Source: an uncultured Alphaproteobacteria bacterium (GTDB lineage Bacteria > Pseudomonadota > Alphaproteobacteria > Bin95). From it: a DNA stretch of 64,000 nucleotides. The notes under the pieces are model-generated. The model did not search any database and had not been told where the DNA came from. It saw only the letters and a program-made list of their open reading frames with translations. The first letter of the stretch is position 1. Every line of letters begins with the position of its first letter. Below are positions 1 through 64,000 of the stretch, in pieces. A program made the position numbers and the translations under genes. The stretch is taken from contig CALAHN010000088.1 of NCBI GenBank assembly GCA_937891825.1, positions 50,009 through 114,008 of the forward strand. The letters run 5' to 3'.

Positions 1-504
1 CCCGACCGGGAAGCCTTCCAGCGACCCGCGATGCGCTGCGCCGTCGATGCCGCGAGCGAGGCCGGAGACGACGCCGACGCCCGCCGCCGACAAATCCGCG
101 GCCAGCGCTTCGGCAAACTTGCGCGCCGCGAGGGAGGCGTTCCGCGCGCCGACGATCGCGACAAGCCGCATGTCCAGGCGGTCGAGCGCACCACTGTAAT
201 ACAGGAAGATCGGCGGGCGAGCGGAGGCCGCGAGCGACTTCGGGTAATCGCCGTCGCCTCGGACGACAATCCCGGCGCCGACTTGGGCGGCCGCCTTGAT
301 CGCGGCCGCCGCGTCAGCCGGGGTTGCGACGGCGATATCCTTCCGGCGCATGGCGATCAGGCCGGCGAGCGCTGCTTCGGGATTGCGGAACTTGTCCAGA
401 AGTTGCGCATAGCGGCAGGGGCCGATGCCGCCGCTAAGGCCAAGGCGCAGCGTCGCCAGTCGGCCCGGGGTCCAGTCGCTACGTCTTTTGGATGTATCTG
501 CCAT
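1..504 (-). CDS. dprA: DNA-processing protein DprA, N-terminal part (gene continues beyond the window start)
   Basis: Own translation of the reverse strand from the ATG at 504..502 gives MADTSKRRSDW...IVGARNASLAARKF...GLARGIDGAAH, matching the DprA Rossmann core. The track shows no ORF because the reading frame leaves the window. Order dprA-plsY-pyrC-pyrB is typical for alphaproteobacteria. Confidence 0.7.
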   Translation of the reverse strand, partial: MADTSKRRSDWTPGRLATLRLGLSGGIGPCRYAQLLDKFRNPEAALAGLIAMRRKDIAVATPADAAAAIKAAAQVGAGIVVRGDGDYPKSLAASARPPIFLYYSGALDRLDMRLVAIVGARNASLAARKFAEALAADLSAAGVGVVSGLARGIDGAAHRGSLEGFPVG

Positions 505-547
505 GACGGTTCCAACGATGCCGGGTCAGCACTGCCGGGTCAAGCGA

Positions 548-1165
548 TCAGCGGCCGGCCCCGATCTTCGGTTCCTTGCCCTGGAAGAGCCGGAGAATGT
601 TCAGCCAGTGCCGCGCCCAGACCAGCAAGGCCATCGCCGCCGTCGCCTCAAGGAATTGCCGGTCGCCGAGCGCCGCCGCGGCGATCGGCGCTGCAAGCGC
701 CGCGGCGAGGCCGCCGACGGATGAGATCCGGGTCGCCGCCGCCGCGATCAGCCAGGCCGCTGCGGCGGCCGCGCCGAGCGGCCAGGCGAGTCCGGCCGCT
801 ACGCCAAGGAACGTCGCGACGCCCTTGCCGCCCTTGAATTTTAGCCAGATCGGGAAACAATGGCCGATCAGCGCGCCATAGGCCGCGAGCACCGCCAGGT
901 CCGGGCCGCCGAAATGCCAGCCAAGCACGACGGCGGCAAAGCCTTTGGCGATATCGAGGATCAGGGTGGCCGCGGCGAGGCCCTTGCGGCCGGTGCGCAA
1001 CACATTGGTCGCACCGATATTGCCGGAGCCGATCTTGCGGATGTCTCCCAGGCCGAATGCGCGGGTCAGCAACAGGCCGAACGGTATCGAACCGATCACG
1101 TAGGCGATGGCGGCGCCCAGGAGGAGGGGCCAGATATATGGCCAGCCGCCAAGGGGATCGATCAT
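548..1165 (-). CDS. plsY: glycerol-3-phosphate acyltransferase PlsY
   Basis: 205 aa multi-TM protein carrying the SGNIGATN PlsY signature. Confidence 0.9.
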   Translation of the reverse strand: MIDPLGGWPYIWPLLLGAAIAYVIGSIPFGLLLTRAFGLGDIRKIGSGNIGATNVLRTGRKGLAAATLILDIAKGFAAVVLGWHFGGPDLAVLAAYGALIGHCFPIWLKFKGGKGVATFLGVAAGLAWPLGAAAAAAWLIAAAATRISSVGGLAAALAAPIAAAALGDRQFLEATAAMALLVWARHWLNILRLFQGKEPKIGAGR

Positions 1166-1168
1166 CGC

Positions 1169-2458
1169 CTAGCCATCCCGGCCGTCATAGACGAAGCGGC
1201 CATCGACGAGCGTCGCCATCACGACGCCTTGCACGGGCCGCCCATCGAACGGGCTGTTTTTGGATTTCGAGGCGAAGCGCGCGACGTCAATCAGTGTCGG
1301 CCGGTCAAGGTCGAACAGCACGAGGTCCGCTGGCGCGCCGACCGTCAGCACGCCAGACGGCAGGTCGAGCAAACGCGCCGGATTGCATGTCATTTTGGCA
1401 AGCAGATCAAGCAGATCGATTTCGCCTTTGTGATAAAGCTCAAGCGCCAGCGGCAGCATGGTCTCAAGGCCGACGATGCCCGGTTCGGCCTGGACGAAGG
1501 GCAGCCGCTTGGCTTCCTGATCCTGGCCCCAATGATCGCTGGCGATGATGTCGATGACGCCGTCGCGGAGCGCGCGGACAACCGCCCGGCGGTCGCTTTC
1601 GGCCCGGAGCGGCGGGGTCAGTTTCGCAAAGGTCCGATAGCCCAGGATCTCGGTTTCGTTCAAGGCGAAGTAGGCCGGGGCCGTGTCGGCGCTCACATCC
1701 AGGCCTTTGCGCTTGGCGCTTGCCAGTTCCTCCACGGCGGCGCCAGTGGACAGGTGCGCCGCGTGATAGCGGGCGCCCGTCAGCTCCACGAGGCGCATGT
1801 CGCGTTCCAGCAGGATCGCCTCGGCGGCGGCCGGCCCGGCCGGCAGGCCAAGCCGGGTCGCGATCTCGCCCTCGGTCGCGACGGCGCCTGCGGTCAACGC
1901 CGGCTCTTCCGCATGCTGGATAATCAAGGCGTCGAAACCGCTGGCGTAGCTCAGCACCCGTCGCATCATCTGGGCGTCGGCGATGGCATGGTCGCCGTCC
2001 GTGAAGGCGAGGGCGCCGGCGCGTTTCAGAAGGCCGATTTCCGTCAGGCGCTTGCCGTCGAAGCCGCGGCTGGCGGCAGCGTACACATAAATCTTGACGC
2101 CTTTGACCTCGCGCGCCCGCCTGGCGACGAATTCGACGACGGAGGCATCGTCGATCGGCGGATCGGTGTTGGGCAGCCCGATGACGACGGCGACGCCGCC
2201 TCGGCCAGCGGCGGCGCTCAAGGTTTCGAAGGTTTCCTTGTGCTCCTCGCCGGGTTCGCCCAGGCGGACGCGCATGTCGATCAGACCGGGCGCCAGGCAA
2301 AGTCCGGCGCCGTCGATCACGGCCGCGCCATCCGGCGCCGCATCCAGGTGTGCGCCAAGATCGGCGATCCTGCCGGCTTCGACCAGAAGACCGCCGACGG
2401 CGTCGAGGCCGCTCGCGGGATCGAGCAGGCGGACGTCCTGAAAAAAGAGGGGCGTCAT
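1169..2458 (-). CDS. pyrC: dihydroorotase (PyrC or PyrC-like amidohydrolase)
   Basis: 429 aa amidohydrolase-fold protein. Its start overlaps the pyrB stop in an ATGA arrangement, placing it in the pyrB-pyrC operon. Confidence 0.8.
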
Positions 2459-3420
2459 TGCCCGGTTCCCTGATTGGTCGAGAGATCGCGGGTCAGAAGA
2501 TCGAGGCAGGCCATGCGGACCGCGACGCCCATCTCCACCTGCTCCTGGATCAAGCTGCGATTGATGTCGTCGGCGACGTCGGAATCGATTTCGACGCCCC
2601 GGTTCATCGGTCCGGGATGCATGATCAGCGCGTCCGGCTTGGCGCCGGCCAACTTGGCCCGGTCCAGCCCGTAGAAGTGGAAATATTCGGCGATCGACGG
2701 CACGTAGCTGCCGCGCATGCGCTCCTGCTGCAGGCGCAGCATCATCACGATATCCGCGTCGCGCACGCCTTCGGCAAGGTCATGAAAGACGGAGACGCCA
2801 TAGCGGTCGATGTCGGCTGGCATCAGGGTCGGGGGCGCGACGACTCGCACGTCGGCGCCCATGGTCTTCAATAGCAGCATGTTGGAGCGGGCGACCCGGC
2901 TGTGGAGGATATCGCCGCAGATCGCGACCACCAGGCCATGCAGCCGCCCCAGCCGCCGGCGGATCGCCAGCGCGTCTAGCAGCGCCTGGGTCGGATGCTC
3001 ATGGGCACCGTCGCCGCCGTTGACGACGGCGCAGCGCACCTTCTCGGCGATCAGTTGCACCGCGCCCGATTCCGGGTGCCGCACCACCAGCAGGTCCGCA
3101 TGCATGGCGTCGAGGGTGAGGGCGGTGTCCAGCAGGGTCTCGCCCTTCCGGACGGCGCTGACCTCGGGCGAGATGTTGATCACATCGGCGCCCAGACGCT
3201 TGCCCGCCAGCTCAAACGAAGTCCGTGTCCGCGTCGAGGCTTCGAAGAACACGTTGATGATCGTTCGACCCCGCAGCACATCGGACTTCTTGTTGCCGCT
3301 GCGGTTCATTTTGACATAGTGCTCGGACAGATCGAGCAGAAGCTCGATCTCGGCAGGCGAAAGGCCTTCGATCCCAAGCAGGTGGGGCGAAGACAGTTGG
3401 GAGGCGGCGGGCATCATCAT
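2455..3420 (-). CDS. pyrB: aspartate carbamoyltransferase catalytic subunit
   Basis: Contains the STRTR and HPTQALLD motifs; 321 aa. Confidence 0.95.
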
Positions 3421-3487
3421 AAGCCCGGGTTATACGACCGCCGTTCGCGCCTCGCCAGCGCCGCCCCTGTGGATGGCTCCGCCTTTT

Positions 3488-5284
3488 TCAGGAACGGACC
3501 TTCACATAGTCGCCGGGCGCATCTTCAAGCGCCTTCAAGCCGTTTTCGCCAGGAACGCGCGCGGGGACCTGCTTGCCAGCCTTGCGTTTCGCCCAGGCCT
3601 GCCAGTGCGGCCACCAGGATCCCGGATGCTCTTCCGCGCCGGCGAACCAGTCGTCGAATGACGCCGGCGACTTATCATTGGTCCAGTGGCTGTATTTCCC
3701 GCCGGCCGGCGGATTGACGACGCCGGCAATATGGCCGGATGCGGCCAGGACATATTTGACCGAACCGCCGAAGCGCTTCGTCCCTTGATAGACAGCGGTC
3801 GCGGGCGCGATGTGATCTTCCTTGGTCGCAAGGAAATACATCGGCGTCTTGATCCGGCCGAGATCGATGGCGACGCCGTCCATCGTGATGCCGCCGGGCT
3901 CCTTCAGAAGGTTCTTCTGGTACATGTTGCGCAGATAGAAGCTGTGCATCGCTTCCGGCAGTCGGGTCGAGTCGGAGTTCCAGAACAGCAGGTCGAACGG
4001 GAACGGCTCCTTGCCCAGGAGATAGTTGCTGACGACGAAGGACCAGATCAGATCGTTGGACCTGAGGCTATTGAAGGTCGAGGCCATGTCGGCGCCGTCC
4101 ATATAGCCCTTTTCCTTCATTTTCCGCTCGATGCCACGGATCTGCTCCTCATCGACGAAGACCTTGAGTTCGCCCGCCTGTTCGAAATCAACCAGGGTTG
4201 TGAAGAACGTCGCGCTGGCGATCGTGTCGATCCCCTTTTCCGTGCAGTAGGCCAGCGTCGACGCGAGCAGGGTCCCGCCGAGGCAATATCCGATCGCATT
4301 GACCTTTTCCGCGCCGATATCCTGCTTGATCGCATCCAGCGCCGCCAAAGGGCCTTCGAGCATATACGCGCTGAAGTCCTTGTGTCGCTGGGCTTCCGTC
4401 GGGTTCGCCCAGGAAATCACGTAGACCGAATGGCCTTCCGATGTCGCCCAACGGATGAACGAGTTCTCGGGTTTCAGGTCCAGGATATAGAATTTGTTGA
4501 TCCAGGGCGGGATGATGAGCAGAGGCTTGTCGAACTGGGTTTCCGTCAACGGCGCATAATGCAGAAGCTGCATGAGGTCGTTCTGATAGACCACCTTGCC
4601 TTCGGTGACGGCGATGTTGCGGCCGACTTCGAAGGCGTCCATGTCGGTCTGGCTGATGCGGAGATCGCCGTGCCCGCGTTCCAGGTCGTTCAGCATGTTC
4701 TGAAGGCCGCGCACCAGGTTCTCGCCGCGGCTTTCCACGGTTTCGCGCAGCACCTGAGGATTGGTCGCGACGAAATTCGACGGCGACATCGCATCAACGA
4801 ACTGGCGGGTATAGAAGCCGACCTTGTGGGCCGTGTGCTCGTCCAGGCCTTCCGTGTGTTCCGACTGCTCTGTCATCCAGCGCGACGCAAGCAGGTAGGA
4901 TTGCTTGATATAATCGAAGACGACGTTCTCGGACCATTCGGCGTCCTTGAAACGCCGGTCGCCCTTGGCGGGTTCGGCGACAGGGGCTGCTTCCTGGCCG
5001 ATCAGCCGCTGCATGGTCGTTTGCCAAAGCGAGGCATACTGGGACCAGAGCGCCGCCTGGGCTTCCATCAAGCGCACGGGATTGGTCGCGAGCTGCGAGG
5101 CGTAATCCATGAACGCCTGGCCGATGCCCATCGCATCCGATGCGGCCTCGACCGCGGCGCTCGGGTCTTGCGTGCGATCGACGAAATCGCTGACCAGGCG
5201 CTGGCTGCGCTCCGCGATATCGGCGATTTCCGCCGCGAGACGCTCCATGTCCTCTTGGCTCGGCGCTTCGGGTGTCTTGTTCAT
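3488..5284 (-). CDS. phaC: class I poly(3-hydroxyalkanoate) synthase PhaC
   Basis: Lipase-box GYCLGG (AIGYCLGGTLLAS). Probable start is MNKTPEAP at 5284, giving ~598 aa. The track ORF extends 80 codons further upstream with no in-frame stop. Confidence 0.9.
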   Translation of the reverse strand: MNKTPEAPSQEDMERLAAEIADIAERSQRLVSDFVDRTQDPSAAVEAASDAMGIGQAFMDYASQLATNPVRLMEAQAALWSQYASLWQTTMQRLIGQEAAPVAEPAKGDRRFKDAEWSENVVFDYIKQSYLLASRWMTEQSEHTEGLDEHTAHKVGFYTRQFVDAMSPSNFVATNPQVLRETVESRGENLVRGLQNMLNDLERGHGDLRISQTDMDAFEVGRNIAVTEGKVVYQNDLMQLLHYAPLTETQFDKPLLIIPPWINKFYILDLKPENSFIRWATSEGHSVYVISWANPTEAQRHKDFSAYMLEGPLAALDAIKQDIGAEKVNAIGYCLGGTLLASTLAYCTEKGIDTIASATFFTTLVDFEQAGELKVFVDEEQIRGIERKMKEKGYMDGADMASTFNSLRSNDLIWSFVVSNYLLGKEPFPFDLLFWNSDSTRLPEAMHSFYLRNMYQKNLLKEPGGITMDGVAIDLGRIKTPMYFLATKEDHIAPATAVYQGTKRFGGSVKYVLAASGHIAGVVNPPAGGKYSHWTNDKSPASFDDWFAGAEEHPGSWWPHWQAWAKRKAGKQVPARVPGENGLKALEDAPGDYVKVRS

Positions 5285-5343
5285 TGGGGGTCCCCAGGCA
5301 ATAGTGCATTTTCCAGAGTCTATCATGAACGAGATGGCGGGAC

Positions 5344-5826
5344 ATGGTCCGAGCAGCAACGGTAATCGTCCTCGCTTTGCTTGCCGCCAGTTGTCGCGCA
5401 GGTTTCCCGAGCTTGCACGATGCGCCCGACGGCGCGCCGCCCGCGTTGACGGCCGCGCGCGACGCGGCGCCGGAACGGCTTCTGGCCCTCCGCGCCGAAA
5501 CAAACGCGGCAGCGCTCGCAGCATCTGACGCGGCGCCGGCCGTCACGACTCCGCCGCTTCCGCCGCTTCGCCTTATGGCGATGCTGCCGGCGCGGTCGGC
5601 GGCGCAGGAGACGGGCGTGATCGAACGCACCGTCGTCGAGGCAAGACGTCGGGGCAGGGATGTGCTCGTGCTCGCCGTGGGCGCGTCTGGAGCCAGCGCG
5701 GTCGGGGCCAGGGCGGCGGACGCCGTCGCGGCGGCGATCCGCCGGCAGGGCGTCGCCGCCACAGTAGAGCAGAGTGACGACCCCCGCGAAACCGACGGCC
5801 GGGTAGAACTATACCTTGCGCCCTGA
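5344..5826 (+). CDS. hypothetical lipoprotein
   Basis: Signal peptide with a lipobox (LLAASC), followed by Ala/Pro-rich sequence; no family recognised. Divergent from phaC. Confidence 0.4.
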   Translation: MVRAATVIVLALLAASCRAGFPSLHDAPDGAPPALTAARDAAPERLLALRAETNAAALAASDAAPAVTTPPLPPLRLMAMLPARSAAQETGVIERTVVEARRRGRDVLVLAVGASGASAVGARAADAVAAAIRRQGVAATVEQSDDPRETDGRVELYLAP

Positions 5827-5877
5827 ACCGGCTATTCCTGCCGCAGGATCAACCGCCCGCTCCCGGAACATTGCGCC

Positions 5878-7122
5878 ATGAGCTTCCAATTCCACAAGAT
5901 ACGCCGCCTTCCGCCCTATCTGTTCGCGGAGGTCAACGCCATGAAGGCGGCTGCTCGGAAGGAAGGCCGCGATATCATCGATTTCGGCATGGGCAATCCC
6001 GACTCGCCGACGCCGCAGCACATCGTCGACAAGCTGACCGAGACGGTGCGCGACGGCCGGACCCATCGCTATTCGTCCTCGAAGGGCATACCCGGTCTGC
6101 GTCGCGCCATCGCCGCATATTACGACCGCCGCTTCGGCGTGACGCTGGATGCGAACGAGGAAGTGGTCGTCACCCTTGGGTCTAAGGAAGGCCTGGCCAA
6201 TCTGGCGCAGGCGATCACCTCGCCCGGCGATATCGTGCTGGCCCCGAATCCAAGCTATCCGATCCATGCCTTCGGCTTCGTGATCGCGGGCGCCTCGCTT
6301 TGGAACATTTCCGTCACGCCGGATAAATCGTTCTTTGCGGAACTGGAGCGCGCGGTCCGCCATGCGGTTCCGCCGCCGACGGCGTTGCTCTTGAGCTACC
6401 CGGCCAATCCGACCGCCCTGACGGCGACGCTGGACTTCTACAAGGACGTCGTGGCGTTCTGTAAGCGGCATGGCATCTTCATCGTTTCCGATCTCGCTTA
6501 TTCAGAAATTTATTTCGACGGCGCGCCGCCGCCCTCGATCCTGGAAGTGCCGGGCGCGCGCGACATCGCGGTCGAGTTCGGCTCCCTCTCCAAGACCTAT
6601 TCCATGCCAGGCTGGCGTGTCGGTTACGGCGTCGGCAACCGGGAACTGGTCGGTGCGCTGACGCGGGTGAAGTCCTATCTGGACTATGGCGCGTTCACGC
6701 CGATCCAGGTCGCGGCGACGGCCGCGTTGAACGGTCCGCAAGACTGTGTGGACCAGGCGCGCTCGCTCTACCGCGAACGCCGGAATGTCATGTGCGAGGC
6801 GTTCGCGCAGTCCGGCTGGATCGTGCCGCCGCCGCCGGCGACGATGTTCGCCTGGGCGCCGATCCCGCCGCAATTCCAGGAGCTGGGCTCGCTCGGCTTC
6901 GCCAAGCTCTTGTTGGAGCAGGCGGATGTCGCCGTATCGCCCGGCGTCGGCTTCGGCGAACGCGGCGAGGGCTATGTGCGCATGGCTCTCGTCGAAAATC
7001 GCCATCGCATTCGCCAGGCGGCGCGCGGCGTGAAGCAATTCTTAGGCCGGGTGCGCGATGCTGGCGACGCAAAAGATATGGCGGCCGAACAGGAGGCGCG
7101 CCAGGCGGAGGCTGCGGAATGA
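5878..7122 (+). CDS. class I/II PLP-dependent aminotransferase (AlaC/LL-DAP-aminotransferase-like)
   Basis: 414 aa. Fold-type I aminotransferase motifs, including the PLP lysine context SLSKTYSMPGWRVGY. Precedes hom, as in many alphaproteobacteria. Confidence 0.85.
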   Translation: MSFQFHKIRRLPPYLFAEVNAMKAAARKEGRDIIDFGMGNPDSPTPQHIVDKLTETVRDGRTHRYSSSKGIPGLRRAIAAYYDRRFGVTLDANEEVVVTLGSKEGLANLAQAITSPGDIVLAPNPSYPIHAFGFVIAGASLWNISVTPDKSFFAELERAVRHAVPPPTALLLSYPANPTALTATLDFYKDVVAFCKRHGIFIVSDLAYSEIYFDGAPPPSILEVPGARDIAVEFGSLSKTYSMPGWRVGYGVGNRELVGALTRVKSYLDYGAFTPIQVAATAALNGPQDCVDQARSLYRERRNVMCEAFAQSGWIVPPPPATMFAWAPIPPQFQELGSLGFAKLLLEQADVAVSPGVGFGERGEGYVRMALVENRHRIRQAARGVKQFLGRVRDAGDAKDMAAEQEARQAEAAE

Positions 7123-8405
7123 CCTTGCGTATCGGCTTGATCGGGCTTGGCGTCGTCGGCGCGGAAACGGCGCGCACGCTTGCCAGCCATGCAGCGATGA
7201 TCGAAGCCCGCGCCGGGCAGGCTGTCCGGGTTACGGAAGTCTCGGCGCGTGATCGGTCCAAGGATCGCGGCATCGATCTCGCAGGCTATGTCTGGCGTGA
7301 CGATCCGCTTGCCCTGGCCGCAAGCCCGGATGTCGATCTCGTTGTCGAATTGATCGGCGGCGCGGAAGGCATGGCGCTTGAGGCCGCCAAGACAGCGCTC
7401 GCCGGCGGCAAGCATTTCGTGACGGCGAACAAGGCGATGATCGCCCACCACGGCGCCCGGCTCGCGACGATGGCGGAAGCGAACAATGTCAGCCTTGCGT
7501 TCGAGGCGGCGGTCGCTGGCGGCATTCCGGTGCTGAAGGCGCTGAAAGAAGGCCTTGCCGGCAATCGGATCGACCGAGTCTACGGCATTCTGAATGGCAC
7601 CTGTAATTTCATCCTGACCGAAATGTTCGAAACCGGACGGGCTTTCGATGACGTGCTCGCCGAGGCGCAGGCGCTTGGCTATGCCGAAGCCGACCCGACA
7701 TTCGACATTGACGGCATCGACGCGGCGCAGAAGCTCGCGATCCTGGCGGCCCTGGCCTTCGGCGGCGCGCCGGACTTCGCGGCGGTTGAAACCTCCGGCA
7801 TCCGCAATGTCACGGACCTGGATATCGCGTTCGCCAAGGAGCTTGGCTATCGCATCCGGCTGCTCGGCGTCGCCGTGCGATCGGATATGGGGATCGAGCA
7901 GCGGGTATCGGCCTGCATGGCGCCCGCCAACGCTGCGCTGGCGCGAATCGACGGCGTGACCAACGCTGTCATGATCGAAGGCGTCCCGGTCGGGCACTCG
8001 TTGCTTGTCGGACCCGGCGCCGGGGGCGGGGCGACTGCATCGGCCGTCGTCGCCGACATTGTCGATATCGCGAGCGGGCGCGGCGGGCGCGGCTTCGGCG
8101 CCGCCGCTGCTTCGCTCGGCGGGTTCAAGACGACGCCGGCGACCGCCAGGACGGGCGCCTATTATGTGCGGTTGATGGTGATCGACCGACCGGGCGTCAT
8201 CGCGGAAGTCGCGGGCATCTTCGGGCGGCACGGCGTCTCCATCGAATCCATGCTGCAACATGGGCGCCAACCGGAAGAGCCTGTGCCGGTCGTGCTGACC
8301 ACCCATGAGACCACGGAAGCGACAATGCAGGCTGTGGCGACCGATCTTGCCGCGGTGGCCGCTGCGATTGCGCCGCCTATTTTGATGCGGATTGAATCTC
8401 TGTAA
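7119..8405 (+). CDS. hom: homoserine dehydrogenase
   Basis: Begins MTLRIGLIGLGVVGAE (NAD-binding), with a C-terminal ACT domain. The ATG overlaps the upstream stop (ATGA). The track ORF is 5'-extended in the same frame. Confidence 0.9.
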   Translation: MTLRIGLIGLGVVGAETARTLASHAAMIEARAGQAVRVTEVSARDRSKDRGIDLAGYVWRDDPLALAASPDVDLVVELIGGAEGMALEAAKTALAGGKHFVTANKAMIAHHGARLATMAEANNVSLAFEAAVAGGIPVLKALKEGLAGNRIDRVYGILNGTCNFILTEMFETGRAFDDVLAEAQALGYAEADPTFDIDGIDAAQKLAILAALAFGGAPDFAAVETSGIRNVTDLDIAFAKELGYRIRLLGVAVRSDMGIEQRVSACMAPANAALARIDGVTNAVMIEGVPVGHSLLVGPGAGGGATASAVVADIVDIASGRGGRGFGAAAASLGGFKTTPATARTGAYYVRLMVIDRPGVIAEVAGIFGRHGVSIESMLQHGRQPEEPVPVVLTTHETTEATMQAVATDLAAVAAAIAPPILMRIESL

Positions 8406-8447
8406 CCATTCCCCGGTACAGTCCGGCTTGTAGAAGTCAAAACATCT

Positions 8448-9437
8448 TTGGAGGATATGCCCGTGCCTGTTGAAAGCATGGATCGCAATCTGGCCCTCGA
8501 GGCCGTGCGCGTGACGGAGTTCGCGGCCCTCGCCGCATCGCGGCTGATGGGGCGCGGCGACGAGAAAGCGGCCGATCAGGCGGCTGTGGACGCCATGCGC
8601 CGCGCGCTGAATTCACTCGATATCGACGGCAAGGTCGTCATCGGCGAGGGCGAGCGCGACGAAGCGCCGATGCTCTTTATCGGCGAGAAGGTCGGCACCG
8701 GCAAAGGCCCGAAAATCGATATCGCGCTCGATCCGCTTGAAGGCACGACAATCACGGCAAAAGGCGGCGCAAATGCGCTCGCCGTGATCGCAATGGCGGA
8801 AGACGGCGGCTTCCTGCACGCGCCGGACGTCTACATGGACAAGCTCGCCGTCGGTCCCGGCTTGCCGGCTGGGGTGGTCGATCTGGACCGGTCGCCGCTC
8901 GATAATTTGAAGGCGCTCGCCGAGGCGAAGGCGATCAACGTCGAAGATCTGGTCGTCTGCATCCTCGACCGGCCGCGGCATCAGGACCTGATCCAGGCCG
9001 TCCGCGATTCGGGCGCGCGCATCATGTTGATTTCCGACGGCGACGTCTCTGGCGTAATCGCGACGACCAACCCCGAAAGCGGCGTCGACATCTACATGGG
9101 CTCGGGCGGCGCGCCGGAAGGCGTGCTCGCTGCCGCGGCGCTGCGCTGCATCGGCGGCCAGTTCCAGGGGCGGTTGTTGTTCCGCAATGACGATGAGCGC
9201 GGCCGCGCGCGTCGCCTTGGGCTGACGGACCTGAACCGGAAATACGATCTTGAGGAACTGGCGTCGGGCGATGTGATGTTCGCGGCGACCGGCGTCACCA
9301 GCGGCTCGATGCTCGCGGGCGTGCGCCGGGTCGGCGACGGCGTTTCGACCGAATCCCTGGTGATGCGCTCGAAAACCGGCACCGTCCGGAAGATTGAGAC
9401 CTACCATAATTTCAAGCGGAAATCGATGTTCGACTAG
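8448..9437 (+). CDS. glpX: fructose-1,6-bisphosphatase class II (GlpX)
   Basis: 329 aa with typical GlpX N-terminus (LALEAVRVTE...AADQAAVDAMR). Confidence 0.9.
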   Translation: MEDMPVPVESMDRNLALEAVRVTEFAALAASRLMGRGDEKAADQAAVDAMRRALNSLDIDGKVVIGEGERDEAPMLFIGEKVGTGKGPKIDIALDPLEGTTITAKGGANALAVIAMAEDGGFLHAPDVYMDKLAVGPGLPAGVVDLDRSPLDNLKALAEAKAINVEDLVVCILDRPRHQDLIQAVRDSGARIMLISDGDVSGVIATTNPESGVDIYMGSGGAPEGVLAAAALRCIGGQFQGRLLFRNDDERGRARRLGLTDLNRKYDLEELASGDVMFAATGVTSGSMLAGVRRVGDGVSTESLVMRSKTGTVRKIETYHNFKRKSMFD

Positions 9438-9456
9438 GCGCTTGGCGGCCGGCTCG

Positions 9457-11238
9457 ATGGCCTCGACCTCGACCTCGACAGAAACGACGCCGACGCTGCA
9501 TGTCGAACGCTCGGCGCGCGGCCGGGTCTGGCGGTCGGCTGCGGGCGATCCGGCGCTCGCCGAGGCGCTCGCCCGGGCGCATGACCTGCCGCCGGCCGTC
9601 GCGTCCGTGCTGGCGGCCCGCGTCCCGGACAGCGCCGAGGCGGCGCTGTTTCTCGCGCCGCGGCTCCGTGACCTGTTGCCGGATCCAAGCCACCTCCTGG
9701 ATATGGATATCGCCGTCGATCGCGTGATCGAGGCGTTGGAGCAAGGCGAGCGTATCGCGATCCTGGCGGATTATGACGTCGACGGCGCGACTTCGGGCGC
9801 GTTGCTCGTCCGGGTGCTGCGCAGCCTCGGGGCCGATCCGCTGATCTACGTGCCGGACCGGGAGCGGGAGGGCTATGGGCCAAATCCCACGGCGGTCCAC
9901 GCGCTGCATAAAGCCGGCGCCCGATTGCTGGTGACGGTCGATTGCGGCGCGACCGCGTTCGAAGCCATCGACGCGGCCAATGCCGTCGGCCTCGATGTCA
10001 TTGTGCTCGATCACCATGTGGGCGCAGCCGAAACGCCGGAGGCGCTGGCGGTGGTCAACCCGAACCGCGCGGACGAACTTAGCCCGCATCGGCAGCTCGC
10101 CGCCGTCGGCGTCGCGTTTCTGTTCGCCGTGGCGCTCCGGCGCACGCTGCGGGAGTCCGGCGTCGAGGCGCCGTTCGATCCCATGGCCTTGCTGGATGTC
10201 GTAGCGCTTGGGACGGTCGCGGACGTCGCATCGCTGACCGGGGTTAACCGGGCGCTGGTCGCCCAGGGGCTCAAGGTCATCGCCGCGCGGCGCAACCCGG
10301 GCATCGCAGCGCTCTTGGATGTGGCAAGCGTCACGGCGACGCCCGACGCCGGACATCTGGGTTTCGCCATCGGACCCCGGATCAATGCCGGCGGCCGGAT
10401 CGGCGACAGCGCCCTCGGCCTCAGATTGCTCGCGACCGACGATCTTGAGGAAGCGGCGAGCATCGCCGTGACGCTCGACGGCTACAATCGAGAGCGGCAG
10501 GAGATCGAACGCACGGTCATGGACGCCGCCATGCCGCTCGCCGAGGCCCAGATCGAGGCCGGCCGCCGGGTGATCGCCGTCGCCGGCGCCGGATGGCGGC
10601 AGGGCGTCGTCGGCATCGTCGCCAGCCGCATCGTCGAGCGCTTTGGCCGTCCGGCATTGATAATTGCGCTGGCGGAGGATGTCGGCGTCGGGTCCGGGCG
10701 GTCGGTGCCGGGGGTCGGGCTTGGGCCGGCGATCATCAAGCTCAGGGAGCAGGGGGTGTTGCTGGCCGGCGGCGGGCATGACATGGCCGCCGGCTTCAAG
10801 ATCGCGGCGGCCGGTCTGGCGGCTTTTCATGACGATCTGGAAGCGTTGCTCGCGGCCGAACTCGATGCCGCCGGGGAGACGCAGAATTTGCAGATCGACA
10901 GCATCGTCAGCCCGGCCGGGGCATATGCGGCGGCGACGGCGCTCTCCAGGCTCGCGCCGTTCGGCGCTGGCAACCCGCAGCCGCGCTTCGCGATGCCGGG
11001 TCTTCGGCTGCGTCATGCGGACGTCGTGAAGGAGGCGCATCTTCGCTTCCGGTTTGAAGGCGCCGACGGCGCCCGGATCGACGGGATGGCCTTTCGCGCT
11101 GTCGGCCGGCCGCTCGGCGATTTCCTTACAGGCGCGGTTGGGACGGTGATCCATGTCGCCGGAAGAATTGAGATCGACGATTGGCGGGGCCGCGATACGG
11201 CGCGCCTGCTCGTCGAAGATGCGGCGCCTGCCCGTTGA
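9457..11238 (+). CDS. recJ: single-stranded-DNA-specific exonuclease RecJ
   Basis: DHH motifs (ILADYDVDGATS, VLDHH) and a DHHA1 region. Start taken at MASTST (9457); the track ORF starts 21 codons earlier and would overlap glpX. Confidence 0.9.
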   Translation: MASTSTSTETTPTLHVERSARGRVWRSAAGDPALAEALARAHDLPPAVASVLAARVPDSAEAALFLAPRLRDLLPDPSHLLDMDIAVDRVIEALEQGERIAILADYDVDGATSGALLVRVLRSLGADPLIYVPDREREGYGPNPTAVHALHKAGARLLVTVDCGATAFEAIDAANAVGLDVIVLDHHVGAAETPEALAVVNPNRADELSPHRQLAAVGVAFLFAVALRRTLRESGVEAPFDPMALLDVVALGTVADVASLTGVNRALVAQGLKVIAARRNPGIAALLDVASVTATPDAGHLGFAIGPRINAGGRIGDSALGLRLLATDDLEEAASIAVTLDGYNRERQEIERTVMDAAMPLAEAQIEAGRRVIAVAGAGWRQGVVGIVASRIVERFGRPALIIALAEDVGVGSGRSVPGVGLGPAIIKLREQGVLLAGGGHDMAAGFKIAAAGLAAFHDDLEALLAAELDAAGETQNLQIDSIVSPAGAYAAATALSRLAPFGAGNPQPRFAMPGLRLRHADVVKEAHLRFRFEGADGARIDGMAFRAVGRPLGDFLTGAVGTVIHVAGRIEIDDWRGRDTARLLVEDAAPAR

Positions 11239-11342
11239 TATTCCGTCACAGGCAGGTTCCGGTTATAGTCTCGCGGCGATGGGCTGACATCGGGCGAAGT
11301 CAGCGCTAGTCGATACAACAAGTTTTGGGGGGAGTTTCTGGA

Positions 11343-12800
11343 ATGAAACTAAAAGACAAAGCGCTATTTCGTCAGCAATGTTACATTGATGGCGTGTGGG
11401 CGGATGCTGATTCCGGCCAGACGATCAGTGTTTCCAATCCGGCGACCGGGGGCGTCGTCGGAACCGTGCCGAAAATGGGCGCAGACGAAACCCGCCGCGC
11501 CATCGAAGCCGCCGAGGCGGCTTATCCCGCATGGCGCGCGAAGACGGCCAAGGAACGGTCGGACATTCTTCGGAAATGGTATCTCCTGATGATGGAACAT
11601 CAGGATGACCTGGCGCAGATCATGACCTTGGAGCAGGGCAAGCCGTTCGAGGAATCCAAGGGCGAGATCGCCTATGGCGCATCCTTCATCGAATGGTTCG
11701 CTGAAGAAGCCCGCCGGGTCTACGGCGATGTCATCCCGCCGCATCAGGGCGACAAGCGCATTCTTGTCCTGAAGGAGCCGATCGGCGTCGTCGCGGCGAT
11801 CACGCCGTGGAATTTTCCGAACGCCATGATCACGCGGAAGGCCGGCCCGGCCCTGGCCGCCGGCTGCACCATGGTCTGCAAACCGGCGAGCGAAACGCCG
11901 CTCTCTGCTCTGGCGCTGGCTGAACTGGCGGAACGCGCCGGCATCCCGAAAGGCGTTTTCAGCGTCGTCACCGGCTCCGCCCGTGAGATCGGCGGCGAAA
12001 TCACCTCTAATCCGATTGTCCGGAAGCTGACCTTCACGGGCTCGACCGAAATCGGCAAGATTTTGATGGAGCAGTGCGCGGGCACCGTCAAGAAGACTTC
12101 GATGGAACTGGGCGGCAATGCCCCGTTCATCGTGTTCGACGATGCGGACCTCGACGCCGCCGTGCAGGGGGCGCTCCAGTCCAAGTATCGCAACGCCGGG
12201 CAGACCTGCGTCTGCGCCAACCGTCTGCTGGTCCAGGACGGCGTCTATGACGCCTTCGTCGAAAAGCTTCGGGTCGCGGTGGCGGCGTTCAAGATCGGCG
12301 ATGGCATGTCCGGCCAGATGGATATCGGCCCGCTGATCAATATGGGCGCTGTCGACAAGATCGAGGAGCATATCGCCGACGCCACGTCGAAAGGCGCTCG
12401 CGTCGTGCTCGGCGGGTCCCGCCACGCGCTCGGACACAGCTTCTTCCAGCCGACGATCCTCGCCGATGTGCCGAAGAACGCGCTTGTCGCGAAGGACGAG
12501 ACGTTCGGTCCGCTGGCGCCGGTCTTCCGCTTCAAGACGGAAGCCGAAGCCATTGAAATGGCGAACGATACGGAGTTCGGGCTCGCGAGCTATTTCTACA
12601 CCCGCGACCTCGGCCGCGCCTGGCGGGTGTCGGAAGGGCTGGAATACGGCATTGTCGGCTTGAATACCGGCCTGATCTCGACGGCGGTCGCGCCGTTTGG
12701 GGGCATGAAGGAGTCGGGCGGCGGCCGCGAGGGCTCCATGTACGGCATGGAAGACTATCTCGAGATCAAATATGTCTGCGTCGGCGGCATCGACGGTTAA
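11343..12800 (+). CDS. gabD: succinate-semialdehyde dehydrogenase [NAD(P)+]
   Basis: Aldehyde-dehydrogenase family with GabD-like N-terminus (MKLKDKALFRQQCYIDGVW) and the catalytic Cys/Glu regions. Confidence 0.9.
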   Translation: MKLKDKALFRQQCYIDGVWADADSGQTISVSNPATGGVVGTVPKMGADETRRAIEAAEAAYPAWRAKTAKERSDILRKWYLLMMEHQDDLAQIMTLEQGKPFEESKGEIAYGASFIEWFAEEARRVYGDVIPPHQGDKRILVLKEPIGVVAAITPWNFPNAMITRKAGPALAAGCTMVCKPASETPLSALALAELAERAGIPKGVFSVVTGSAREIGGEITSNPIVRKLTFTGSTEIGKILMEQCAGTVKKTSMELGGNAPFIVFDDADLDAAVQGALQSKYRNAGQTCVCANRLLVQDGVYDAFVEKLRVAVAAFKIGDGMSGQMDIGPLINMGAVDKIEEHIADATSKGARVVLGGSRHALGHSFFQPTILADVPKNALVAKDETFGPLAPVFRFKTEAEAIEMANDTEFGLASYFYTRDLGRAWRVSEGLEYGIVGLNTGLISTAVAPFGGMKESGGGREGSMYGMEDYLEIKYVCVGGIDG

Positions 12801-12803
12801 GCG

Positions 12804-13475
12804 ATGACGACTGCTGCAGAGAAGGAACGGGTCGGGCTTGCCGCCGCCGGCCTTGTCGAGGCCGGCATGACCGTCGGCCTCGGCACGGGATCCACGGCGG
12901 CGTTCTTTGTGGCCGGCGTGGCGGCGCGGGGCGTCAAGGCGCGCTTCGTGCCGACGTCGGAGGCGACCGCGGCGATGGCGCGGGAGCATGGCATGGAGGT
13001 CATTGGCCTCGACGTGGCGGCGCGGATCCACTTGACCGTCGACGGCGTCGATGAAGTCGATCCCGCGCTGAATGCGATCAAAGGCGGCGGCGGCGCCTTG
13101 ATGCGTGAGAAAATCGTCGCAAGCCTCTCAGATACCGTGGTTTATATCGGCGATTCATCGAAGCCCGTGAACCGGCTGGGCGCATTTCCCCTTCCGGTCG
13201 AGGTCTCGCCGTTCGCGGCGCCCGCTATCCTGCGCCGCTTGTCGGATATGGGCGCTGCCCCCATGCTGCGCCACCACGATGGCCGGCGGTTCGTCTCCGA
13301 CGAAGGCCACTGGATCATCGACGCCGCATTCGGCGAGATCGAGGACCCCGGCGAGCTTGATGTCATGCTGAACATGATCCCAGGCGTCGTCGCCCATGGA
13401 CTGTTTGTCGATATTATCGACCGGATGCTGATCGCCGACAGCACGGGCGTCAGAACCCTGGAGCGCCCTGCGTGA
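12804..13475 (+). CDS. rpiA: ribose-5-phosphate isomerase A
   Basis: 223 aa with the GLGTGSTA motif. Confidence 0.9.
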   Translation: MTTAAEKERVGLAAAGLVEAGMTVGLGTGSTAAFFVAGVAARGVKARFVPTSEATAAMAREHGMEVIGLDVAARIHLTVDGVDEVDPALNAIKGGGGALMREKIVASLSDTVVYIGDSSKPVNRLGAFPLPVEVSPFAAPAILRRLSDMGAAPMLRHHDGRRFVSDEGHWIIDAAFGEIEDPGELDVMLNMIPGVVAHGLFVDIIDRMLIADSTGVRTLERPA

Positions 13476-14899
13476 GCGTTCGCCCCCTCGCTGAACTGGA
13501 GGCGCGGGTTCGGCGCAATCTGGACCTGACGTCCCATCCGACCCTTGACTGGATGCCCCGGACCGATGGTCCGGACGGCGCCCATGTTCATGACGTCGCC
13601 ATTGCGGGCGCCGGGCAGGGCGGGGTCGCGGTCGCATTTCAGTTGATGCGGGAACGGGTCACGAACGTCCTCCTGTTCGACAAGGCGCCGCGCGGTCTGG
13701 AAGGCCCGTGGAGCACCTATGCCCGCATGCCGACCTTGCGGTCGCCCAAGGATTACACCGGCCCGGATCTTGGCCTGCCGTCCCTCACATATCGCGCCTG
13801 GCATGAAGCCCGCTTCGGCGATGCGGACTGGTCCAGGCTGGATCTCATTCCTGCGCATCTTTGGGCGGAATACCTCCTCTGGGTGCGCGATGTTACTGGC
13901 GTCGTCGCCGAGAACGAGACTGAACTTGTCGGGATTGCGCCCGCGCCAGGCGACCTCCTCGCGCTCCGCCTGCGGTCCAAGCAAGGCGAGCGGACCGAGT
14001 TCGCGCGCAAATTGGTGCTGGCGACGGGCCAGGACGGCGCTGGACGCTGGCTCGTGCCCGATTGCGTCAAGGCGCTGCCGCGGGAGCGATGGTCCGCGAC
14101 TGACGACGCAATCGCGTTCGAGGCGCTCGCCGGCAAGGACGTCGCGGTCCTCGGCGCTGGCGCCTCGGCCGCGGACAATGCGTCGATGGCGCTGGAAGCT
14201 GGCGCCCGCACCGTCAACCTGTTCGTCCGGCGGACGCGCATGCAGCGCATTCAGCCCTATCGCTGGCTGACGTTCTCCGGTTTCCTTCGCCATTACGCCG
14301 ATCTGGACGACGCCTGGCGATGGCGGTTCATGAGCCACATCCTGGGACTCCGGGAAAGCATTCCGCAGCCGACCTATGACCGGATGCGGGCCTTCGCCAA
14401 TTTCGAGATTGTCACCGATGGCGCCTGGCTCGACGCCAAGCTTGAAGCAGGCCGGGTCAAATTGTCGACGCCGCGCGGCGTTTATCGGGCGGACTATCTG
14501 ATTTCCTGCATCGGGATGGACGTGGATTTTGCGGCGCGCCCCGAACTTCGGCCGTTCGCAGGCGCGATCCAAACCTGGGGCGATGTCTATACCCCGCCCA
14601 AGGCAGAGGCCAATGCACGACTGGCGCGCTATCCCTATCTGGATGCGAATGGCGCCTACCGGGAAAAGGCGCCAGGGACTGCGCCGTTCCTCCGACATAT
14701 CTACGATTTCACCTTTGCGGCGACGATGAGCCAGGGCGCATCCGGCTGCTCGATCAACGCCATGAAAATCGCGGCGCCCCGGTTGGCGGCCGGGCTGACC
14801 CGGGCGCTATTCCGCGCGGATATCGAACGGCATTGGGCCAGTTTGCAGGCGTTCGACACGACTGTGTTCGAGCCGGCGCCGATCGATCGCGATAAGTAG
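13472..14899 (+). CDS. FAD/NAD(P)-binding oxidoreductase (two dinucleotide-binding motifs; flavin monooxygenase-like)
   Basis: GTG start overlapping the rpiA stop (GTGA). Motifs GAGQGG near the N-terminus and VLGAGASAADNA mid-protein; 475 aa. Confidence 0.6.
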   Translation: MSVRPLAELEARVRRNLDLTSHPTLDWMPRTDGPDGAHVHDVAIAGAGQGGVAVAFQLMRERVTNVLLFDKAPRGLEGPWSTYARMPTLRSPKDYTGPDLGLPSLTYRAWHEARFGDADWSRLDLIPAHLWAEYLLWVRDVTGVVAENETELVGIAPAPGDLLALRLRSKQGERTEFARKLVLATGQDGAGRWLVPDCVKALPRERWSATDDAIAFEALAGKDVAVLGAGASAADNASMALEAGARTVNLFVRRTRMQRIQPYRWLTFSGFLRHYADLDDAWRWRFMSHILGLRESIPQPTYDRMRAFANFEIVTDGAWLDAKLEAGRVKLSTPRGVYRADYLISCIGMDVDFAARPELRPFAGAIQTWGDVYTPPKAEANARLARYPYLDANGAYREKAPGTAPFLRHIYDFTFAATMSQGASGCSINAMKIAAPRLAAGLTRALFRADIERHWASLQAFDTTVFEPAPIDRDK

Positions 14900-15693
14900 T
14901 GGCGCACAATGAGGCCTTGATTCGGCTGCCCGATGGCGCCGGGCTCTGGACCCGGGATTCCGGCGGGGACGGCCCGGCGGTCGTGTTTGCGCACCCGCAT
15001 TCCGGCAATCATTGCTCCTGGGAAGCGCAGTGGCCGGCATTCGTCGCCGCGGGGTATCGCGCGGTCGCATATTCCAGGCGCGGCTACTATCGCTCGGACC
15101 CGGTTCCGGAAGGCGCCTGCCCGAGCCAGAGCGCGGATCTCGCCGCTTTGCTGGATGCGTTGGGGATCGAGCGTAGCCACGTCGTCGGCAGCGCCGCCGG
15201 GGGTTCGACGGCGCTGGACTTCGCGTTAGCCTTTCCGGCGCGCACCGTGTCTGCAGTGATCGCCTCCAGCCTGATGAGCATTGACGAGCCCGATTACAAA
15301 GCCGCGTCGGCGCGCGCCCGCGGGCCCTGGTTCGAAAGCTTGCCGATCGAAGCCCGCGAACTCAGCGCCTCCTTTCGCGCCATGGACCCCGAGGGGGCCG
15401 CAGCCTGGCGGGCGATCTATGACTTGAACGGCTTTGGAGCGAACGGCCGGCCGCGCGCGCAAAGGCTGCAATCGTCGATCGACTGGAAGACGCTTGGAGC
15501 CAATTCGCGGCCGTTGCTGTTGATGACCGGCGCTGCCGACCTCTATCTGCCCCCCGCGTTGCTGCGGGCTGTCGCGCCGCGGATTGGCGCCGCGCAAGCG
15601 GTGGTCGCGGCCGATGTCGGCCATCCGATCTTTGCCGAGGCGCCGGCGCTGTTCAACGCAAGCGTCCTGGCGTTTCTCGCAAGTCATGCTTAG
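14899..15693 (+). CDS. alpha/beta-fold hydrolase
   Basis: 264 aa with HPHSGNH and a nucleophile-elbow-like GSAAGG. GTG start overlaps the upstream stop by 1 nt. Confidence 0.65.
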   Translation: MAHNEALIRLPDGAGLWTRDSGGDGPAVVFAHPHSGNHCSWEAQWPAFVAAGYRAVAYSRRGYYRSDPVPEGACPSQSADLAALLDALGIERSHVVGSAAGGSTALDFALAFPARTVSAVIASSLMSIDEPDYKAASARARGPWFESLPIEARELSASFRAMDPEGAAAWRAIYDLNGFGANGRPRAQRLQSSIDWKTLGANSRPLLLMTGAADLYLPPALLRAVAPRIGAAQAVVAADVGHPIFAEAPALFNASVLAFLASHA

Positions 15694-16565
15694 ACAGCGT
15701 TGAGGAAGCCAAGCGCCGTCCATGCGGTCAGGTGGAACAGACAGGCGAGCGCGAAGAGGTAGAGGGCGCGTTTCAGATCGGCCGCTTCGATCTTGGCCCG
15801 TCCGCCGCCGATCCAGCCCTGGCGCCCTTCGAACGACAAGTCGAGCGCGCCCGCCATGGCCGCCAGCGGCCAGGTGACGGCGTCGGGCGCCTGCGGGCCG
15901 CCCCGCCAGACGGTCTTGAGCGCCCGGCCGGGCGTGGCGGCAGGCGCGAAGGCGCTGGCGATCAGGATCGCCGCCGCCGCCGGCAGCGATGCGGCGGCGA
16001 GCGCCCAGCGCTTGCATAGCAGCGCCAGACCGCCAAATGTCAGGTCCGCCTGATATCGCCCGCCCAGCAGCAGCACGCCGCCATAGACAAACAGCCCCGT
16101 GAGCCCGAACAGGGCATAGGCGAGAGCGGGACCGGCGACATCGACCGCCAAATTGCGCGCCAACCGCGCCGCGGCGGCGCGGCGGACCGCGAAGGGGTCG
16201 GTCGCTTCCTCGGCCGCCTTGAGCGCCATCCGAGCTTGGTCGAAGCTCCGGCGCTGGGCAAAGAAAGTCGCTACGAGGAGGACTTTCAGAATGTAAGGCC
16301 CGCTCGCTAGCAGCGCTTCCAGGAGGGCGCCCAGTATTCCGACTAAGCCAAGCAGCGCTAAGCAAGCGATGGCGCCTCGGATCCGCCGGTCGCCTGGCGG
16401 TCTGGCCGGTCGGTTCAGTTTCCGGTTCATCCCGTCGATAACGCCTGTAGCCCAGCCGCGAACCGCGCTCGCCGCCTGCGCCCTCCAGCGCGGATGTCCG
16501 ATCGCGGCGTCCAGCAGGAGCGCCAGCGCGATCGTCCAATACGGATCGAGCGCGAGGGAGACCAT
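15690..16565 (-). CDS. cobD: adenosylcobinamide-phosphate synthase CobD/CbiB
   Basis: 291 aa membrane protein with a CobD/CbiB-type N-terminus (LALLLDAAIGHP). Confidence 0.75.
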   Translation of the reverse strand: MVSLALDPYWTIALALLLDAAIGHPRWRAQAASAVRGWATGVIDGMNRKLNRPARPPGDRRIRGAIACLALLGLVGILGALLEALLASGPYILKVLLVATFFAQRRSFDQARMALKAAEEATDPFAVRRAAAARLARNLAVDVAGPALAYALFGLTGLFVYGGVLLLGGRYQADLTFGGLALLCKRWALAAASLPAAAAILIASAFAPAATPGRALKTVWRGGPQAPDAVTWPLAAMAGALDLSFEGRQGWIGGGRAKIEAADLKRALYLFALACLFHLTAWTALGFLNAV

Positions 16566-16589
16566 GGGCGCCAGCTCCTTCGCGTTGAT

Positions 16590-19376
16590 TTAGTGCGCTT
16601 CGGCCCATGTTCGCGCCGCGCCGGTTTCGACCAGCAAAGGCACGCTCAAGGCAACGGCGGATTCCATCACCGATTTGGCGACCCTGGCCGTCGCCTCGAC
16701 TTCGCTGTCCCTGACCTCGAAGACCAGTTCGTCGTGCACCTGCAGCATCATGCGCGCGCTGAGGCCTGCGTCGGACAGGGCTTCCGGCAAGCGCGCCATC
16801 GCGAGCTTGATGATGTCGGCGGCTGCCCCCTGGAGCGGCGCGTTGATCGCGGCGCGTTCCTGGAAACTCCGCCGGGCCGGGTTCTTGTCGGCGATGCCCG
16901 GCGTCCAGACCCGGCGGCCGAAAGCGGTCGTGACATAGCCATGCTCGTGGGCGAACGCCTTGGCGCGGTCCATATAGGCCTTCACGCCCGGATACCGTGC
17001 GAAATAGGCCTCGATGAAGGCCCGCGCATCGCCTTGCGGCACCTGTAGCTGTCGGGCTAGGCCAAATGCGCTGATGCCGTAGATGATGCCGAAATTGATC
17101 GCCTTGGCTTGTCGGCGGAGCGCGGGATCGATCGTTTCCGGGGAGCCGCCAAACACCAGCGCCGCCGTCGCCGCATGAATATCTAGGCCGTCGGCAAAGG
17201 CCTGCTTCAGGTCCTTGATGTCGGCGACATGAGCGAGCAGGCGGAGTTCGATCTGGGAATAGTCGGCCGACAAAAGCATCGAGCCTTCGGGCGCGATGAA
17301 GGCGCCGCGCAATTTCCGGCCTTCTTCCGTGCGGATCGGAATGTTCTGCAGGTTCGGATCGCTGGAGGCTAGGCGACCCGTCGCCGCGCCTGTCATGGCG
17401 AAGGAAGTGTGGATGCGCCCGGTCCTGGGGTTGATATAGGTCTGCAGGGCGTCCGCGTAGGTGCTTTTCAGCTTCTGGATCTGGCGCCAATCCAGCACCC
17501 GCGCCGGCAGGTCATGGCCTTCGGCCGCAAGGCCTTCGAGGACGCTGGAATCCGTGCTGTAGGCGCCCGTCTTGCCTTTCTTGCCGCCGGCGAGGCTCAT
17601 TTCATCGAAGAGAATTTCGCCAAGCTGCTTCGGGCTGCCGACATTGAACTCCCGCCCGGCGAGGCTCTGGATTTCTGCTTCCAGCACCGCCATGCGCGCG
17701 CCGAAATCCTGGGAGAGGGCGGCAAGCGTCTTCCGGTCGACCAGAATGCCCTCGGCCTCCATCGCCGTGAGCACAGGCGCCAGCGGCCGCTCGATGGCCT
17801 CATAGACGTAGGTCATGGCCTCAGCTGCAAGCCTTGGCTTCAGGCGCTGATAGAGGCGGAGGGTGATGTCCGCATCCTCGGCGGCGTAGTTCAAGGCCTT
17901 GTCGAGCGGCACGGCGTCGAATGTGATCTGGTCTTTGCCCTTGCCCGCGACATCGGCGAACTTGATGGTTTCGTAGTCCAGATGCAGCCGGGCCAGCTCG
18001 TCCATGCCGTGGCCGTGCAGGCCCGCATCCAGGACGAAGGACAGCAGCATCACGTCATCGAACGGCGTCAGCGTGACGCCATGGCGCGCCAGGACCGCCA
18101 TATCGTATTTCAGGTTCTGGCCGATCTTCAGGACCGCTGGGTCCGCGAACAGCGGCTTCAGCCGGGCGAGGGCGTCCGCGAGATCGATCTGCTTCAAGGG
18201 CGCTGCGCTGGCGCCGCCGCCGAAGTCCAGTTCGCCGACCGGGCCGGGCGTGCGGTGGCCAAGCGGGATGTAGCAGGCGTCGCCGGGCGCCAGGGCGAGG
18301 CTGACGCCGACCAGCTCCGCCTGCTGGGCATCGAGCGAGGTCGTTTCCGTATCGACCGCGACATAGCCTTGCGCGGTCGCCCGGGCGATCCAGGCTTCCA
18401 GATCGGGCACGGTCTGGACAAGCGCGTATGCGGCGTCGACGACGGCCGCTTCTTCAGGGGCCGGGGTCTCGATCCGGCCGTCATCGGCAAGGCGCGCCTC
18501 GACCTTTGCATGCAGGGATTTGAAGGACTGGGCCTTGAGGAAGTCCAGTAGGATAGTCGGGTCCGGCAGCTTCGTCGCCATTTCGGCCAGCGACGTCTCC
18601 ACCGGCACATTGCTGTCGAGTTCGACAAGCCGCCGGGAGATGCGCGCCTGGTCCGCGAAGTCGATCAGGCTTTGACGGCGCTTCGGCTGCTTGATTTCAG
18701 CCGCTCTGCGGAGGAGCGTTTCGATATCGCCGTACTCGTTGATCAAGAGCGCCGCGGTCTTGACGCCGATCCCTGGAACGCCCGGGACATTATCGACCGC
18801 GTCGCCGGCGAGGGCTTGCACGTCCACGACCTTTTCCGGCGGCACGCCGAATTTCTCCAGCACCTCCGCCCGGCCGATCCGGCTCATCTTCATGGGATCG
18901 AGCATCGCAACCTGGTCGCCGACCAATTGCATCAGGTCCTTGTCGGACGAGACGATCGTGACCTCTGATCCTGCTTCCCGCCCGAGCCGGGCATATGTGG
19001 CGATCAGATCGTCGGCTTCGTATCCGGCCATCTCGAGCGCCGGCAGGCCATAGGCCTTCGCTGCTTCGCGCACGATGTCGAACTGCGGGATCAATTCATC
19101 CGGCGGCGCGTCGCGGTTGGCCTTATATGCGGGGTAGATATCGCTCCGGAAGGTCTGCCGAGACGTGTCGAAGATGACCGCGATGCAGTCGGCGTCCGTA
19201 CTGTCGATGAGCTTCATCAACATGTTGCAGAAGCCATAGACCGCGTTCACCGGCGTGCCGTCGGGGCGGGACATCGGCGGCAGCGCGTGGAACGCGCGGA
19301 AAATGAACCCCGAACCGTCGATCAGGTAAACATGACGCGGGGTCTCTGGCGTGATTGTCCGTTCGGCGCCGTCCAT
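16590..19376 (-). CDS. polA: DNA polymerase I
   Basis: 5'-nuclease, 3'-5' exonuclease and polymerase domains (RRxxKxxNFGxxYG-type region AKAINFGIIYG, QVHDELVFE). Start taken at MDGAERT (19376) so that it does not overlap the downstream gene. Confidence 0.95.
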   Translation of the reverse strand: MDGAERTITPETPRHVYLIDGSGFIFRAFHALPPMSRPDGTPVNAVYGFCNMLMKLIDSTDADCIAVIFDTSRQTFRSDIYPAYKANRDAPPDELIPQFDIVREAAKAYGLPALEMAGYEADDLIATYARLGREAGSEVTIVSSDKDLMQLVGDQVAMLDPMKMSRIGRAEVLEKFGVPPEKVVDVQALAGDAVDNVPGVPGIGVKTAALLINEYGDIETLLRRAAEIKQPKRRQSLIDFADQARISRRLVELDSNVPVETSLAEMATKLPDPTILLDFLKAQSFKSLHAKVEARLADDGRIETPAPEEAAVVDAAYALVQTVPDLEAWIARATAQGYVAVDTETTSLDAQQAELVGVSLALAPGDACYIPLGHRTPGPVGELDFGGGASAAPLKQIDLADALARLKPLFADPAVLKIGQNLKYDMAVLARHGVTLTPFDDVMLLSFVLDAGLHGHGMDELARLHLDYETIKFADVAGKGKDQITFDAVPLDKALNYAAEDADITLRLYQRLKPRLAAEAMTYVYEAIERPLAPVLTAMEAEGILVDRKTLAALSQDFGARMAVLEAEIQSLAGREFNVGSPKQLGEILFDEMSLAGGKKGKTGAYSTDSSVLEGLAAEGHDLPARVLDWRQIQKLKSTYADALQTYINPRTGRIHTSFAMTGAATGRLASSDPNLQNIPIRTEEGRKLRGAFIAPEGSMLLSADYSQIELRLLAHVADIKDLKQAFADGLDIHAATAALVFGGSPETIDPALRRQAKAINFGIIYGISAFGLARQLQVPQGDARAFIEAYFARYPGVKAYMDRAKAFAHEHGYVTTAFGRRVWTPGIADKNPARRSFQERAAINAPLQGAAADIIKLAMARLPEALSDAGLSARMMLQVHDELVFEVRDSEVEATARVAKSVMESAVALSVPLLVETGAARTWAEAH

Positions 19377-19381
19377 GGCCG

Positions 19382-20401
19382 TCAAACGCCCTGGCGGACG
19401 CGGGGCATGACCTCTTCCGCCATCATCTGCATACAGTCCATCGCAACCGATTTCTCCATGCCTGCCCACTCCATGCTGAGGATCAGGTGATTGACGCCGA
19501 GCTTGCGATTGATCGCGATCATCTGTTCCGCGACCTCGTCAGGCGCGCCGATCAGGAAGCGGTCGCCGATGATAGCATCAAGGCCGCCGGCGAGCGATTC
19601 ATCGGGCGGCATGTCGTCGTCCTGGCCCCACGAGTGATATGCGGCATATTTCTTCGCGACGAACGGCCCGGCGAGCTTGAGCGCTTCTTCCCTGGTGCGC
19701 GCGACAAAAGCTTCCCGGCGCATCGGCAATTCCTGCGGGAACGGCTTGCCGGCCCCATCCAGAAAGCCCCTATAGATATCCAACTGCCGGGCGACGGTCT
19801 CTAGGGTGTTGTGGGGATTGATGTACCAGCAGTCGCCATGTTCGGCGGCGCGCTTCAGCGCGACATCCGCATTGGCCCCGATCCAGATCGGCGGATGGGG
19901 CTTCTGGATTGGCTTCGGCCAACAGACAGCTTCATCCAGCTCGAAGTGCGAGCCTTTCATTGAAACTTTATCTTCCGACCACAGTCTTTTGATTGCAATC
20001 AGATTTTCCGTCGTTCTGCGGCCGCGCTCCTTGCGGTCCGTGCCAAATGCCTTGAACTCGACATCCCGGTAGCCGAGGCCGACGCCGAAGATCAACCGGC
20101 CTTTCGAGAGGATATCGATCGAGGCGAGTTGCTCCGCCATATCCAACGGCTTCTGGAGCGCCAGCAGCACGATCCCGGCGTTCAGGCGCGCGCGCTTCAC
20201 TTCGCCCGACAACCGGGCGAGGACCGGGAATTGCTGGAAAGCCTGAAATGCGTCAGTCGAGAAATGCGAGCCTTTCGTGATGGACGCATAGCCCAGTCGA
20301 TCGGCGAACCGGGCTTGTTCGATCATCTCATCGGCCTTCGCGGCCATGTTCGCGCCGTGCTCATACTGCCCGCGCAGCATGACGCCGAGTTGGAAATCCA
20401 T
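19382..20401 (-). CDS. LLM-class (luciferase-like) flavin-dependent oxidoreductase
   Basis: 339 aa with a luciferase-like TIM-barrel signature. Last gene of the amidase operon. Confidence 0.8.
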   Translation of the reverse strand: MDFQLGVMLRGQYEHGANMAAKADEMIEQARFADRLGYASITKGSHFSTDAFQAFQQFPVLARLSGEVKRARLNAGIVLLALQKPLDMAEQLASIDILSKGRLIFGVGLGYRDVEFKAFGTDRKERGRRTTENLIAIKRLWSEDKVSMKGSHFELDEAVCWPKPIQKPHPPIWIGANADVALKRAAEHGDCWYINPHNTLETVARQLDIYRGFLDGAGKPFPQELPMRREAFVARTREEALKLAGPFVAKKYAAYHSWGQDDDMPPDESLAGGLDAIIGDRFLIGAPDEVAEQMIAINRKLGVNHLILSMEWAGMEKSVAMDCMQMMAEEVMPRVRQGV

Positions 20402-20455
20402 CTCGTTTTCCTTTTCCGATCAGGGCCGCCCGGCCTTCGGTTCGATCTGACCGCG

Positions 20456-21256
20456 CTAGTCTATCGGAAAACCGAAGTGCGTGGCCATCAATTCGAACTG
20501 GCCGGCGACCATTTCTCGCCCAGTCTGGCCGATGCAGCCGCGTTCCCGGGCGGCCTGCAGCCATGGCGTCGCTTCGGGGTTCGTCACTACGTCGCTGACT
20601 AGCGCGCCTGCCCGAATGCCGTCCAGGCTGTGGGGCAGGTTAGGATCGCCGTTCATGCCGACGGGCGAGGCGTTCGCTGCGATATCGACCGTCGCCATAT
20701 CCGGCGAACCGACGACGATCTGGACCTGGGGAAAGGCTTCCCCGAGCCGCTTCGCCAGCGCCGCCGCCCGATCGAGATCAAGGTCCGTGAGCGAGAGATG
20801 CCGAACGCCGGCTTCCGCCAGGGCATGGGCGATCGCCGACCCGGCGCCGCCGACCCCGACCACCATTGCGGTCTTGCCCTTTGGATCGACGCCATGGCTC
20901 CGCATCGCATTGACGCAGCCAAGGCCGTCCGTCATGTCGCCGACCAGTCGGCCGTCCGCTTCCCGGCGGATCAGGTTGACCGCGCCCAGGAATGCGCCCC
21001 GCTTCGACAGCACGTCGCAGGCCACGGCGGAACGCTGCTTGTGCGGGATCGTCGCGATATATCCGGCGGCGTTGGCGCATTCGCGGATCATGCGGATAAA
21101 GGCATTTGCGCCGTCGTCGGAGAGTTCGAACGCCGTCGTCACGGCGTCGATCCCACCTTTCGCGAAAAAGTCGTTGAAGAACTGCGGCGCCTTAACCTGC
21201 TCTATCGGCCGTCCGATGATCGGCAGCAGCACGGTCTTTCCGGAGATTTGCGGCAT
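20456..21256 (-). CDS. shikimate/quinate 5-dehydrogenase family protein
   Basis: AroE-like pattern (GAVNLI...DGRLVGDMTDGLG) and a Rossmann motif GVGGAGSAIA. Confidence 0.75.
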   Translation of the reverse strand: MPQISGKTVLLPIIGRPIEQVKAPQFFNDFFAKGGIDAVTTAFELSDDGANAFIRMIRECANAAGYIATIPHKQRSAVACDVLSKRGAFLGAVNLIRREADGRLVGDMTDGLGCVNAMRSHGVDPKGKTAMVVGVGGAGSAIAHALAEAGVRHLSLTDLDLDRAAALAKRLGEAFPQVQIVVGSPDMATVDIAANASPVGMNGDPNLPHSLDGIRAGALVSDVVTNPEATPWLQAARERGCIGQTGREMVAGQFELMATHFGFPID

Positions 21257-21273
21257 GGCGATGCTCTTTCAGG

Positions 21274-22683
21274 TCAACAGACGGGCGGACGGCGGGCGGT
21301 CCAGTCGGTCGCCTGCTCATAGGCGTCCGCGACCCGATAGATCAGCGCTTCCTCGAATGGCCGGCTCACGATCTGCATGGAGAGCGGCATGCCGTGTTCG
21401 GAAAACCCGGTCGGGACGGCGATGGCCGGCGCGCCCAAAAGATTGAAGGGCGTCCGCGCTTGCCGGCCATAGGTCCGGTCGACTTCAGTCGTGTCGTCGA
21501 TCCGGCAGGCCGGGTCCATCGACGAGGCGCAGACGATCACATCCAGGTCCGCCATCAAGGCCTTGAACTGCTCCCGATAGCGCCCGCGCTGGCGGAGCGC
21601 GTCGATGTAGTCGGCGGCGGCGATAAAGGCGCCGGGCATGATCCTGTCCCGGGTCGCCTTGGCATAGTCGCCGGGCCGGTCGGTCAGCCATTGCCGATGA
21701 ATGGCATAAGCTTCCGAAACCAGAATGACGCGGTTGCAAGCCGCCAGGGCCGCGAGCGGGGCGAAGGCGACGTCCTTGACGACAGCGCCCGCGTCCGCCA
21801 GCGCCGCGACCGCGTCATCGAGCCCCGCCGCCATATCCGGATGGGCGGGCAGATCGGTTTCGTGCCAGTGACGCAGATAGCCGACCTGGAGGCCCTTCAC
21901 GCCCTTGCCGATGCCGCTTGAAAAATTCGGCACGCTGACCGCCGCCGAAGCAGGGTCCCAGGCGTCGGGGCCGGCGATCGCCTGCAACATCAGGGCATTG
22001 TCGGCGACAGTGCGCGTCATCGGGCCGATATGGTCGAGGCTGAAGGAGAGGGGGAAGACCCCGGCGCGGCTGACCCGTCCGTATGTCGCCTTCATCCCGA
22101 CAATGCCGCAGGACGAGGCAGGATTGCGGACGCTGCCGCCCGTATCCGTGCCGATCGCCATCGGCAGCATGCCCGACGCGATCGCGGCGCCCGAACCGGA
22201 GGACGAGCCGCCCGGATGGCAGTCCCGGTTCCAGGGATTGCGTGCAGGCGGCCATGGCAGATCGAAAGCCGGGCCGCCAAGGGCGAACTCGTGGGTTGCG
22301 AGCTTGCCGACTAGGATCGCCCCTGCCGCTTTCAGTCGGGCCGCGACCACGGCGTCCGTCTTCGGCACATTGTCCTTGAGGATTTTCGAATGGCAGGTGG
22401 TCCGGATGCCCGCGGTATCGACGATGTCCTTCAGGCCGAACGGAATGCCGTGGAGCGGCCCGAGCCGCCGGCCGGCTGCGATGGCTTGCTCGGCGGCTTT
22501 GGCGCCCGCCATCGCCTTATCGGCGTCGAGCAGCAGGAACGCATCCAATCGCGGCCCCAGCGCCTCGATCCGCCGCAGATGCGCCGCCATCAGCTCGACG
22601 GGCGAGAGAGCGCCCGTGGCGATCTGGCGACTGGCTTCCACAATGGTCATGAATCCCAGGTCGGCGTCGGGGGCGGGGCTCAT
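21274..22683 (-). CDS. amidase (amidase-signature family)
   Basis: 469 aa with the GGSSSGSGAAIASG amidase signature. Confidence 0.85.
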   Translation of the reverse strand: MSPAPDADLGFMTIVEASRQIATGALSPVELMAAHLRRIEALGPRLDAFLLLDADKAMAGAKAAEQAIAAGRRLGPLHGIPFGLKDIVDTAGIRTTCHSKILKDNVPKTDAVVAARLKAAGAILVGKLATHEFALGGPAFDLPWPPARNPWNRDCHPGGSSSGSGAAIASGMLPMAIGTDTGGSVRNPASSCGIVGMKATYGRVSRAGVFPLSFSLDHIGPMTRTVADNALMLQAIAGPDAWDPASAAVSVPNFSSGIGKGVKGLQVGYLRHWHETDLPAHPDMAAGLDDAVAALADAGAVVKDVAFAPLAALAACNRVILVSEAYAIHRQWLTDRPGDYAKATRDRIMPGAFIAAADYIDALRQRGRYREQFKALMADLDVIVCASSMDPACRIDDTTEVDRTYGRQARTPFNLLGAPAIAVPTGFSEHGMPLSMQIVSRPFEEALIYRVADAYEQATDWTARRPPVC

Positions 22684-23004
22684 TGGTCGGCGTCCGCTTT
22701 GTAGGTGTGAGCTGGCTCCTCGGCCGGCGCATGATTGCGCGGGATGGCGGCCACTAGGCGTTCGGCGTTAGCGCGCGAACGGTCGATCAACGTGGGGTCG
22801 ACTGCCGCGGCGTTCGCCAGGGCTTTCGGAATGACAGATGCCGGCATCGAAAACTTCCCTTCGGGGGAGAGAGGAGCAGGGAGGCAGTATTGGCCGCCCG
22901 AAGCCACTCGTCCAGCCGCGCGCTTGAGCCGCGTTGGCCTGAAGGCAAAGGCGCCCTATCTCATTCCTGCATTTCTCCGACCCGAACCAAGAAGGTCATA
23001 CCCC

Positions 23005-24663
23005 ATGGCTGACGCGACCCGATATCCCACCCTGGATGACTGCCGCGGCGGCTTGCGGGCGGCTGAGGCATATCTTGCCGTAGCCGAGCGCCGCGTCGGC
23101 GGATTGATTAAGGGCGCTGGCGGACGGGTCGATGCTGGCTTGCTGGAGCAGCATCAGCTCGCAGCTCACGGCTATGCCTGGCTCGCCACATATGTGGCTG
23201 GCCTCCGCGAGACGCTGGCCTGGGCGGAGCGCTTGGAAGGCGCGGGCAAGCTCCGGCCGCTCGAGACCCACATCGTCGTCGGGGCGTTCGCGGAATATCT
23301 GAACCAGATGGCGGGCGGAATCGCCTTGTCCCAGGGCGAGTTCGTGCGCCCGCTCGATATGGGACTTGAGGCGGCCGATCTGGCGCCGCTCGATGCGCCG
23401 GACGTGCTGGCGCTCCGCCAGACCGGTTGGACCAGCCAGGCCCGCAGCGACCTGGCGGCGTTGATCGCCGAGGGCGATTGCGGCGATGCGGGCATGGATG
23501 ACGAGACGCTGGAATTGATCCAGCAGCAATTCCGGCGCTTCGTGAACGAAAAGATCATCGGCCCCGCCCATGAATGGCACTTGCGCGACGAACTGATCCC
23601 GATGGCGATCGTCGAGGAGATGGCGGCGCTTGGCGTGTTCGGTTTGACCATTCCGGAAGCTTATGGCGGCCTCGGCATGGGCAAGGTTGCGATGTGCGTC
23701 GTCACGGAAGAATTGTCCCGCGGGTATATCGGCGTCGGCTCGCTTGGGACCCGATCGGAAATTGCTTCGGAACTGATCCGGCTCGGCGGCACGGAAGCGC
23801 AGAAGGAGCAATGGCTCGGCCCCATCGCGAGCGGCGAGATCCTGCCGACCGCCGTCTTCACGGAGCCGGATACGGGGTCCGATCTCGGCGCGCTTCGGAC
23901 CCGCGCGGCCCGCGACGGCGACCGCTATCTCGTGACCGGCGCCAAGACCTGGATCACCCATGCCGCCCGGGCCGACGTCATGACGCTTCTGGCGCGCACC
24001 GATGTCGGTCAGCCCGGCTACAAGGGCCTATCGATGTTTATCGCGCCGAAGCTGCGCGGCACCGACGCCGAGCCCTTTCCCAGCGCCGGCATGACCGGCG
24101 GCGAGATCAAGGTTCTGGGCTACCGGGGCATGAAGGAATACGAGATCGGCTTTGACGGTTTTGAAGTCGAGGCGGCGAACCTGCTCGGCGCGGAGGAAGG
24201 GCAGGGCTTCAAGCAGTTGATGGCGACTTTCGAATCGGCCCGAATTCAAACTGCCGCCCGCTCCGTCGGCGTCGCGACGCGGGCCATGGAAGTGGCGCTT
24301 GGCTACGCCCATGAGCGCAAGCAGTTCGGCAAGCCGATCGCGGCGTTCCCGCGCGTCTCCGGCAAGCTGGCGTGGATGGCGGTCGAGACGATGGTGGCGC
24401 GGCAACTGACCTATTTCGCGGCCCGGCAGAAGGATTCCGACCGGCGCTGCGATATCGAAGCCGGGATGGCGAAGCTCCTGGCGGCGCGCACCGCCTGGTC
24501 GAACGCCGATAATGGGGTGCAGATCCACGGCGGCAACGGGTATGCCGAGGAGTATGAGATGAGCCGCCTGCTCTGCGACGCCCGCATTCTGAATATCTTC
24601 GAGGGCGCGGCGGAAATACAGGCGCAGGTTATCGCCAGGGGCTTGCTCGATCGACGAAATTGA
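23005..24663 (+). CDS. acyl-CoA dehydrogenase with N-terminal extension
   Basis: C-terminal ~390 aa has the ACAD fold (FTEPDTGSDLGAL, QIHGGNGY). Start chosen at MADATRYP (23005); the track ORF is 5'-extended. Confidence 0.85.
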   Translation: MADATRYPTLDDCRGGLRAAEAYLAVAERRVGGLIKGAGGRVDAGLLEQHQLAAHGYAWLATYVAGLRETLAWAERLEGAGKLRPLETHIVVGAFAEYLNQMAGGIALSQGEFVRPLDMGLEAADLAPLDAPDVLALRQTGWTSQARSDLAALIAEGDCGDAGMDDETLELIQQQFRRFVNEKIIGPAHEWHLRDELIPMAIVEEMAALGVFGLTIPEAYGGLGMGKVAMCVVTEELSRGYIGVGSLGTRSEIASELIRLGGTEAQKEQWLGPIASGEILPTAVFTEPDTGSDLGALRTRAARDGDRYLVTGAKTWITHAARADVMTLLARTDVGQPGYKGLSMFIAPKLRGTDAEPFPSAGMTGGEIKVLGYRGMKEYEIGFDGFEVEAANLLGAEEGQGFKQLMATFESARIQTAARSVGVATRAMEVALGYAHERKQFGKPIAAFPRVSGKLAWMAVETMVARQLTYFAARQKDSDRRCDIEAGMAKLLAARTAWSNADNGVQIHGGNGYAEEYEMSRLLCDARILNIFEGAAEIQAQVIARGLLDRRN

Positions 24664-24802
24664 CGGCGAATGCAGCTTCGATGTCGACCTGTGACGCCAT
24701 GTCCGGTGCCAGCGGCCTTGCGCGCCCGCTTGGGCGCGGGTACAAGGCCCGCTTCCGAGGGTTGGCCATCATTGCCGACCGCGCCCGTGTTGGATCCGAA
24801 AA

Positions 24803-24988
24803 ATGGCAGTTCCGAAGAAGAAAACATCGAAATCCCGCCGCAACATGCGGCGCTCCCATGATGCGCTGAAGCCCGAAGGCGTGATGATCGACAAGGAAAC
24901 CGGCAATGTCCGGCGGTCGCATCATATCGACCCGGAAACAGGCATGTACCGCGGCCGTCAGGTTCTGACCCCGAGGGCGGACGCCTAA
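24803..24988 (+). CDS. rpmF: 50S ribosomal protein L32
   Basis: [19 protein letters not shown] is the canonical L32 N-terminus. Confidence 0.9.
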
Positions 24989-25020
24989 GGCGGATCGCGC
25001 TGCGGTTTTCCAGCGACTAG

Positions 25021-26381
<1,361 letters not shown>

Positions 26382-26425
26382 CTGGTTGCCGCAAGCCCGC
26401 GGATCAGCCGCCCGTCAGATAGACT

Positions 26426-26459
26426 GAACCCTCTCAGGCTTAACCGCCCGAGAGGGTTC
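26426..26459. terminator. bidirectional hairpin between ferredoxin and flgH
   Basis: Perfect 10-bp stem GAACCCTCTC/GAGAGGGTTC with a 14-nt loop, followed by TTGAATT. Sits between convergent genes. Confidence 0.5.
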
Positions 26460-26464
26460 TTGAA

Positions 26465-27211
26465 TTAGAACGGGAAGACGACGTCGAAGAGCTGCTGGCC
26501 ATAGCGGGGCTGCTGCACGTCGGAGATATGCCCGCGGCCGCCATAGGAAATCCTGGCTTCGGCGATCTTGTCGTAATTGACCGCGTTGTCCGACCCGATA
26601 TCCTCCGGCCGGATGACGCCTGTCACCATCAGTTCCCGGACTTCGTAGTTGACGCGCACCTCCTGGCGGCCCTGGATCACCAGGTTTCCATTCGGCAGGG
26701 TCTGCGTGACGATCGCGGCGACACGGAGATTGATCTCCTCGTCCCGGTCGATGGCGCCTTCGCCGGAGTTCGAGGTTTTGCTGCCAAACTCGATCAGGTT
26801 TGTCGGGTCCACGGCTTTTGGCAAGAGTTTGGAGAGCTTGGTCTCCAGGCCGCCGATCGCCGGAATGTCGGCATCCTCGCTGTTGGTCCGCGCGCGGGTC
26901 GTCTTGTTCGAGAGCTTGGCATTGTCCGCGATGTCGATGACGACCGTGACGATGTCGCCCACCTCGTCGGCCCGCTGATCCTTCAGGAACGCGCGGGAGC
27001 CCGGCCGCCAGAGCGAGTTGGCATAGCGCGGCGCCGGCGCCGGACGCGGCATCGGCATCGAGACCGGCTGGTATCCAGGGTGGGTCAGCGGGTTCGCGAC
27101 ATGAGTCAGGTCCGGTGCGGACCCGACTTCCGAAACCCGGGTCAGGACGTTGCAGCCTGTCAGCGCAAAGCTTGAGACCGTGATCGCGAGGATAAGCGTC
27201 GCCGATTTCAT
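26465..27211 (-). CDS. flgH: flagellar L-ring lipoprotein FlgH
   Basis: Lipoprotein signal (LTGC) and FlgH core (VGDIVTVVI...). Confidence 0.9.
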   Translation of the reverse strand: MKSATLILAITVSSFALTGCNVLTRVSEVGSAPDLTHVANPLTHPGYQPVSMPMPRPAPAPRYANSLWRPGSRAFLKDQRADEVGDIVTVVIDIADNAKLSNKTTRARTNSEDADIPAIGGLETKLSKLLPKAVDPTNLIEFGSKTSNSGEGAIDRDEEINLRVAAIVTQTLPNGNLVIQGRQEVRVNYEVRELMVTGVIRPEDIGSDNAVNYDKIAEARISYGGRGHISDVQQPRYGQQLFDVVFPF

Positions 27212-27732
27212 CGCATGGCCTCCGCCAGTTGTTCGTGGGTGATGGGCCGCGTCGCCACGATCCCCGGCGCGATGGCCGTCGCTTCGACGGTGCGGTTCGA
27301 ATGGGAGTTCAGGGTGCGGACCGAAGCGCCGGCGGCCGCGTCCTCAAGCACGCGGCCGCGGGCGGTCAAGGTCATGTACGGGGTCGTGTAGACGATTGCG
27401 ACCAGATCGCCTTTGCGGACAGCAAGGGGCGCGCCGATGTCCCGGGCAAGAATTACCCGGCCGGCCGGCAGATACCGCTGAGCGGCCATGCCGATGAGGC
27501 TTTCGGCTTCGGTCATCGCGGTGCCGGGCATCCGGCGGGCGCTGGTCTCGTACCACACGATGTCGTCGGCGCTGATGATCTCGTCCCTGGCGATCGGCCG
27601 CTTCAGCATCGGGATCCGGATCAGCTCCGGTTCGGCGCTCTGTCGCGACGCGGCGACGGCGGCGGGCGCGTCAGCAAGGCCCGCGGTCGCGAGCAAGAGC
27701 AGGATCAGGGCTAGATGTTTCATGTGTTTCAT
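27208..27732 (-). CDS. flgA: flagellar P-ring assembly chaperone FlgA
   Basis: 174 aa with signal peptide and C-terminal SAF/FlgA region. Overlaps the flgH start. Confidence 0.75.
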   Translation of the reverse strand: MKHMKHLALILLLLATAGLADAPAAVAASRQSAEPELIRIPMLKRPIARDEIISADDIVWYETSARRMPGTAMTEAESLIGMAAQRYLPAGRVILARDIGAPLAVRKGDLVAIVYTTPYMTLTARGRVLEDAAAGASVRTLNSHSNRTVEATAIAPGIVATRPITHEQLAEAMR

Positions 27733-27737
27733 TGACC

Positions 27738-28523
27738 TTATCTCATCTGCGTGACGGTGCTGTACATCTCGTCAGTCGTCTGGATGACCTTGGAATTCAT
27801 TTCGTAGGCGCGTTGGGCGGTGATCATGTTCGTCAACTCGCCGACGACATTGACATTCGATGCCTCAAGAAAGCCTTGACGGACGGCGCCGACGCCGTTC
27901 GCGCCCGGCGCCGACAGGGTCGGTGCGCCGGATGCCTCGGTCTCGAGGAACATGTTGTCGCCGATCGCCTCGAGCCCGGAGCGGTTGGCGAAGTTGGCGA
28001 GCTGGATCTGACCGACAATCTGCACCTGTACCTGGCCCGCAAGCTTGATCGCGACTTCGCCGGCTGTGTTGATGCTGATTTCCGTCGCGTTCGGATCGAC
28101 GACGATGCCAGGCTGCACTGTATGGCCGTCGGCCGTGACGAGTTGGCCCTGGGCGTTCAACTGGAAGGACCCGGCGCGGGTGTAGCCGACGCCGCCATCC
28201 GGCAGGTCGATCGGAAAATAGCCTTCGCCTTCAATCGCGAGATCGAGCGAGTTTTCGGTCAGGAGCAGGGAGCCTTGAGAATCGATCCTGTAGACGGCTG
28301 CCGTCTTGACGCCGAGGCCAAGCTGAACGCCGGCGGGAACCAGGGTATTGGCGTCCGTCGAGGGCGCGCCGGGCCGGCGAATGTTCTCGTAGAGCAAGTC
28401 CTGGAACTCGGCCCGCTGCTGCTTGTAGCCGGTGGTGTTGATGTTCGCGATATTGTGCGAAATCACTTCGACGTTCAGTTGCTGGGCTTGCATGCCGGTC
28501 GCAGCGATATTCATGGCGCGCAT
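27738..28523 (-). CDS. flgG: flagellar distal rod protein FlgG
   Basis: N-terminus MRAMNIAATGMQAQQLNVEVISHNIANINTTGYK and conserved C-terminus. Confidence 0.95.
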   Translation of the reverse strand: MRAMNIAATGMQAQQLNVEVISHNIANINTTGYKQQRAEFQDLLYENIRRPGAPSTDANTLVPAGVQLGLGVKTAAVYRIDSQGSLLLTENSLDLAIEGEGYFPIDLPDGGVGYTRAGSFQLNAQGQLVTADGHTVQPGIVVDPNATEISINTAGEVAIKLAGQVQVQIVGQIQLANFANRSGLEAIGDNMFLETEASGAPTLSAPGANGVGAVRQGFLEASNVNVVGELTNMITAQRAYEMNSKVIQTTDEMYSTVTQMR

Positions 28524-28614
28524 GTGGAGTTCTCCTGGAAAAAATCTGGGTCGTCAGTCTGTCTGAGCGAGGTCGGTCCGAGCGGACGCGCTGTCCTTCG
28601 CGCTACCTTGAGGA

Positions 28615-29340
28615 TTAGGCGCTATCGACGCGGCCGAGTTCGCGAATGGCGCGCGTCATGCGTTCATTCTCGGTTTTGCCCATCTTGTGGACGCCTTCGA
28701 AGTCCCGTTGAATTTGGAGCATGGAGACAAGCTCCACGACCGGGTTCACGTTGGACGATTCCAGCATGCCCTGGTGAAGGCGGGCGTCGGGATCGACCTG
28801 GCCAGGCGCATCAGCTTTGTAGAGGCCGTCTGCGGTATGGACCAAGCTCTGAGGATTGTTGAATTTTTTTAACTCGATCTTCGCGATTTCCGCGCCGTCG
28901 GCCAGGATTTCGCCGGTCTTGCGGATGATGATCTGCTGCGTGCCTGGCGGCACGACGATACGGTCGCCGTCGGCGCTCAACAGCGCATGGCCGGACCGGG
29001 TCGTGAATTCGCTGGCGGCCGATAGCTGGAACTGGCCGTCGCGGCCGTAACGCTCGCCGCCGGGGGTTTCGACCGTGAAATAGCCGTCGCCCTCAATAGC
29101 GAGGTCGAGCGGGCGGTCGGTCATCCTGAGCGACCCTTGCGCTACATCCCGCGAACTCCCAACATCCTGCACATAGGAAACAGCTTCGCCGTTCCCCGTC
29201 TGCGCGAGAAACTCGCCGAAGCGCAGACCTTGCCGCTTGAAGCCGACCGTATCGATATTGGCGATATTGTTCGCGGTCACATCCAACTGGCGGCCGAGAA
29301 CGACCTGTCTGGAGAGTGCGACATAACTGGCGTTTTGCAT
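28615..29340 (-). CDS. flgF: flagellar proximal rod protein FlgF
   Basis: Start at MQNASYVALSRQ (29340), 241 aa. ANNIANIDTVGFK rod motif. Confidence 0.9.
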   Translation of the reverse strand: MQNASYVALSRQVVLGRQLDVTANNIANIDTVGFKRQGLRFGEFLAQTGNGEAVSYVQDVGSSRDVAQGSLRMTDRPLDLAIEGDGYFTVETPGGERYGRDGQFQLSAASEFTTRSGHALLSADGDRIVVPPGTQQIIIRKTGEILADGAEIAKIELKKFNNPQSLVHTADGLYKADAPGQVDPDARLHQGMLESSNVNPVVELVSMLQIQRDFEGVHKMGKTENERMTRAIRELGRVDSA

Positions 29341-29650
29341 CGTGGGGTTCCGCATTGCGTTCCGTCCCACCCTCCCTAGCAAGCGCCGGGCCAGAACATT
29401 TATCGCAGTAAATTCAAAGGGGTGAATTTTGAGACGCGATTTTCGGCGTCGATTTGCCGTTCTGGGTCGGCAGAAATCGCCTAGAGGCAGCCGAAACCGC
29501 ATTCGTGCTTCATCGAACAGGCAGGGCGCGGACGGGGCCCAGGCGCCATTTGGCCGCAGCTTTCCTTTGCTCGGACGCCAAAGCTTTACGTCAGATTAAC
29601 CTTGATCTTGCTACTAAAATCGTCTGACCGAGCCCGAACTGGAGCATGGC

Positions 29651-30178
29651 ATGGCGGACGACGCCGAAGCGAACGCGACCGAGGACGCCCCCGGGGGCAA
29701 GCGCAGCAAGAAGAAGCTGATCATGATCGGCGGGCTGGCGCTCGTGCTGCTGCTTGGCGGCGGCGGGGCCGCGGTCTTTCTGATGGGCGGCGATCCGCCC
29801 CCGCCCGTAGCGGCGGTCGGCGCGGAAGGCGATGCGGTCGCGGCGGCGCTGCCGGCGGCGGACCCCAACGCGCGGCCTGTGTTCTTCGAATTGCCCAGCG
29901 TTCTGGTGAACCTCGCCAGCGAGGGCCGCAAGGCCGCCTATCTTCGGGTCGCCGCGACGCTCGAGCTTTCGAGCGGATTCAAACGATCGGACGCGGAAGA
30001 GAAATCGGCCGCGATTGTCGACGCTTTTCAAGGATTTCTCAGGGAAATGCGCCCGAAAGATCTGGCGGGATCCGGCGGCTTGATGCGCTTGAAGGAAGAG
30101 TTGCTGGTGCGTGCGAACGCGGTTTTTGGCCAGGATTCCGTCAAACAGGTGCTGTTTACCGAACTCCTGCTGCAATAG
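29651..30178 (+). CDS. fliL: flagellar basal-body-associated protein FliL
   Basis: Single TM segment followed by a FliL periplasmic domain (LPSVLVNLA...AAYLRVAATLEL). Confidence 0.85.
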   Translation: MADDAEANATEDAPGGKRSKKKLIMIGGLALVLLLGGGGAAVFLMGGDPPPPVAAVGAEGDAVAAALPAADPNARPVFFELPSVLVNLASEGRKAAYLRVAATLELSSGFKRSDAEEKSAAIVDAFQGFLREMRPKDLAGSGGLMRLKEELLVRANAVFGQDSVKQVLFTELLLQ

Positions 30179-30188
30179 GGCTGTTTGA

Positions 30189-31250
30189 ATGAGCGCGGAC
30201 ACGAGTTTCGATCAGGACAAGCTGGCGGCCGAATGGTCGGCGGAAACGGCCGATCACAATGATGAAAGCGACGACGCGGCCCTTTCGGCCGGATCGCGCG
30301 CGCTCAATCAGGACGAAATCGACAGCTTGCTCGGATTTGACGATGCTGCGTCGGCTGGCCAGGAAACCGGCCTGCAGGCGCTGGTCAGTACGGCGCTTGT
30401 CTCCTACGAGCGCTTGCCGATGCTGGAGGTCGTCTTCGATCGGCTGGCCCGCACGCTCTCCACCAGCCTCCGCAACCTGACGTCCGACAATGTCGAAGTC
30501 AGTCTCGAGAGCATCCGCTCGGTACGGTTCGGGGATTATCTGAACAGCATTCCCCTGCCGTCGATGATCTCAGTCTTCGAGGCCGAGGAATGGCGTGATT
30601 TCGGCGTTCTGACCGTCAATAGCGCGCTGATCTATTCGGTGGTCGACGTTTTGCTCGGCGGCCGGCGGTCGATGACGCAGATGCGGGCGGAAGGTCGGCC
30701 ATATACCACGATCGAGCGTAGTCTTGTGACTCGGCTCGTTAATGTCGTTCTCGGTGAAATGAGCAAGTCGTTCAAAAAGTTATGTACTGTCAATTTCCGC
30801 AATGACCGGCTTGAAACCAATCCGCGCTTTGCGATGATCGTGCGCCCCTCCAACGCGGCCGCCTTGATCGAGCTGCGGGTCGAAATGGAAGACCGCGGCG
30901 GCACGATCGAAATCGTCTTGCCCTACGGAACGCTTGAGCCGATCCGTGAGTTGCTCCTGCAGATGTTTCTTGGCGAGAAGTTCGGCGAAGACAATATCTG
31001 GGAACACCATCTTGCGGGCGAGCTGCGGGCGACCCGGGTCAAGGTCGATGCGGTGCTTGATCGCGTGACGGTGCCGCTGTCCGAAGTCCTGGCCTGGAAG
31101 CCCGGCAGTCAGGTGATGTTGAATGCCCAGCCCGATAGCCTGGTCGATATGCAGGCGGGCGGCGTGCCTATCCTGCGCGGCCGCATGGGCCGCAAGAACG
31201 ACAAGCTCGCGATCCAGGTGGAAGATCGCATCCTCGGGGAGCGCCATTAA
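30189..31250 (+). CDS. fliM: flagellar motor switch protein FliM
   Basis: 353 aa with FliM N-terminal CheY-binding region (LNQDEIDSLLGF) and middle domain. Confidence 0.9.
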   Translation: MSADTSFDQDKLAAEWSAETADHNDESDDAALSAGSRALNQDEIDSLLGFDDAASAGQETGLQALVSTALVSYERLPMLEVVFDRLARTLSTSLRNLTSDNVEVSLESIRSVRFGDYLNSIPLPSMISVFEAEEWRDFGVLTVNSALIYSVVDVLLGGRRSMTQMRAEGRPYTTIERSLVTRLVNVVLGEMSKSFKKLCTVNFRNDRLETNPRFAMIVRPSNAAALIELRVEMEDRGGTIEIVLPYGTLEPIRELLLQMFLGEKFGEDNIWEHHLAGELRATRVKVDAVLDRVTVPLSEVLAWKPGSQVMLNAQPDSLVDMQAGGVPILRGRMGRKNDKLAIQVEDRILGERH

Positions 31251-31679
31251 ATGCTATCCGAAATCGCAACGCCCCAGGTGATCCTCGCGCTTGACTGCGC
31301 GGTGCTCCTCGCGCTTACGGTCGCGATCGCTGTCGGCCTGCAGATCTTGCGCCGACTGCGGCGCCTGAATGCGGCGCGGACGGAATGGCTGGCCGAGCTT
31401 GATCGGTTCAGCGAACGCGCCGACGCGGCCGAATCTGGGCTTGAGCGTCTGCGGATCGCGCTCCTGGCCGAGGCCGAAACCCGCCGCGCCCGCGCCCGCG
31501 TCGTCGCCGATAGCAAGGCGGTCCGCGCCGATGCACGGCCGGCCGCCAAGGCCGGACCGACTGGGCCGTTCGCCAAAGCGCAGTCGCCGTCGGCGGGGGA
31601 AGCCAGGTCGGCGCCAGCGGCGTCGCCCGCCGGTTCAGCCGGGTTTGGCATGAAGCGCTCAATTCTGGGGATGCAATGA
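31251..31679 (+). CDS. hypothetical membrane/coiled-coil protein in the flagellar operon (not FliN)
   Basis: 142 aa with an N-terminal TM helix, a coiled-coil region and an Ala/Pro-rich tail. Start abuts the fliM stop. Confidence 0.5.
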   Translation: MLSEIATPQVILALDCAVLLALTVAIAVGLQILRRLRRLNAARTEWLAELDRFSERADAAESGLERLRIALLAEAETRRARARVVADSKAVRADARPAAKAGPTGPFAKAQSPSAGEARSAPAASPAGSAGFGMKRSILGMQ

Positions 31680-32278
31680 TGCGGCATTTGCTTCGACGCG
31701 CGTTCCACGGTCGCGGCTTGCTGATCATTGGCGCGGCGCTGCTTGCGGCGCCTGCAAGCTGGGCTGTTGCGCAAAGCGCGGCCGACACGCCGCAGGCCGA
31801 TGCTCCCGTCGCCGCGACGGAAGATGCCGCGCCGGTTCCGGAGGCCGCCCGGCCGTTGCTCTCCCTGCATCCGGGGGAGTTGGAAGTGCTGCGAAGTCTC
31901 GCCGAACGACGACGCGCGCTCGACGCCCGCGAGGCGGAGATCTACGAGCGCGAGCAGTTGGCGAAAGCCTTCGAGGAGCGCCTGTCCGAAGAAACCAAGT
32001 CCATCCGGACCTTGCAGGCGTCGCTGAAGGAGCAGGAAGCCAAGCTCGCCGCTGAGAAGGAAACGGTCAGCGCAGCCGAAGCCGAACGGTATCAACGCCT
32101 GGCCAAGGCATACAAGTCGATGAAGCCACGGGATGCCGCACGGCTCTTCGACGATCTCGATCTGGAACTTCTGACAGCGATCGCCCGTGAAATTTCGCCG
32201 CGCGTGCTGGCGCCGGTCATGGCGAAAATGAAGCCGGAAAAAGCCCGCGCCCTGACGGAAGCATTAACCAGCGGATGA
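31676..32278 (+). CDS. motE: MotE/FlbB-like periplasmic flagellar protein (MgtE-N-like domain)
   Basis: Signal peptide, coiled coil, and C-terminal YKSMKPRDAARLFDDLDLELLTAIAREISPRVLAPVMAKM pattern typical of MotE. Confidence 0.65.
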   Translation: MMRHLLRRAFHGRGLLIIGAALLAAPASWAVAQSAADTPQADAPVAATEDAAPVPEAARPLLSLHPGELEVLRSLAERRRALDAREAEIYEREQLAKAFEERLSEETKSIRTLQASLKEQEAKLAAEKETVSAAEAERYQRLAKAYKSMKPRDAARLFDDLDLELLTAIAREISPRVLAPVMAKMKPEKARALTEALTSG

Positions 32279-32368
32279 CTTTTCGAGCATCAAGATGACA
32301 TCGACCGATCTACAACCGCTGAAGCGGGCGATTGTTTCAATGCAACCAAAGGCGATAAAGGCCGGACA

Positions 32369-32752
32369 ATGACTATCAGCGCTACCATGCCAATTCTGAT
32401 CGTCGACGACTATCCGACGATGCTTCAGATCATCCGGCGCTTGCTGCGCGAGGCTGGGTTTGAAAACGTCGATGCGGTGAGCAGCGGCGGCGAAGCGCTC
32501 CGTAAACTGCGGGAGCGGGAATACGGCATGGTGATTTCGGACTGGCATATGAAAACGATGACCGGATTGTCGCTCCTGAAGGAAATCCGCGCTGACAAGC
32601 GGCTCAAGGAGTTGCCCTTCATCATGATCACGGCGGAGAGCACGCCCGGCCTTGTCACTGCCGCGAAGGATGCCGGCGTCAGCAATTACATCGTGAAGCC
32701 GTTCACTGCGGCGACGCTCCGAACGCGCATCATCAGCGCGACTGCGGCATAA
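32369..32752 (+). CDS. cheY: chemotaxis response regulator CheY
   Basis: Very close to E. coli CheY: ILIVDDYPTM, ISDWHMKTMTGLSLLKEIRAD, KPFTAATL. Confidence 0.85.
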   Translation: MTISATMPILIVDDYPTMLQIIRRLLREAGFENVDAVSSGGEALRKLREREYGMVISDWHMKTMTGLSLLKEIRADKRLKELPFIMITAESTPGLVTAAKDAGVSNYIVKPFTAATLRTRIISATAA

Positions 32753-32765
32753 GGGAACCCCGTCA

Positions 32766-35738
32766 ATGGGATACGCCAGCGAAGGTCGTCAGCGACGGCG
32801 CAACCGACTTCTGGCGAGCGTCGCGCTCGTCGCTTGCATGCTGGCGGCGCCAGCGCCAGCGCTTTCGGCCGACGCCGATCTCATCAAGGTTCGGGTCGGC
32901 CGACATGCGGATTTCATGCGCGTGGTCTTCGATTGGCCGGCTGAAACCGGATATGCGGTCGAACTGACGCCGACTGGCCCGATCGTGAAATTCCAGGCGC
33001 CGAACCTGTTCGATTTCGGGCGGCTTGAACGCCAGGGGCAGGTGCAGGCGACTGCCGTCCGCGAAGGCGTGGCGGCGCTAGCCCATGCCGGAACGAAAAG
33101 CGTGAAGCATTTCCGGCACGGCAATAGCGTGGTCGTCGACCTGTACCGCAATGAGAAGGGTGAGGTCTTGCCGGCAGTCGCGCCCCCGCCGCAGCCGCCC
33201 GCGCCAGCGCTTGAGGCGGCCGCTGCGCCAGAGGCCGACGTGTCTAAACCGAAAGGGGAAGACGATATTTCAGCCCCAGCCACAGCGGCGGCGGCAGCCG
33301 AGGCCGATGCAGGCGACGCTGCCGATGCGGCGACGGATGCCGCTACATCTGCGCCGGCCTTGGGCGAAATTCCTCCGGCCGATCTGGCGGCCGCGGATCG
33401 TCCGGAGCCGCCTCCCGAAGTCGCGGCCGCGCTTGGCCTTGAAGTGGACGCGGTCGCTGGCGGATTGCAATTGACCCTCGCTGCGCCCGACGCGCGGGTC
33501 GCCGCATTCACCCGCTCAGGCGCGCACTGGGTCGTGGTCGACCGACCGGGCGCCATCGATCTTACGCCTGCGAATGCCGCTGGCCTCGATGTCGTCCAGT
33601 TGCCCGCGCCGGATAAGGTCATTCTTCATTTCGCGGCGCGACAGCATCCGGCGATGACGGCCGCGCGGACGCCTGAGGGATGGGCGTTTACCTTCCGCCA
33701 AAGAACCTCCGGCGAGGGCAAGGGCGTTCAGATCGTCCGGCAACATGAATCGCCGACCGGGCCGCGCCTGGTCGTGCGCCAGTTGGGTGATGCGTCGATC
33801 ATGCGGTTGGTCGACCCGGAAGTCGGCGATGTGCTGTTCGCTGTCGCCACCGTCGATAATCGCCGCGTCATCCAGGCGCACAGCTTGCCGGATGTCGACA
33901 TGCCGGAGACGGCGAACGGACTCGTCGTCGTGCCGCGCACCGAAGGTGTGGCGGCGCGCTTGCAGAACGGGATGCTATCCGTCGCGATGCAGGGCGGCTT
34001 GCGCATGTCCGCCGAGAACCGGCTCGATGTGATGGAGCCGAATATTCAACGGAGCCGGATACAGCCGGCCGCATGGCGCGGGAATGACCGGAGCTATGCC
34101 GATGGTCTCCGCAAACGATTCCAGGCGTTTTACGGCGTCGCAGACTTTGCGCGGAATCCCTTGCGGCTCGAACTCGCGAAATTTGCGCTCGGCCATGGCT
34201 ATGCGGCTGAAGCGATCGGGTTTTTGACGACGATCGCGATGAGCGACCACATGGTCGAATCCGATCCCGCCTTCAAAGCCATGCGCGGCATCGCGCGGGC
34301 GATGCTCGGTCAATTCGATCTCGCGGCTCCGGACCTTGACGATCCGGCTCTCGCCGGAGATCCGCAGGTCGAGCTTTGGCGCGCCTTGAGCCTCCATGAA
34401 ACCGGCGCGGATCGCTTCTCCGCCGCGAAATTCAGGCGGTACTGGATGGCTGCGTCGGCATGGCCGGAACGGCTGCAACTCCGGCTTGGGATGGCGGGCG
34501 GCGAGGCGGCCCTGGCCGCCGGGTTGCCAGCCTTGGCCGAGCAGTTCCTGAACAGCACGGCGAAAAACATGCAATCGCGGACCGCGCTCGCAGCGCTTGG
34601 CGTTGTCGATGGCGGCGTCAAAGTCGCGCGCGGGGACGTCGACGAGGCGATCGCCAGCTTCGAAGTCGCCAAGCGCCTGGGCGGACCGGCGGCGGCTGCG
34701 AAGGCAGAGTTGCAGCTTGTGCGCCTGGAAAGTCGGGAAGGTCGGATTACGACCGACGCTGCGGCCGACCGTCTCGCCGGATTGCAGATCCGCTGGCGGG
34801 GCGACCGCACCGAATATGAGACCTTGAAGCTGTTGGGCGCCCTGAAGCTGGAGGGCAGCCACTTCCGAGAAGGCTTCGAGGCATTGAGCGAGGCGGCCCA
34901 CGTCTTCGGGCCCATTCTGGATACGACCGACGTCCGCGCCGCAATGTCGGACGGATTTGAAAAGGCGTTTCTGAGCGACGCGGCGAAGGACCTGTCGGCG
35001 ATCGAAGCTGTCGCGCTGTTCAAGGACTTCGAACAACTGGCCCCGCCAGGCAATCGCGGGGACAAGGCGCTCGCCGTGCTGGCCGAACGTTTGCTGTCGC
35101 TCGACTTGCTTGATGAAGCGGACGAAACCCTGGACCATCTGGTCCGGCGTCGGCTGCAGGGCCCCATGCTCGCCGATATCGGCGCGACACTGGCCTTCAT
35201 GCGCATCGACAGGCGCGATTGGAGCGGCGCGTTGGCCGCCCTGGATCAAAGCAAGGCTGAGCCGCAAGAGAAATCCGTCGCGCTCCGCCGACGGGAGGCG
35301 CGGGCCGAGGCGCTGGCAGGGCTTGGCAGGATGCCAGAAGCGCTCGCGCTGCTCCGGGATTCGGACGATCTTGGCGGATTGTCCCTTAAGGCCCGCATGG
35401 CTTGGCGGGCCGGTGATTGGATCGCGACGCGGGCAGCCTATCGAAGTCTCGCCGCCATCGATGCCTATACCGCCGATCCGCTGGCGCGCGATGATGAGGC
35501 GGCGGTGCTCCGATGGACCGTCGCGGCGACGATGCTGAACAATAAGGCCGAGGTCCAGTCTGTCGCGGCGTCCTACATCGACCGTATGCAGGATGAGACC
35601 TTGAAGGCCGCGATGCAGGCATTGGCGACGCCGGGCGCCGAGCAGGGCGAAGGCCTGGCGGCGGCCCGCGCGGCGATCGCCAGCGTGGAATCGCTCGCTG
35701 GCGCCCTAGACGCCTACCGCGCCGCGCGACAGGGCTGA
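32766..35738 (+). CDS. secreted 990-aa protein: signal peptide, AMIN-like beta domain(s), Pro/Ala-rich linker and C-terminal TPR-like helical repeats
   Basis: Long ORF with normal codon usage inside the flagellar locus. N-terminal signal peptide; VRVGRHADFMRVVFDWPAETGYAVEL matches AMIN-domain logic; C-terminal ~450 aa is helical-repeat rich. Confidence 0.6.
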   Translation: MGYASEGRQRRRNRLLASVALVACMLAAPAPALSADADLIKVRVGRHADFMRVVFDWPAETGYAVELTPTGPIVKFQAPNLFDFGRLERQGQVQATAVREGVAALAHAGTKSVKHFRHGNSVVVDLYRNEKGEVLPAVAPPPQPPAPALEAAAAPEADVSKPKGEDDISAPATAAAAAEADAGDAADAATDAATSAPALGEIPPADLAAADRPEPPPEVAAALGLEVDAVAGGLQLTLAAPDARVAAFTRSGAHWVVVDRPGAIDLTPANAAGLDVVQLPAPDKVILHFAARQHPAMTAARTPEGWAFTFRQRTSGEGKGVQIVRQHESPTGPRLVVRQLGDASIMRLVDPEVGDVLFAVATVDNRRVIQAHSLPDVDMPETANGLVVVPRTEGVAARLQNGMLSVAMQGGLRMSAENRLDVMEPNIQRSRIQPAAWRGNDRSYADGLRKRFQAFYGVADFARNPLRLELAKFALGHGYAAEAIGFLTTIAMSDHMVESDPAFKAMRGIARAMLGQFDLAAPDLDDPALAGDPQVELWRALSLHETGADRFSAAKFRRYWMAASAWPERLQLRLGMAGGEAALAAGLPALAEQFLNSTAKNMQSRTALAALGVVDGGVKVARGDVDEAIASFEVAKRLGGPAAAAKAELQLVRLESREGRITTDAAADRLAGLQIRWRGDRTEYETLKLLGALKLEGSHFREGFEALSEAAHVFGPILDTTDVRAAMSDGFEKAFLSDAAKDLSAIEAVALFKDFEQLAPPGNRGDKALAVLAERLLSLDLLDEADETLDHLVRRRLQGPMLADIGATLAFMRIDRRDWSGALAALDQSKAEPQEKSVALRRREARAEALAGLGRMPEALALLRDSDDLGGLSLKARMAWRAGDWIATRAAYRSLAAIDAYTADPLARDDEAAVLRWTVAATMLNNKAEVQSVAASYIDRMQDETLKAAMQALATPGAEQGEGLAAARAAIASVESLAGALDAYRAARQG

Positions 35739-35852
35739 TCGCTAGCGACAGCCGCGCCGCCGATCCTTTCGAGTTCTTGCCAGGATAATGCGGCGGCCGT
35801 TGGCGCTGCCGCCACAGGCGGGCTTGGTCGAGCAGGCGGTTCCCGCCGACGT

Positions 35853-36602
35853 TCAGCCGTAGGATTGGGCCATGCTGCCCGCGACCAGCCGCCAGCCATC
35901 CACCAGAACAAAGAAGATCAGTTTGAACGGCATGGAGATCATGATCGGCGGCAGCATCATCATGCCCATAGACATGAGGACGGATGCGACGAGCATGTCG
36001 ATCACCAGGAACGGGATAAACAGGAGGAAGCCGATTTCGAACGCCCGGCGCAGCTCGCTGATCATGAATGCCGGCGCAAGCGCCTTCAATGGCGTCTCGG
36101 CCGCGGTCGCGGGCGTATCGGACTTCGACATATCCAGGAACAATTGTAGATCTTCGTCCCGGACATGCTTCAACATGAAGGTCCGGAGCGGATCGACCGC
36201 CCGAGTAAGCGCTTGCTCCTCAGTGATCTGTTCGGCCAACAGCGGTTGGACTGCTTCCTCGTAGATCGCCCGGAATGTCGGCTCCATGATGAACGCCGTC
36301 AGGAAGAGGGCGAGGCTGATCAGAACGATGTTCGGCGGCGCTTGCTGGGTCCCGAGCGCGCTCCGCAGAAATGACAGCACGACGACGATCCGGGTGAACG
36401 ATGTCGCCATCACCAGGATCGAGGGCGCCAGGCTCAGGACCGTCAGCATCACCACAAGCTGGATGATGCGCGCGGTCGAGGACGTCCCTTCGCCGCCGCC
36501 AAGGTCGATCGAGATCGATTGGGCCAGGGCGGGCGCGGCGACCGCCGCGGCGGCTATTCCCACCGTCGCGGCGAGGATCAAGCGCAAGCGAAGACTAAGC
36601 AT
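35853..36602 (-). CDS. fliP: flagellar export apparatus protein FliP
   Basis: Start at MLSLRLRL (36602), 249 aa. Conserved FliP TM core (MTSFTRIVVVLSFLR...MLPPIMISMPFKL). Confidence 0.9.
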   Translation of the reverse strand: MLSLRLRLILAATVGIAAAAVAAPALAQSISIDLGGGEGTSSTARIIQLVVMLTVLSLAPSILVMATSFTRIVVVLSFLRSALGTQQAPPNIVLISLALFLTAFIMEPTFRAIYEEAVQPLLAEQITEEQALTRAVDPLRTFMLKHVRDEDLQLFLDMSKSDTPATAAETPLKALAPAFMISELRRAFEIGFLLFIPFLVIDMLVASVLMSMGMMMLPPIMISMPFKLIFFVLVDGWRLVAGSMAQSYG

Positions 36603-36897
36603 CGGCCAGGCGCTCCATGTCGGTCGTCGCCGACGCAGCGGGGACGGGGAGGGTATCGAGCAGTAAATCGGTTTCGCCGCCGAGAAGCAGCACATGCTCC
36701 TTGTCGTCGGCGCGAACAATCACGAGCCGGCGCTTCGCGTCGATGCCCATGGCTTCAACAAGCTGCAGCCGTCGTCCGCCGCCGCGCTTCGTCGGGATGC
36801 CGCGCCAGCGCTTGGCGACATAGGAGAGGAGCGCGATCAGGCCGACGACAAGGGCAAAGGCGGCGATAAAGCGGAGAGCGGAACCGAGATCAAGCAT
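36595..36897 (-). CDS. fliO: flagellar biosynthesis protein FliO (probable)
   Basis: 100 aa with a single TM helix then RRLQLVEAMGIDAKRRLVIVRADDKEHVLLLG. Sits immediately upstream of, and overlapping, fliP. Confidence 0.55.
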   Translation of the reverse strand: MLDLGSALRFIAAFALVVGLIALLSYVAKRWRGIPTKRGGGRRLQLVEAMGIDAKRRLVIVRADDKEHVLLLGGETDLLLDTLPVPAASATTDMERLADA

Positions 36898-36909
36898 TGC
36901 GGTCGCCGA

Positions 36910-37242
36910 CTATCGACCGACGCGCCGGCCATAGGCGGCTTGCGCCTGCCGGTTGGCGGCGGTCCGGCCAAGCTGATTGGCGCTATCCTGGCGCTGGCGC
37001 TTGATCTTCAGGTGCAGCACGTCGAGATCGGCCACCAGATTGAGCAGCGCCATCCGGACTTCGCCGCTCTGGCGGCCATTGGTCGAAGCGGCGGCTGCAA
37101 GGTCGACCTGGGTCTCGACTTCTTTCAGATCGATATCGGCCTGGGTCTCAAGGGCGTGAACGGCGCGTTTGACGGCGCCGCGGGCTGCCTTCAGGCCGGC
37201 GAGAACCTCGGCTTCCTGGTTTTCATAGGCAATTTCGGTCAT
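36910..37242 (-). CDS. hypothetical coiled-coil protein in the csrA-fliP operon (FliJ/FlgN-like?)
   Basis: 110 aa, helical and charged; no confident family. Confidence 0.45.
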   Translation of the reverse strand: MTEIAYENQEAEVLAGLKAARGAVKRAVHALETQADIDLKEVETQVDLAAAASTNGRQSGEVRMALLNLVADLDVLHLKIKRQRQDSANQLGRTAANRQAQAAYGRRVGR

Positions 37243-37535
37243 GGTCGTGGTTTCCTTTGCGCGGGTTTCGCGCGGTCATTCAGCCCGTAGAGGCCATCCA
37301 GCAACGCGGCCGTTAGAGCGGTCGCTGCGTCGGAGCCGACGGTCGCGGGGTCCAGGGCTGAGAGGACTTCGACGAGGTCGCTGTCCTTTTGTATCGGCAC
37401 GCCGCGCTCCGCGGCGACCGCCAGCATGGCGTCCGCGACTGAACCCCGTCCGGCCGCAAGCGCGCGGGCGCCCCCGGGGCCGCCAATGGCGACCGCGCGA
37501 GAGCGAGGCTTTCCGGATGTCGAGCGTTCAGGCAT
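37239..37535 (-). CDS. FlhB C-terminal-domain paralog (EscU/YscU/FlhB-C-like small protein, YlqH type)
   Basis: Start at MPERSTSG (37535), ~98 aa. AVAIGG...GRGSVADAMLAVAAERGVPIQKDSDLVEVL aligns with the FlhB C-terminus (compare [33 protein letters not shown] in flhB at 40350) but lacks NPTH. Confidence 0.65.
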   Translation of the reverse strand: MPERSTSGKPRSRAVAIGGPGGARALAAGRGSVADAMLAVAAERGVPIQKDSDLVEVLSALDPATVGSDAATALTAALLDGLYGLNDRAKPAQRKPRP

Positions 37536-37658
37536 GGAGGGCGGCGCCACGATGTAATTGCAGCTAAGCCGGTAACATGCGGGAACTATGGTTAACGGAT
37601 CGTTGCGCTTGATCCGCCGGCGCGTGAAGGCCTGCAAGGCAGGCGCTGACGGCCGGGA

Positions 37659-37907
37659 CTATTCGGGCGGCCGTCGGTTCAGCGGATCGCCAGCGGCGCT
37701 GGACAGCTCGTCCAGGAGCGACGTGCCGTCGGCGGCGGCGCGGTTCTCGCTTTGCACCCGCTCGAATATTTCGCGGCGCAGCACGGAGGCATTCGCAGGG
37801 AATGTGAAGCCAAGGCGGACCGAGCGTCCGCGCACTTCGATCACGGTCACCTCGATATCGCCATTGATTACGACACTCTCCCCGATTTTCCGGGTGAGGT
37901 AGAGCAT
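37659..37907 (-). CDS. csrA: carbon storage regulator CsrA-family RNA-binding protein
   Basis: MLYLTRKIGESVVINGDIEVTVIEVRGRSVRLGFTFPANASVLRREIFERVQ aligns with CsrA along its full core. Has a ~30-aa C-terminal extension. Confidence 0.8.
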   Translation of the reverse strand: MLYLTRKIGESVVINGDIEVTVIEVRGRSVRLGFTFPANASVLRREIFERVQSENRAAADGTSLLDELSSAAGDPLNRRPPE

Positions 37908-38060
37908 ACTGAAGACCTTGCTGCCCGCAGCGGCCGGCTCGCTGCAGGGTTAAGTTAATCCGCGCTTTCCAAAGGCCAGTGTAGCCTTCTTAACCCGGAG
38001 TTTACAATCCGACAGTTAAGGTTTCGTCTAACTTGCAGACAATTTGATCGTGACAACCCC

Positions 38061-38525
38061 ATGCAGCCATCCAATTTATCGGTGTTCCAGCGCCTGACGG
38101 CGAAAATGCGCTGGCTGACCGAACGGCAGACGGTGATCGCGCAGAATGTCGCGAATGTCGATACGCCTGGCTTCCAGGCGCGTGAGTTGAAACCGTTGAA
38201 CTTCCGCAGCCAGCTCAACATGGCGATGGCGGAGGTCAAGGGCGGCCCCGGCCTCGGCGCCGTCAGCTTGAACGGCATCGGGAGCGTGGACAGCGGGCCT
38301 GGCGCGGGGGAGGTGAAGCATATGCGCCTTGCCTCCGCGTCGCATCAACCGAACACCCAGGACTTCAGGCACGGTCAGGAACAGACCATTTCCGGCAATT
38401 CCGTCGACCTTGAGCATGAGTTGAAGAAGTCTTCGGACACGGCGCTGGAATACCAGACCATGTCCCACCTCTACCGCAAGCAACTGGAATTGCTGCGGAT
38501 GGCCGTGCAGAGCAACAACGGATAA
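38061..38525 (+). CDS. flgB: flagellar proximal rod protein FlgB
   Basis: Contains QNVANVDTPGFQAR and a conserved C-terminal region. Confidence 0.9.
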   Translation: MQPSNLSVFQRLTAKMRWLTERQTVIAQNVANVDTPGFQARELKPLNFRSQLNMAMAEVKGGPGLGAVSLNGIGSVDSGPGAGEVKHMRLASASHQPNTQDFRHGQEQTISGNSVDLEHELKKSSDTALEYQTMSHLYRKQLELLRMAVQSNNG

Positions 38526-38543
38526 CTCAGGAGAGCAGGCGTC

Positions 38544-38954
38544 ATGTCGTTCAATACTGCGATGGAAACCGCGGTCTCGGGAATGCGCGCGCAGACCAAG
38601 CGCCTGCGTGTCGTCGCGGAAAACCTTGCGAACTCGGATACGACATCCGCCACGCCGGGCGGGGACCCGTATCGGCGGAAAACCATTTCGTTCCGCTCGA
38701 TCGTCGACCGGGAAACGGGCATCGCCAAGGTCAAGGTCGACAAGATCGGGCGCGACGATTCCGCGTTCCAGACCGTCTATCAGCCAGGTCATCCGAGCGC
38801 CGACGCCGAGGGCTATGTCCTTCGCCCGAATGTCTCGCGGACGGTCGAAATCATGGACATGCAGGAAGCGCAGCGCAGCTACGAAGCCAATCTGACCTTG
38901 CTGACCGGCGCCAAGAACATGCTGCAACGCACGATCGATCTTCTGCGGTCCTGA
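38544..38954 (+). CDS. flgC: flagellar proximal rod protein FlgC
   Basis: MSFNTAMETAVSGMRAQTKRLRVVAENLANSDTT and an EMxxMxxAQRSYEAN C-terminus. Confidence 0.95.
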   Translation: MSFNTAMETAVSGMRAQTKRLRVVAENLANSDTTSATPGGDPYRRKTISFRSIVDRETGIAKVKVDKIGRDDSAFQTVYQPGHPSADAEGYVLRPNVSRTVEIMDMQEAQRSYEANLTLLTGAKNMLQRTIDLLRS

Positions 38955-38979
38955 CCGCAGCCGACACCCCCCATAAAGG

Positions 38980-39297
38980 ATGGACGCCATGTCCGCTATC
39001 GCTTCCCCGCTCGTATCCGCTGCCTATCAGGCGGTCCAGCAAGGACCGGCCAACGGCGGCAAGGTCGCCGGCGGCGACAAGGGCGGCTTTGCCGCAATGC
39101 TTGAAGACGCCGCCCGTTCGGCGGTCGAGACCATGAACAATTCGGAAAAGACCACGATGAAGGCCGCTGCCGGCGAGGCCGATCTTCTGGAAGTCGTTTC
39201 ATCGGTCAACGATGCCGAGTCGACCCTGCGGACGGTCATCGCCGTTCGGGACAAGGTGGTCCAGAGCTATCAGGAAATTCTCCGCATGCCGATCTGA
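38980..39297 (+). CDS. fliE: flagellar hook-basal body protein FliE
   Basis: 105 aa with a FliE C-terminal region (LRTVIAVRDKVVQSYQEILRMPI). Confidence 0.85.
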   Translation: MDAMSAIASPLVSAAYQAVQQGPANGGKVAGGDKGGFAAMLEDAARSAVETMNNSEKTTMKAAAGEADLLEVVSSVNDAESTLRTVIAVRDKVVQSYQEILRMPI

Positions 39298-39309
39298 CGG
39301 AGGCTCGCC

Positions 39310-39582
39310 ATGACGGAAATTGAAGTCATCGGAGTCGGCCGGGAAGGCATCCTGACGATTCTCTATGCCGCAGGTCCCCTGATGATGGTGGCCCTGGTCG
39401 TCGGCCTCAGCGTCTCCCTGTTTCAGGCGCTGACGCAGATCCAGGAAATGACCCTGGCTTTTGTGCCGAAGATCGTCGCGATTTTCGGGGCGTCGATCAT
39501 CATGGCCCCTTTCATGCTCTCGAAGGTCGACGATCTGGCGAAGGACATGTTCGACCGCATCGTCGCTATCGGCGGATCATGA
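39310..39582 (+). CDS. fliQ: flagellar export apparatus protein FliQ
   Basis: 90 aa two-TM protein with FliQ pattern. Confidence 0.9.
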   Translation: MTEIEVIGVGREGILTILYAAGPLMMVALVVGLSVSLFQALTQIQEMTLAFVPKIVAIFGASIIMAPFMLSKVDDLAKDMFDRIVAIGGS

Positions 39583-40343
39583 CGATCAGCGACGTTCTCG
39601 TCGCGGAGATTGCGACCTACGCCATTGTGTTCTGCCGGGTCGGCGCCGCCATGATGTTCATGCCCGGTTTCGGCGACTCGACCGTGAACGTCCGCGCCAG
39701 ACTGCTGCTGGCACTGGGACTGGCGCTGGCGATCGGCGGGAGCACCGGCGCGCCGGAAGCTTTGACCAGCGGCTTCTGGCCCGCTGTGGCGGCGATATTC
39801 GGGGAAGCGACGGTCGGCGTCTTCATCGGCCTCGCAGGGCGCTTGGCGATTGCGAGCTTGCAGGTGGCCGGCACGATCATCGCGACCCAGATCAGTCTCG
39901 CCAATGCCCTCAGCTTCGACGCGATCTCTGCCCAGCAAGGCGCTCTGCCGTCAAACTTTCTGACGATGACAGGCGTCGTCCTGCTGTTCGTGACCAACCT
40001 GCATCATGTGATGTTGGCCGGCCTCGTCGCCAGCTACCAGACATTTCCGCTGGGCGGCGCGCTGCCGCTGGGCGATTTCGCGGACGTAATCGCAACCCTC
40101 GTGTCGGAAGGCTTCGCCATCGGCCTCGCGCTCGCCGCGCCGTTCGTCCTCGTCGGGGTTATCGTTTCGATGGGGATGGGCTTGCTGGCGCGGCTGATGC
40201 CTCAGGTTCAGGTATTCTTCATCGTCATGCCGCTCCAGATCGCCGTGGGGCTCGGCTTGCTTGCGCTGACTTTGGGCGCCGGCATGCACTGGTTCCTCGG
40301 ACGATTTGTCGAACTGCAATCGCTCGTGATTTTCGGAGGCTGA
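39579..40343 (+). CDS. fliR: flagellar export apparatus protein FliR
   Basis: 254 aa polytopic membrane protein. Overlaps fliQ stop and flhB start. Confidence 0.9.
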   Translation: MTISDVLVAEIATYAIVFCRVGAAMMFMPGFGDSTVNVRARLLLALGLALAIGGSTGAPEALTSGFWPAVAAIFGEATVGVFIGLAGRLAIASLQVAGTIIATQISLANALSFDAISAQQGALPSNFLTMTGVVLLFVTNLHHVMLAGLVASYQTFPLGGALPLGDFADVIATLVSEGFAIGLALAAPFVLVGVIVSMGMGLLARLMPQVQVFFIVMPLQIAVGLGLLALTLGAGMHWFLGRFVELQSLVIFGG

Positions 40344-40349
40344 CCGGCG

Positions 40350-41423
40350 ATGTCCGATCAAGATGACAGCGAGAAGACAGAGGAGCCAACCCAAAAGAAG
40401 CTGGACGACGCGCGGACCAAGGGCCAGGTCGCCACATCCCGTGAAGTCAATCACTGGATCATGTTCGTCGCCATGGCCGTGTTCCTGCTGGGTCTGGCGC
40501 CGCCGCTCGCCAATGACATCAGCCTTGCGATGATCGGGTTCCTGGAGAGCCCGCATTCGGTCGAGATTACGGCCAAATCGCTGCCGATCATCCTCGCCGC
40601 CGCGCTCGCCGATGTCGCGATGGCGATCGCGCCGACTGCGGCCCTGTTCATCGTCGCGGCCTTCCTGGCGGGCGTCCTCCAGAACGGCATGCTCTTCTCG
40701 CCGGAATCGATCAAGCCCTCGCTCGAGAAGATTTCGCCGCTGGCTGGCATCAAGCGCATGTTCTCGATGAAGTCGATTGCGGAGTTCGCGAAGGGCATTC
40801 TGAAGCTCATCATCGTCGGTTCGATCGCGGCCGCGGTCGTGATGCCGGAGATGGCGGCGGTCGAAACCTTGTCCGGCATGGCCGCTGGCGACCTGATCGA
40901 ACGGCTGGCGACTGTGGCTGTGAAACTGCTGTTGGCGGTGCTCGCGGTCATGACGGCGATCGCGGTCGCCGACCTGCTCTACCAGAAATGGGAGCATCAG
41001 AAGCAGAACCGGATGTCGCGCCACGACATGAAGGAAGAATACAAGCAGACCGACGGCGACCCTATGATCAAGCAGCGCCTGCGGCAGATCCGGGCGGAGC
41101 GGTCGCGCAAGCGTATGATCGCCGAGGTGCCGAAGGCCGATGTGATCATCACCAACCCGACCCATTTCGCGGTCGCGCTGAAATATGACCAAATGGCGAT
41201 GAGCGCGCCGACCGTGATCGCCAAGGGCGCGGATACGGCGGCGTTCCGAATTCGTGAGGTCGCAAGGGAAAATGGCGTCCCGATTGTGGAAAACCCGCCC
41301 CTCGCACGGGCGATCTATGCAAGTGTCGACCTGGATCAGGAGATCCCGGAGGAACACTACAAAGCCGTTGCGGAGGTCATCAACTATGTTTGGAAAGCCA
41401 AAGGCAAGCGGCCAGCGCGCTGA
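40350..41423 (+). CDS. flhB: flagellar export apparatus protein FlhB
   Basis: 357 aa with the NPTHFAVALKYD autocleavage motif and 4 TM segments. Confidence 0.95.
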   Translation: MSDQDDSEKTEEPTQKKLDDARTKGQVATSREVNHWIMFVAMAVFLLGLAPPLANDISLAMIGFLESPHSVEITAKSLPIILAAALADVAMAIAPTAALFIVAAFLAGVLQNGMLFSPESIKPSLEKISPLAGIKRMFSMKSIAEFAKGILKLIIVGSIAAAVVMPEMAAVETLSGMAAGDLIERLATVAVKLLLAVLAVMTAIAVADLLYQKWEHQKQNRMSRHDMKEEYKQTDGDPMIKQRLRQIRAERSRKRMIAEVPKADVIITNPTHFAVALKYDQMAMSAPTVIAKGADTAAFRIREVARENGVPIVENPPLARAIYASVDLDQEIPEEHYKAVAEVINYVWKAKGKRPAR

Positions 41424-43203
41424 CCTGACGTCGCGCGTCGGCGCGGGCGTCGTCGCGGGGGCGTGCATGCTCGGCTCGGCGCTTGTCCTTGAACCGGCGG
41501 GGCTGCGCTACGCTTTGGCGGCCGCCGGGCTTGCGGCGATCGCGTGGCTTGCGCTCAAGCAGCGGGGGGCGTCGGCCATGGTTGACAGCGCCGCCGCGCC
41601 TGCCTCGTCGCCAGAGACGGCGGCGCAGCTTGGCGAACGCGCTGGCGCGCCGCCTGGCGATCCGGCCGTTCCGATTATGGCGCTGGGCGCGGCCGCGGAG
41701 CCGCAAGCGGGCGTCGATCATCCGTTCAGGCGGCTGCTGGAGACCGGCCCGGTCAGTCTGGCGCTCCTGGACCATTCGGGCGCCGTAATCGAGCATAGCG
41801 GGGCGTTCAGCCGCCTCGCGCAGACATCGAGACCTTTGATCGGCGTCTCCTTCGCCAGCCTCTTCGATGCGAAAGACCGCGCGGACCTCTTGTCGGCGAT
41901 CGCAGCCGCGGACAGCGAAAGCGGGCAGGAGCCGGTCGTCGCCCGGCTGACGGAGGGCAGGAAGGAAACCTGCGCCATCATCTTCACCGCCATCCAGGAC
42001 GATCCCAAGGTGATCGCGGCCAGCATCCAGGATGTGACCCAGGAGAAGAAGCTCGAAGCCCAGTTCGCGCAATCCCAGAAAATGCTGGCGGTCGGCCAGT
42101 TGGCGGGCGGCGTCGCGCACGATTTCAATAATCTCCTGACGGCGATCATCGGCCATGCCGATCTTCTGATGCTGAAATACAGTCCGAGCGACGACAGCTT
42201 CGCCGATATCAACCAGATCAAGCAGAACGCCAACCGCGCCGCCAATCTGGTCCGGCAATTGCTCGCGTTTTCCCGCCAGCAAACCCTGCAGCCGCGCGTG
42301 CTGGATGTGGGCGAGGCTCTGGCGGACCTCGGCAATCTCCTGCGCCGCCTGCTGGGGGCCGGGGTCGTACTGCACATTCGCCACGGACGCGACGTGGCCT
42401 TGGTCAAGGTCGACCGGGTGCAGTTGGAACAGGTGGTGATCAATCTCGCGGTCAATGCCCGCGACGCCATGGGCGGCAAGGGCGAGATGGAGATCGTGAC
42501 CCGCATGACCCAGGTCGGCGACACCGCCGGGACGCGGCTTGAGCCGATGCCCGCGGGCGTCTATGTCCAGATCGATGTGGTCGACCGGGGCTCGGGCATC
42601 GATCCAGACCATCTGGGCCGGATCTTCGAGCCCTTCTTCACCACCAAGCCCCTCGGCGAGGGCACAGGCCTCGGCCTCTCGACCGTCTATGGCATCGTCA
42701 AGCAGACGGGCGGCTTCATTTTCGTCGATAGTACGGTCGGCGTCGGCACGACGTTCTCACTGTATCTGCCGCCCCATGCGGAAGCGGCGCAGGACCGCAA
42801 ATCACATATTGAAGAACGCGCCCGGGATCTGACCGGCGTCGGGACGATCATGCTGGTGGAGGATGAGGACCCGGTTCGCCTGTTCGGCGCGCGGGCGCTT
42901 CGTGGCAAGGGCTACCGGGTGATCGAAGCCAGCACGGGCGAAGCAGCCTTGAAGCTGTTCCAGCAAGGCGAGGCGGACGATGTCGACCTGCTGGTGACCG
43001 ATATCGTCATGCCAGAACTGGACGGTCCGAGCTTGATCACGGCCGCACGCAAATTTCGGCCGAGTCTGCCAGTCGTCTGCGTCTCGGGATACGCCGAATC
43101 GGCGTTCCGGGACAAACTGCTGGGCATCGAGAATGTTCACTTTTTGCCCAAGCCGTTCACGCTCAATCAACTCGCGGGCAAGGTTAAGGACGTTATGCCG
43201 TAA
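41386..43203 (+). CDS. hybrid sensor histidine kinase/response regulator, CckA-like (TM - PAS-like - HisKA - HATPase_c - REC)
   Basis: HisKA H-box LAGGVAHDFNNLLTAI, G-boxes GTGLGL, and REC domain (IMLVEDEDPV...DLLVTDIVMPELDG). Start uncertain: MFGK at 41386 overlaps flhB by 38 bp; alternative start at 41466. Confidence 0.8.
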   Translation: MFGKPKASGQRADLTSRVGAGVVAGACMLGSALVLEPAGLRYALAAAGLAAIAWLALKQRGASAMVDSAAAPASSPETAAQLGERAGAPPGDPAVPIMALGAAAEPQAGVDHPFRRLLETGPVSLALLDHSGAVIEHSGAFSRLAQTSRPLIGVSFASLFDAKDRADLLSAIAAADSESGQEPVVARLTEGRKETCAIIFTAIQDDPKVIAASIQDVTQEKKLEAQFAQSQKMLAVGQLAGGVAHDFNNLLTAIIGHADLLMLKYSPSDDSFADINQIKQNANRAANLVRQLLAFSRQQTLQPRVLDVGEALADLGNLLRRLLGAGVVLHIRHGRDVALVKVDRVQLEQVVINLAVNARDAMGGKGEMEIVTRMTQVGDTAGTRLEPMPAGVYVQIDVVDRGSGIDPDHLGRIFEPFFTTKPLGEGTGLGLSTVYGIVKQTGGFIFVDSTVGVGTTFSLYLPPHAEAAQDRKSHIEERARDLTGVGTIMLVEDEDPVRLFGARALRGKGYRVIEASTGEAALKLFQQGEADDVDLLVTDIVMPELDGPSLITAARKFRPSLPVVCVSGYAESAFRDKLLGIENVHFLPKPFTLNQLAGKVKDVMP

Positions 43204-43211
43204 GTGTTTTT

Positions 43212-43236
43212 GTTCTTTTCTCGCGAGAATAAGAAC
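43212..43236. promoter_or_regulatory. imperfect palindrome GTTCTTt-TCTCGCGAGA-aTAAGAAC followed by a TTGACA -35-like hexamer upstream of recA
   Basis: Read directly. Inner TCTCGCGAGA is a perfect palindrome; outer arms GTTCTT/AAGAAC. TTGACA lies at 43242..43247, about 100 bp upstream of the recA ATG. Confidence 0.35.
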
Positions 43237-43346
43237 AAACGTTGACAATAGGAACATTTCGTGGACTTATAGCGCCATCGCAATGCGTATGCCGGGGCGC
43301 GCTCAAATTGCGCCGCCCGGACCGCTATGAAATGATGGAGGCTTGA

Positions 43347-44414
43347 ATGGCCGATTCGGCGCTTCGTTTGGTAGAGACCGGGAAAATGGATAAGCAGAAG
43401 GCGCTGGAAGCCGCATTGGGCCAGATCGAACGCGCGTTCGGCAAGGGCTCGATCATGAAGCTCGGGGACCAGAAAGCGCTTGAGATCGAAGCGGTTTCTA
43501 CGGGCTCGCTCGGCCTCGATATCGCGCTTGGCATCGGCGGCGTGCCACGCGGCCGCATTGTCGAAGTCTATGGGCCGGAAAGCTCCGGCAAGACGACGCT
43601 GGCGCTCCACATCGTCGCCGAAGCGCAGAAGCTGGGCGGCGTCGCTGCGTTCATCGACGCCGAGCATGCGCTTGACCCAATTTACGCCAAGAAACTCGGC
43701 GTCAATGTGGAGGAACTCCTGATTTCTCAGCCGGATACCGGCGAGCAGGCGCTGGAGATCACCGACACCCTGGTCCGATCCCAGGCGGTGGATGTCCTGG
43801 TCATCGACAGCGTCGCGGCCTTGACCCCGCGGGCTGAAATCGAAGGCGAGATGGGCGACAGCTTGCCGGGCCTGCAGGCCCGTTTGATGAGCCAGGCGCT
43901 CCGTAAACTGACGGCGTCAATTTCGAAAAGCCGCACGCTGGTCATCTTCATCAATCAGATCCGGATGAAGATCGGCGTCATGTTCGGCAGCCCCGAAACG
44001 ACGACCGGCGGCAACGCCCTCAAGTTTTATGCTTCGGTCCGGCTGGATATCCGTCGGATCGGCCAGATCAAGGACCGCGAAGAAGTCGTCGGCAATCAGA
44101 CCCGGGTCAAGGTCGTCAAGAACAAGGTGTCGCCGCCATTCAAGATGGTCGAATTCGACATCATCTACGGTCAGGGCATTTCGAAGATGGGCGAGTTGAT
44201 CGACCTTGGCGTCAAGGCGAACATCGTCGAGAAATCCGGGTCCTGGTTCTCGTTCGGTCAGGAACGTCTGGGGCAGGGCCGGGAGAACGCCAAGACGTTC
44301 CTGAAGCAGAACCCCGAGATCGCCAGCATCATCGAAAGCCGCATCCGCGAAAACTCCGGTCTGGTCGCGGAAAAGATGATCTCCGAGGAGCCGTCTCCCG
44401 ACGAAGAAGAATAG
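43347..44414 (+). CDS. recA: recombinase RecA
   Basis: Walker [13 protein letters not shown] and conserved L1/L2 regions; 355 aa. Confidence 0.97.
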
Positions 44415-44525
44415 GCCCCGGTCCGGCCTTTTCCCGCTGGAGGTCTGGACAGATTTGTCCCGGCAAGGCTAGATCGCCGCTATTGCCGCTGAGGCGCGGC
44501 GTTCGGATTGCATGGGACGGATCGG

Positions 44526-47183
44526 ATGGAGACGGCTAACGGGATTCGCAGGGCGTTTCTCGATTATTACGGGAAGAACGGGCACGAGGTCATAGCCTCC
44601 AGCCCGCTCGTGCCCTTGAACGATCCGACCCTGCTGTTCACGAACGCGGGCATGGTGCAGTTCAAGAATGTCTTCACCGGCGTCGAGCACCGGCCATACA
44701 GTCGCGCGGCCACGTCGCAGAAATGCGTGCGGGCCGGCGGCAAGCACAATGATCTGGAGAACGTCGGCTATACCGCGCGGCATCACACATTCTTCGAGAT
44801 GCTCGGCAATTTTTCGTTCGGCGACTATTTCAAGGATGTCGCGATCGAGCTGGCCTGGAACCTGATCACCCAGGAATACGGCCTGCCCAAGGACAAGCTG
44901 CTGGTCACCGTCTATTCCGAGGACGATGAAGCTGCCGCCCTCTGGCGCAAGATCGCGGGTCTCGGCGACGACCGCATTATCCGCATTCCGACATCCGACA
45001 ATTTCTGGTCGATGGGCGAGACCGGTCCCTGCGGCCCCTGTTCCGAAATCTTCTTCGATCATGGCGACAAGATCCCGGGCGGTCCGCCCGGTTCCGCCGA
45101 TGAGGACGGCGACCGGTTCATCGAGATCTGGAACCTGGTCTTCATGCAGTTCGAGCAGGTGACGAAGGATGAGCGGGTCAACCTGCCGCGCCCCTCGATC
45201 GATACCGGCATGGGGCTTGAGCGCATCTCCGCGGTCCTGCAGGGCAAGCACGACAATTACGACATCGACCTCATGCGAGCCTTGATCGAGGACGTGGCGC
45301 ATCGGACCAATGTCGATCCCGACGGCCCGCAAAAATCTTCGCACCGGGTGATCGCGGATCATATCCGCGCCGCGTCCTTCCTGATCGCGGAAGGCGTGCT
45401 GCCGTCCAATGAAGGGCGCGGCTATGTGTTGCGCCGGATCATGCGACGCGGCATGCGCCATGCGCATCTTCTGGGCGCCACGGACCCGTTGCTCTGCAAG
45501 ATCGCGCCGACGCTGGCGCGGGAAATGGGCGACGATTATCCGGAACTCCGCCGTGCCGCCGCGCTCATCGAAGAAACCTTGCGGCTTGAGGAAGAGCGCT
45601 TCAAGGCGACCCTCGACCGCGGCCTCCGTCTCCTGGAAGACGCCGTCGCGCCCTTGGCCGAAGGCGCTTCCCTCGATGGCGAGACGGCCTTCAAGCTCTA
45701 TGACACCTTCGGTTTTCCGCTCGACCTCACCCAGGATATTCTGCGCGGCCAGGGCCGGGTTGTGGATACGGCGGGCTTCGATGCGGCGATGGCCCGGCAG
45801 CGGGCGGCGGCCAGGCAAGCGTGGGTCGGCTCGGGCGACGCCGCCGCCGATGCATCGCTCTGGTACGATCTCCGCGACCGGCTGGGCGCGACCGAGTTCC
45901 TGGGCTACGCGCTGGAGCACGCCGAAGGCGTCGTCACGGCGATTGTCGCCGATGGCGTCGAGGTCGAGCGGCTGGAGGCTGGCGCCTCGGCGCAGATCCT
46001 GCTCAATCAGACGCCGTTCTATGCCGAATCCGGCGGCCAGGTCGGCGATAGCGGCCGCATGGCCGGTCCGAACGGCTTGACGCTCAAGGTGGACGACGTC
46101 CAGAAGCGCCTGGGCGATCTCTGGGCGCATCAGGTTACGGTCGAAAGCGGCGTCCTGAAAGTCGGGGCGCCGCTGGAGTTGGCGGTCGACGGCGAACGCC
46201 GCGCCCATATCCGGCGCAATCATTCCGCGACCCATTTGCTGCATGCGGCGCTCCGCGATGCGCTGGGCGCCCATGTCGCGCAAAAGGGTTCGCTCGTCGC
46301 GCCGGGACGGCTCAGGTTCGATATCTCGCATCCCAAGCCCATCGGCCCGAGCGAGATGGCGGCCGTCGAGCAGGCGGTGAACGCGCGCATCCGGATGAAC
46401 AGCGCCGTCTCGACCCGGGTCATGCCGACGGACCAGGCCATCGAAGCTGGCGCCATGGCGCTCTTCGGCGAGAAATACGGCGATGAAGTCCGCGTCGTGT
46501 CGATGGGCGGACCGACTGACCACGCGAGCGCGACGCCGTGGTCGGTGGAGTTATGCGGCGGCATTCATGTCGACCGGACGGGCGATATCGGCGGGTTCAT
46601 GATCCTCTCGGAAGGCGCGGTCGCAGCCGGCGTCCGCCGGATCGAGGCCGTGACCGGGCAGGCGGCGGAAAGCTATGTGGTCGATCGCCGGCGCCTGCTG
46701 GATGAGATCGCGGGCGCGCTCAAAAGCACGCCTGAGGATGCGCCGGCGCGGGTCGCTCAATTGTTGGAGGACCGCCGCAAGCTCGAGCGCGAGGCGGCCG
46801 ACCTCCGGAAGAAGCTTGCGGCAGGCGGTGACGGCGGCGGCAAGCCTGAAGTGCGCCAGGTGGGCGGCCATGGCTTTATTGGCCGCGCCTTGACCGGCAC
46901 GCCCGCTAAGGAATTGCGCGGCATGGCCGACGCCTTGCGCGGCCAGGTCGGCTCCGGCGTCGTCGCCATCGTCGCGGAGGACCAGGGCAAGGCTTCCCTG
47001 GTCGTCGCCGTAACGCCAGACCTGAAGGGTGCGGTCGATGCCGTCGCCCTGGTGCGCGTCGGCGCCGCCGTCGTCGGCGGGAGCGGCGGCGGCGGCCGGC
47101 CGGACATGGCCCAGGCCGGCGGACCGGACGGTCATAAAGCCGAAGCCGCATTGCAGGCGATTGAAGCAGCGCTCGCGGGGTAA
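44526..47183 (+). CDS. alaS: alanine--tRNA ligase
   Basis: Class II aaRS motifs, HSATH editing-domain motif and C-terminal DHHA1 region. Start at [11 protein letters not shown] (44526). Confidence 0.97.
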
Positions 47184-47192
47184 GGCAGGACG

Positions 47193-47549
47193 ATGACCAA
47201 CCCATTGACGATCTGGCATAATCCTCGTTGCTCGAAGTCGCGGGCGGCTCTGGCGTTGCTGCGCGATCGCGGGGTTGAACCGGAAATTATCGAGTACCTG
47301 AAGCATCCTCCGGAACCTTCTGAAATCAAGCGGGTTCTTGGCGCATTGGGTATGGCCCCACGGGACCTGATGCGGAAGGGCGAAGCCCCCTATAAAGACC
47401 TGGATCTTGGGAATGCGGCACAGTCTGAGACCGCGTTGATCGCTGCGATGGCCGCATATCCTGTTTTGATCGAGCGGCCAGTCGTTCTCAAAGGAGCTGA
47501 GGCGGCGCTGGGCCGGCCGCCGGAGGCGGTTCTGAAACTCACTGCATAA
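47193..47549 (+). CDS. ArsC-family reductase (ArsC/YffB/Spx-like)
   Basis: 118 aa with N-terminal catalytic-Cys context [11 protein letters not shown]. Confidence 0.8.
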
Positions 47550-47586
47550 TCGGGCGTCAAGCCTGTCTCAACCAAGGGGAAGCACG

Positions 47587-48768
47587 ATGCGGGAAGCAGT
47601 CATCGTTTCAACGGCGCGGACGCCGATCGGCAAGGCCTATCGCGGCGCCTTCAACGATCTCGATGCGCCGACAATGGCAGGCTATGCGATCGCGGCCGCC
47701 GTGACGCGGGCCAAGCTCGATCCCGCCGATGTCGAGGATTGCGTGATGGGCGCGGCCATGCAGCAGGGATCGACCGGCTACAACATCGGGCGTCTCGCAG
47801 CGCTCGCCGGCGGTCTGCCGGCCAGCGTCGCCGGGATGAGCATCGACCGGCAATGCGCGTCCGGGATGATGGCGATCGCGACCGCGGCCAAGCAGGTCGT
47901 CTCCGATCGGATGAACGTCGTCGTCGCCGGCGGGCTTGAATCGATCAGCCTCGTCCAGAACGAGCACCGGAACGGCTACCGCGCCCAGGATCCGAACCTG
48001 CTCGCGAAACATCCGAATATCTATATGGCGATGCTGGAGACGGCGGAAACGGTCGCCCGCCGCTATGACATCGGCCGCGACGCCCAGGACGCCTATGGCC
48101 TCCAGTCGCAGCAGCGCACCGCAGCCGCCCAGGCAGCCGGCAAGTTCGACGATGAAATCATTCCCGTCACGGTCGAGAAGGTCGTCTTCGACAAGGCGAC
48201 CAAGGCCGCATCCCGCCAGGAGGTGACCCTTTTCCAGGATGAGGGCAACAGGCCCGACACCAGCGCTGAGGGCCTGGCGAACTTGAAGCCGGTGATCGAG
48301 GGCGGCTGCATCACGGCGGGCAATGCCAGCCAGTTGTCGGACGGCGCCAGCGCTGCGGTCGTCATGGAAGCCGGGGAGGCGGCCCGGCGCGGCCTCGCGC
48401 CGCTCGGCCTTTACAAGGGCATGGCGGTCGCAGGCTGCGAGCCCGACGAAATGGGCATCGGCCCGGTGTTCGCCGTGCCCAAGCTCCTGAAGAATTTTGG
48501 CTTGACGATGGATGACATCGGCCTTTGGGAATTGAACGAAGCTTTCGCGGTGCAGGTGCTGTACTGCCGCGACAAGCTCGGCATTCCGGACGCGCTCTTG
48601 AACGTCAATGGCGGCGCGATCTCGATCGGGCATCCTTATGGCATGTCCGGCGCGCGGATGGTCGGCCATGCCTTGATCGAGGGGAAGCGCCGTGGGGCCA
48701 AGCATGTCGTCTGCACCATGTGCGTCGGCGGCGGCATGGGCGCGGCTGGGCTGTTTGAAGTCCTCTAG
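47587..48768 (+). CDS. acetyl-CoA C-acetyltransferase (thiolase II)
   Basis: Thiolase N-terminus [12 protein letters not shown], active-site Cys regions and C-terminal CVGGGMGAA. Confidence 0.9.
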
Positions 48769-48786
48769 GGTCGCGCTGGCCGTCTG

Positions 48787-50301
48787 ATGGCGATCGCTGC
48801 GGCCAATGCGGAAGACTATACGTCCCTGCAGCGCGGCCTGATTCTCGCGACAGCGACGCTCGCGACCACTCTCTATGCGACGACGATCCTGGTCGTCAGC
48901 GTGATCCTGCCGCAAATGCAGGGCGCGCTGTCGGCGACCCAGGACCAGATCGCGTGGGTCGTGACGTTCAACATATTGGCGACAGCGGTCGCGACGCCGC
49001 TCACCGGGTGGCTCGCGGGCCGGTTCGGCCGGCGCCAGACCATGATTTTCAGTCAGACCGGCTTCATGCTGGCGACGCTGGCTTGCGGCCTCGCGCCCAA
49101 TCTCGAGTTTCTGGTGATCGCGCGCGTGTTTCAGGGGGCGTTCGGCGCGCCGCTCGTGCCGCTGGCGCAAGCGACGATCCTCGATAGTTTCCCGAAGTCG
49201 AAGCAGGCGTTCGCCACGTCCGTCTTCGGCATGGGCGTCGTGATCGGGCCAGTCATCGGGCCGGTGCTCGGCGGTTATCTGGCGGATATCTATAACTGGC
49301 GCTGGGCGTTCTTCATGATCGTGCCGGCGGCGGCGGCGGGCGTCGCGGGCCTGATGCTGTTCCTGCCGGACAGCCGGACGCGCGCCACAACCCGCCTCGA
49401 CTGGACGGGGTTCCTGACTTTGGTGATCGCCGTCGGCGCCATGCAGTTGATGCTGGACCGCGGCAACCGGCAGGACTGGTTTCAATCCTTCGAGATCCTG
49501 ATTGAAGCTGGCATCGCCGTCCTGGCGATGTATCTGTTCATCGCCCATAGCATGACGACCTCGAAGCCGTTCCTGAATTTTGAGCATCTGACGGACCGGA
49601 ATTACGTCCTTGGGCTGATCTTTGTCTTCATCTACGGGATGCTGAATTTCACCCCCATGGTGCTGTTCCCGCCGATGTTGCAGGGATTGCTCGGGTTCCC
49701 GAACCAGGTGATCGGGGAGTTGCTGGGCGCCCGCGGGGCCGGCGCTGTCCTGGGGTTCTTTTCAGCGATGTGGATCGGCAAGCTCGACGTGCGCATCGGG
49801 CTGATGTTCGGCTGTCTGGTACAGGCGGCGTCGGGCCTCTGGATGATGAGCTTTTCGCTGGACGTCTCGTTTTATGAGGTTGCGGTCGCGAGCGCGCTTC
49901 AGGGTTTTTCGGTCGGCGTCATCTGGCCGCCGCTGACGGTGGCGACGTTCCGGACCATCAATCCGCAATATCTGGCGGAGACCTCGGCGATCTTTCATCT
50001 GCTGCGGAATCTCGGCTCATCGGTCTTCATCAGCTTGTCGGTGACGATGCTGGTGCGGTCGACGTCCATGAACTATGGCCGGCTCATGGAGTTCATCACG
50101 CCCTATAACAAGAACCTGAAGGCCGCGATCCAAAGCGGCGCCGCCGATGTCAGCGCCGCCGATGGCTTGGCGCGGGTCAGCGTCGCCGTGGCGCGGCAGG
50201 CGAGCATGCTGGGTTTCCTTGACGCTTTTGCGCTCTATACTGCCGCTAGTTTCGCGATGTTCCTGATGATCCCGCTTTTCAAGATCCGCAAGAACGCATG
50301 A
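48787..50301 (+). CDS. MFS transporter, DHA2 (EmrB/QacA) family
   Basis: 504 aa, ~14 predicted TM helices. MFS motif GRFGRRQ after TM2. Confidence 0.85.
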   Translation: MAIAAANAEDYTSLQRGLILATATLATTLYATTILVVSVILPQMQGALSATQDQIAWVVTFNILATAVATPLTGWLAGRFGRRQTMIFSQTGFMLATLACGLAPNLEFLVIARVFQGAFGAPLVPLAQATILDSFPKSKQAFATSVFGMGVVIGPVIGPVLGGYLADIYNWRWAFFMIVPAAAAGVAGLMLFLPDSRTRATTRLDWTGFLTLVIAVGAMQLMLDRGNRQDWFQSFEILIEAGIAVLAMYLFIAHSMTTSKPFLNFEHLTDRNYVLGLIFVFIYGMLNFTPMVLFPPMLQGLLGFPNQVIGELLGARGAGAVLGFFSAMWIGKLDVRIGLMFGCLVQAASGLWMMSFSLDVSFYEVAVASALQGFSVGVIWPPLTVATFRTINPQYLAETSAIFHLLRNLGSSVFISLSVTMLVRSTSMNYGRLMEFITPYNKNLKAAIQSGAADVSAADGLARVSVAVARQASMLGFLDAFALYTAASFAMFLMIPLFKIRKNA

Positions 50302-50406
50302 GACGTATGTGCAGGGAGACGGTTGCGGAGGCTCGCCTTTGCCGCCATATCGGACTAAATTACTATTTGATGTAGACAGCGTGGCGCCGGTTAAGTCAGC
50401 CCGGCG

Positions 50407-51051
50407 TTGGAGAACGAGCCAATGGACAACGTGACTGATCGCAACCTTGCCGCTGCGGCGAATATGAGCGCCGCGGCCGCCCAGGAGCGTCCCAGCAGGA
50501 CGGAGGCAGAAGCTGCCGTCCGCACGCTGATCCGCTGGGCCGGCGATGACCCCACCCGCGAAGGCCTGATCGATACGCCGAACCGTGTCGTGCGGGCCTG
50601 GGAAGACTTTTTCGCTGGGTATGAGCAAGATCCCATCGACGTCCTGTCCCGGACGTTCGAGGAGATCGACGGCTATGACGAAATCGTGCTGATGCGCGAT
50701 ATCCGCGTCGAAAGCCATTGCGAGCACCACATCGTGCCGATTATCGGCAAGGCGCATGTGGCTTATCTGCCGAGCAATCGTGTCGTCGGGATTTCCAAGC
50801 TCGCGCGCGTCGTGGAGATCTATTCCAAGCGCATGCAGGTGCAAGAGACGATGACGGCGCAGGTCGCCAATGCCATCGAGACCGTGCTGCAGCCCCGCGG
50901 CGTCGCTGTATATATCGAAGCCCAGCACCAGTGCATGACCACGCGCGGCGTGCATATGCCGGGCGTCGATACGGTGACGACATCCATGCGCGGCGCTTTC
51001 CGCTCTGACCCTGAACTGCGCCGGGAATTCCTGACGCTGATCCGCAAATAA
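50407..51051 (+). CDS. folE: GTP cyclohydrolase I
   Basis: CEHH zinc motif ([22 protein letters not shown]) and QVQERLT-like region. Alternative start at MDNVTD (50422). Confidence 0.9.
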
Positions 51052-51063
51052 CGGATGGCATGA

Positions 51064-51092
51064 GCCCGGCGCGCCTGCGCGGCGCGCCGGGC
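51064..51092. terminator. rho-independent terminator-like hairpin (bidirectional) after folE
   Basis: Perfect 12-bp GC stem GCCCGGCGCGCC/GGCGCGCCGGGC with a 5-nt loop, followed by TTTGTGGCGTTT. Between convergent folE and the aminotransferase. Confidence 0.6.
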
Positions 51093-51103
51093 TTTGTGGC
51101 GTT

Positions 51104-52321
51104 TCAGTCGCGGAGCTCGGCGCAAGCTTTCTGGATGCGCTCGCCGCCCCGGATCAGGTCTTCGGTGGTCGCGACGAAGCTCGCCCGGAAATAGGGCGAC
51201 AGGCCGTAGGCCGCCCCTTGAACCACGGCGACGCCCGCATGGTTCAAGAGGTACATCGTAAAATCCGTGTCGTCCTTGATGACCGATCCGTCCGGCGCTG
51301 TCTTCCCGATGGCGCCAGCGCAATTGCAGTAGCAGTACATTGCGCCTTCCGGCAGGTCGCAGTGCAGCCCCGCCGCCTTGTTGAGCGCTGCATGCAGGAT
51401 ATCGCGGCGGCGCTGGAGATCGGCCGTCCGTTCCAGGATCAGATCCTGCGGCCCGGTCAAGGCCGCGATGGCGGCCGCCTGGCCAATGGCCGAGGAGCCG
51501 GCGGTGGACTGGCTCTGCATTTTCGCGGCGTTGGCGATGATGTCCTTTGGCCCGCCGGCGTAGCCGACGCGCCAGCCGGTCATGGAAAACGCCTTCGAGA
51601 CACTGTTGACCGTCACCGTCCGGTCCTTCAAGCGCGGCTCGACCGCCGCGATGGTGTGGAACGTGCGGCCGTCGAAGATCAGATGTTCGTAGACGTCGTC
51701 GGTGATGATGTGCACGTGGGGATGGCGCAACGCCACATCCGCGATCGCCTGCAATTCATCCTTGCTGTAGACGACGCCCGCCGGATTGGACGGCTGGCAC
51801 AGCATCAGCCATTTCGTCGCAGGCGTGATCGCCGCCTCGAAGTCCTCCGGCGCCATGCGGAAGCCCCGGTTCTGGGGGCAATCGACGAAGACCGGCGCGC
51901 CGCCCGCAAGCTGCACCATGTCCGGATAGCTCGCCCAATAGGGGCTCGGGATGATGACCTCATCGCCCTGTCCGACAGTCGCCATCAGAATGTTGAACAA
52001 CACCTGCTTGGCGCCCGAGCCGACGCAGATTTCATCGAGCTTGTAGTCCAGGCCGTTGTCGCGGCGGAATTTCAGTTGGGCGGCGGCGCGCATGTCCGCC
52101 GTGCCGTTGATCGGCGTGTAGCGCGCTTCATCCCGGTCCATCGCCTGCATGACCGCCCATTTGACGTGGAGCGGCGTCGCAAAATCAGGCTCGCCCGCCG
52201 TCAGTTTGACGATGTCCTTGCCTGCCGCGACAAGCTCCCGGACCCGCTGCGTGGCGATCTGGCTGGGGGAGGGTTTGAACCGGCTCATCCGGGGGGCGAA
52301 GAAGCGCTCGCGGGCGGTCAT
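51104..52321 (-). CDS. aspartate/aromatic aminotransferase (class I)
   Basis: 405 aa with PLP-lysine context SVSKAFSMTGWRVGY. Confidence 0.85.
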   Translation of the reverse strand: MTARERFFAPRMSRFKPSPSQIATQRVRELVAAGKDIVKLTAGEPDFATPLHVKWAVMQAMDRDEARYTPINGTADMRAAAQLKFRRDNGLDYKLDEICVGSGAKQVLFNILMATVGQGDEVIIPSPYWASYPDMVQLAGGAPVFVDCPQNRGFRMAPEDFEAAITPATKWLMLCQPSNPAGVVYSKDELQAIADVALRHPHVHIITDDVYEHLIFDGRTFHTIAAVEPRLKDRTVTVNSVSKAFSMTGWRVGYAGGPKDIIANAAKMQSQSTAGSSAIGQAAAIAALTGPQDLILERTADLQRRRDILHAALNKAAGLHCDLPEGAMYCYCNCAGAIGKTAPDGSVIKDDTDFTMYLLNHAGVAVVQGAAYGLSPYFRASFVATTEDLIRGGERIQKACAELRD

Positions 52322-52381
52322 AGGCGTTCCTTAATTGGAGTGAGGCCGCTAGACTATCGGATAGAATTTAAGGAGCAAGCC

Positions 52382-53323
52382 ATGGCGAGACCGATCACCC
52401 TGGGCGCCGCGCAGATGGGTCCGATTCAACTGGCGGAAGGCCGTGACGTCGTCGTCGATCGCATGCTCGCGCTGATGGAACGGGGCCGGCGGAAGGGCGT
52501 CGAGCTGATCGTCTTTCCGGAACTTGCGCTGACGACCTTTTTTCCGCGCTGGTACCACGAGGACTGGGACCATGTAGATCAATGGTTCGAGAGCGAGATG
52601 CCCGGTCCCGCGACCCAGCCCCTGTTCGACAAGGCCCGCGAATGCGGCATGGGCTTCTATCTTGGCTATGCCGAAAAATTCGAGGAAGCCGGCAAGGTCC
52701 GCCGCTTCAATACCTCGATCCTGGTCGACAAATCCGGCGCCATCGTCGGCAAATATCGCAAGGTGCACCTGCCGGGCCATGTCGAATTTGACAAGGCCTT
52801 GCCCTGGCAGCACCTGGAGAAGCGGTATTTCGAGGTCGGCGATCTGGGGTGGCCGGTCTGGCGGACGATGGGCGGCGTGATGGGCATGTGCCTCTGCAAT
52901 GACCGTCGCTGGCCGGAAACCTATCGCGTCATGGGCCTTCAGGGCGTCGAACTGGTGATGCTCGGCTACAACACGCCGGTCGGCAACAGCCGCGGACCCG
53001 AAGCGCCGCATCTCAGGATGATGCATAATCATATGTCGATGCAGATGGGCGCTTATCAGAACGGAACCTGGGTCGTCGGCGTCGCCAAGGCCGGGAACGA
53101 GGATGGGTTCGAACTGATGGGCGGTAGCATCATCGTGGCGCCGTCGGGGGAAATCGTGGCGCAGGCGCGCACGCTCGGCGATGAATTGATCGTCGCCGAC
53201 GCCGACCTCGACGCCTGCAATTTCAACAAGAGCACGATCTTCAATTTTGCCGCGCACCGCCGGCCGGAGCATTACGGCATCATCACCGGGCAGGCCGGCG
53301 CCACGCCGCCGCCCGAGGCATAG
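52382..53323 (+). CDS. N-carbamoyl-D-amino-acid hydrolase (D-carbamoylase, nitrilase superfamily)
   Basis: Start at MARPITLG (52382); the track ORF is a long in-frame 5' extension. Near-collinear with Agrobacterium D-carbamoylase (FPELALTTFFPRW, RRFNTSILVDKSG, GKYRKxHLPGH, CNDRRWPE). Confidence 0.85.
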   Translation: MARPITLGAAQMGPIQLAEGRDVVVDRMLALMERGRRKGVELIVFPELALTTFFPRWYHEDWDHVDQWFESEMPGPATQPLFDKARECGMGFYLGYAEKFEEAGKVRRFNTSILVDKSGAIVGKYRKVHLPGHVEFDKALPWQHLEKRYFEVGDLGWPVWRTMGGVMGMCLCNDRRWPETYRVMGLQGVELVMLGYNTPVGNSRGPEAPHLRMMHNHMSMQMGAYQNGTWVVGVAKAGNEDGFELMGGSIIVAPSGEIVAQARTLGDELIVADADLDACNFNKSTIFNFAAHRRPEHYGIITGQAGATPPPEA

Positions 53324-53325
53324 CC

Positions 53326-53982
53326 GTGACCCGACATGTGCTGGTGGTCAATCCGAACCGCACGGCAAGCTGCACGGCGGCGATCGATCGCGCGGCCGCG
53401 CCGTTCCGGATAGCCGGCATCGAGATCGTTTGCGAAACCGTGGCGGCTGGACCGGTCAGCGTCGCGTCGATGGCCGATCATGCCCGGGCGCAGGGCCCGC
53501 TGATCGACTATCTGGCCGCGCGCAATGGCCCGGTCGATGCTGTGGTCATCGCGTGTTTTTCCGACCCGGCGCTTGCCGCCGCCCAGGAAGTTACCGGCGC
53601 GCCATGTTTTGGGCTTGGCGAGGCCGGCATGCTGGCGGCGACCCAGCGGGGCTTGCGCTTCGGCGTCGTGGCGCTCGCGGAAGCCTCGGTCGCCCGCCAG
53701 CGCCGCCGCGTCGCGGAGCTTGGCCTGCAAGCGCGCTATGCCGGCAGCCGGGCGATTTCCTTGAGCGTCCCGGAATTGGCCGATGCGGACCGGACCGTGG
53801 CTGCGATGATCCAGGCCGGGCGCCGGTTGGTCGATGAGGACGGCGCCGATGTGATCGTGATGGGTTGTGCGGGCATGGCGGACTACCGCCAGGCGCTCGC
53901 CGAAGCCATCGGCGCGCCCGTGGTCGAGCCGACCCAGGCCGCCATCGGCGCCGCCGTCGCCGCGGCGCTTCAGGGCTGGTGA
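53326..53982 (+). CDS. Asp/Glu/hydantoin racemase family protein (hydantoin racemase-like)
   Basis: 218 aa with VLVVNPNRTASCTAAI N-terminus typical of hydantoin racemases and two conserved Cys regions. GTG start 3 nt after the carbamoylase stop. Confidence 0.7.
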   Translation: MTRHVLVVNPNRTASCTAAIDRAAAPFRIAGIEIVCETVAAGPVSVASMADHARAQGPLIDYLAARNGPVDAVVIACFSDPALAAAQEVTGAPCFGLGEAGMLAATQRGLRFGVVALAEASVARQRRRVAELGLQARYAGSRAISLSVPELADADRTVAAMIQAGRRLVDEDGADVIVMGCAGMADYRQALAEAIGAPVVEPTQAAIGAAVAAALQGW

Positions 53983-53989
53983 GCGGCAA

Positions 53990-54092
53990 GAGCATGGCGC
54001 GTCCAAGTGGACGCGCGGTCCATGCTCTACTTTATTGATATCGATCTAATTATCCAGTCTGAGGCGTTTCCGCCTAAGACTGGTTTGATCTA
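53990..54092 (+). repeat. ~100-nt two-hairpin intergenic repeat, copy A
   Basis: AGCATGGCGCGTCCAAGTGGACGCGC...CCATGCTC hairpin, then TTGATATCGATC and CCAGTCTGAGGCGTTTCCGCCTAAGACTGG hairpin. Matches copies at 56112 and 61827 (inverted). Confidence 0.75.
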
Positions 54093-54097
54093 AGCTT

Positions 54098-55180
54098 CTA
54101 GGAGCCGGCCAGACGGCGCTCGGCGTCCTCCCAGAGCGACCTGACGATGTCGCCCGCCGGGAGAGCCGCGGCGCGGCCGGCGGATTGCCCGGCCCAGGCT
54201 TGAATGCGATCGATATCGTTGGTTTTGGCGCCCAGATCGCGCATGGCCTGGCTGAGGGCGCGTTGGACGGGGTAGGGCGCTGGCTCCGGCGCGCCGGGCG
54301 CCGCCGCGGCTTCGGCATAGGCTGTCCGGATGCTGCGGCCGGCGCGGCCGGAAAAGGCCCGCGTCAGCATTGTGTCTTCCGGCGCCGCGCCGCCGATCGC
54401 GTCGCTCCAGGCCTGGGGCAATCCGGCCTCGGGCGAACGAAGGAGGGCCGTGCCGATCTGCACGGCGGAGGCGCCCAGCATGAGCGCCGCCGCGACGCCG
54501 CGTCCATCGGCGATGCCGCCCGTCGCGACGACCGGCACGGCGACCGCATCGACGACGGCCGGCAGCAAGGCGAACAGGCCGATCGCACGGTCGGCGGCGT
54601 CGGCCGCATTGAAGGCGCCCCGGTGTCCGCCAGCCTCGGCGCCCTGGGCGACAATCACGTCCGCGCCGGCGGATTCAGCGCTTCGGGCCTCGCCGACGGT
54701 CGTGGCGTTGGCGAACCAGGCGATGCCGCGATCCTTCAGTTCGCGAACGAAGGCTTCAGGGTAAACGCCCATGATCGATGAGATAATGGTCGGCCCGGCA
54801 TCGAGCATCGCAGCGCATTGCGCTTCGAAATCCGGGGGCGCAGCGTCGGCTGCTTCGCGCGGGACGGCCGGCCCCCAGCTCTCGAGGAAGGCGCGAATGT
54901 CTGCTTCATGCCGGGCGTCGCGCTTGGGCGGCGGATCCGGGATCCAGAGGTTCATCTGAAAGGCGCCGTTGGTCTCGGCCCGGACGTCGGCCGCCCATTT
55001 CCGAATGGCGTCCGGCTGCATCAAGAGCGCGCCGCAGCCGCCAAGGCCGCCAGCGCGCGCGACCGCCGCCGCCAGCCCCGGCGGACAGGCGCCGGCCATG
55101 GGCGCCATCAGGATCGGGATCTCCAGGTCGAACCGCGCGACGAAAGCCTTGGCGCGCGCGAGGGGGGTCAGATGCTGCAT
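54098..55180 (-). CDS. nitronate monooxygenase (NMO/2-nitropropane dioxygenase family)
   Basis: 360 aa FMN TIM-barrel with NMO N-terminus (IPILMAPMAGACPPGLAAAVARAGGLG). Confidence 0.85.
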   Translation of the reverse strand: MQHLTPLARAKAFVARFDLEIPILMAPMAGACPPGLAAAVARAGGLGGCGALLMQPDAIRKWAADVRAETNGAFQMNLWIPDPPPKRDARHEADIRAFLESWGPAVPREAADAAPPDFEAQCAAMLDAGPTIISSIMGVYPEAFVRELKDRGIAWFANATTVGEARSAESAGADVIVAQGAEAGGHRGAFNAADAADRAIGLFALLPAVVDAVAVPVVATGGIADGRGVAAALMLGASAVQIGTALLRSPEAGLPQAWSDAIGGAAPEDTMLTRAFSGRAGRSIRTAYAEAAAAPGAPEPAPYPVQRALSQAMRDLGAKTNDIDRIQAWAGQSAGRAAALPAGDIVRSLWEDAERRLAGS

Positions 55181-55216
55181 GATGCTACTCCTTGGCGCCG
55201 GTTTGGCGCGGACGTT

Positions 55217-55678
55217 TCAGACAATGCCAGCCTCCAGCGAGGCGGCCATTGTGGCGCCCAGCTCGGCGCAATCCTCTTCGAAGGACGCCTGATAGGGACC
55301 CCGACAGACAAGCGGCGGGCGAACGGCGCGCCAGCGGAGCCCCGTCACGATCCGCTCGACCCCGCGCGCCGTGCCCGTGCCGTCGCTGCCGGCGCGGATA
55401 AAGAGGGCATAGGGCAGCCCGTCCGTCCGGCCGATGGCTCCGTAGTAGGAGCGGTCGAAGAAGTCCTTCAACGCGCCGGACATGTAAGCCAGGTTTTCTG
55501 TCGTGCCGAGGATGAGCGCATCCGCCGCAAGGATGTCTTCCGGCCCGGCGTCAAAGGCATGACGCACCGCGACTGCGACGCCGCCGATATCCGGATGGCT
55601 CGCGCCGCGCCGCACCGCCGCCAGCATGGCGCGGGTATTCGGCGACGGCGCGTGGGCGACGACCAGAAGCCGCTTCAT
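55217..55678 (-). CDS. flavodoxin-like fold protein (NAD(P)H-dependent FMN reductase-like)
   Basis: 153 aa; starts MKRLLVVAHAPSPNT with flavodoxin-fold pattern. Confidence 0.55.
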   Translation of the reverse strand: MKRLLVVAHAPSPNTRAMLAAVRRGASHPDIGGVAVAVRHAFDAGPEDILAADALILGTTENLAYMSGALKDFFDRSYYGAIGRTDGLPYALFIRAGSDGTGTARGVERIVTGLRWRAVRPPLVCRGPYQASFEEDCAELGATMAASLEAGIV

Positions 55679-55930
55679 TTGGATCTCGACAGATTAGCCA
55701 GCATCCTGGGTCCTTAAAGGCAAGACAGATGCCCCGACAGACTGGGACCTAACGCCATCTTGTGATAGGATCAATATTACGCGCTTGAATGTATGTTTGG
55801 CGCGTCGCCGCTGGAGCGCTCGGCGCCTTGCGTGGGACGCCAGAGAGTGCGGCGAGTTCAGTGTGTTAGATTGCTTGTCCCTTTCCGGCGATTTTGCCGG
55901 AAGGCGGCTTGATCTGAGGAGGACCAGTTC

Positions 55931-56107
55931 ATGCGTCGCTTCTTTCTGATCGTATCCGCGGCTGCGGGCCTTGGTTTCGCGGCAGCCCCCGTCATGGCGG
56001 AAAGCCCGAAAGCGCCAGCCCAGTCCGGCGCCTCGACACAAGGCGCCCAGGGCGGCGGCTGCGCCGGCGAATACCCGATGCCGAAACAATCGAAGCCGAC
56101 CGCCTGA
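55931..56107 (+). CDS. 58-aa predicted secreted peptide (unannotated small ORF)
   Basis: Own translation: MRRFFLIVSAAAGLGFAAAPVMA|ESPKAPAQSGASTQGAQGGGCAGEYPMPKQSKPTA. GGAGG Shine-Dalgarno sits 11 nt upstream. Below the 60-aa cutoff of the ORF track. Confidence 0.35.
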   Translation: MRRFFLIVSAAAGLGFAAAPVMAESPKAPAQSGASTQGAQGGGCAGEYPMPKQSKPTA

Positions 56108-56111
56108 TCTG

Positions 56112-56206
56112 GAGCATGGCGCGCTCGGGCGACCGCAGGGCCCATGCTTCAACACATTGATATCGGTCAATTCATCCATTCTCAGGCGTTATTGCCTGAG
56201 TTTGGC
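56112..56206 (+). repeat. ~100-nt two-hairpin intergenic repeat, copy B (diverged)
   Basis: AGCATGGCGCG...CCCATGCTTC, then TTGATATCGGTC and CCATTCTCAGGCGTTATTGCCTGAGTTTGG. Same orientation as copy A. Confidence 0.65.
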
Positions 56207-56214
56207 ATGACCTG

Positions 56215-56661
56215 CTATTCGGCCCGAAATTTGGCGTGACAGCCGCCGCAAGCGCTGACGAGCGCCTTGAATGCGGCGGGCGTCTGCTCTGCGGCGAGAC
56301 TGCGCGCGGCGTCCGCCAGGGCGACGGCGCTGGCGGTGAATTCGGGCCATTCCGTCCAGATTACTGGCTTTGCTTCGCTCATCCCGTCGTGTTCGCCCTC
56401 GGGGAAGAGTGCTGTCATATGCACGCCTGCGCGCTGCTCGATCGCTTGCGCCGCCTGCCGCACGGCGCCCGCATCGTTCCCGAGCGCGGCTTTGATGGTC
56501 TTTACCGATTTGGCCATGACCGTCATGGCCTCCATCCGCTCCAGGACGATGCCGGACGCCCCCTCGTGGCCGCTTGCCGCGCCCGACGCCCCCAGCATCA
56601 GCGCCGTCAAACTGGCGACGGCGAACGGGCGGACGGTCTTGCCGCTTCGCTGGCCCATCAT
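56215..56661 (-). CDS. cytochrome c' (class II cytochrome c)
   Basis: Signal peptide, four-helix-bundle-length protein (148 aa), C-terminal haem site CGGCHAKFR. Confidence 0.8.
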   Translation of the reverse strand: MMGQRSGKTVRPFAVASLTALMLGASGAASGHEGASGIVLERMEAMTVMAKSVKTIKAALGNDAGAVRQAAQAIEQRAGVHMTALFPEGEHDGMSEAKPVIWTEWPEFTASAVALADAARSLAAEQTPAAFKALVSACGGCHAKFRAE

Positions 56662-57782
56662 CGCTCCCGGCCCGTACGCCGGTCCAGCGCTTCCAGCGCA
56701 GTTTCGGTTCCCGCGATCAAGTCCGCCATGATGGCGGCTGCGGGGCGGCGGCGTTCGACCATGCCGATGCCTTGCCCGGCGGCGTTCATGAACAGGTCCC
56801 AGCGCCCGGCGGCTTTCGTCGCTTCCAGGAAGTCCTCCATCAGGACCCGCTGATGGGGCGTCGGCAGCGGATCGAGGCCGGAGGCCGCCCAGGCTTCCGA
56901 GACGGGATTGCGCCTGGCGCGCAAGGTCTTGCCCGTCCAGGCGCGGGTGACGTCCATGTCGGACGACTTGGCGGCGATCAGTTCGTCCTTGCAGGCGTCC
57001 GGCAGGTCGCCTTCATCGGCAGTCAGGAACAGCGAACCGAGCCAGACGCCGTCCGCCCCAAGCGCCAGGGCGGCGGCGATGCCGCGGCCGTCGGAGATGC
57101 CGCCGGCGGCGATCACCGGCAAAGGGGCGACCGCATCGACGACCTGGGGGATCAGCGGAAAGTTTGCGATCCGCCCTGTGTGCCCGCCGGCTTCCGTGCC
57201 TTGGGCGACGACGGCGTCAACGCCCGCGGCGGCCTGGCGTTGGGCGTTTCGAGGCGAGCCGACAAGACCGAGGGTCGTCATGCCCTGCGCCTTCGCCCGG
57301 CCGGTAATCCGCGCCGGATCGCCGAGGCCGGCGGCGAACACAGGCACCTGTTCCTCCAGGGTCACGGCGATCTGAGCTTCGATCAATTCCGAAGAAATCA
57401 CGATATCGTCTTGAACCGGCGTGGCTTTCAGGTTGAAGCGCTCCAGCAAGCTTTCGTAGAAGCGCACATGCTCCGGGTGATTGCGCGCCAGATCGTCCCG
57501 GACGCCGGAGCGGGTCGCGGCCGCTGGCGCCAGGGTGGCCGGCAAAAGCAGATCGACGCCGAAGGGCTTGTCGGTCAGATCGCGCACTGCATGAATCCGG
57601 CGCCGGATTTCCGCAGGCGACAGGCCGGAGCAGCCTAGGACGCCCAATCCCCCCGCCTTGGACACTGCGGCGACAAGCGCCGGCGGCGTCGCCATGCCCC
57701 AGACGCCCATCCCGGCCAGGATGATCGGCGTTTCGATCCCCAGCAGATCGCAAAGGGGCGTGCGGAAACGGTTTGCAGTCAT
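56658..57782 (-). CDS. nitronate monooxygenase family protein (second NMO paralog)
   Basis: 374 aa with IILAGMGVWGMATPPALVAAVSKAGGLGVLG N-terminus. Overlaps the cytochrome c' start. Confidence 0.85.
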   Translation of the reverse strand: MTANRFRTPLCDLLGIETPIILAGMGVWGMATPPALVAAVSKAGGLGVLGCSGLSPAEIRRRIHAVRDLTDKPFGVDLLLPATLAPAAATRSGVRDDLARNHPEHVRFYESLLERFNLKATPVQDDIVISSELIEAQIAVTLEEQVPVFAAGLGDPARITGRAKAQGMTTLGLVGSPRNAQRQAAAGVDAVVAQGTEAGGHTGRIANFPLIPQVVDAVAPLPVIAAGGISDGRGIAAALALGADGVWLGSLFLTADEGDLPDACKDELIAAKSSDMDVTRAWTGKTLRARRNPVSEAWAASGLDPLPTPHQRVLMEDFLEATKAAGRWDLFMNAAGQGIGMVERRRPAAAIMADLIAGTETALEALDRRTGRER

Positions 57783-57842
57783 GATGGAACTCCGATTGGG
57801 CCGGTCTGGCCCGATTGCAATGATGGGGGCAGGCGGGATGCG

Positions 57843-58487
57843 TTAGCGGGTGCCGTAAAGCCGGTCGCCGGCGTCGCCGAGGCCGGGGACGATATAGCCG
57901 TGGTCGTTCAAGCGCGCGTCGATGGCGGCGACAAAGAGGTCGACATCGGGATGTTCGGTATGAAAGCGCGCGATGCCTTCAGGGGCGGCGAGCAGCGCCA
58001 CGAACCGAATGCGCCGGGCGCCGCGCTGCTTGATCTGCCGGACGGCATGCGCGGCCGAATTGCCCGTCGCCAGCATGGGATCGACGACAAGCGTCAGCCG
58101 CTCGTCCAGGAGGTCCGGGGCTTTCATGTAATACTGGACTGCGGCCAGGGTTTCCGGGTCGCGATAGAGCCCGATATGGGCGACCCGGGCGCTTGGCATG
58201 AGATCGAGCATGCCGTCGGCGAGACCGAGGCCGGCGCGGAGAATCGGCGCGATGCAAAGCTTCTTGCCGGCCAGCGTCGGCGCGTCCATCGGGCCGAGCG
58301 GCGTGTCGATCACGGCCGTCGTCAGGTCGAGGTCGCGGGTCACTTCATAGGCGAGCAGCATTCCGACTTCCCGCATCAGGCGCCGGAAGGTCTGGGCGCT
58401 CGTGCGCTTGTCGCGCATGATCGAGAGCTTGTGGAGGATCAGCGGGTGGCGGACTTCATTCACCGGCGAGGTCATGGGCGCGCGCAA
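57843..58487 (-). CDS. upp: uracil phosphoribosyltransferase
   Basis: 214 aa with PRPP-binding motif ([13 protein letters not shown]) and Upp C-terminus ([16 protein letters not shown]). Confidence 0.9.
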
Positions 58488-58494
58488 TCCTTCC

Positions 58495-59670
58495 CTATTC
58501 GGCGGCGGACGCTTGGCCGCGCCCCGTGAAGCGCGGCATCACGTCGGCGGCGAAGCGCTCGAGCTGTTCGATCATAACGGCGCCAGGCGTCCCCATGCTG
58601 GATTGCACGTTGACATCTTCCAGGCCCGGAAACTTTTCCTGCAATTCTTCGAGATAGGCGACGAAGCCATCGGCGGGGCCGCAATACCAGGACCCGGTTT
58701 CGACGGCGCGCGTCAGCGTCGGGATCCCGGCGTCGTCCCAGCCGCCGCGTTCGCCGAGACGGCTCATCTGCGCATCGGTCATCGGCACCATGCCAAGCGG
58801 CGCGAACATCTTCAGATGCTCCTCGAAGTAGGGCGTGGCTTCTCTGATCGCCTGCTCCCGCGTCGGCGCGATATGGAAGTTGAGGCCGAGGCAGAGGTTC
58901 TGGCCAAGCGCGACGTCATGGCCGGCGCGCTCGTAAGCTTCCTTGAAGGCGACGATAGGGCGCTCCGCCATCAGCGCCGATCCGCCGCCGACGATGCCCT
59001 TGATGCCGTGCTTCGCCATGAAATCCAGACCGCGCGGCTTGGCGCTGACAATCGGCTGCCAGCATTCCGCGCCGCGATAGAGCGGGCGGGGCACCAGCGT
59101 CAGATCCTCGACCCTGTAACCGCGATAGGGCACGTCCGGCGGCAGGTCATAGGCTCTGCCCCGGTGGGCGAAGCGGTCGGACGTCAGCGCTTTCAGGATA
59201 ATCTCGACCTGTTCCTCGAACAGATCGCGATTGGCGTCTGCGTCCTGCAGAACGCCGCCCAGGCTTTCGACCTCGCGGGTGTGATAGCCCCGGCCGACGC
59301 CGAAGATCACCCGGCCCCTGGTCAGGATATCGGCGGTCGCATAATCCTCGGCCAGGCGGAGCGGATGCCACATCGGCGCGACGTTGAAGCCGCAGCCGAA
59401 ATTCAGCCGCTTCGTGACATGGGCCAGATGCACGAAGAACAGCGGCAGGTTCGGAATGCACTCATAGCCTTCGCGCTGGAAATGATGCTCAGCCATCCAA
59501 AGCGCGTGATAGCCAAGCCGGTCCATGGCGACGGCCATCGCCTCGGCCTTGTCGAACACTGTCGCAAGCGCTGCATTGTCATAGAGCCTGTCGTTGGCCG
59601 GCGTCGCCAGTTGGCCCATGTCTTCAAGGTCGATATGGCCGGCGAAGAGGCTGGCGATCCGCTTGATCAT
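58495..59670 (-). CDS. LLM-class flavin-dependent oxidoreductase
   Basis: 391 aa luciferase-like monooxygenase pattern (WMAEHHF, GVGRGY). Confidence 0.85.
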
Positions 59671-60896
59671 TGGTCCTGCTCCTGCGGTTTGCCGAAGGCG
59701 CCGGCGCTGCGGAGATCGGCGACCTTCTCGTCCGAATAGCTCAGCACGCCCGCCAGAATCTCCGCCGTGTGCTGCCCAAGCCGGGGCACTTCGGTCGGGC
59801 GGACGACCGGCGTTTCGGAGAATTTGAGCGGCGAGGCGACAAGCTGCACGGTCTCGCCGTCGAACCCGACGGGCGCCAGCATGCCGCGACCGGCCGCTTC
59901 AGGCGATTGCACCGCTTCAAGCGGCGAGCGGACGGCGCCGCCCGGCACCCCCGCCGCGCGCATCGCCTCGACCCAGTGCTCGCGCGCGTTCGTCAGGAAG
60001 ACAGCTTCAATCTCCGCCTCCAGGGCGTCGCGATTGTTCATGCGGTCCGTCAGTGTGGCATAGCGCGGGTCGGTCAGGAGGTCCGGCCTTTGCAGCACGT
60101 CGCGGGCAAACTTCGTGAACTGCCGGTTATTCCCGACGACGATCATGATCGGTCCGTCGCTGCACTGGAACACGCCCAAGGGGACCAGGGCATAGGACTT
60201 GTTGCCCATGCGCGGCGGGTCCTCGCCGGTCAATTGCGCGTGGGCGCCGACATAGCCAAGCGCCGAGAGCATCGAATCGAACAGGGAGACTTCGACGAAC
60301 TGGCCTCGTCCCGTGCGGTGGCGGGCGTTCAGGGCGCCCAGCACCGCCATGCCTGCATGCAGGCCGGTAAAGCTGTCGCCAATCGAGCCGCCGGCTTTCT
60401 GCGGCTCCATCTCGCGGGGGCCGGTCAGGTACATGATGCCGGTTTCCGCCTGGGCGATCGGGTCATAGCCCGCCACCAGCCGGAAGGGGCTGGTGTGGCC
60501 GTAGCCCGAAATCGAGCAATAGATCAGGCGCGGATTGATTTTGGAGAGCGCCGCGTAATCGATGCCTTGGCGCTCCATTACATCCGGGCGGAAATTCTCG
60601 ACCACGATATCCGCCTTGGCCGCCAGGTCGAAGATCACGGAGCGCCCGGCCTCAGAGGTTATATCGATCTCGATGCTGCGCTTGTTGCGATTAAGGCCGA
60701 CAAAGCCCGGCGCATCCTTGGTCCACCCGGTCGGCCGGTAGTGGCGCATGTCGTCGCCGACGCCGGGCGCTTCGACCTTGATGACATCCGCGCCCATATC
60801 GGCCAGCATCTGGGTCAGGAACGGACCGGCGATAACGCGCGTGAAGTCGAGAACGGTCAATCCGCTGAGCGCGGCTTCGGGCAGGTCTTTGTTCAA
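59667..60896 (-). CDS. CoA-transferase family III (CaiB/BaiF) protein
   Basis: TTG start (60896..60894) preceded by AGGGAGAA RBS. LNKDLPEAALSGLTVLDFTRVIAGP is the canonical N-terminus; 409 aa. The track's 602-aa ORF is a 5' over-extension. Confidence 0.8.
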   Translation of the reverse strand: MNKDLPEAALSGLTVLDFTRVIAGPFLTQMLADMGADVIKVEAPGVGDDMRHYRPTGWTKDAPGFVGLNRNKRSIEIDITSEAGRSVIFDLAAKADIVVENFRPDVMERQGIDYAALSKINPRLIYCSISGYGHTSPFRLVAGYDPIAQAETGIMYLTGPREMEPQKAGGSIGDSFTGLHAGMAVLGALNARHRTGRGQFVEVSLFDSMLSALGYVGAHAQLTGEDPPRMGNKSYALVPLGVFQCSDGPIMIVVGNNRQFTKFARDVLQRPDLLTDPRYATLTDRMNNRDALEAEIEAVFLTNAREHWVEAMRAAGVPGGAVRSPLEAVQSPEAAGRGMLAPVGFDGETVQLVASPLKFSETPVVRPTEVPRLGQHTAEILAGVLSYSDEKVADLRSAGAFGKPQEQDQ

Positions 60897-60992
60897 GGCG
60901 TATTCTCCCTTTGAACCAAGTCTAGGCGAGGCCGGGCATGGCGGGCAATCGACCGGCGCGACGTCCTGGCGGCGCTGACAGGGGGGACGGGC

Positions 60993-61829
60993 ATGACGTA
61001 TTTCAATGAACAGCCGCTTGGCGCGCCGATCGGCACGGAGATTGTCGATCTGGATCTTTCGGAGCCATTGAGCGACCGGGCGTTCGCCGCGCTCGGCGAG
61101 GCCTTTGCGCGCCACCCCGTGCTGGCGTTTCGCGGCCAGACATTGGCTGCGGACCGCATGAGCGCGTTCGCCCGCCGGTTCGGGCCGATCATGGCGGGGG
61201 TCGATCCGAAATACCGGCATCCGGACACGCCGGAAATCTCGTTTCTGACGAATGTCGATCAGGACGGCGGCGTCGATCAGTTCGGGGCGCGCCGCGCGTC
61301 GGCCTGGCATTATGACGGCAGTTTTTCGACCGCGCCGCCGGCCGCCGCCATGCTTTACGGGATCGAGCTGCCTGCGATCGGCGGCGGCACCGAGTTCGCC
61401 GATACGGCGCGCGCGCTTGAGCGCCTGCCAGCCGCGCTTCGCCAACGCATTGAGGGCCTTCAAACGGTCAATCATTTCGGCCTGGGGCCGGAGGGCAGGG
61501 ACTATTATGACGGTCTGACGCCGGAGCGTTGGGGGCAGTATCGCCCGGTCCGGAAGCCATTAATTTTAGCACATCCGAAGACCGGCCGGCCGGGTCTGTC
61601 CTTCTGCATGATCCACACGGCAGGCATCGCCGGCATGCGCCATGGCGAGGCCGCCGAACTTCTCCGTGAGTTGCTGGCCCATGTCGCCCAGACGGACAAT
61701 GTCTACTATCACCGCTGGCGGCCGGGCGATGTGGTGCTGTGGGACGAGCATGCGACCATGCACCGGAACGCTGGCGATTTCCCGCCAGCGCAGCGGCGCA
61801 TCATGTTGCGCGCCATGATGCTGCCCTAG
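60993..61829 (+). CDS. TauD/TfdA-family Fe(II)/2-oxoglutarate dioxygenase
   Basis: 278 aa with WHYDGSF (His-x-Asp facial triad) and a C-terminal His region. Confidence 0.85.
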   Translation: MTYFNEQPLGAPIGTEIVDLDLSEPLSDRAFAALGEAFARHPVLAFRGQTLAADRMSAFARRFGPIMAGVDPKYRHPDTPEISFLTNVDQDGGVDQFGARRASAWHYDGSFSTAPPAAAMLYGIELPAIGGGTEFADTARALERLPAALRQRIEGLQTVNHFGLGPEGRDYYDGLTPERWGQYRPVRKPLILAHPKTGRPGLSFCMIHTAGIAGMRHGEAAELLRELLAHVAQTDNVYYHRWRPGDVVLWDEHATMHRNAGDFPPAQRRIMLRAMMLP

Positions 61830-61926
61830 ATCAAATCAACCTTAGGCGGAATCGCCTAAGGTTGGATAATTTGATCGCTATCAATAAGATAGAGCATGGC
61901 GCGTCCACTTGGACGCGCCATGCTCT
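61827..61926 (-). repeat. ~100-nt two-hairpin intergenic repeat, copy C (inverted relative to A/B)
   Basis: Reverse complement reads AGCATGGCGCGTCCAAGTGGACGCGCCATGCTCT...TTGATAGCGATC...CCAACCTTAGGCGATTCCGCCTAAGGTTGG, ~88% identical to copy A, with compensatory stem changes. Confidence 0.75.
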
Positions 61927-61957
61927 AGGCCGCCGCCGCTTAGCCTATCGGCAGTTC

Positions 61958-63271
61958 TCAGGCGGGCGCGTCATCTTCAGGGCTTGCCGCGGCTGTCGCT
62001 GGATGCACCGGGCTTGGGCGGATCGTGCCCCGGCAGGCGCCGAAGCCGATCCTGTAGCCGTCGCCCTTGGCCGCGCCGCGGAGGGTGACCGCGTCGCCAT
62101 CCTCCAGGAACCGCCGGGCCGCGCCATCCAGATCGAGCGGCTCCGCGCCGTTCCAGGTCAGTTCGAGCAACGAGCCGCAGCTATCCCGCGTCGGGCCGGA
62201 AATCGTGCCGGAGCCAAGGAGATCGCCGATGTTCATGGCGCAGCCGCATGCCGCATGATGCGCCAACTGCTGGGCGGCGGAGAAATACATGTGCCGGAAG
62301 TTCGTGCGGCTGATGACATGCTCCTTGCCGCCAGCCGGGCGGAGGCTGATTTCCAGATTGATGTCGTAAAGCCCCGGCGCGCTTTCCTGCAGGTAAGGCA
62401 GCAGAGGCTTTTCTGGCGGCGGGGCGGCGAGGCGGAACGGCTCAAGCGCTTCCGCCGTCACAACCCAGGGCGAGACCGTCGTGGCGAAGGCCTTCGCCTG
62501 GAAGGGGCCGAGCGGCTGGTATTCCCAGACCTGAAGATCCCGGGCCGACCAATCGTTCAGCAGAACGAACCCGAAGATCATGCGGGCGGCTTCCTCCGTG
62601 GTGATCGGCGTCCCCATGCGGCTTGGCGCGCCGACGATAGCGCCCATCTCAAGCTCGATATCGAGGCGCTCGGACGGGCCGAAGCGCGGCGCCGCATCGT
62701 CCGGGCCCTTCAATTGCCCAAGCGGCCGGATGACCGGCGTATCGGAGACCACGACTGTCGAAGCGCGGCCGTTATAGCCGATCGGCATGTGGAGCCAGTT
62801 CGGCGGCAAGGCATTCTCAGCGCCTCGAAACATCGTGCCGACATTCGTCGCGTGCTCGCGTGAGGCATAGAAATCGGTGTAGCCCGATATGGCGAACGGC
62901 AGGTGGAGGTCCGCCTGCTCCATGGGCACGATCGTCGCCTGGATTAACTCCGGGTCATCCCGCAGCCGGGGCTCGTCGGCGGAGAGCAGGCGGGAGAGCA
63001 TGGCGCGCGTCTCCGACCATACCTCCGGGCCGAGCGCCATGAAGTAGTTCAGGCAGGGCTGCGCGAAGACGGACCCGTCCTTGTCCGGGTCGGCCGCGTA
63101 TTCCAGGGCCGCCATGTCGACGATCTGATCGCCGATGGCGACGCCGACCCGGCGGTCCCGGTCGTCGGTCGAGAACACGCCGAACGGCAGGTTCTGGATC
63201 GGGAAATCGCTCGCGGGGTCGTTGGCGCTTTCGATCCAGGATTTGAGCGCGGGATCATGGGTCGGGTTCAT
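61958..63271 (-). CDS. fahA: fumarylacetoacetase
   Basis: 437 aa with FAH N-terminal and C-terminal catalytic domains (SWIESANDPASDFPIQNLPFGVF..., GDLLGSGTISG). Confidence 0.9.
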   Translation of the reverse strand: MNPTHDPALKSWIESANDPASDFPIQNLPFGVFSTDDRDRRVGVAIGDQIVDMAALEYAADPDKDGSVFAQPCLNYFMALGPEVWSETRAMLSRLLSADEPRLRDDPELIQATIVPMEQADLHLPFAISGYTDFYASREHATNVGTMFRGAENALPPNWLHMPIGYNGRASTVVVSDTPVIRPLGQLKGPDDAAPRFGPSERLDIELEMGAIVGAPSRMGTPITTEEAARMIFGFVLLNDWSARDLQVWEYQPLGPFQAKAFATTVSPWVVTAEALEPFRLAAPPPEKPLLPYLQESAPGLYDINLEISLRPAGGKEHVISRTNFRHMYFSAAQQLAHHAACGCAMNIGDLLGSGTISGPTRDSCGSLLELTWNGAEPLDLDGAARRFLEDGDAVTLRGAAKGDGYRIGFGACRGTIRPSPVHPATAAASPEDDAPA

Positions 63272-63276
63272 CGCAG

Positions 63277-64000
63277 CTACTCTCCGTTCCAGGTGGGTCG
63301 GTCGGGATCGAAATGGTCGCGGAGGCCCGCCCAGACATCGGGATATCCCGCTTGCAGGGTCGCGAGACCAGCCGCATAGCGGGTCAGTTGCTGGGGATAT
63401 CGGGTCTCGAACATGAAGGCGAGAGTGTTGTCCAGCTTCTCCGGCGCCAGCGTCTTCAGGGAAGCGCCATAAAATGCCGCCGCGTCGGGTCCGTGGGGGA
63501 GCATGCAGTTATGCAGGGACATTCCGCCCGGCACGAAGCCCTCAGGCTTGGCGTCGTAGACGCCGGCGATCAGCCCCATGAATTCCGACATGACATTCAT
63601 GTGATACCAGGGCGGCCGAAAGCTGTTCTCGGCGACGAGCCAACGCGGCGGGAAGATGACGAAGTCGATATTCGCCGTGCCCGGCTCGCCCAGGGGCGCG
63701 GTCAGAACCGTGAAGATCGACGGGTCGGCGTGATCGTTCAGAATCGGTCCGACTGGGGAATATTGCTTCAGATCATATTTGTAGGGCGCATAGTTTCCAT
63801 GCCACGCGACCACGTCCAGGGGCGACTGGCCGATCTCGCTTGCCTGGAAGCGGCCGCACCATTTCAAAATCAGCCGGCAGGGCGTGTCCGATTTCGCTTC
63901 GAATGCGGCGACGGGGGTAAGGAAATCCCGGCGGTTCGCCATGCAGTTCGCGCCGATCGGGCCGCGTTCGGGGCAGGTCAACTGCGCGCCGTAATTCTCG
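63277..64000 (-). CDS. hmgA: homogentisate 1,2-dioxygenase, C-terminal part (gene continues beyond the window end)
   Basis: [34 protein letters not shown] and MFETR are HGD hallmarks. The frame stays open to position 64000. Confidence 0.85.

Follow-up and report, generated by a model that had tools for sequence, protein, structure and literature searches.

Three convergent gene junctions in a 64-kb stretch of DNA, the window of this analysis, each carry a repeat of about 100 nt that folds into two hairpins, which raises the question of what these repeats are and why they lie precisely where genes meet tail to tail. An earlier note on this DNA had described three copies (A, B and C), all between convergent genes. 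We found the three repeats essentially where it had placed them, and the positions of ORFs and stop codons bear out their convergent setting. The features are listed below, with neighbouring gene families taken from the Pfam annotation of identical contigs.

53980-53982, + strand: stop codon (TGA) of an Asp/Glu racemase gene, left of copy A, 7 nt before its core
53988-53989 and 54091-54092: dinucleotides flanking copy A, AA (a decayed TA) and TA
53990-54090, + strand: core of copy A, 101 nt, read from the sequence; covariance-model scores 123.5 and 117.8 bits
53990-54027, 54028-54042 and 54043-54090, + strand: copy A hairpin module H1, AT-rich linker with mini-palindrome, and extended hairpin module H2
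54098-54100, - strand: stop codon of an NMO gene, right of copy A
55812-55916, + strand: candidate fourth copy, decayed, directly before the small ORF on the next line
55931-56107, + strand: 58-aa signal-peptide-like ORF with a GAGGAGG ribosome-binding site, left of copy B; stop codon 56105-56107
56110-56111 and 56213-56214: TG flanking copy B on both sides
56112-56212, + strand: core of copy B, 101 nt; covariance-model scores 104.3 and 90.9 bits
56112-56149, 56150-56164 and 56165-56212, + strand: copy B H1, linker and H2
56215-56217, - strand: stop codon of a cytochrome c' gene, adjoining the right flank of copy B
60993-61829, + strand: TauD ORF, stop codon TAG at 61827-61829, at the H2 end of copy C
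61829-61925, - strand: core of copy C, 97 nt; covariance-model score 119.8 bits
61925-61892, 61891-61877 and 61876-61829, - strand: copy C H1, linker and H2
61927-61926 and 61828-61827: TA flanking copy C on both sides
61958-61960, - strand: stop codon (TGA) of a fumarylacetoacetase gene (fahA), 30 nt upstream of the TA flanking the H1 end of copy C

Only A, B and C score as full copies in the 64 kb with covariance models (91-124 bits, E 1e-22 to 1e-29), and a repeat search returned the A/C pair as the longest inverted repeat of the window. The roughly 88% identity reported earlier for A and C holds, with 86 of 97 aligned bases shared (88.7%; 85% when a 4-nt indel is counted), while copy B stands furthest apart, at 69% to either of the others. 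Copy C has a short form of H1 that lacks the CGGT bulge. Each copy forms two hairpins on either strand, with z-scores of -3.3 to -11.3 relative to shuffles; the fold of copy A reaches -50 kcal/mol (z -5.9 on the + strand, -7.7 on the - strand) and that of copy C -69 kcal/mol (z -11). The candidate at 55812-55916 gave weak hits, 21.5 bits in one covariance-model search and 16.4 bits (E 0.02) in another. It retains an H2-like hairpin, TTCCGGCG-ATTT-TGCCGGAA, and a GGCTTGATCTGAGG end that is overlapped by the GAGGAGG ribosome-binding site of the small ORF, and its 3' half can be aligned with diverged family members. On these sequence features it is probably an old, decayed fourth copy, an assignment that we regard as tentative.

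The element is built of two palindromic modules that are unrelated in sequence, H1 (GAGCATGGCGCGTCC-loop-GGACGCGC(GGT)CCATGCTC) and H2 (GATCAAAttatCCAACCTTAGGCG-loop-CGCCTAAGGTTGGTTTGATC), with stems of 13-17 bp, separated by a 15-nt AT-rich linker that contains the small palindrome TTGATAGCGATCAA. H2 is longer than had been claimed, reaching GATC(A/T)AA...TTTGATC, and its outer part in copy B is a compensated GGTC...GACC in place of GATC.... The compensated pairing previously read in the H2 arms is real, but the 3' arm in copy C is AGGTTGA, not AGGTTGG, and its outermost pair is broken. The sequence CTCAGGC...GCCTGAG, taken earlier as copy B's counterpart of the positions that vary between A and C, is actually an inner part of the stem; at the positions that do differ, copy B carries two T·T mismatches.

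The repeat extends well beyond the window. A metagenome scan yielded 23 further pattern matches on different contigs, all in one assembly, ERZ888423, and at 10.4-12.7x coverage, and with a covariance model we found about 27 full-length copies and 7-8 decayed, partial or diverged ones in 223 kb of that assembly. The earlier suggestion of a REP/MITE-like repeat family was thus right, one related metagenome genome holding 30 or more additional copies. Identity between copies rises to 99% in pairwise comparison, copy A being 95% identical to a copy at L052:9836-9944 and copy C 98% identical to one at L029:4244-4348. The ERZ888423 loci and the window have only the repeat in common. Their compositions are close (tetranucleotide r = 0.997; G+C 65.8 vs 64.8%), and contigs 99.7-100% identical to the window are present in the same sample series; on composition and co-occurrence, with no overlapping sequence between them, the ERZ888423 organism may be that of the window. 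Six of these near-identical contigs (L055, L058, L059, L061, L063 and L064) end inside a copy, as expected because the repeat breaks short-read assemblies. Copies A, B and C and the L060 copies are present in every same-species contig that spans them; assemblies of this species thus showed no insertion polymorphism, which counts against the mobile reading given below. In 185,579 reference genomes, Brucella included, searches with conserved blocks gave no true match; there was no similarity in 72,556 plasmids and megaplasmids, rhizobial replicons included, no true match in viral contigs, and nothing in Rfam, whether at the gathering threshold or at E<=1. Loci of relatives at 71-75% protein identity yielded no true match either. 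The family appears confined to one uncultured freshwater alphaproteobacterial lineage.

The copies have sharp ends, YTA/GAGCATGG...TTGATC/TAR, where slashes mark the boundaries. GAGCATGG has TA before it in 22/33 copies, and GATC has TA after it in 28/32; the next base out is C/T on the left in 29/33 and G/A on the right in 31/32, and flanks further out are unrelated. The two ends match at 7 of 8 bases including the TA (CTAGAGCA and CTAGATCA) and are otherwise unrelated. Elements that DDE transposases move seldom have such dissimilar ends, a point against the reading that we favour below. At L041, a young copy begins at the TA that ends an older one. Incomplete and mosaic forms also occur, namely solo H1 units (L031:4935, L036:9148, L038:1654), an H1-plus-linker form (L028:10142) and a hybrid (L045:4464).

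These terminal TA dinucleotides often belong to the stop codon of a neighbouring gene. For example, the TAG of TauD consists of the TA flanking the H2 end of copy C and the complement of the element's last base, and alignments with TauD homologues run to within a few residues of the C-terminus of either protein. Altogether, 21 flanking genes stop with the terminal TA plus G/A (19 TAG, 2 TAA), including both convergent genes at L050. Where stops do not overlap the element, 16/26 are TGA and the element usually lies 5-43 nt downstream, a pattern that the racemase TGA 7 nt before copy A fits. The copies are indeed concentrated at gene 3' ends, a point that the earlier note had proposed to check: 19/37 elements are in contact with a stop codon, compared with 23% of non-coding YTAR sites that carry no element, and 14/30 classifiable copies lie between convergent genes and 2 between divergent ones, context counts being approximate since genes in the metagenome loci were called with our own GC3-based caller. 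An NMO-family gene whose end falls in the L040/L060 copy encodes 320 aa, like its homologues (319-320 aa). A syntenic relative at 74% identity (L065/L066) keeps the order cyclase-NMO-x-SBD_N...DUF1028-adh_short, and at its corresponding site a TAA stop is followed by just 22 nt, with no hit to the model.

We therefore consider it likely that A, B and C are lineage-specific, non-coding and non-autonomous mobile repeats of about 101 bp, composed of two unrelated palindromic modules, which enter at TA (YTAR) and regenerate TAG. The unit would insert at TA in a YTAR context, mostly CTAG, and would then have TA on either side. In a genome of 65% G+C, harmless TA sites would be concentrated in TAG and TAA stop codons and the few bases beyond them. 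The element starts with G and ends with C, and a gene entering from either side would meet TA+G, so that insertion into a TAG or TAA stop would restore a TAG; together, the harmlessness of these sites and the rebuilding of the stop would place copies exactly at convergent gene junctions. With no empty site resolved to the base, a TA duplication, a short terminal inverted repeat and the action of a single-strand transposase inserting 3' of YTA are indistinguishable. In the about 350 kb examined we saw neither a transposase nor a parent insertion sequence, a further point against this reading. Once in place, the element would present a very stable hairpin directly after the stop codon, with a U-rich tail in the sense orientation, and would probably act as a 3'-end barrier, either a terminator or an mRNA-stabilizing structure. 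Any such effect appears to be a by-product, and not why the family exists.

Pairing in the stems is strongly conserved. Across 30 copies, 95.1% of cells are paired, and double changes occur at 18 of 37 stem pairs and in 48 cells, where shuffles gave 5.3 and 9.9 (0/500) and slid controls 3-8; the compensatory changes pointed out earlier thus lie far above both types of control. G·U is no commoner than A·C (16 vs 20 cells), which indicates a constraint that is not specific to one transcribed strand. This symmetry suggests that the constraint may act on the DNA palindrome, as a need of the mobilizing or copying machinery, or on the transcripts of both strands. The same pattern could have arisen with no selection at all, by templated repair in quasi-palindromes (intra-strand template switching from arm to arm) followed by founder effects that spread a few variants. 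Several covarying states (CCAACC, CCAGTC, CCAATC) are indeed common to whole subfamilies, and a few events could then explain many cells. The perfect Watson-Crick symmetry and the scarcity of wobble intermediates also fit copying from arm to arm. Yet at least one wobble intermediate exists (CCAATCT...AGGTTGG at L034), and unique compensated variants, many of them independent, are found in both hairpins (L043:7747, L050, L033:1123, L047:5513 and copy B). Moreover, decayed copies gather uncompensated mismatches, and a SNP segregating in the population disrupts one pair of copy C in four assemblies; since such mismatches persist, arm correction is not automatic, and we judge repair as the source of the pattern to be distinctly improbable.

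The copies might instead be kept by the host as bidirectional terminators or mRNA 3'-end stabilizers, perhaps spread by recombination, for ending converging transcripts and shielding them from exonucleases, with mobility incidental or absent. The excess of convergent over divergent settings would agree with this, as would hairpins that begin 0-43 nt past stop codons, very stable structures on both strands with conserved pairing, and, in the sense orientation, CUAUCUUAUUGAU after H1 and UUUGAUCUA after H2; a scan called both hairpins of copy C terminator-like on the - strand. However, only in the element's own orientation do both hairpins, with their T-rich tails, match a simple terminator consensus, and where a single gene reads in, as in tandem-gene contexts, the two orientations are used 8 and 6 times, a lack of preference that selection for termination would not predict. 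Copies occupy only about three of the seven convergent junctions of the window, another of which (26421-26460) has an ordinary hairpin and T-tract instead, and purifying selection alone also predicts a 3'-end location. Termination leaves unexplained several transposon-like features, namely the sharp TA-bounded ends, nesting at TA, incomplete and mosaic copies, nearly identical copies in unrelated places and the lack of the element in relatives, which makes it an unlikely primary role. A role as small structured RNAs, whether trans-acting sRNAs or cis-regulatory 3' UTR elements under RNA-level selection, we hold to be very unlikely. Such RNAs would account for the strong covariation and for two hairpins ending, in the sense orientation, in a terminator-like stem and U-rich tail, and MITE-derived sRNAs are known in Coxiella (PMC10969869, PMC5896051). 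Nevertheless, the proposal of an RNA gene family finds no promoter-like site in 53000-63000, the Rfam search was negative and G·U is not favoured; the elements occur in both orientations relative to their neighbours, their ends form stop codons of genes on either strand, and loops and linker hold no conserved single-stranded seed beyond the AT-rich mini-palindrome.

The enzyme is the sole difference in a variant of the mobile reading, in which a tyrosine (HUH/Y1) transposase of the IS200/IS605-RAYT/TIRYT type would move the element as hairpins of single-stranded DNA. Its left and right ends would be formed by the H1 and H2 hairpins, respectively; the left YTA would be the target and the right CTA part of the element, with no duplication. 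Two subterminal hairpins without long terminal inverted repeats suit this, G·U pairs not tolerated above A·C are as expected of DNA hairpins, and a YTA/...CTA/R junction fits insertion 3' of a short target equally. IS200/IS605-type elements are expected to be strand-biased, whereas here both orientations stand side by side in single loci (the window, L033, L036, L040 and L047) and there is no bias relative to local GC skew (14 vs 16). The ends of such elements are also usually alike, whereas H1 and H2 are unrelated, and no Y1 transposase gene is present among the annotated neighbours; the sole gene bracketed by inverted copies (L036:9346-9753) encodes a DUF4332 protein. In Pseudomonas, composite "double palindromic" repeats, present in hundreds of copies, adjoin RAYT-like genes (PMC3733652), a point in favour. 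Against it, the present element has no GTAG/CGTC tag, and its stems are longer than 8-9 bp (PMC3733652). We find this enzyme a rather doubtful candidate. As for the inverted A/C pair, a part in past rearrangement, also raised earlier, finds no support: A and C belong to different subfamilies, each nearer to copies elsewhere (95% and 98%) than to the other (85-89%), and the CoA-transferase gene just inside the block that they bracket has the same orientation relative to fahA in a relative at 75% identity.

The family is a fresh instance of a well-known sort of bacterial "junk" repeat, not a system of a new type. Correia elements (CREE) of Neisseria and other TA-duplicating MITEs are about 100-150 bp long, have TA at both ends and lie near gene ends, as here, and Correia elements have reported effects on transcript 3' ends and stability; however, their long terminal inverted repeats make the whole element one hairpin, whereas the present element has ends that match at only the few bases given above and a separate palindrome in each half. 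RIME1/RIME2 and the Sm-repeats of Sinorhizobium and Rhizobium (cited in PMC2573895) are likewise intergenic mosaic elements of about 100 bp with large palindromes in Alphaproteobacteria, but the plasmid and megaplasmid search, which covered rhizobial replicons, showed no similarity to the present family. Judged by description only, Bru-RS1 and Bru-RS2 of Brucella are also similar, being palindromic alphaproteobacterial repeats (103 and 106 bp) near gene ends and linked to YTAR, since IS711 duplicates the TA of YTAR and prefers a Bru-RS target (PMC2266754, PMC10800456); they are described as insertion sequence targets, not as TA-bounded units. REP units follow genes on their 3' side, mostly where two ORFs converge or run in the same direction, and are often no more than 20 bp from 3' ends (PMC3733652). 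The present element resembles the REP/BIME of enterobacteria and the RAYT-associated, GTAG- or CGTC-tagged REPs of Proteobacteria in this location, in its mosaic combination of palindromes and linkers and in the proposed roles in termination and mRNA stability, but differs in the tag and stem length noted above and in having two unrelated palindromes rather than inverted copies of one unit, and no RAYT gene was seen in the DNA examined. SPRITE and its kin are short, non-coding, dispersed hairpin repeats that are intergenic and insert into one another, and SPRITE looks like an intrinsic terminator (PMC10969869). They come from an unrelated phylum and are unrelated in sequence, whereas the family described here combines two different palindromes, bounded by TA in a YTAR context, with a TA that is often shared with the neighbour's stop codon.

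The three copies of the repeat in the window, A, B and C, were read and aligned; their cores are listed here with a probable relic of the family.

53990-54090, + strand: core of copy A (read and aligned)
56112-56212, + strand: core of copy B (read and aligned)
61829-61925, - strand: core of copy C (read and aligned)
55812-55916, + strand: probable decayed fourth copy, ending in GGCTTGATCTGAGG and with an H2-like hairpin whose stem sequence differs

The shared two-hairpin architecture claimed for A, B and C in the earlier note is upheld by this reading and alignment. It consists of a first hairpin (H1), GAGCATGGCGCG...CCATGCTC, then a 15-nt AT-rich linker (..ATTGATA(T/G)CG), and then an extended second hairpin (H2), G(A/G)TC..ATCCA..AGGCG-loop-(C/T)GCCT..TTTGA(T/C)C. 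Only these three copies reach full-copy scores in the 64 kb with two covariance models, and all of them fold far above shuffled sequence, on the + and - strands alike. Copies A and C, which form the longest inverted repeat of the window, are 88.7% identical over aligned bases (85% with a 4-nt indel in H1 counted), in line with the ~88% given previously, and B shares 69% identity with A and 69% with C. All three do lie between convergent genes as claimed, and their neighbors could be named from the Pfam annotation of identical public contigs, reached through the fahA protein: an Asp/Glu racemase and NMO for A, a 58-aa ORF and cytochrome c' for B, and TauD and fumarylacetoacetase for C. The TAG stop of TauD (61827-61829) is formed at the edge of copy C by a flanking TA plus one base of the element, the cytochrome c' stop directly adjoins copy B, and copy A lies 6-7 nt from each of its two flanking stops.

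Several features of this neighborhood and of the rest of the window were recorded along the way. The GAGGAGG ribosome-binding site of the 58-aa ORF overlaps the GGCTTGATCTGAGG end of the relic at 55812-55916, so that this ORF is bracketed by the relic and copy B. In the NMO gene (54098..55180, - strand), 26 nt (55047-55072) are absent from a same-species contig of ERZ27054837 (L056:8203/8204, L0xx being our labels for the loci compared), a gap that would shift the reading frame and that reflects a variant of this strain or else an error of assembly; an exact look-up of the longest-ORF NMO protein returned no record. A 701-aa + strand ORF at 51104-53323 overlaps ORFs of 405 and 307 aa on the - strand and, since identical contigs are publicly annotated with these - strand genes (aminotransferase, CN hydrolase), is a shadow ORF of high-G+C sequence. 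Another convergent junction, at 26421-26460, carries a terminator-like hairpin of ordinary type (CCCTCTCAGGC-ttaac-GCCCGAGAGGG, then TTCTTGAATT), with an inner stem like the inner H2 of copy B and a weak, partial model match of 12.9 bits. The G+C-rich hairpin at 24709-24765 (GCGCGCCCGC-ttg-GGCGCGGG), which gives a weak match of 24 bits through an H1-like GCGCG stem, is probably unrelated to the family.

The second hairpin is present as described earlier, but its extent had been drawn too short: the stem continues outward as GATC...GATC, compensated as GGTC...GACC in copy B. The arm quoted for copy C as AGGTTGG reads AGGTTGA, with the outermost H2 pair broken, and the stem quoted for B belongs to the inner H2, away from the positions at which A and C covary. 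Apart from these two examples, the claim of compensatory stem changes holds. Among 30 copies aligned to the model, standard pairs occupy 95.1% of cells, and both-sided changes affect 18 of 37 pairs and 48 cells, compared with 5.3 and 9.9 for shuffled controls (0/500) and 3-8 for slid partners. These counts overstate the number of independent events, since the copies were aligned to fit the structure and whole subfamilies have inherited several of the states. Many unique compensated variants nevertheless occur, in both hairpins (L043:7747, L050, L033:1123, L047:5513 and window copy B). With 16 cells, G·U is not commoner than A·C (20 cells), which gives no hint that the sense transcript in particular is constrained; a constraint acting on the DNA palindrome, or on the two transcripts alike, would fit the pattern, as would a templated correction from arm to arm. 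One pair is broken within the population, by a G-to-C variant in the H1 3' arm of copy C (window 61895) that is found in four independent assemblies (L023, L054, L056 and L057) and is absent in the window and in L053.

A REP/MITE-like repeat had been among the possibilities raised, and the family is indeed dispersed well beyond the window. A scan of metagenome contigs for the central motif yielded 25 loci, 23 of them from the single assembly ERZ888423, where their narrow coverage range (10.4-12.7x) indicates one genome. Over the 223 kb of ERZ888423 loci, the covariance model scores ~27 copies as full length, each with 72 bits or more, plus 7-8 that are partial or diverged; the selected loci and the window together hold ~35 copies in 287 kb, on at least 20 contigs. 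Matches in L032 and L051 (Ga0302325/Ga0302326) were set aside as chance, given 51% G+C, a tetranucleotide r of ~0.5 and no model match. The repeat is the sole sequence common to the window and the ERZ888423 loci. The two sets agree closely in composition (tetranucleotide r = 0.997, against 0.975-0.978 for relatives; G+C of 65.8% for the loci vs 64.8%), and one sample series yields both contigs that match the window at 99.7-100% identity and others identical to an ERZ888423 locus. The two sets most likely belong to one species. Six short-read contigs of that species (L055, L058, L059, L061, L063 and L064) end inside a copy, as is typical of a genomic repeat, and the repeat limits assembly contiguity in its host. 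This host, an uncultured alphaproteobacterium, is abundant in fresh water and recurs in many metagenomes from lakes (ERZ888xxx, ERZ2705xxxx, PRJEB22997 and PRJEB14197 samples). Its fumarylacetoacetase is 100% identical only to proteins of metagenome contigs, the next relatives being at 75%; NCBI and ENA records place its fahA and NMO proteins on contigs as long as 179 kb.

Outside its own lineage, the family has no detectable sequence relatives. When one genome from each of 185,579 species was scanned for the exact motif, the 22 matches were singletons scattered over unrelated phyla and included no family member; they are chance matches, as about that number is expected for 22 specified bases. 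Copy A had no blastn match among 72,556 plasmids, rhizobial megaplasmids included, and a 12-kb region gave only distant gene-level matches in the plasmid collection, none of them to the repeat. In viral contigs, the central pattern had 0 matches and the H1 pattern two chance matches in coding sequence. Rfam 15 returned nothing over the whole window at gathering thresholds and nothing over 53900-56300 at E<=1; neither Rfam nor a scan of 53000-63000 for promoter-like sites supports an independent sRNA gene, and a family of small structured RNAs is considered very unlikely.

The core of the element measures 97-105 nt across copies, with an H1 stem of 15-17 bp and an H2 stem of 13 bp plus a 7-bp extension. 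Each half is a palindrome of its own, and the two are unrelated in sequence. H1 exists in two forms, 38 nt with a CGGT bulge and 34 nt without it, and H2 in four subfamilies, CCAACC, CCAGTC, CCAATC and CCATTC. Copy A belongs to the CCAGTC/long-H1 group and copy C to the CCAACC/short-H1 group, and the best identities to copies at other loci, 95% for A and 98% for C, exceed that between the two. Given this difference of subfamily and the conserved orientation of the adjacent gene in a relative, a 7.7-kb composite or invertible unit with A and C as its arms was rejected, and nothing supports the proposed role of the inverted A/C pair in rearrangement. Variant copies found in the other loci are as follows.

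L031:4935, L036:9148 and L038:1654: solo H1 units
L028:10142: H1 and linker, no H2
L028:559: 5'-truncated copy
L045:4464: hybrid, with an H2-like hairpin in place of half of H1
L037: partial 3' duplication
L041: nested, a young copy starting exactly at the TA that ends an older copy

These variants show that the two halves are separable modules. With flanks in register, 22 of 33 copies have TA directly before GAGCATGG, and 28 of 32 have it after GATC; the next base outward is C or T on the left (29/33) and G or A on the right (31/32), and conservation goes no further. These counts define the unit as Y-TA-[GAGCATGG...TTGATC]-TA-R. The only end-to-end match is CTAGAGCA / CTAGATCA, 7/8 with the TA included, and as the termini are otherwise unrelated there appear to be no real terminal inverted repeats.

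How the element sits among genes was assessed with a simple GC3-based caller, which reproduced public annotation at gene 3' ends. For the 30 copies with a called gene on each side, 14 junctions are convergent, 14 co-directional and 2 divergent. At 21 gene ends the stop codon consists of the flanking TA and the first base of the element (or, for a gene on the opposite strand, its last base complemented), giving 19 TAG and 2 TAA; in L050, both convergent genes stop in such element-edge codons. Stops that do not overlap the element are TGA in 16 of 26 cases, with the element usually 5-43 nt downstream. Overall, 19 of 37 elements touch a stop codon, compared with 23% of unoccupied non-coding YTAR sites. 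Stop codons are present in five of the six reading frames of the element, and only two genuine ORFs enter one (L043:7827-7851 and L031:9530-9554), running 7-8 codons into H1, so that the element supplies the C-terminal residues and the stop of both genes. Protein lengths indicate that element-edge stops are at native positions: the NMO-family gene of L040/L060 that ends in a copy encodes 320 aa, like homologues at 65-74% identity, and the end of TauD is no more than a few residues away from those of its homologues. A relative at 74% protein identity has kept the surrounding gene order; its gene stops with TAA, and the 22-nt spacer that follows contains no element. This is the one empty site found, at about genus distance and not base-precise. 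At window 15690-15693, two convergent stops overlap in an unoccupied TTAG (TAG on +, TAA on -), a YTAR site of the kind the element appears to use, as in L050.

The best-supported account of the family is a non-autonomous mobile element that would enter TA in a YTAR context and end up flanked by TA on both sides. In a genome of 65% G+C, TA sites that tolerate insertion would largely be stop codons and the bases just beyond and, with G as its first base and C as its last, the element would rebuild TAG for a gene reading in from either side. This choice of sites and the restored TAG would account for the exact placement at convergent junctions with no function needed. TA duplication is known from IS630/Tc1-mariner elements. 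For IS711 of Brucella, TA duplication at YTAR has been documented (PMC2266754). When all loci were searched for a parent IS by self-BLAST, the shared repeats >150 bp were internal protein repeats only; no transposase family occurs among the annotated neighbors, a Pfam scan of copy-bracketed genes gave no transposase, and no RAYT gene flanked by repeats was seen in ~350 kb. One layout is REPtron-like: at L036:9242-10016, two inverted copies with H2 ends inward bracket one 135-aa DUF4332 helix-hairpin-helix gene, which is no transposase, and a solo H1 (L036:9148-9181) lies ~60 nt upstream.

Movement by an HUH/Y1 enzyme (IS200/IS605, RAYT) is another route to be weighed. Elements derived from IS200/IS605 are expected to have a strand-biased orientation, with insertion into one replication strand. 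Such a strand bias is absent here: both orientations occur within single loci (the window, L033, L036, L040 and L047), and the split against local GC skew, a noisy proxy for replication direction, is 14 vs 16. The GTAG/CGTC tag is also missing, as is any such gene among the neighbors examined, and these points have to be set against the absence of terminal inverted repeats, the two distinct hairpins and the published composite double-palindromic repeats next to RAYT-like genes (PMC3733652), all of which would suit an HUH/Y1 route. We consider it unlikely that the family is a stop-codon-homing cassette. Such a cassette would prefer the TA of TAG/TAA stops, including the overlapping CTAG/TTAG stops of convergent pairs, its terminal G...C would restore TAG for the gene at either side, one step would install a double hairpin (terminator or stabilizer) directly behind an ORF, and movement would require two different palindromes, not terminal inverted repeats. 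If true, the family would have an insertion strategy of its own and possibly also a transposition mechanism of its own. Integron attC, Xer/dif-like and IHF sites were rejected, since copies lie in both orientations between ordinary housekeeping genes and the consensus motifs are absent.

In its sense orientation (H1 to H2), copy C presents two terminator-like hairpins with T-rich tails, TCTTATTGAT and ATTTGATCTA, by a simple consensus; in copy A the call covers only an inner H1 sub-stem (54007-54023) and not the full bulged hairpin, and in reverse orientation the same criterion gives no terminator. Where only one gene reads in, there is no orientation preference, H1 facing the upstream gene at eight co-directional copies and H2 at six. 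A stable hairpin at or beside a stop codon likely affects transcript 3' ends, and perhaps translation termination, with which REPs located near stop codons are reported to interfere. In our assessment such an effect follows from insertion and does not explain why the family has spread.

The element works like other small palindromic repeats, such as REP/BIME, Correia, RUP/BOX/SPRITE, RIME and Bru-RS. Likeness to RIME, Sm-repeats and Bru-RS was probed indirectly, through the plasmid blastn and the species-genome motif scan, and gave nothing beyond the chance singletons. Tagged REP/REPIN sequences are imperfect palindromes of 20-40 nt with an unpaired GTAG/CGTC tag and stems of 8-9 bp (PMC3733652). 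In contrast, the stems of our element are longer, neither hairpin has a conserved GTAG/CGTC head and, whereas REPIN units are inverted copies of one sequence, H1 and H2 are unrelated; the element fails the defining tests of tagged REPs. It resembles a MITE (<~300-500 bp) in its small size, lack of coding capacity and many dispersed copies. This likeness is a partial one, since the short terminal match and the TA flanks may or may not represent terminal inverted repeats and a target-site duplication. Small palindromic repeats are common in bacteria. A new family is mainly a strain marker and an annotation item, useful for annotation in that it accounts for breaks between contigs and for small ORFs called in error. 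What is distinctive is the TA junction that restores a stop codon, combined with a two-palindrome build without terminal inverted repeats, and the family provides an unusually clean picture of how repeats pile up at convergent junctions in a G+C-rich genome.
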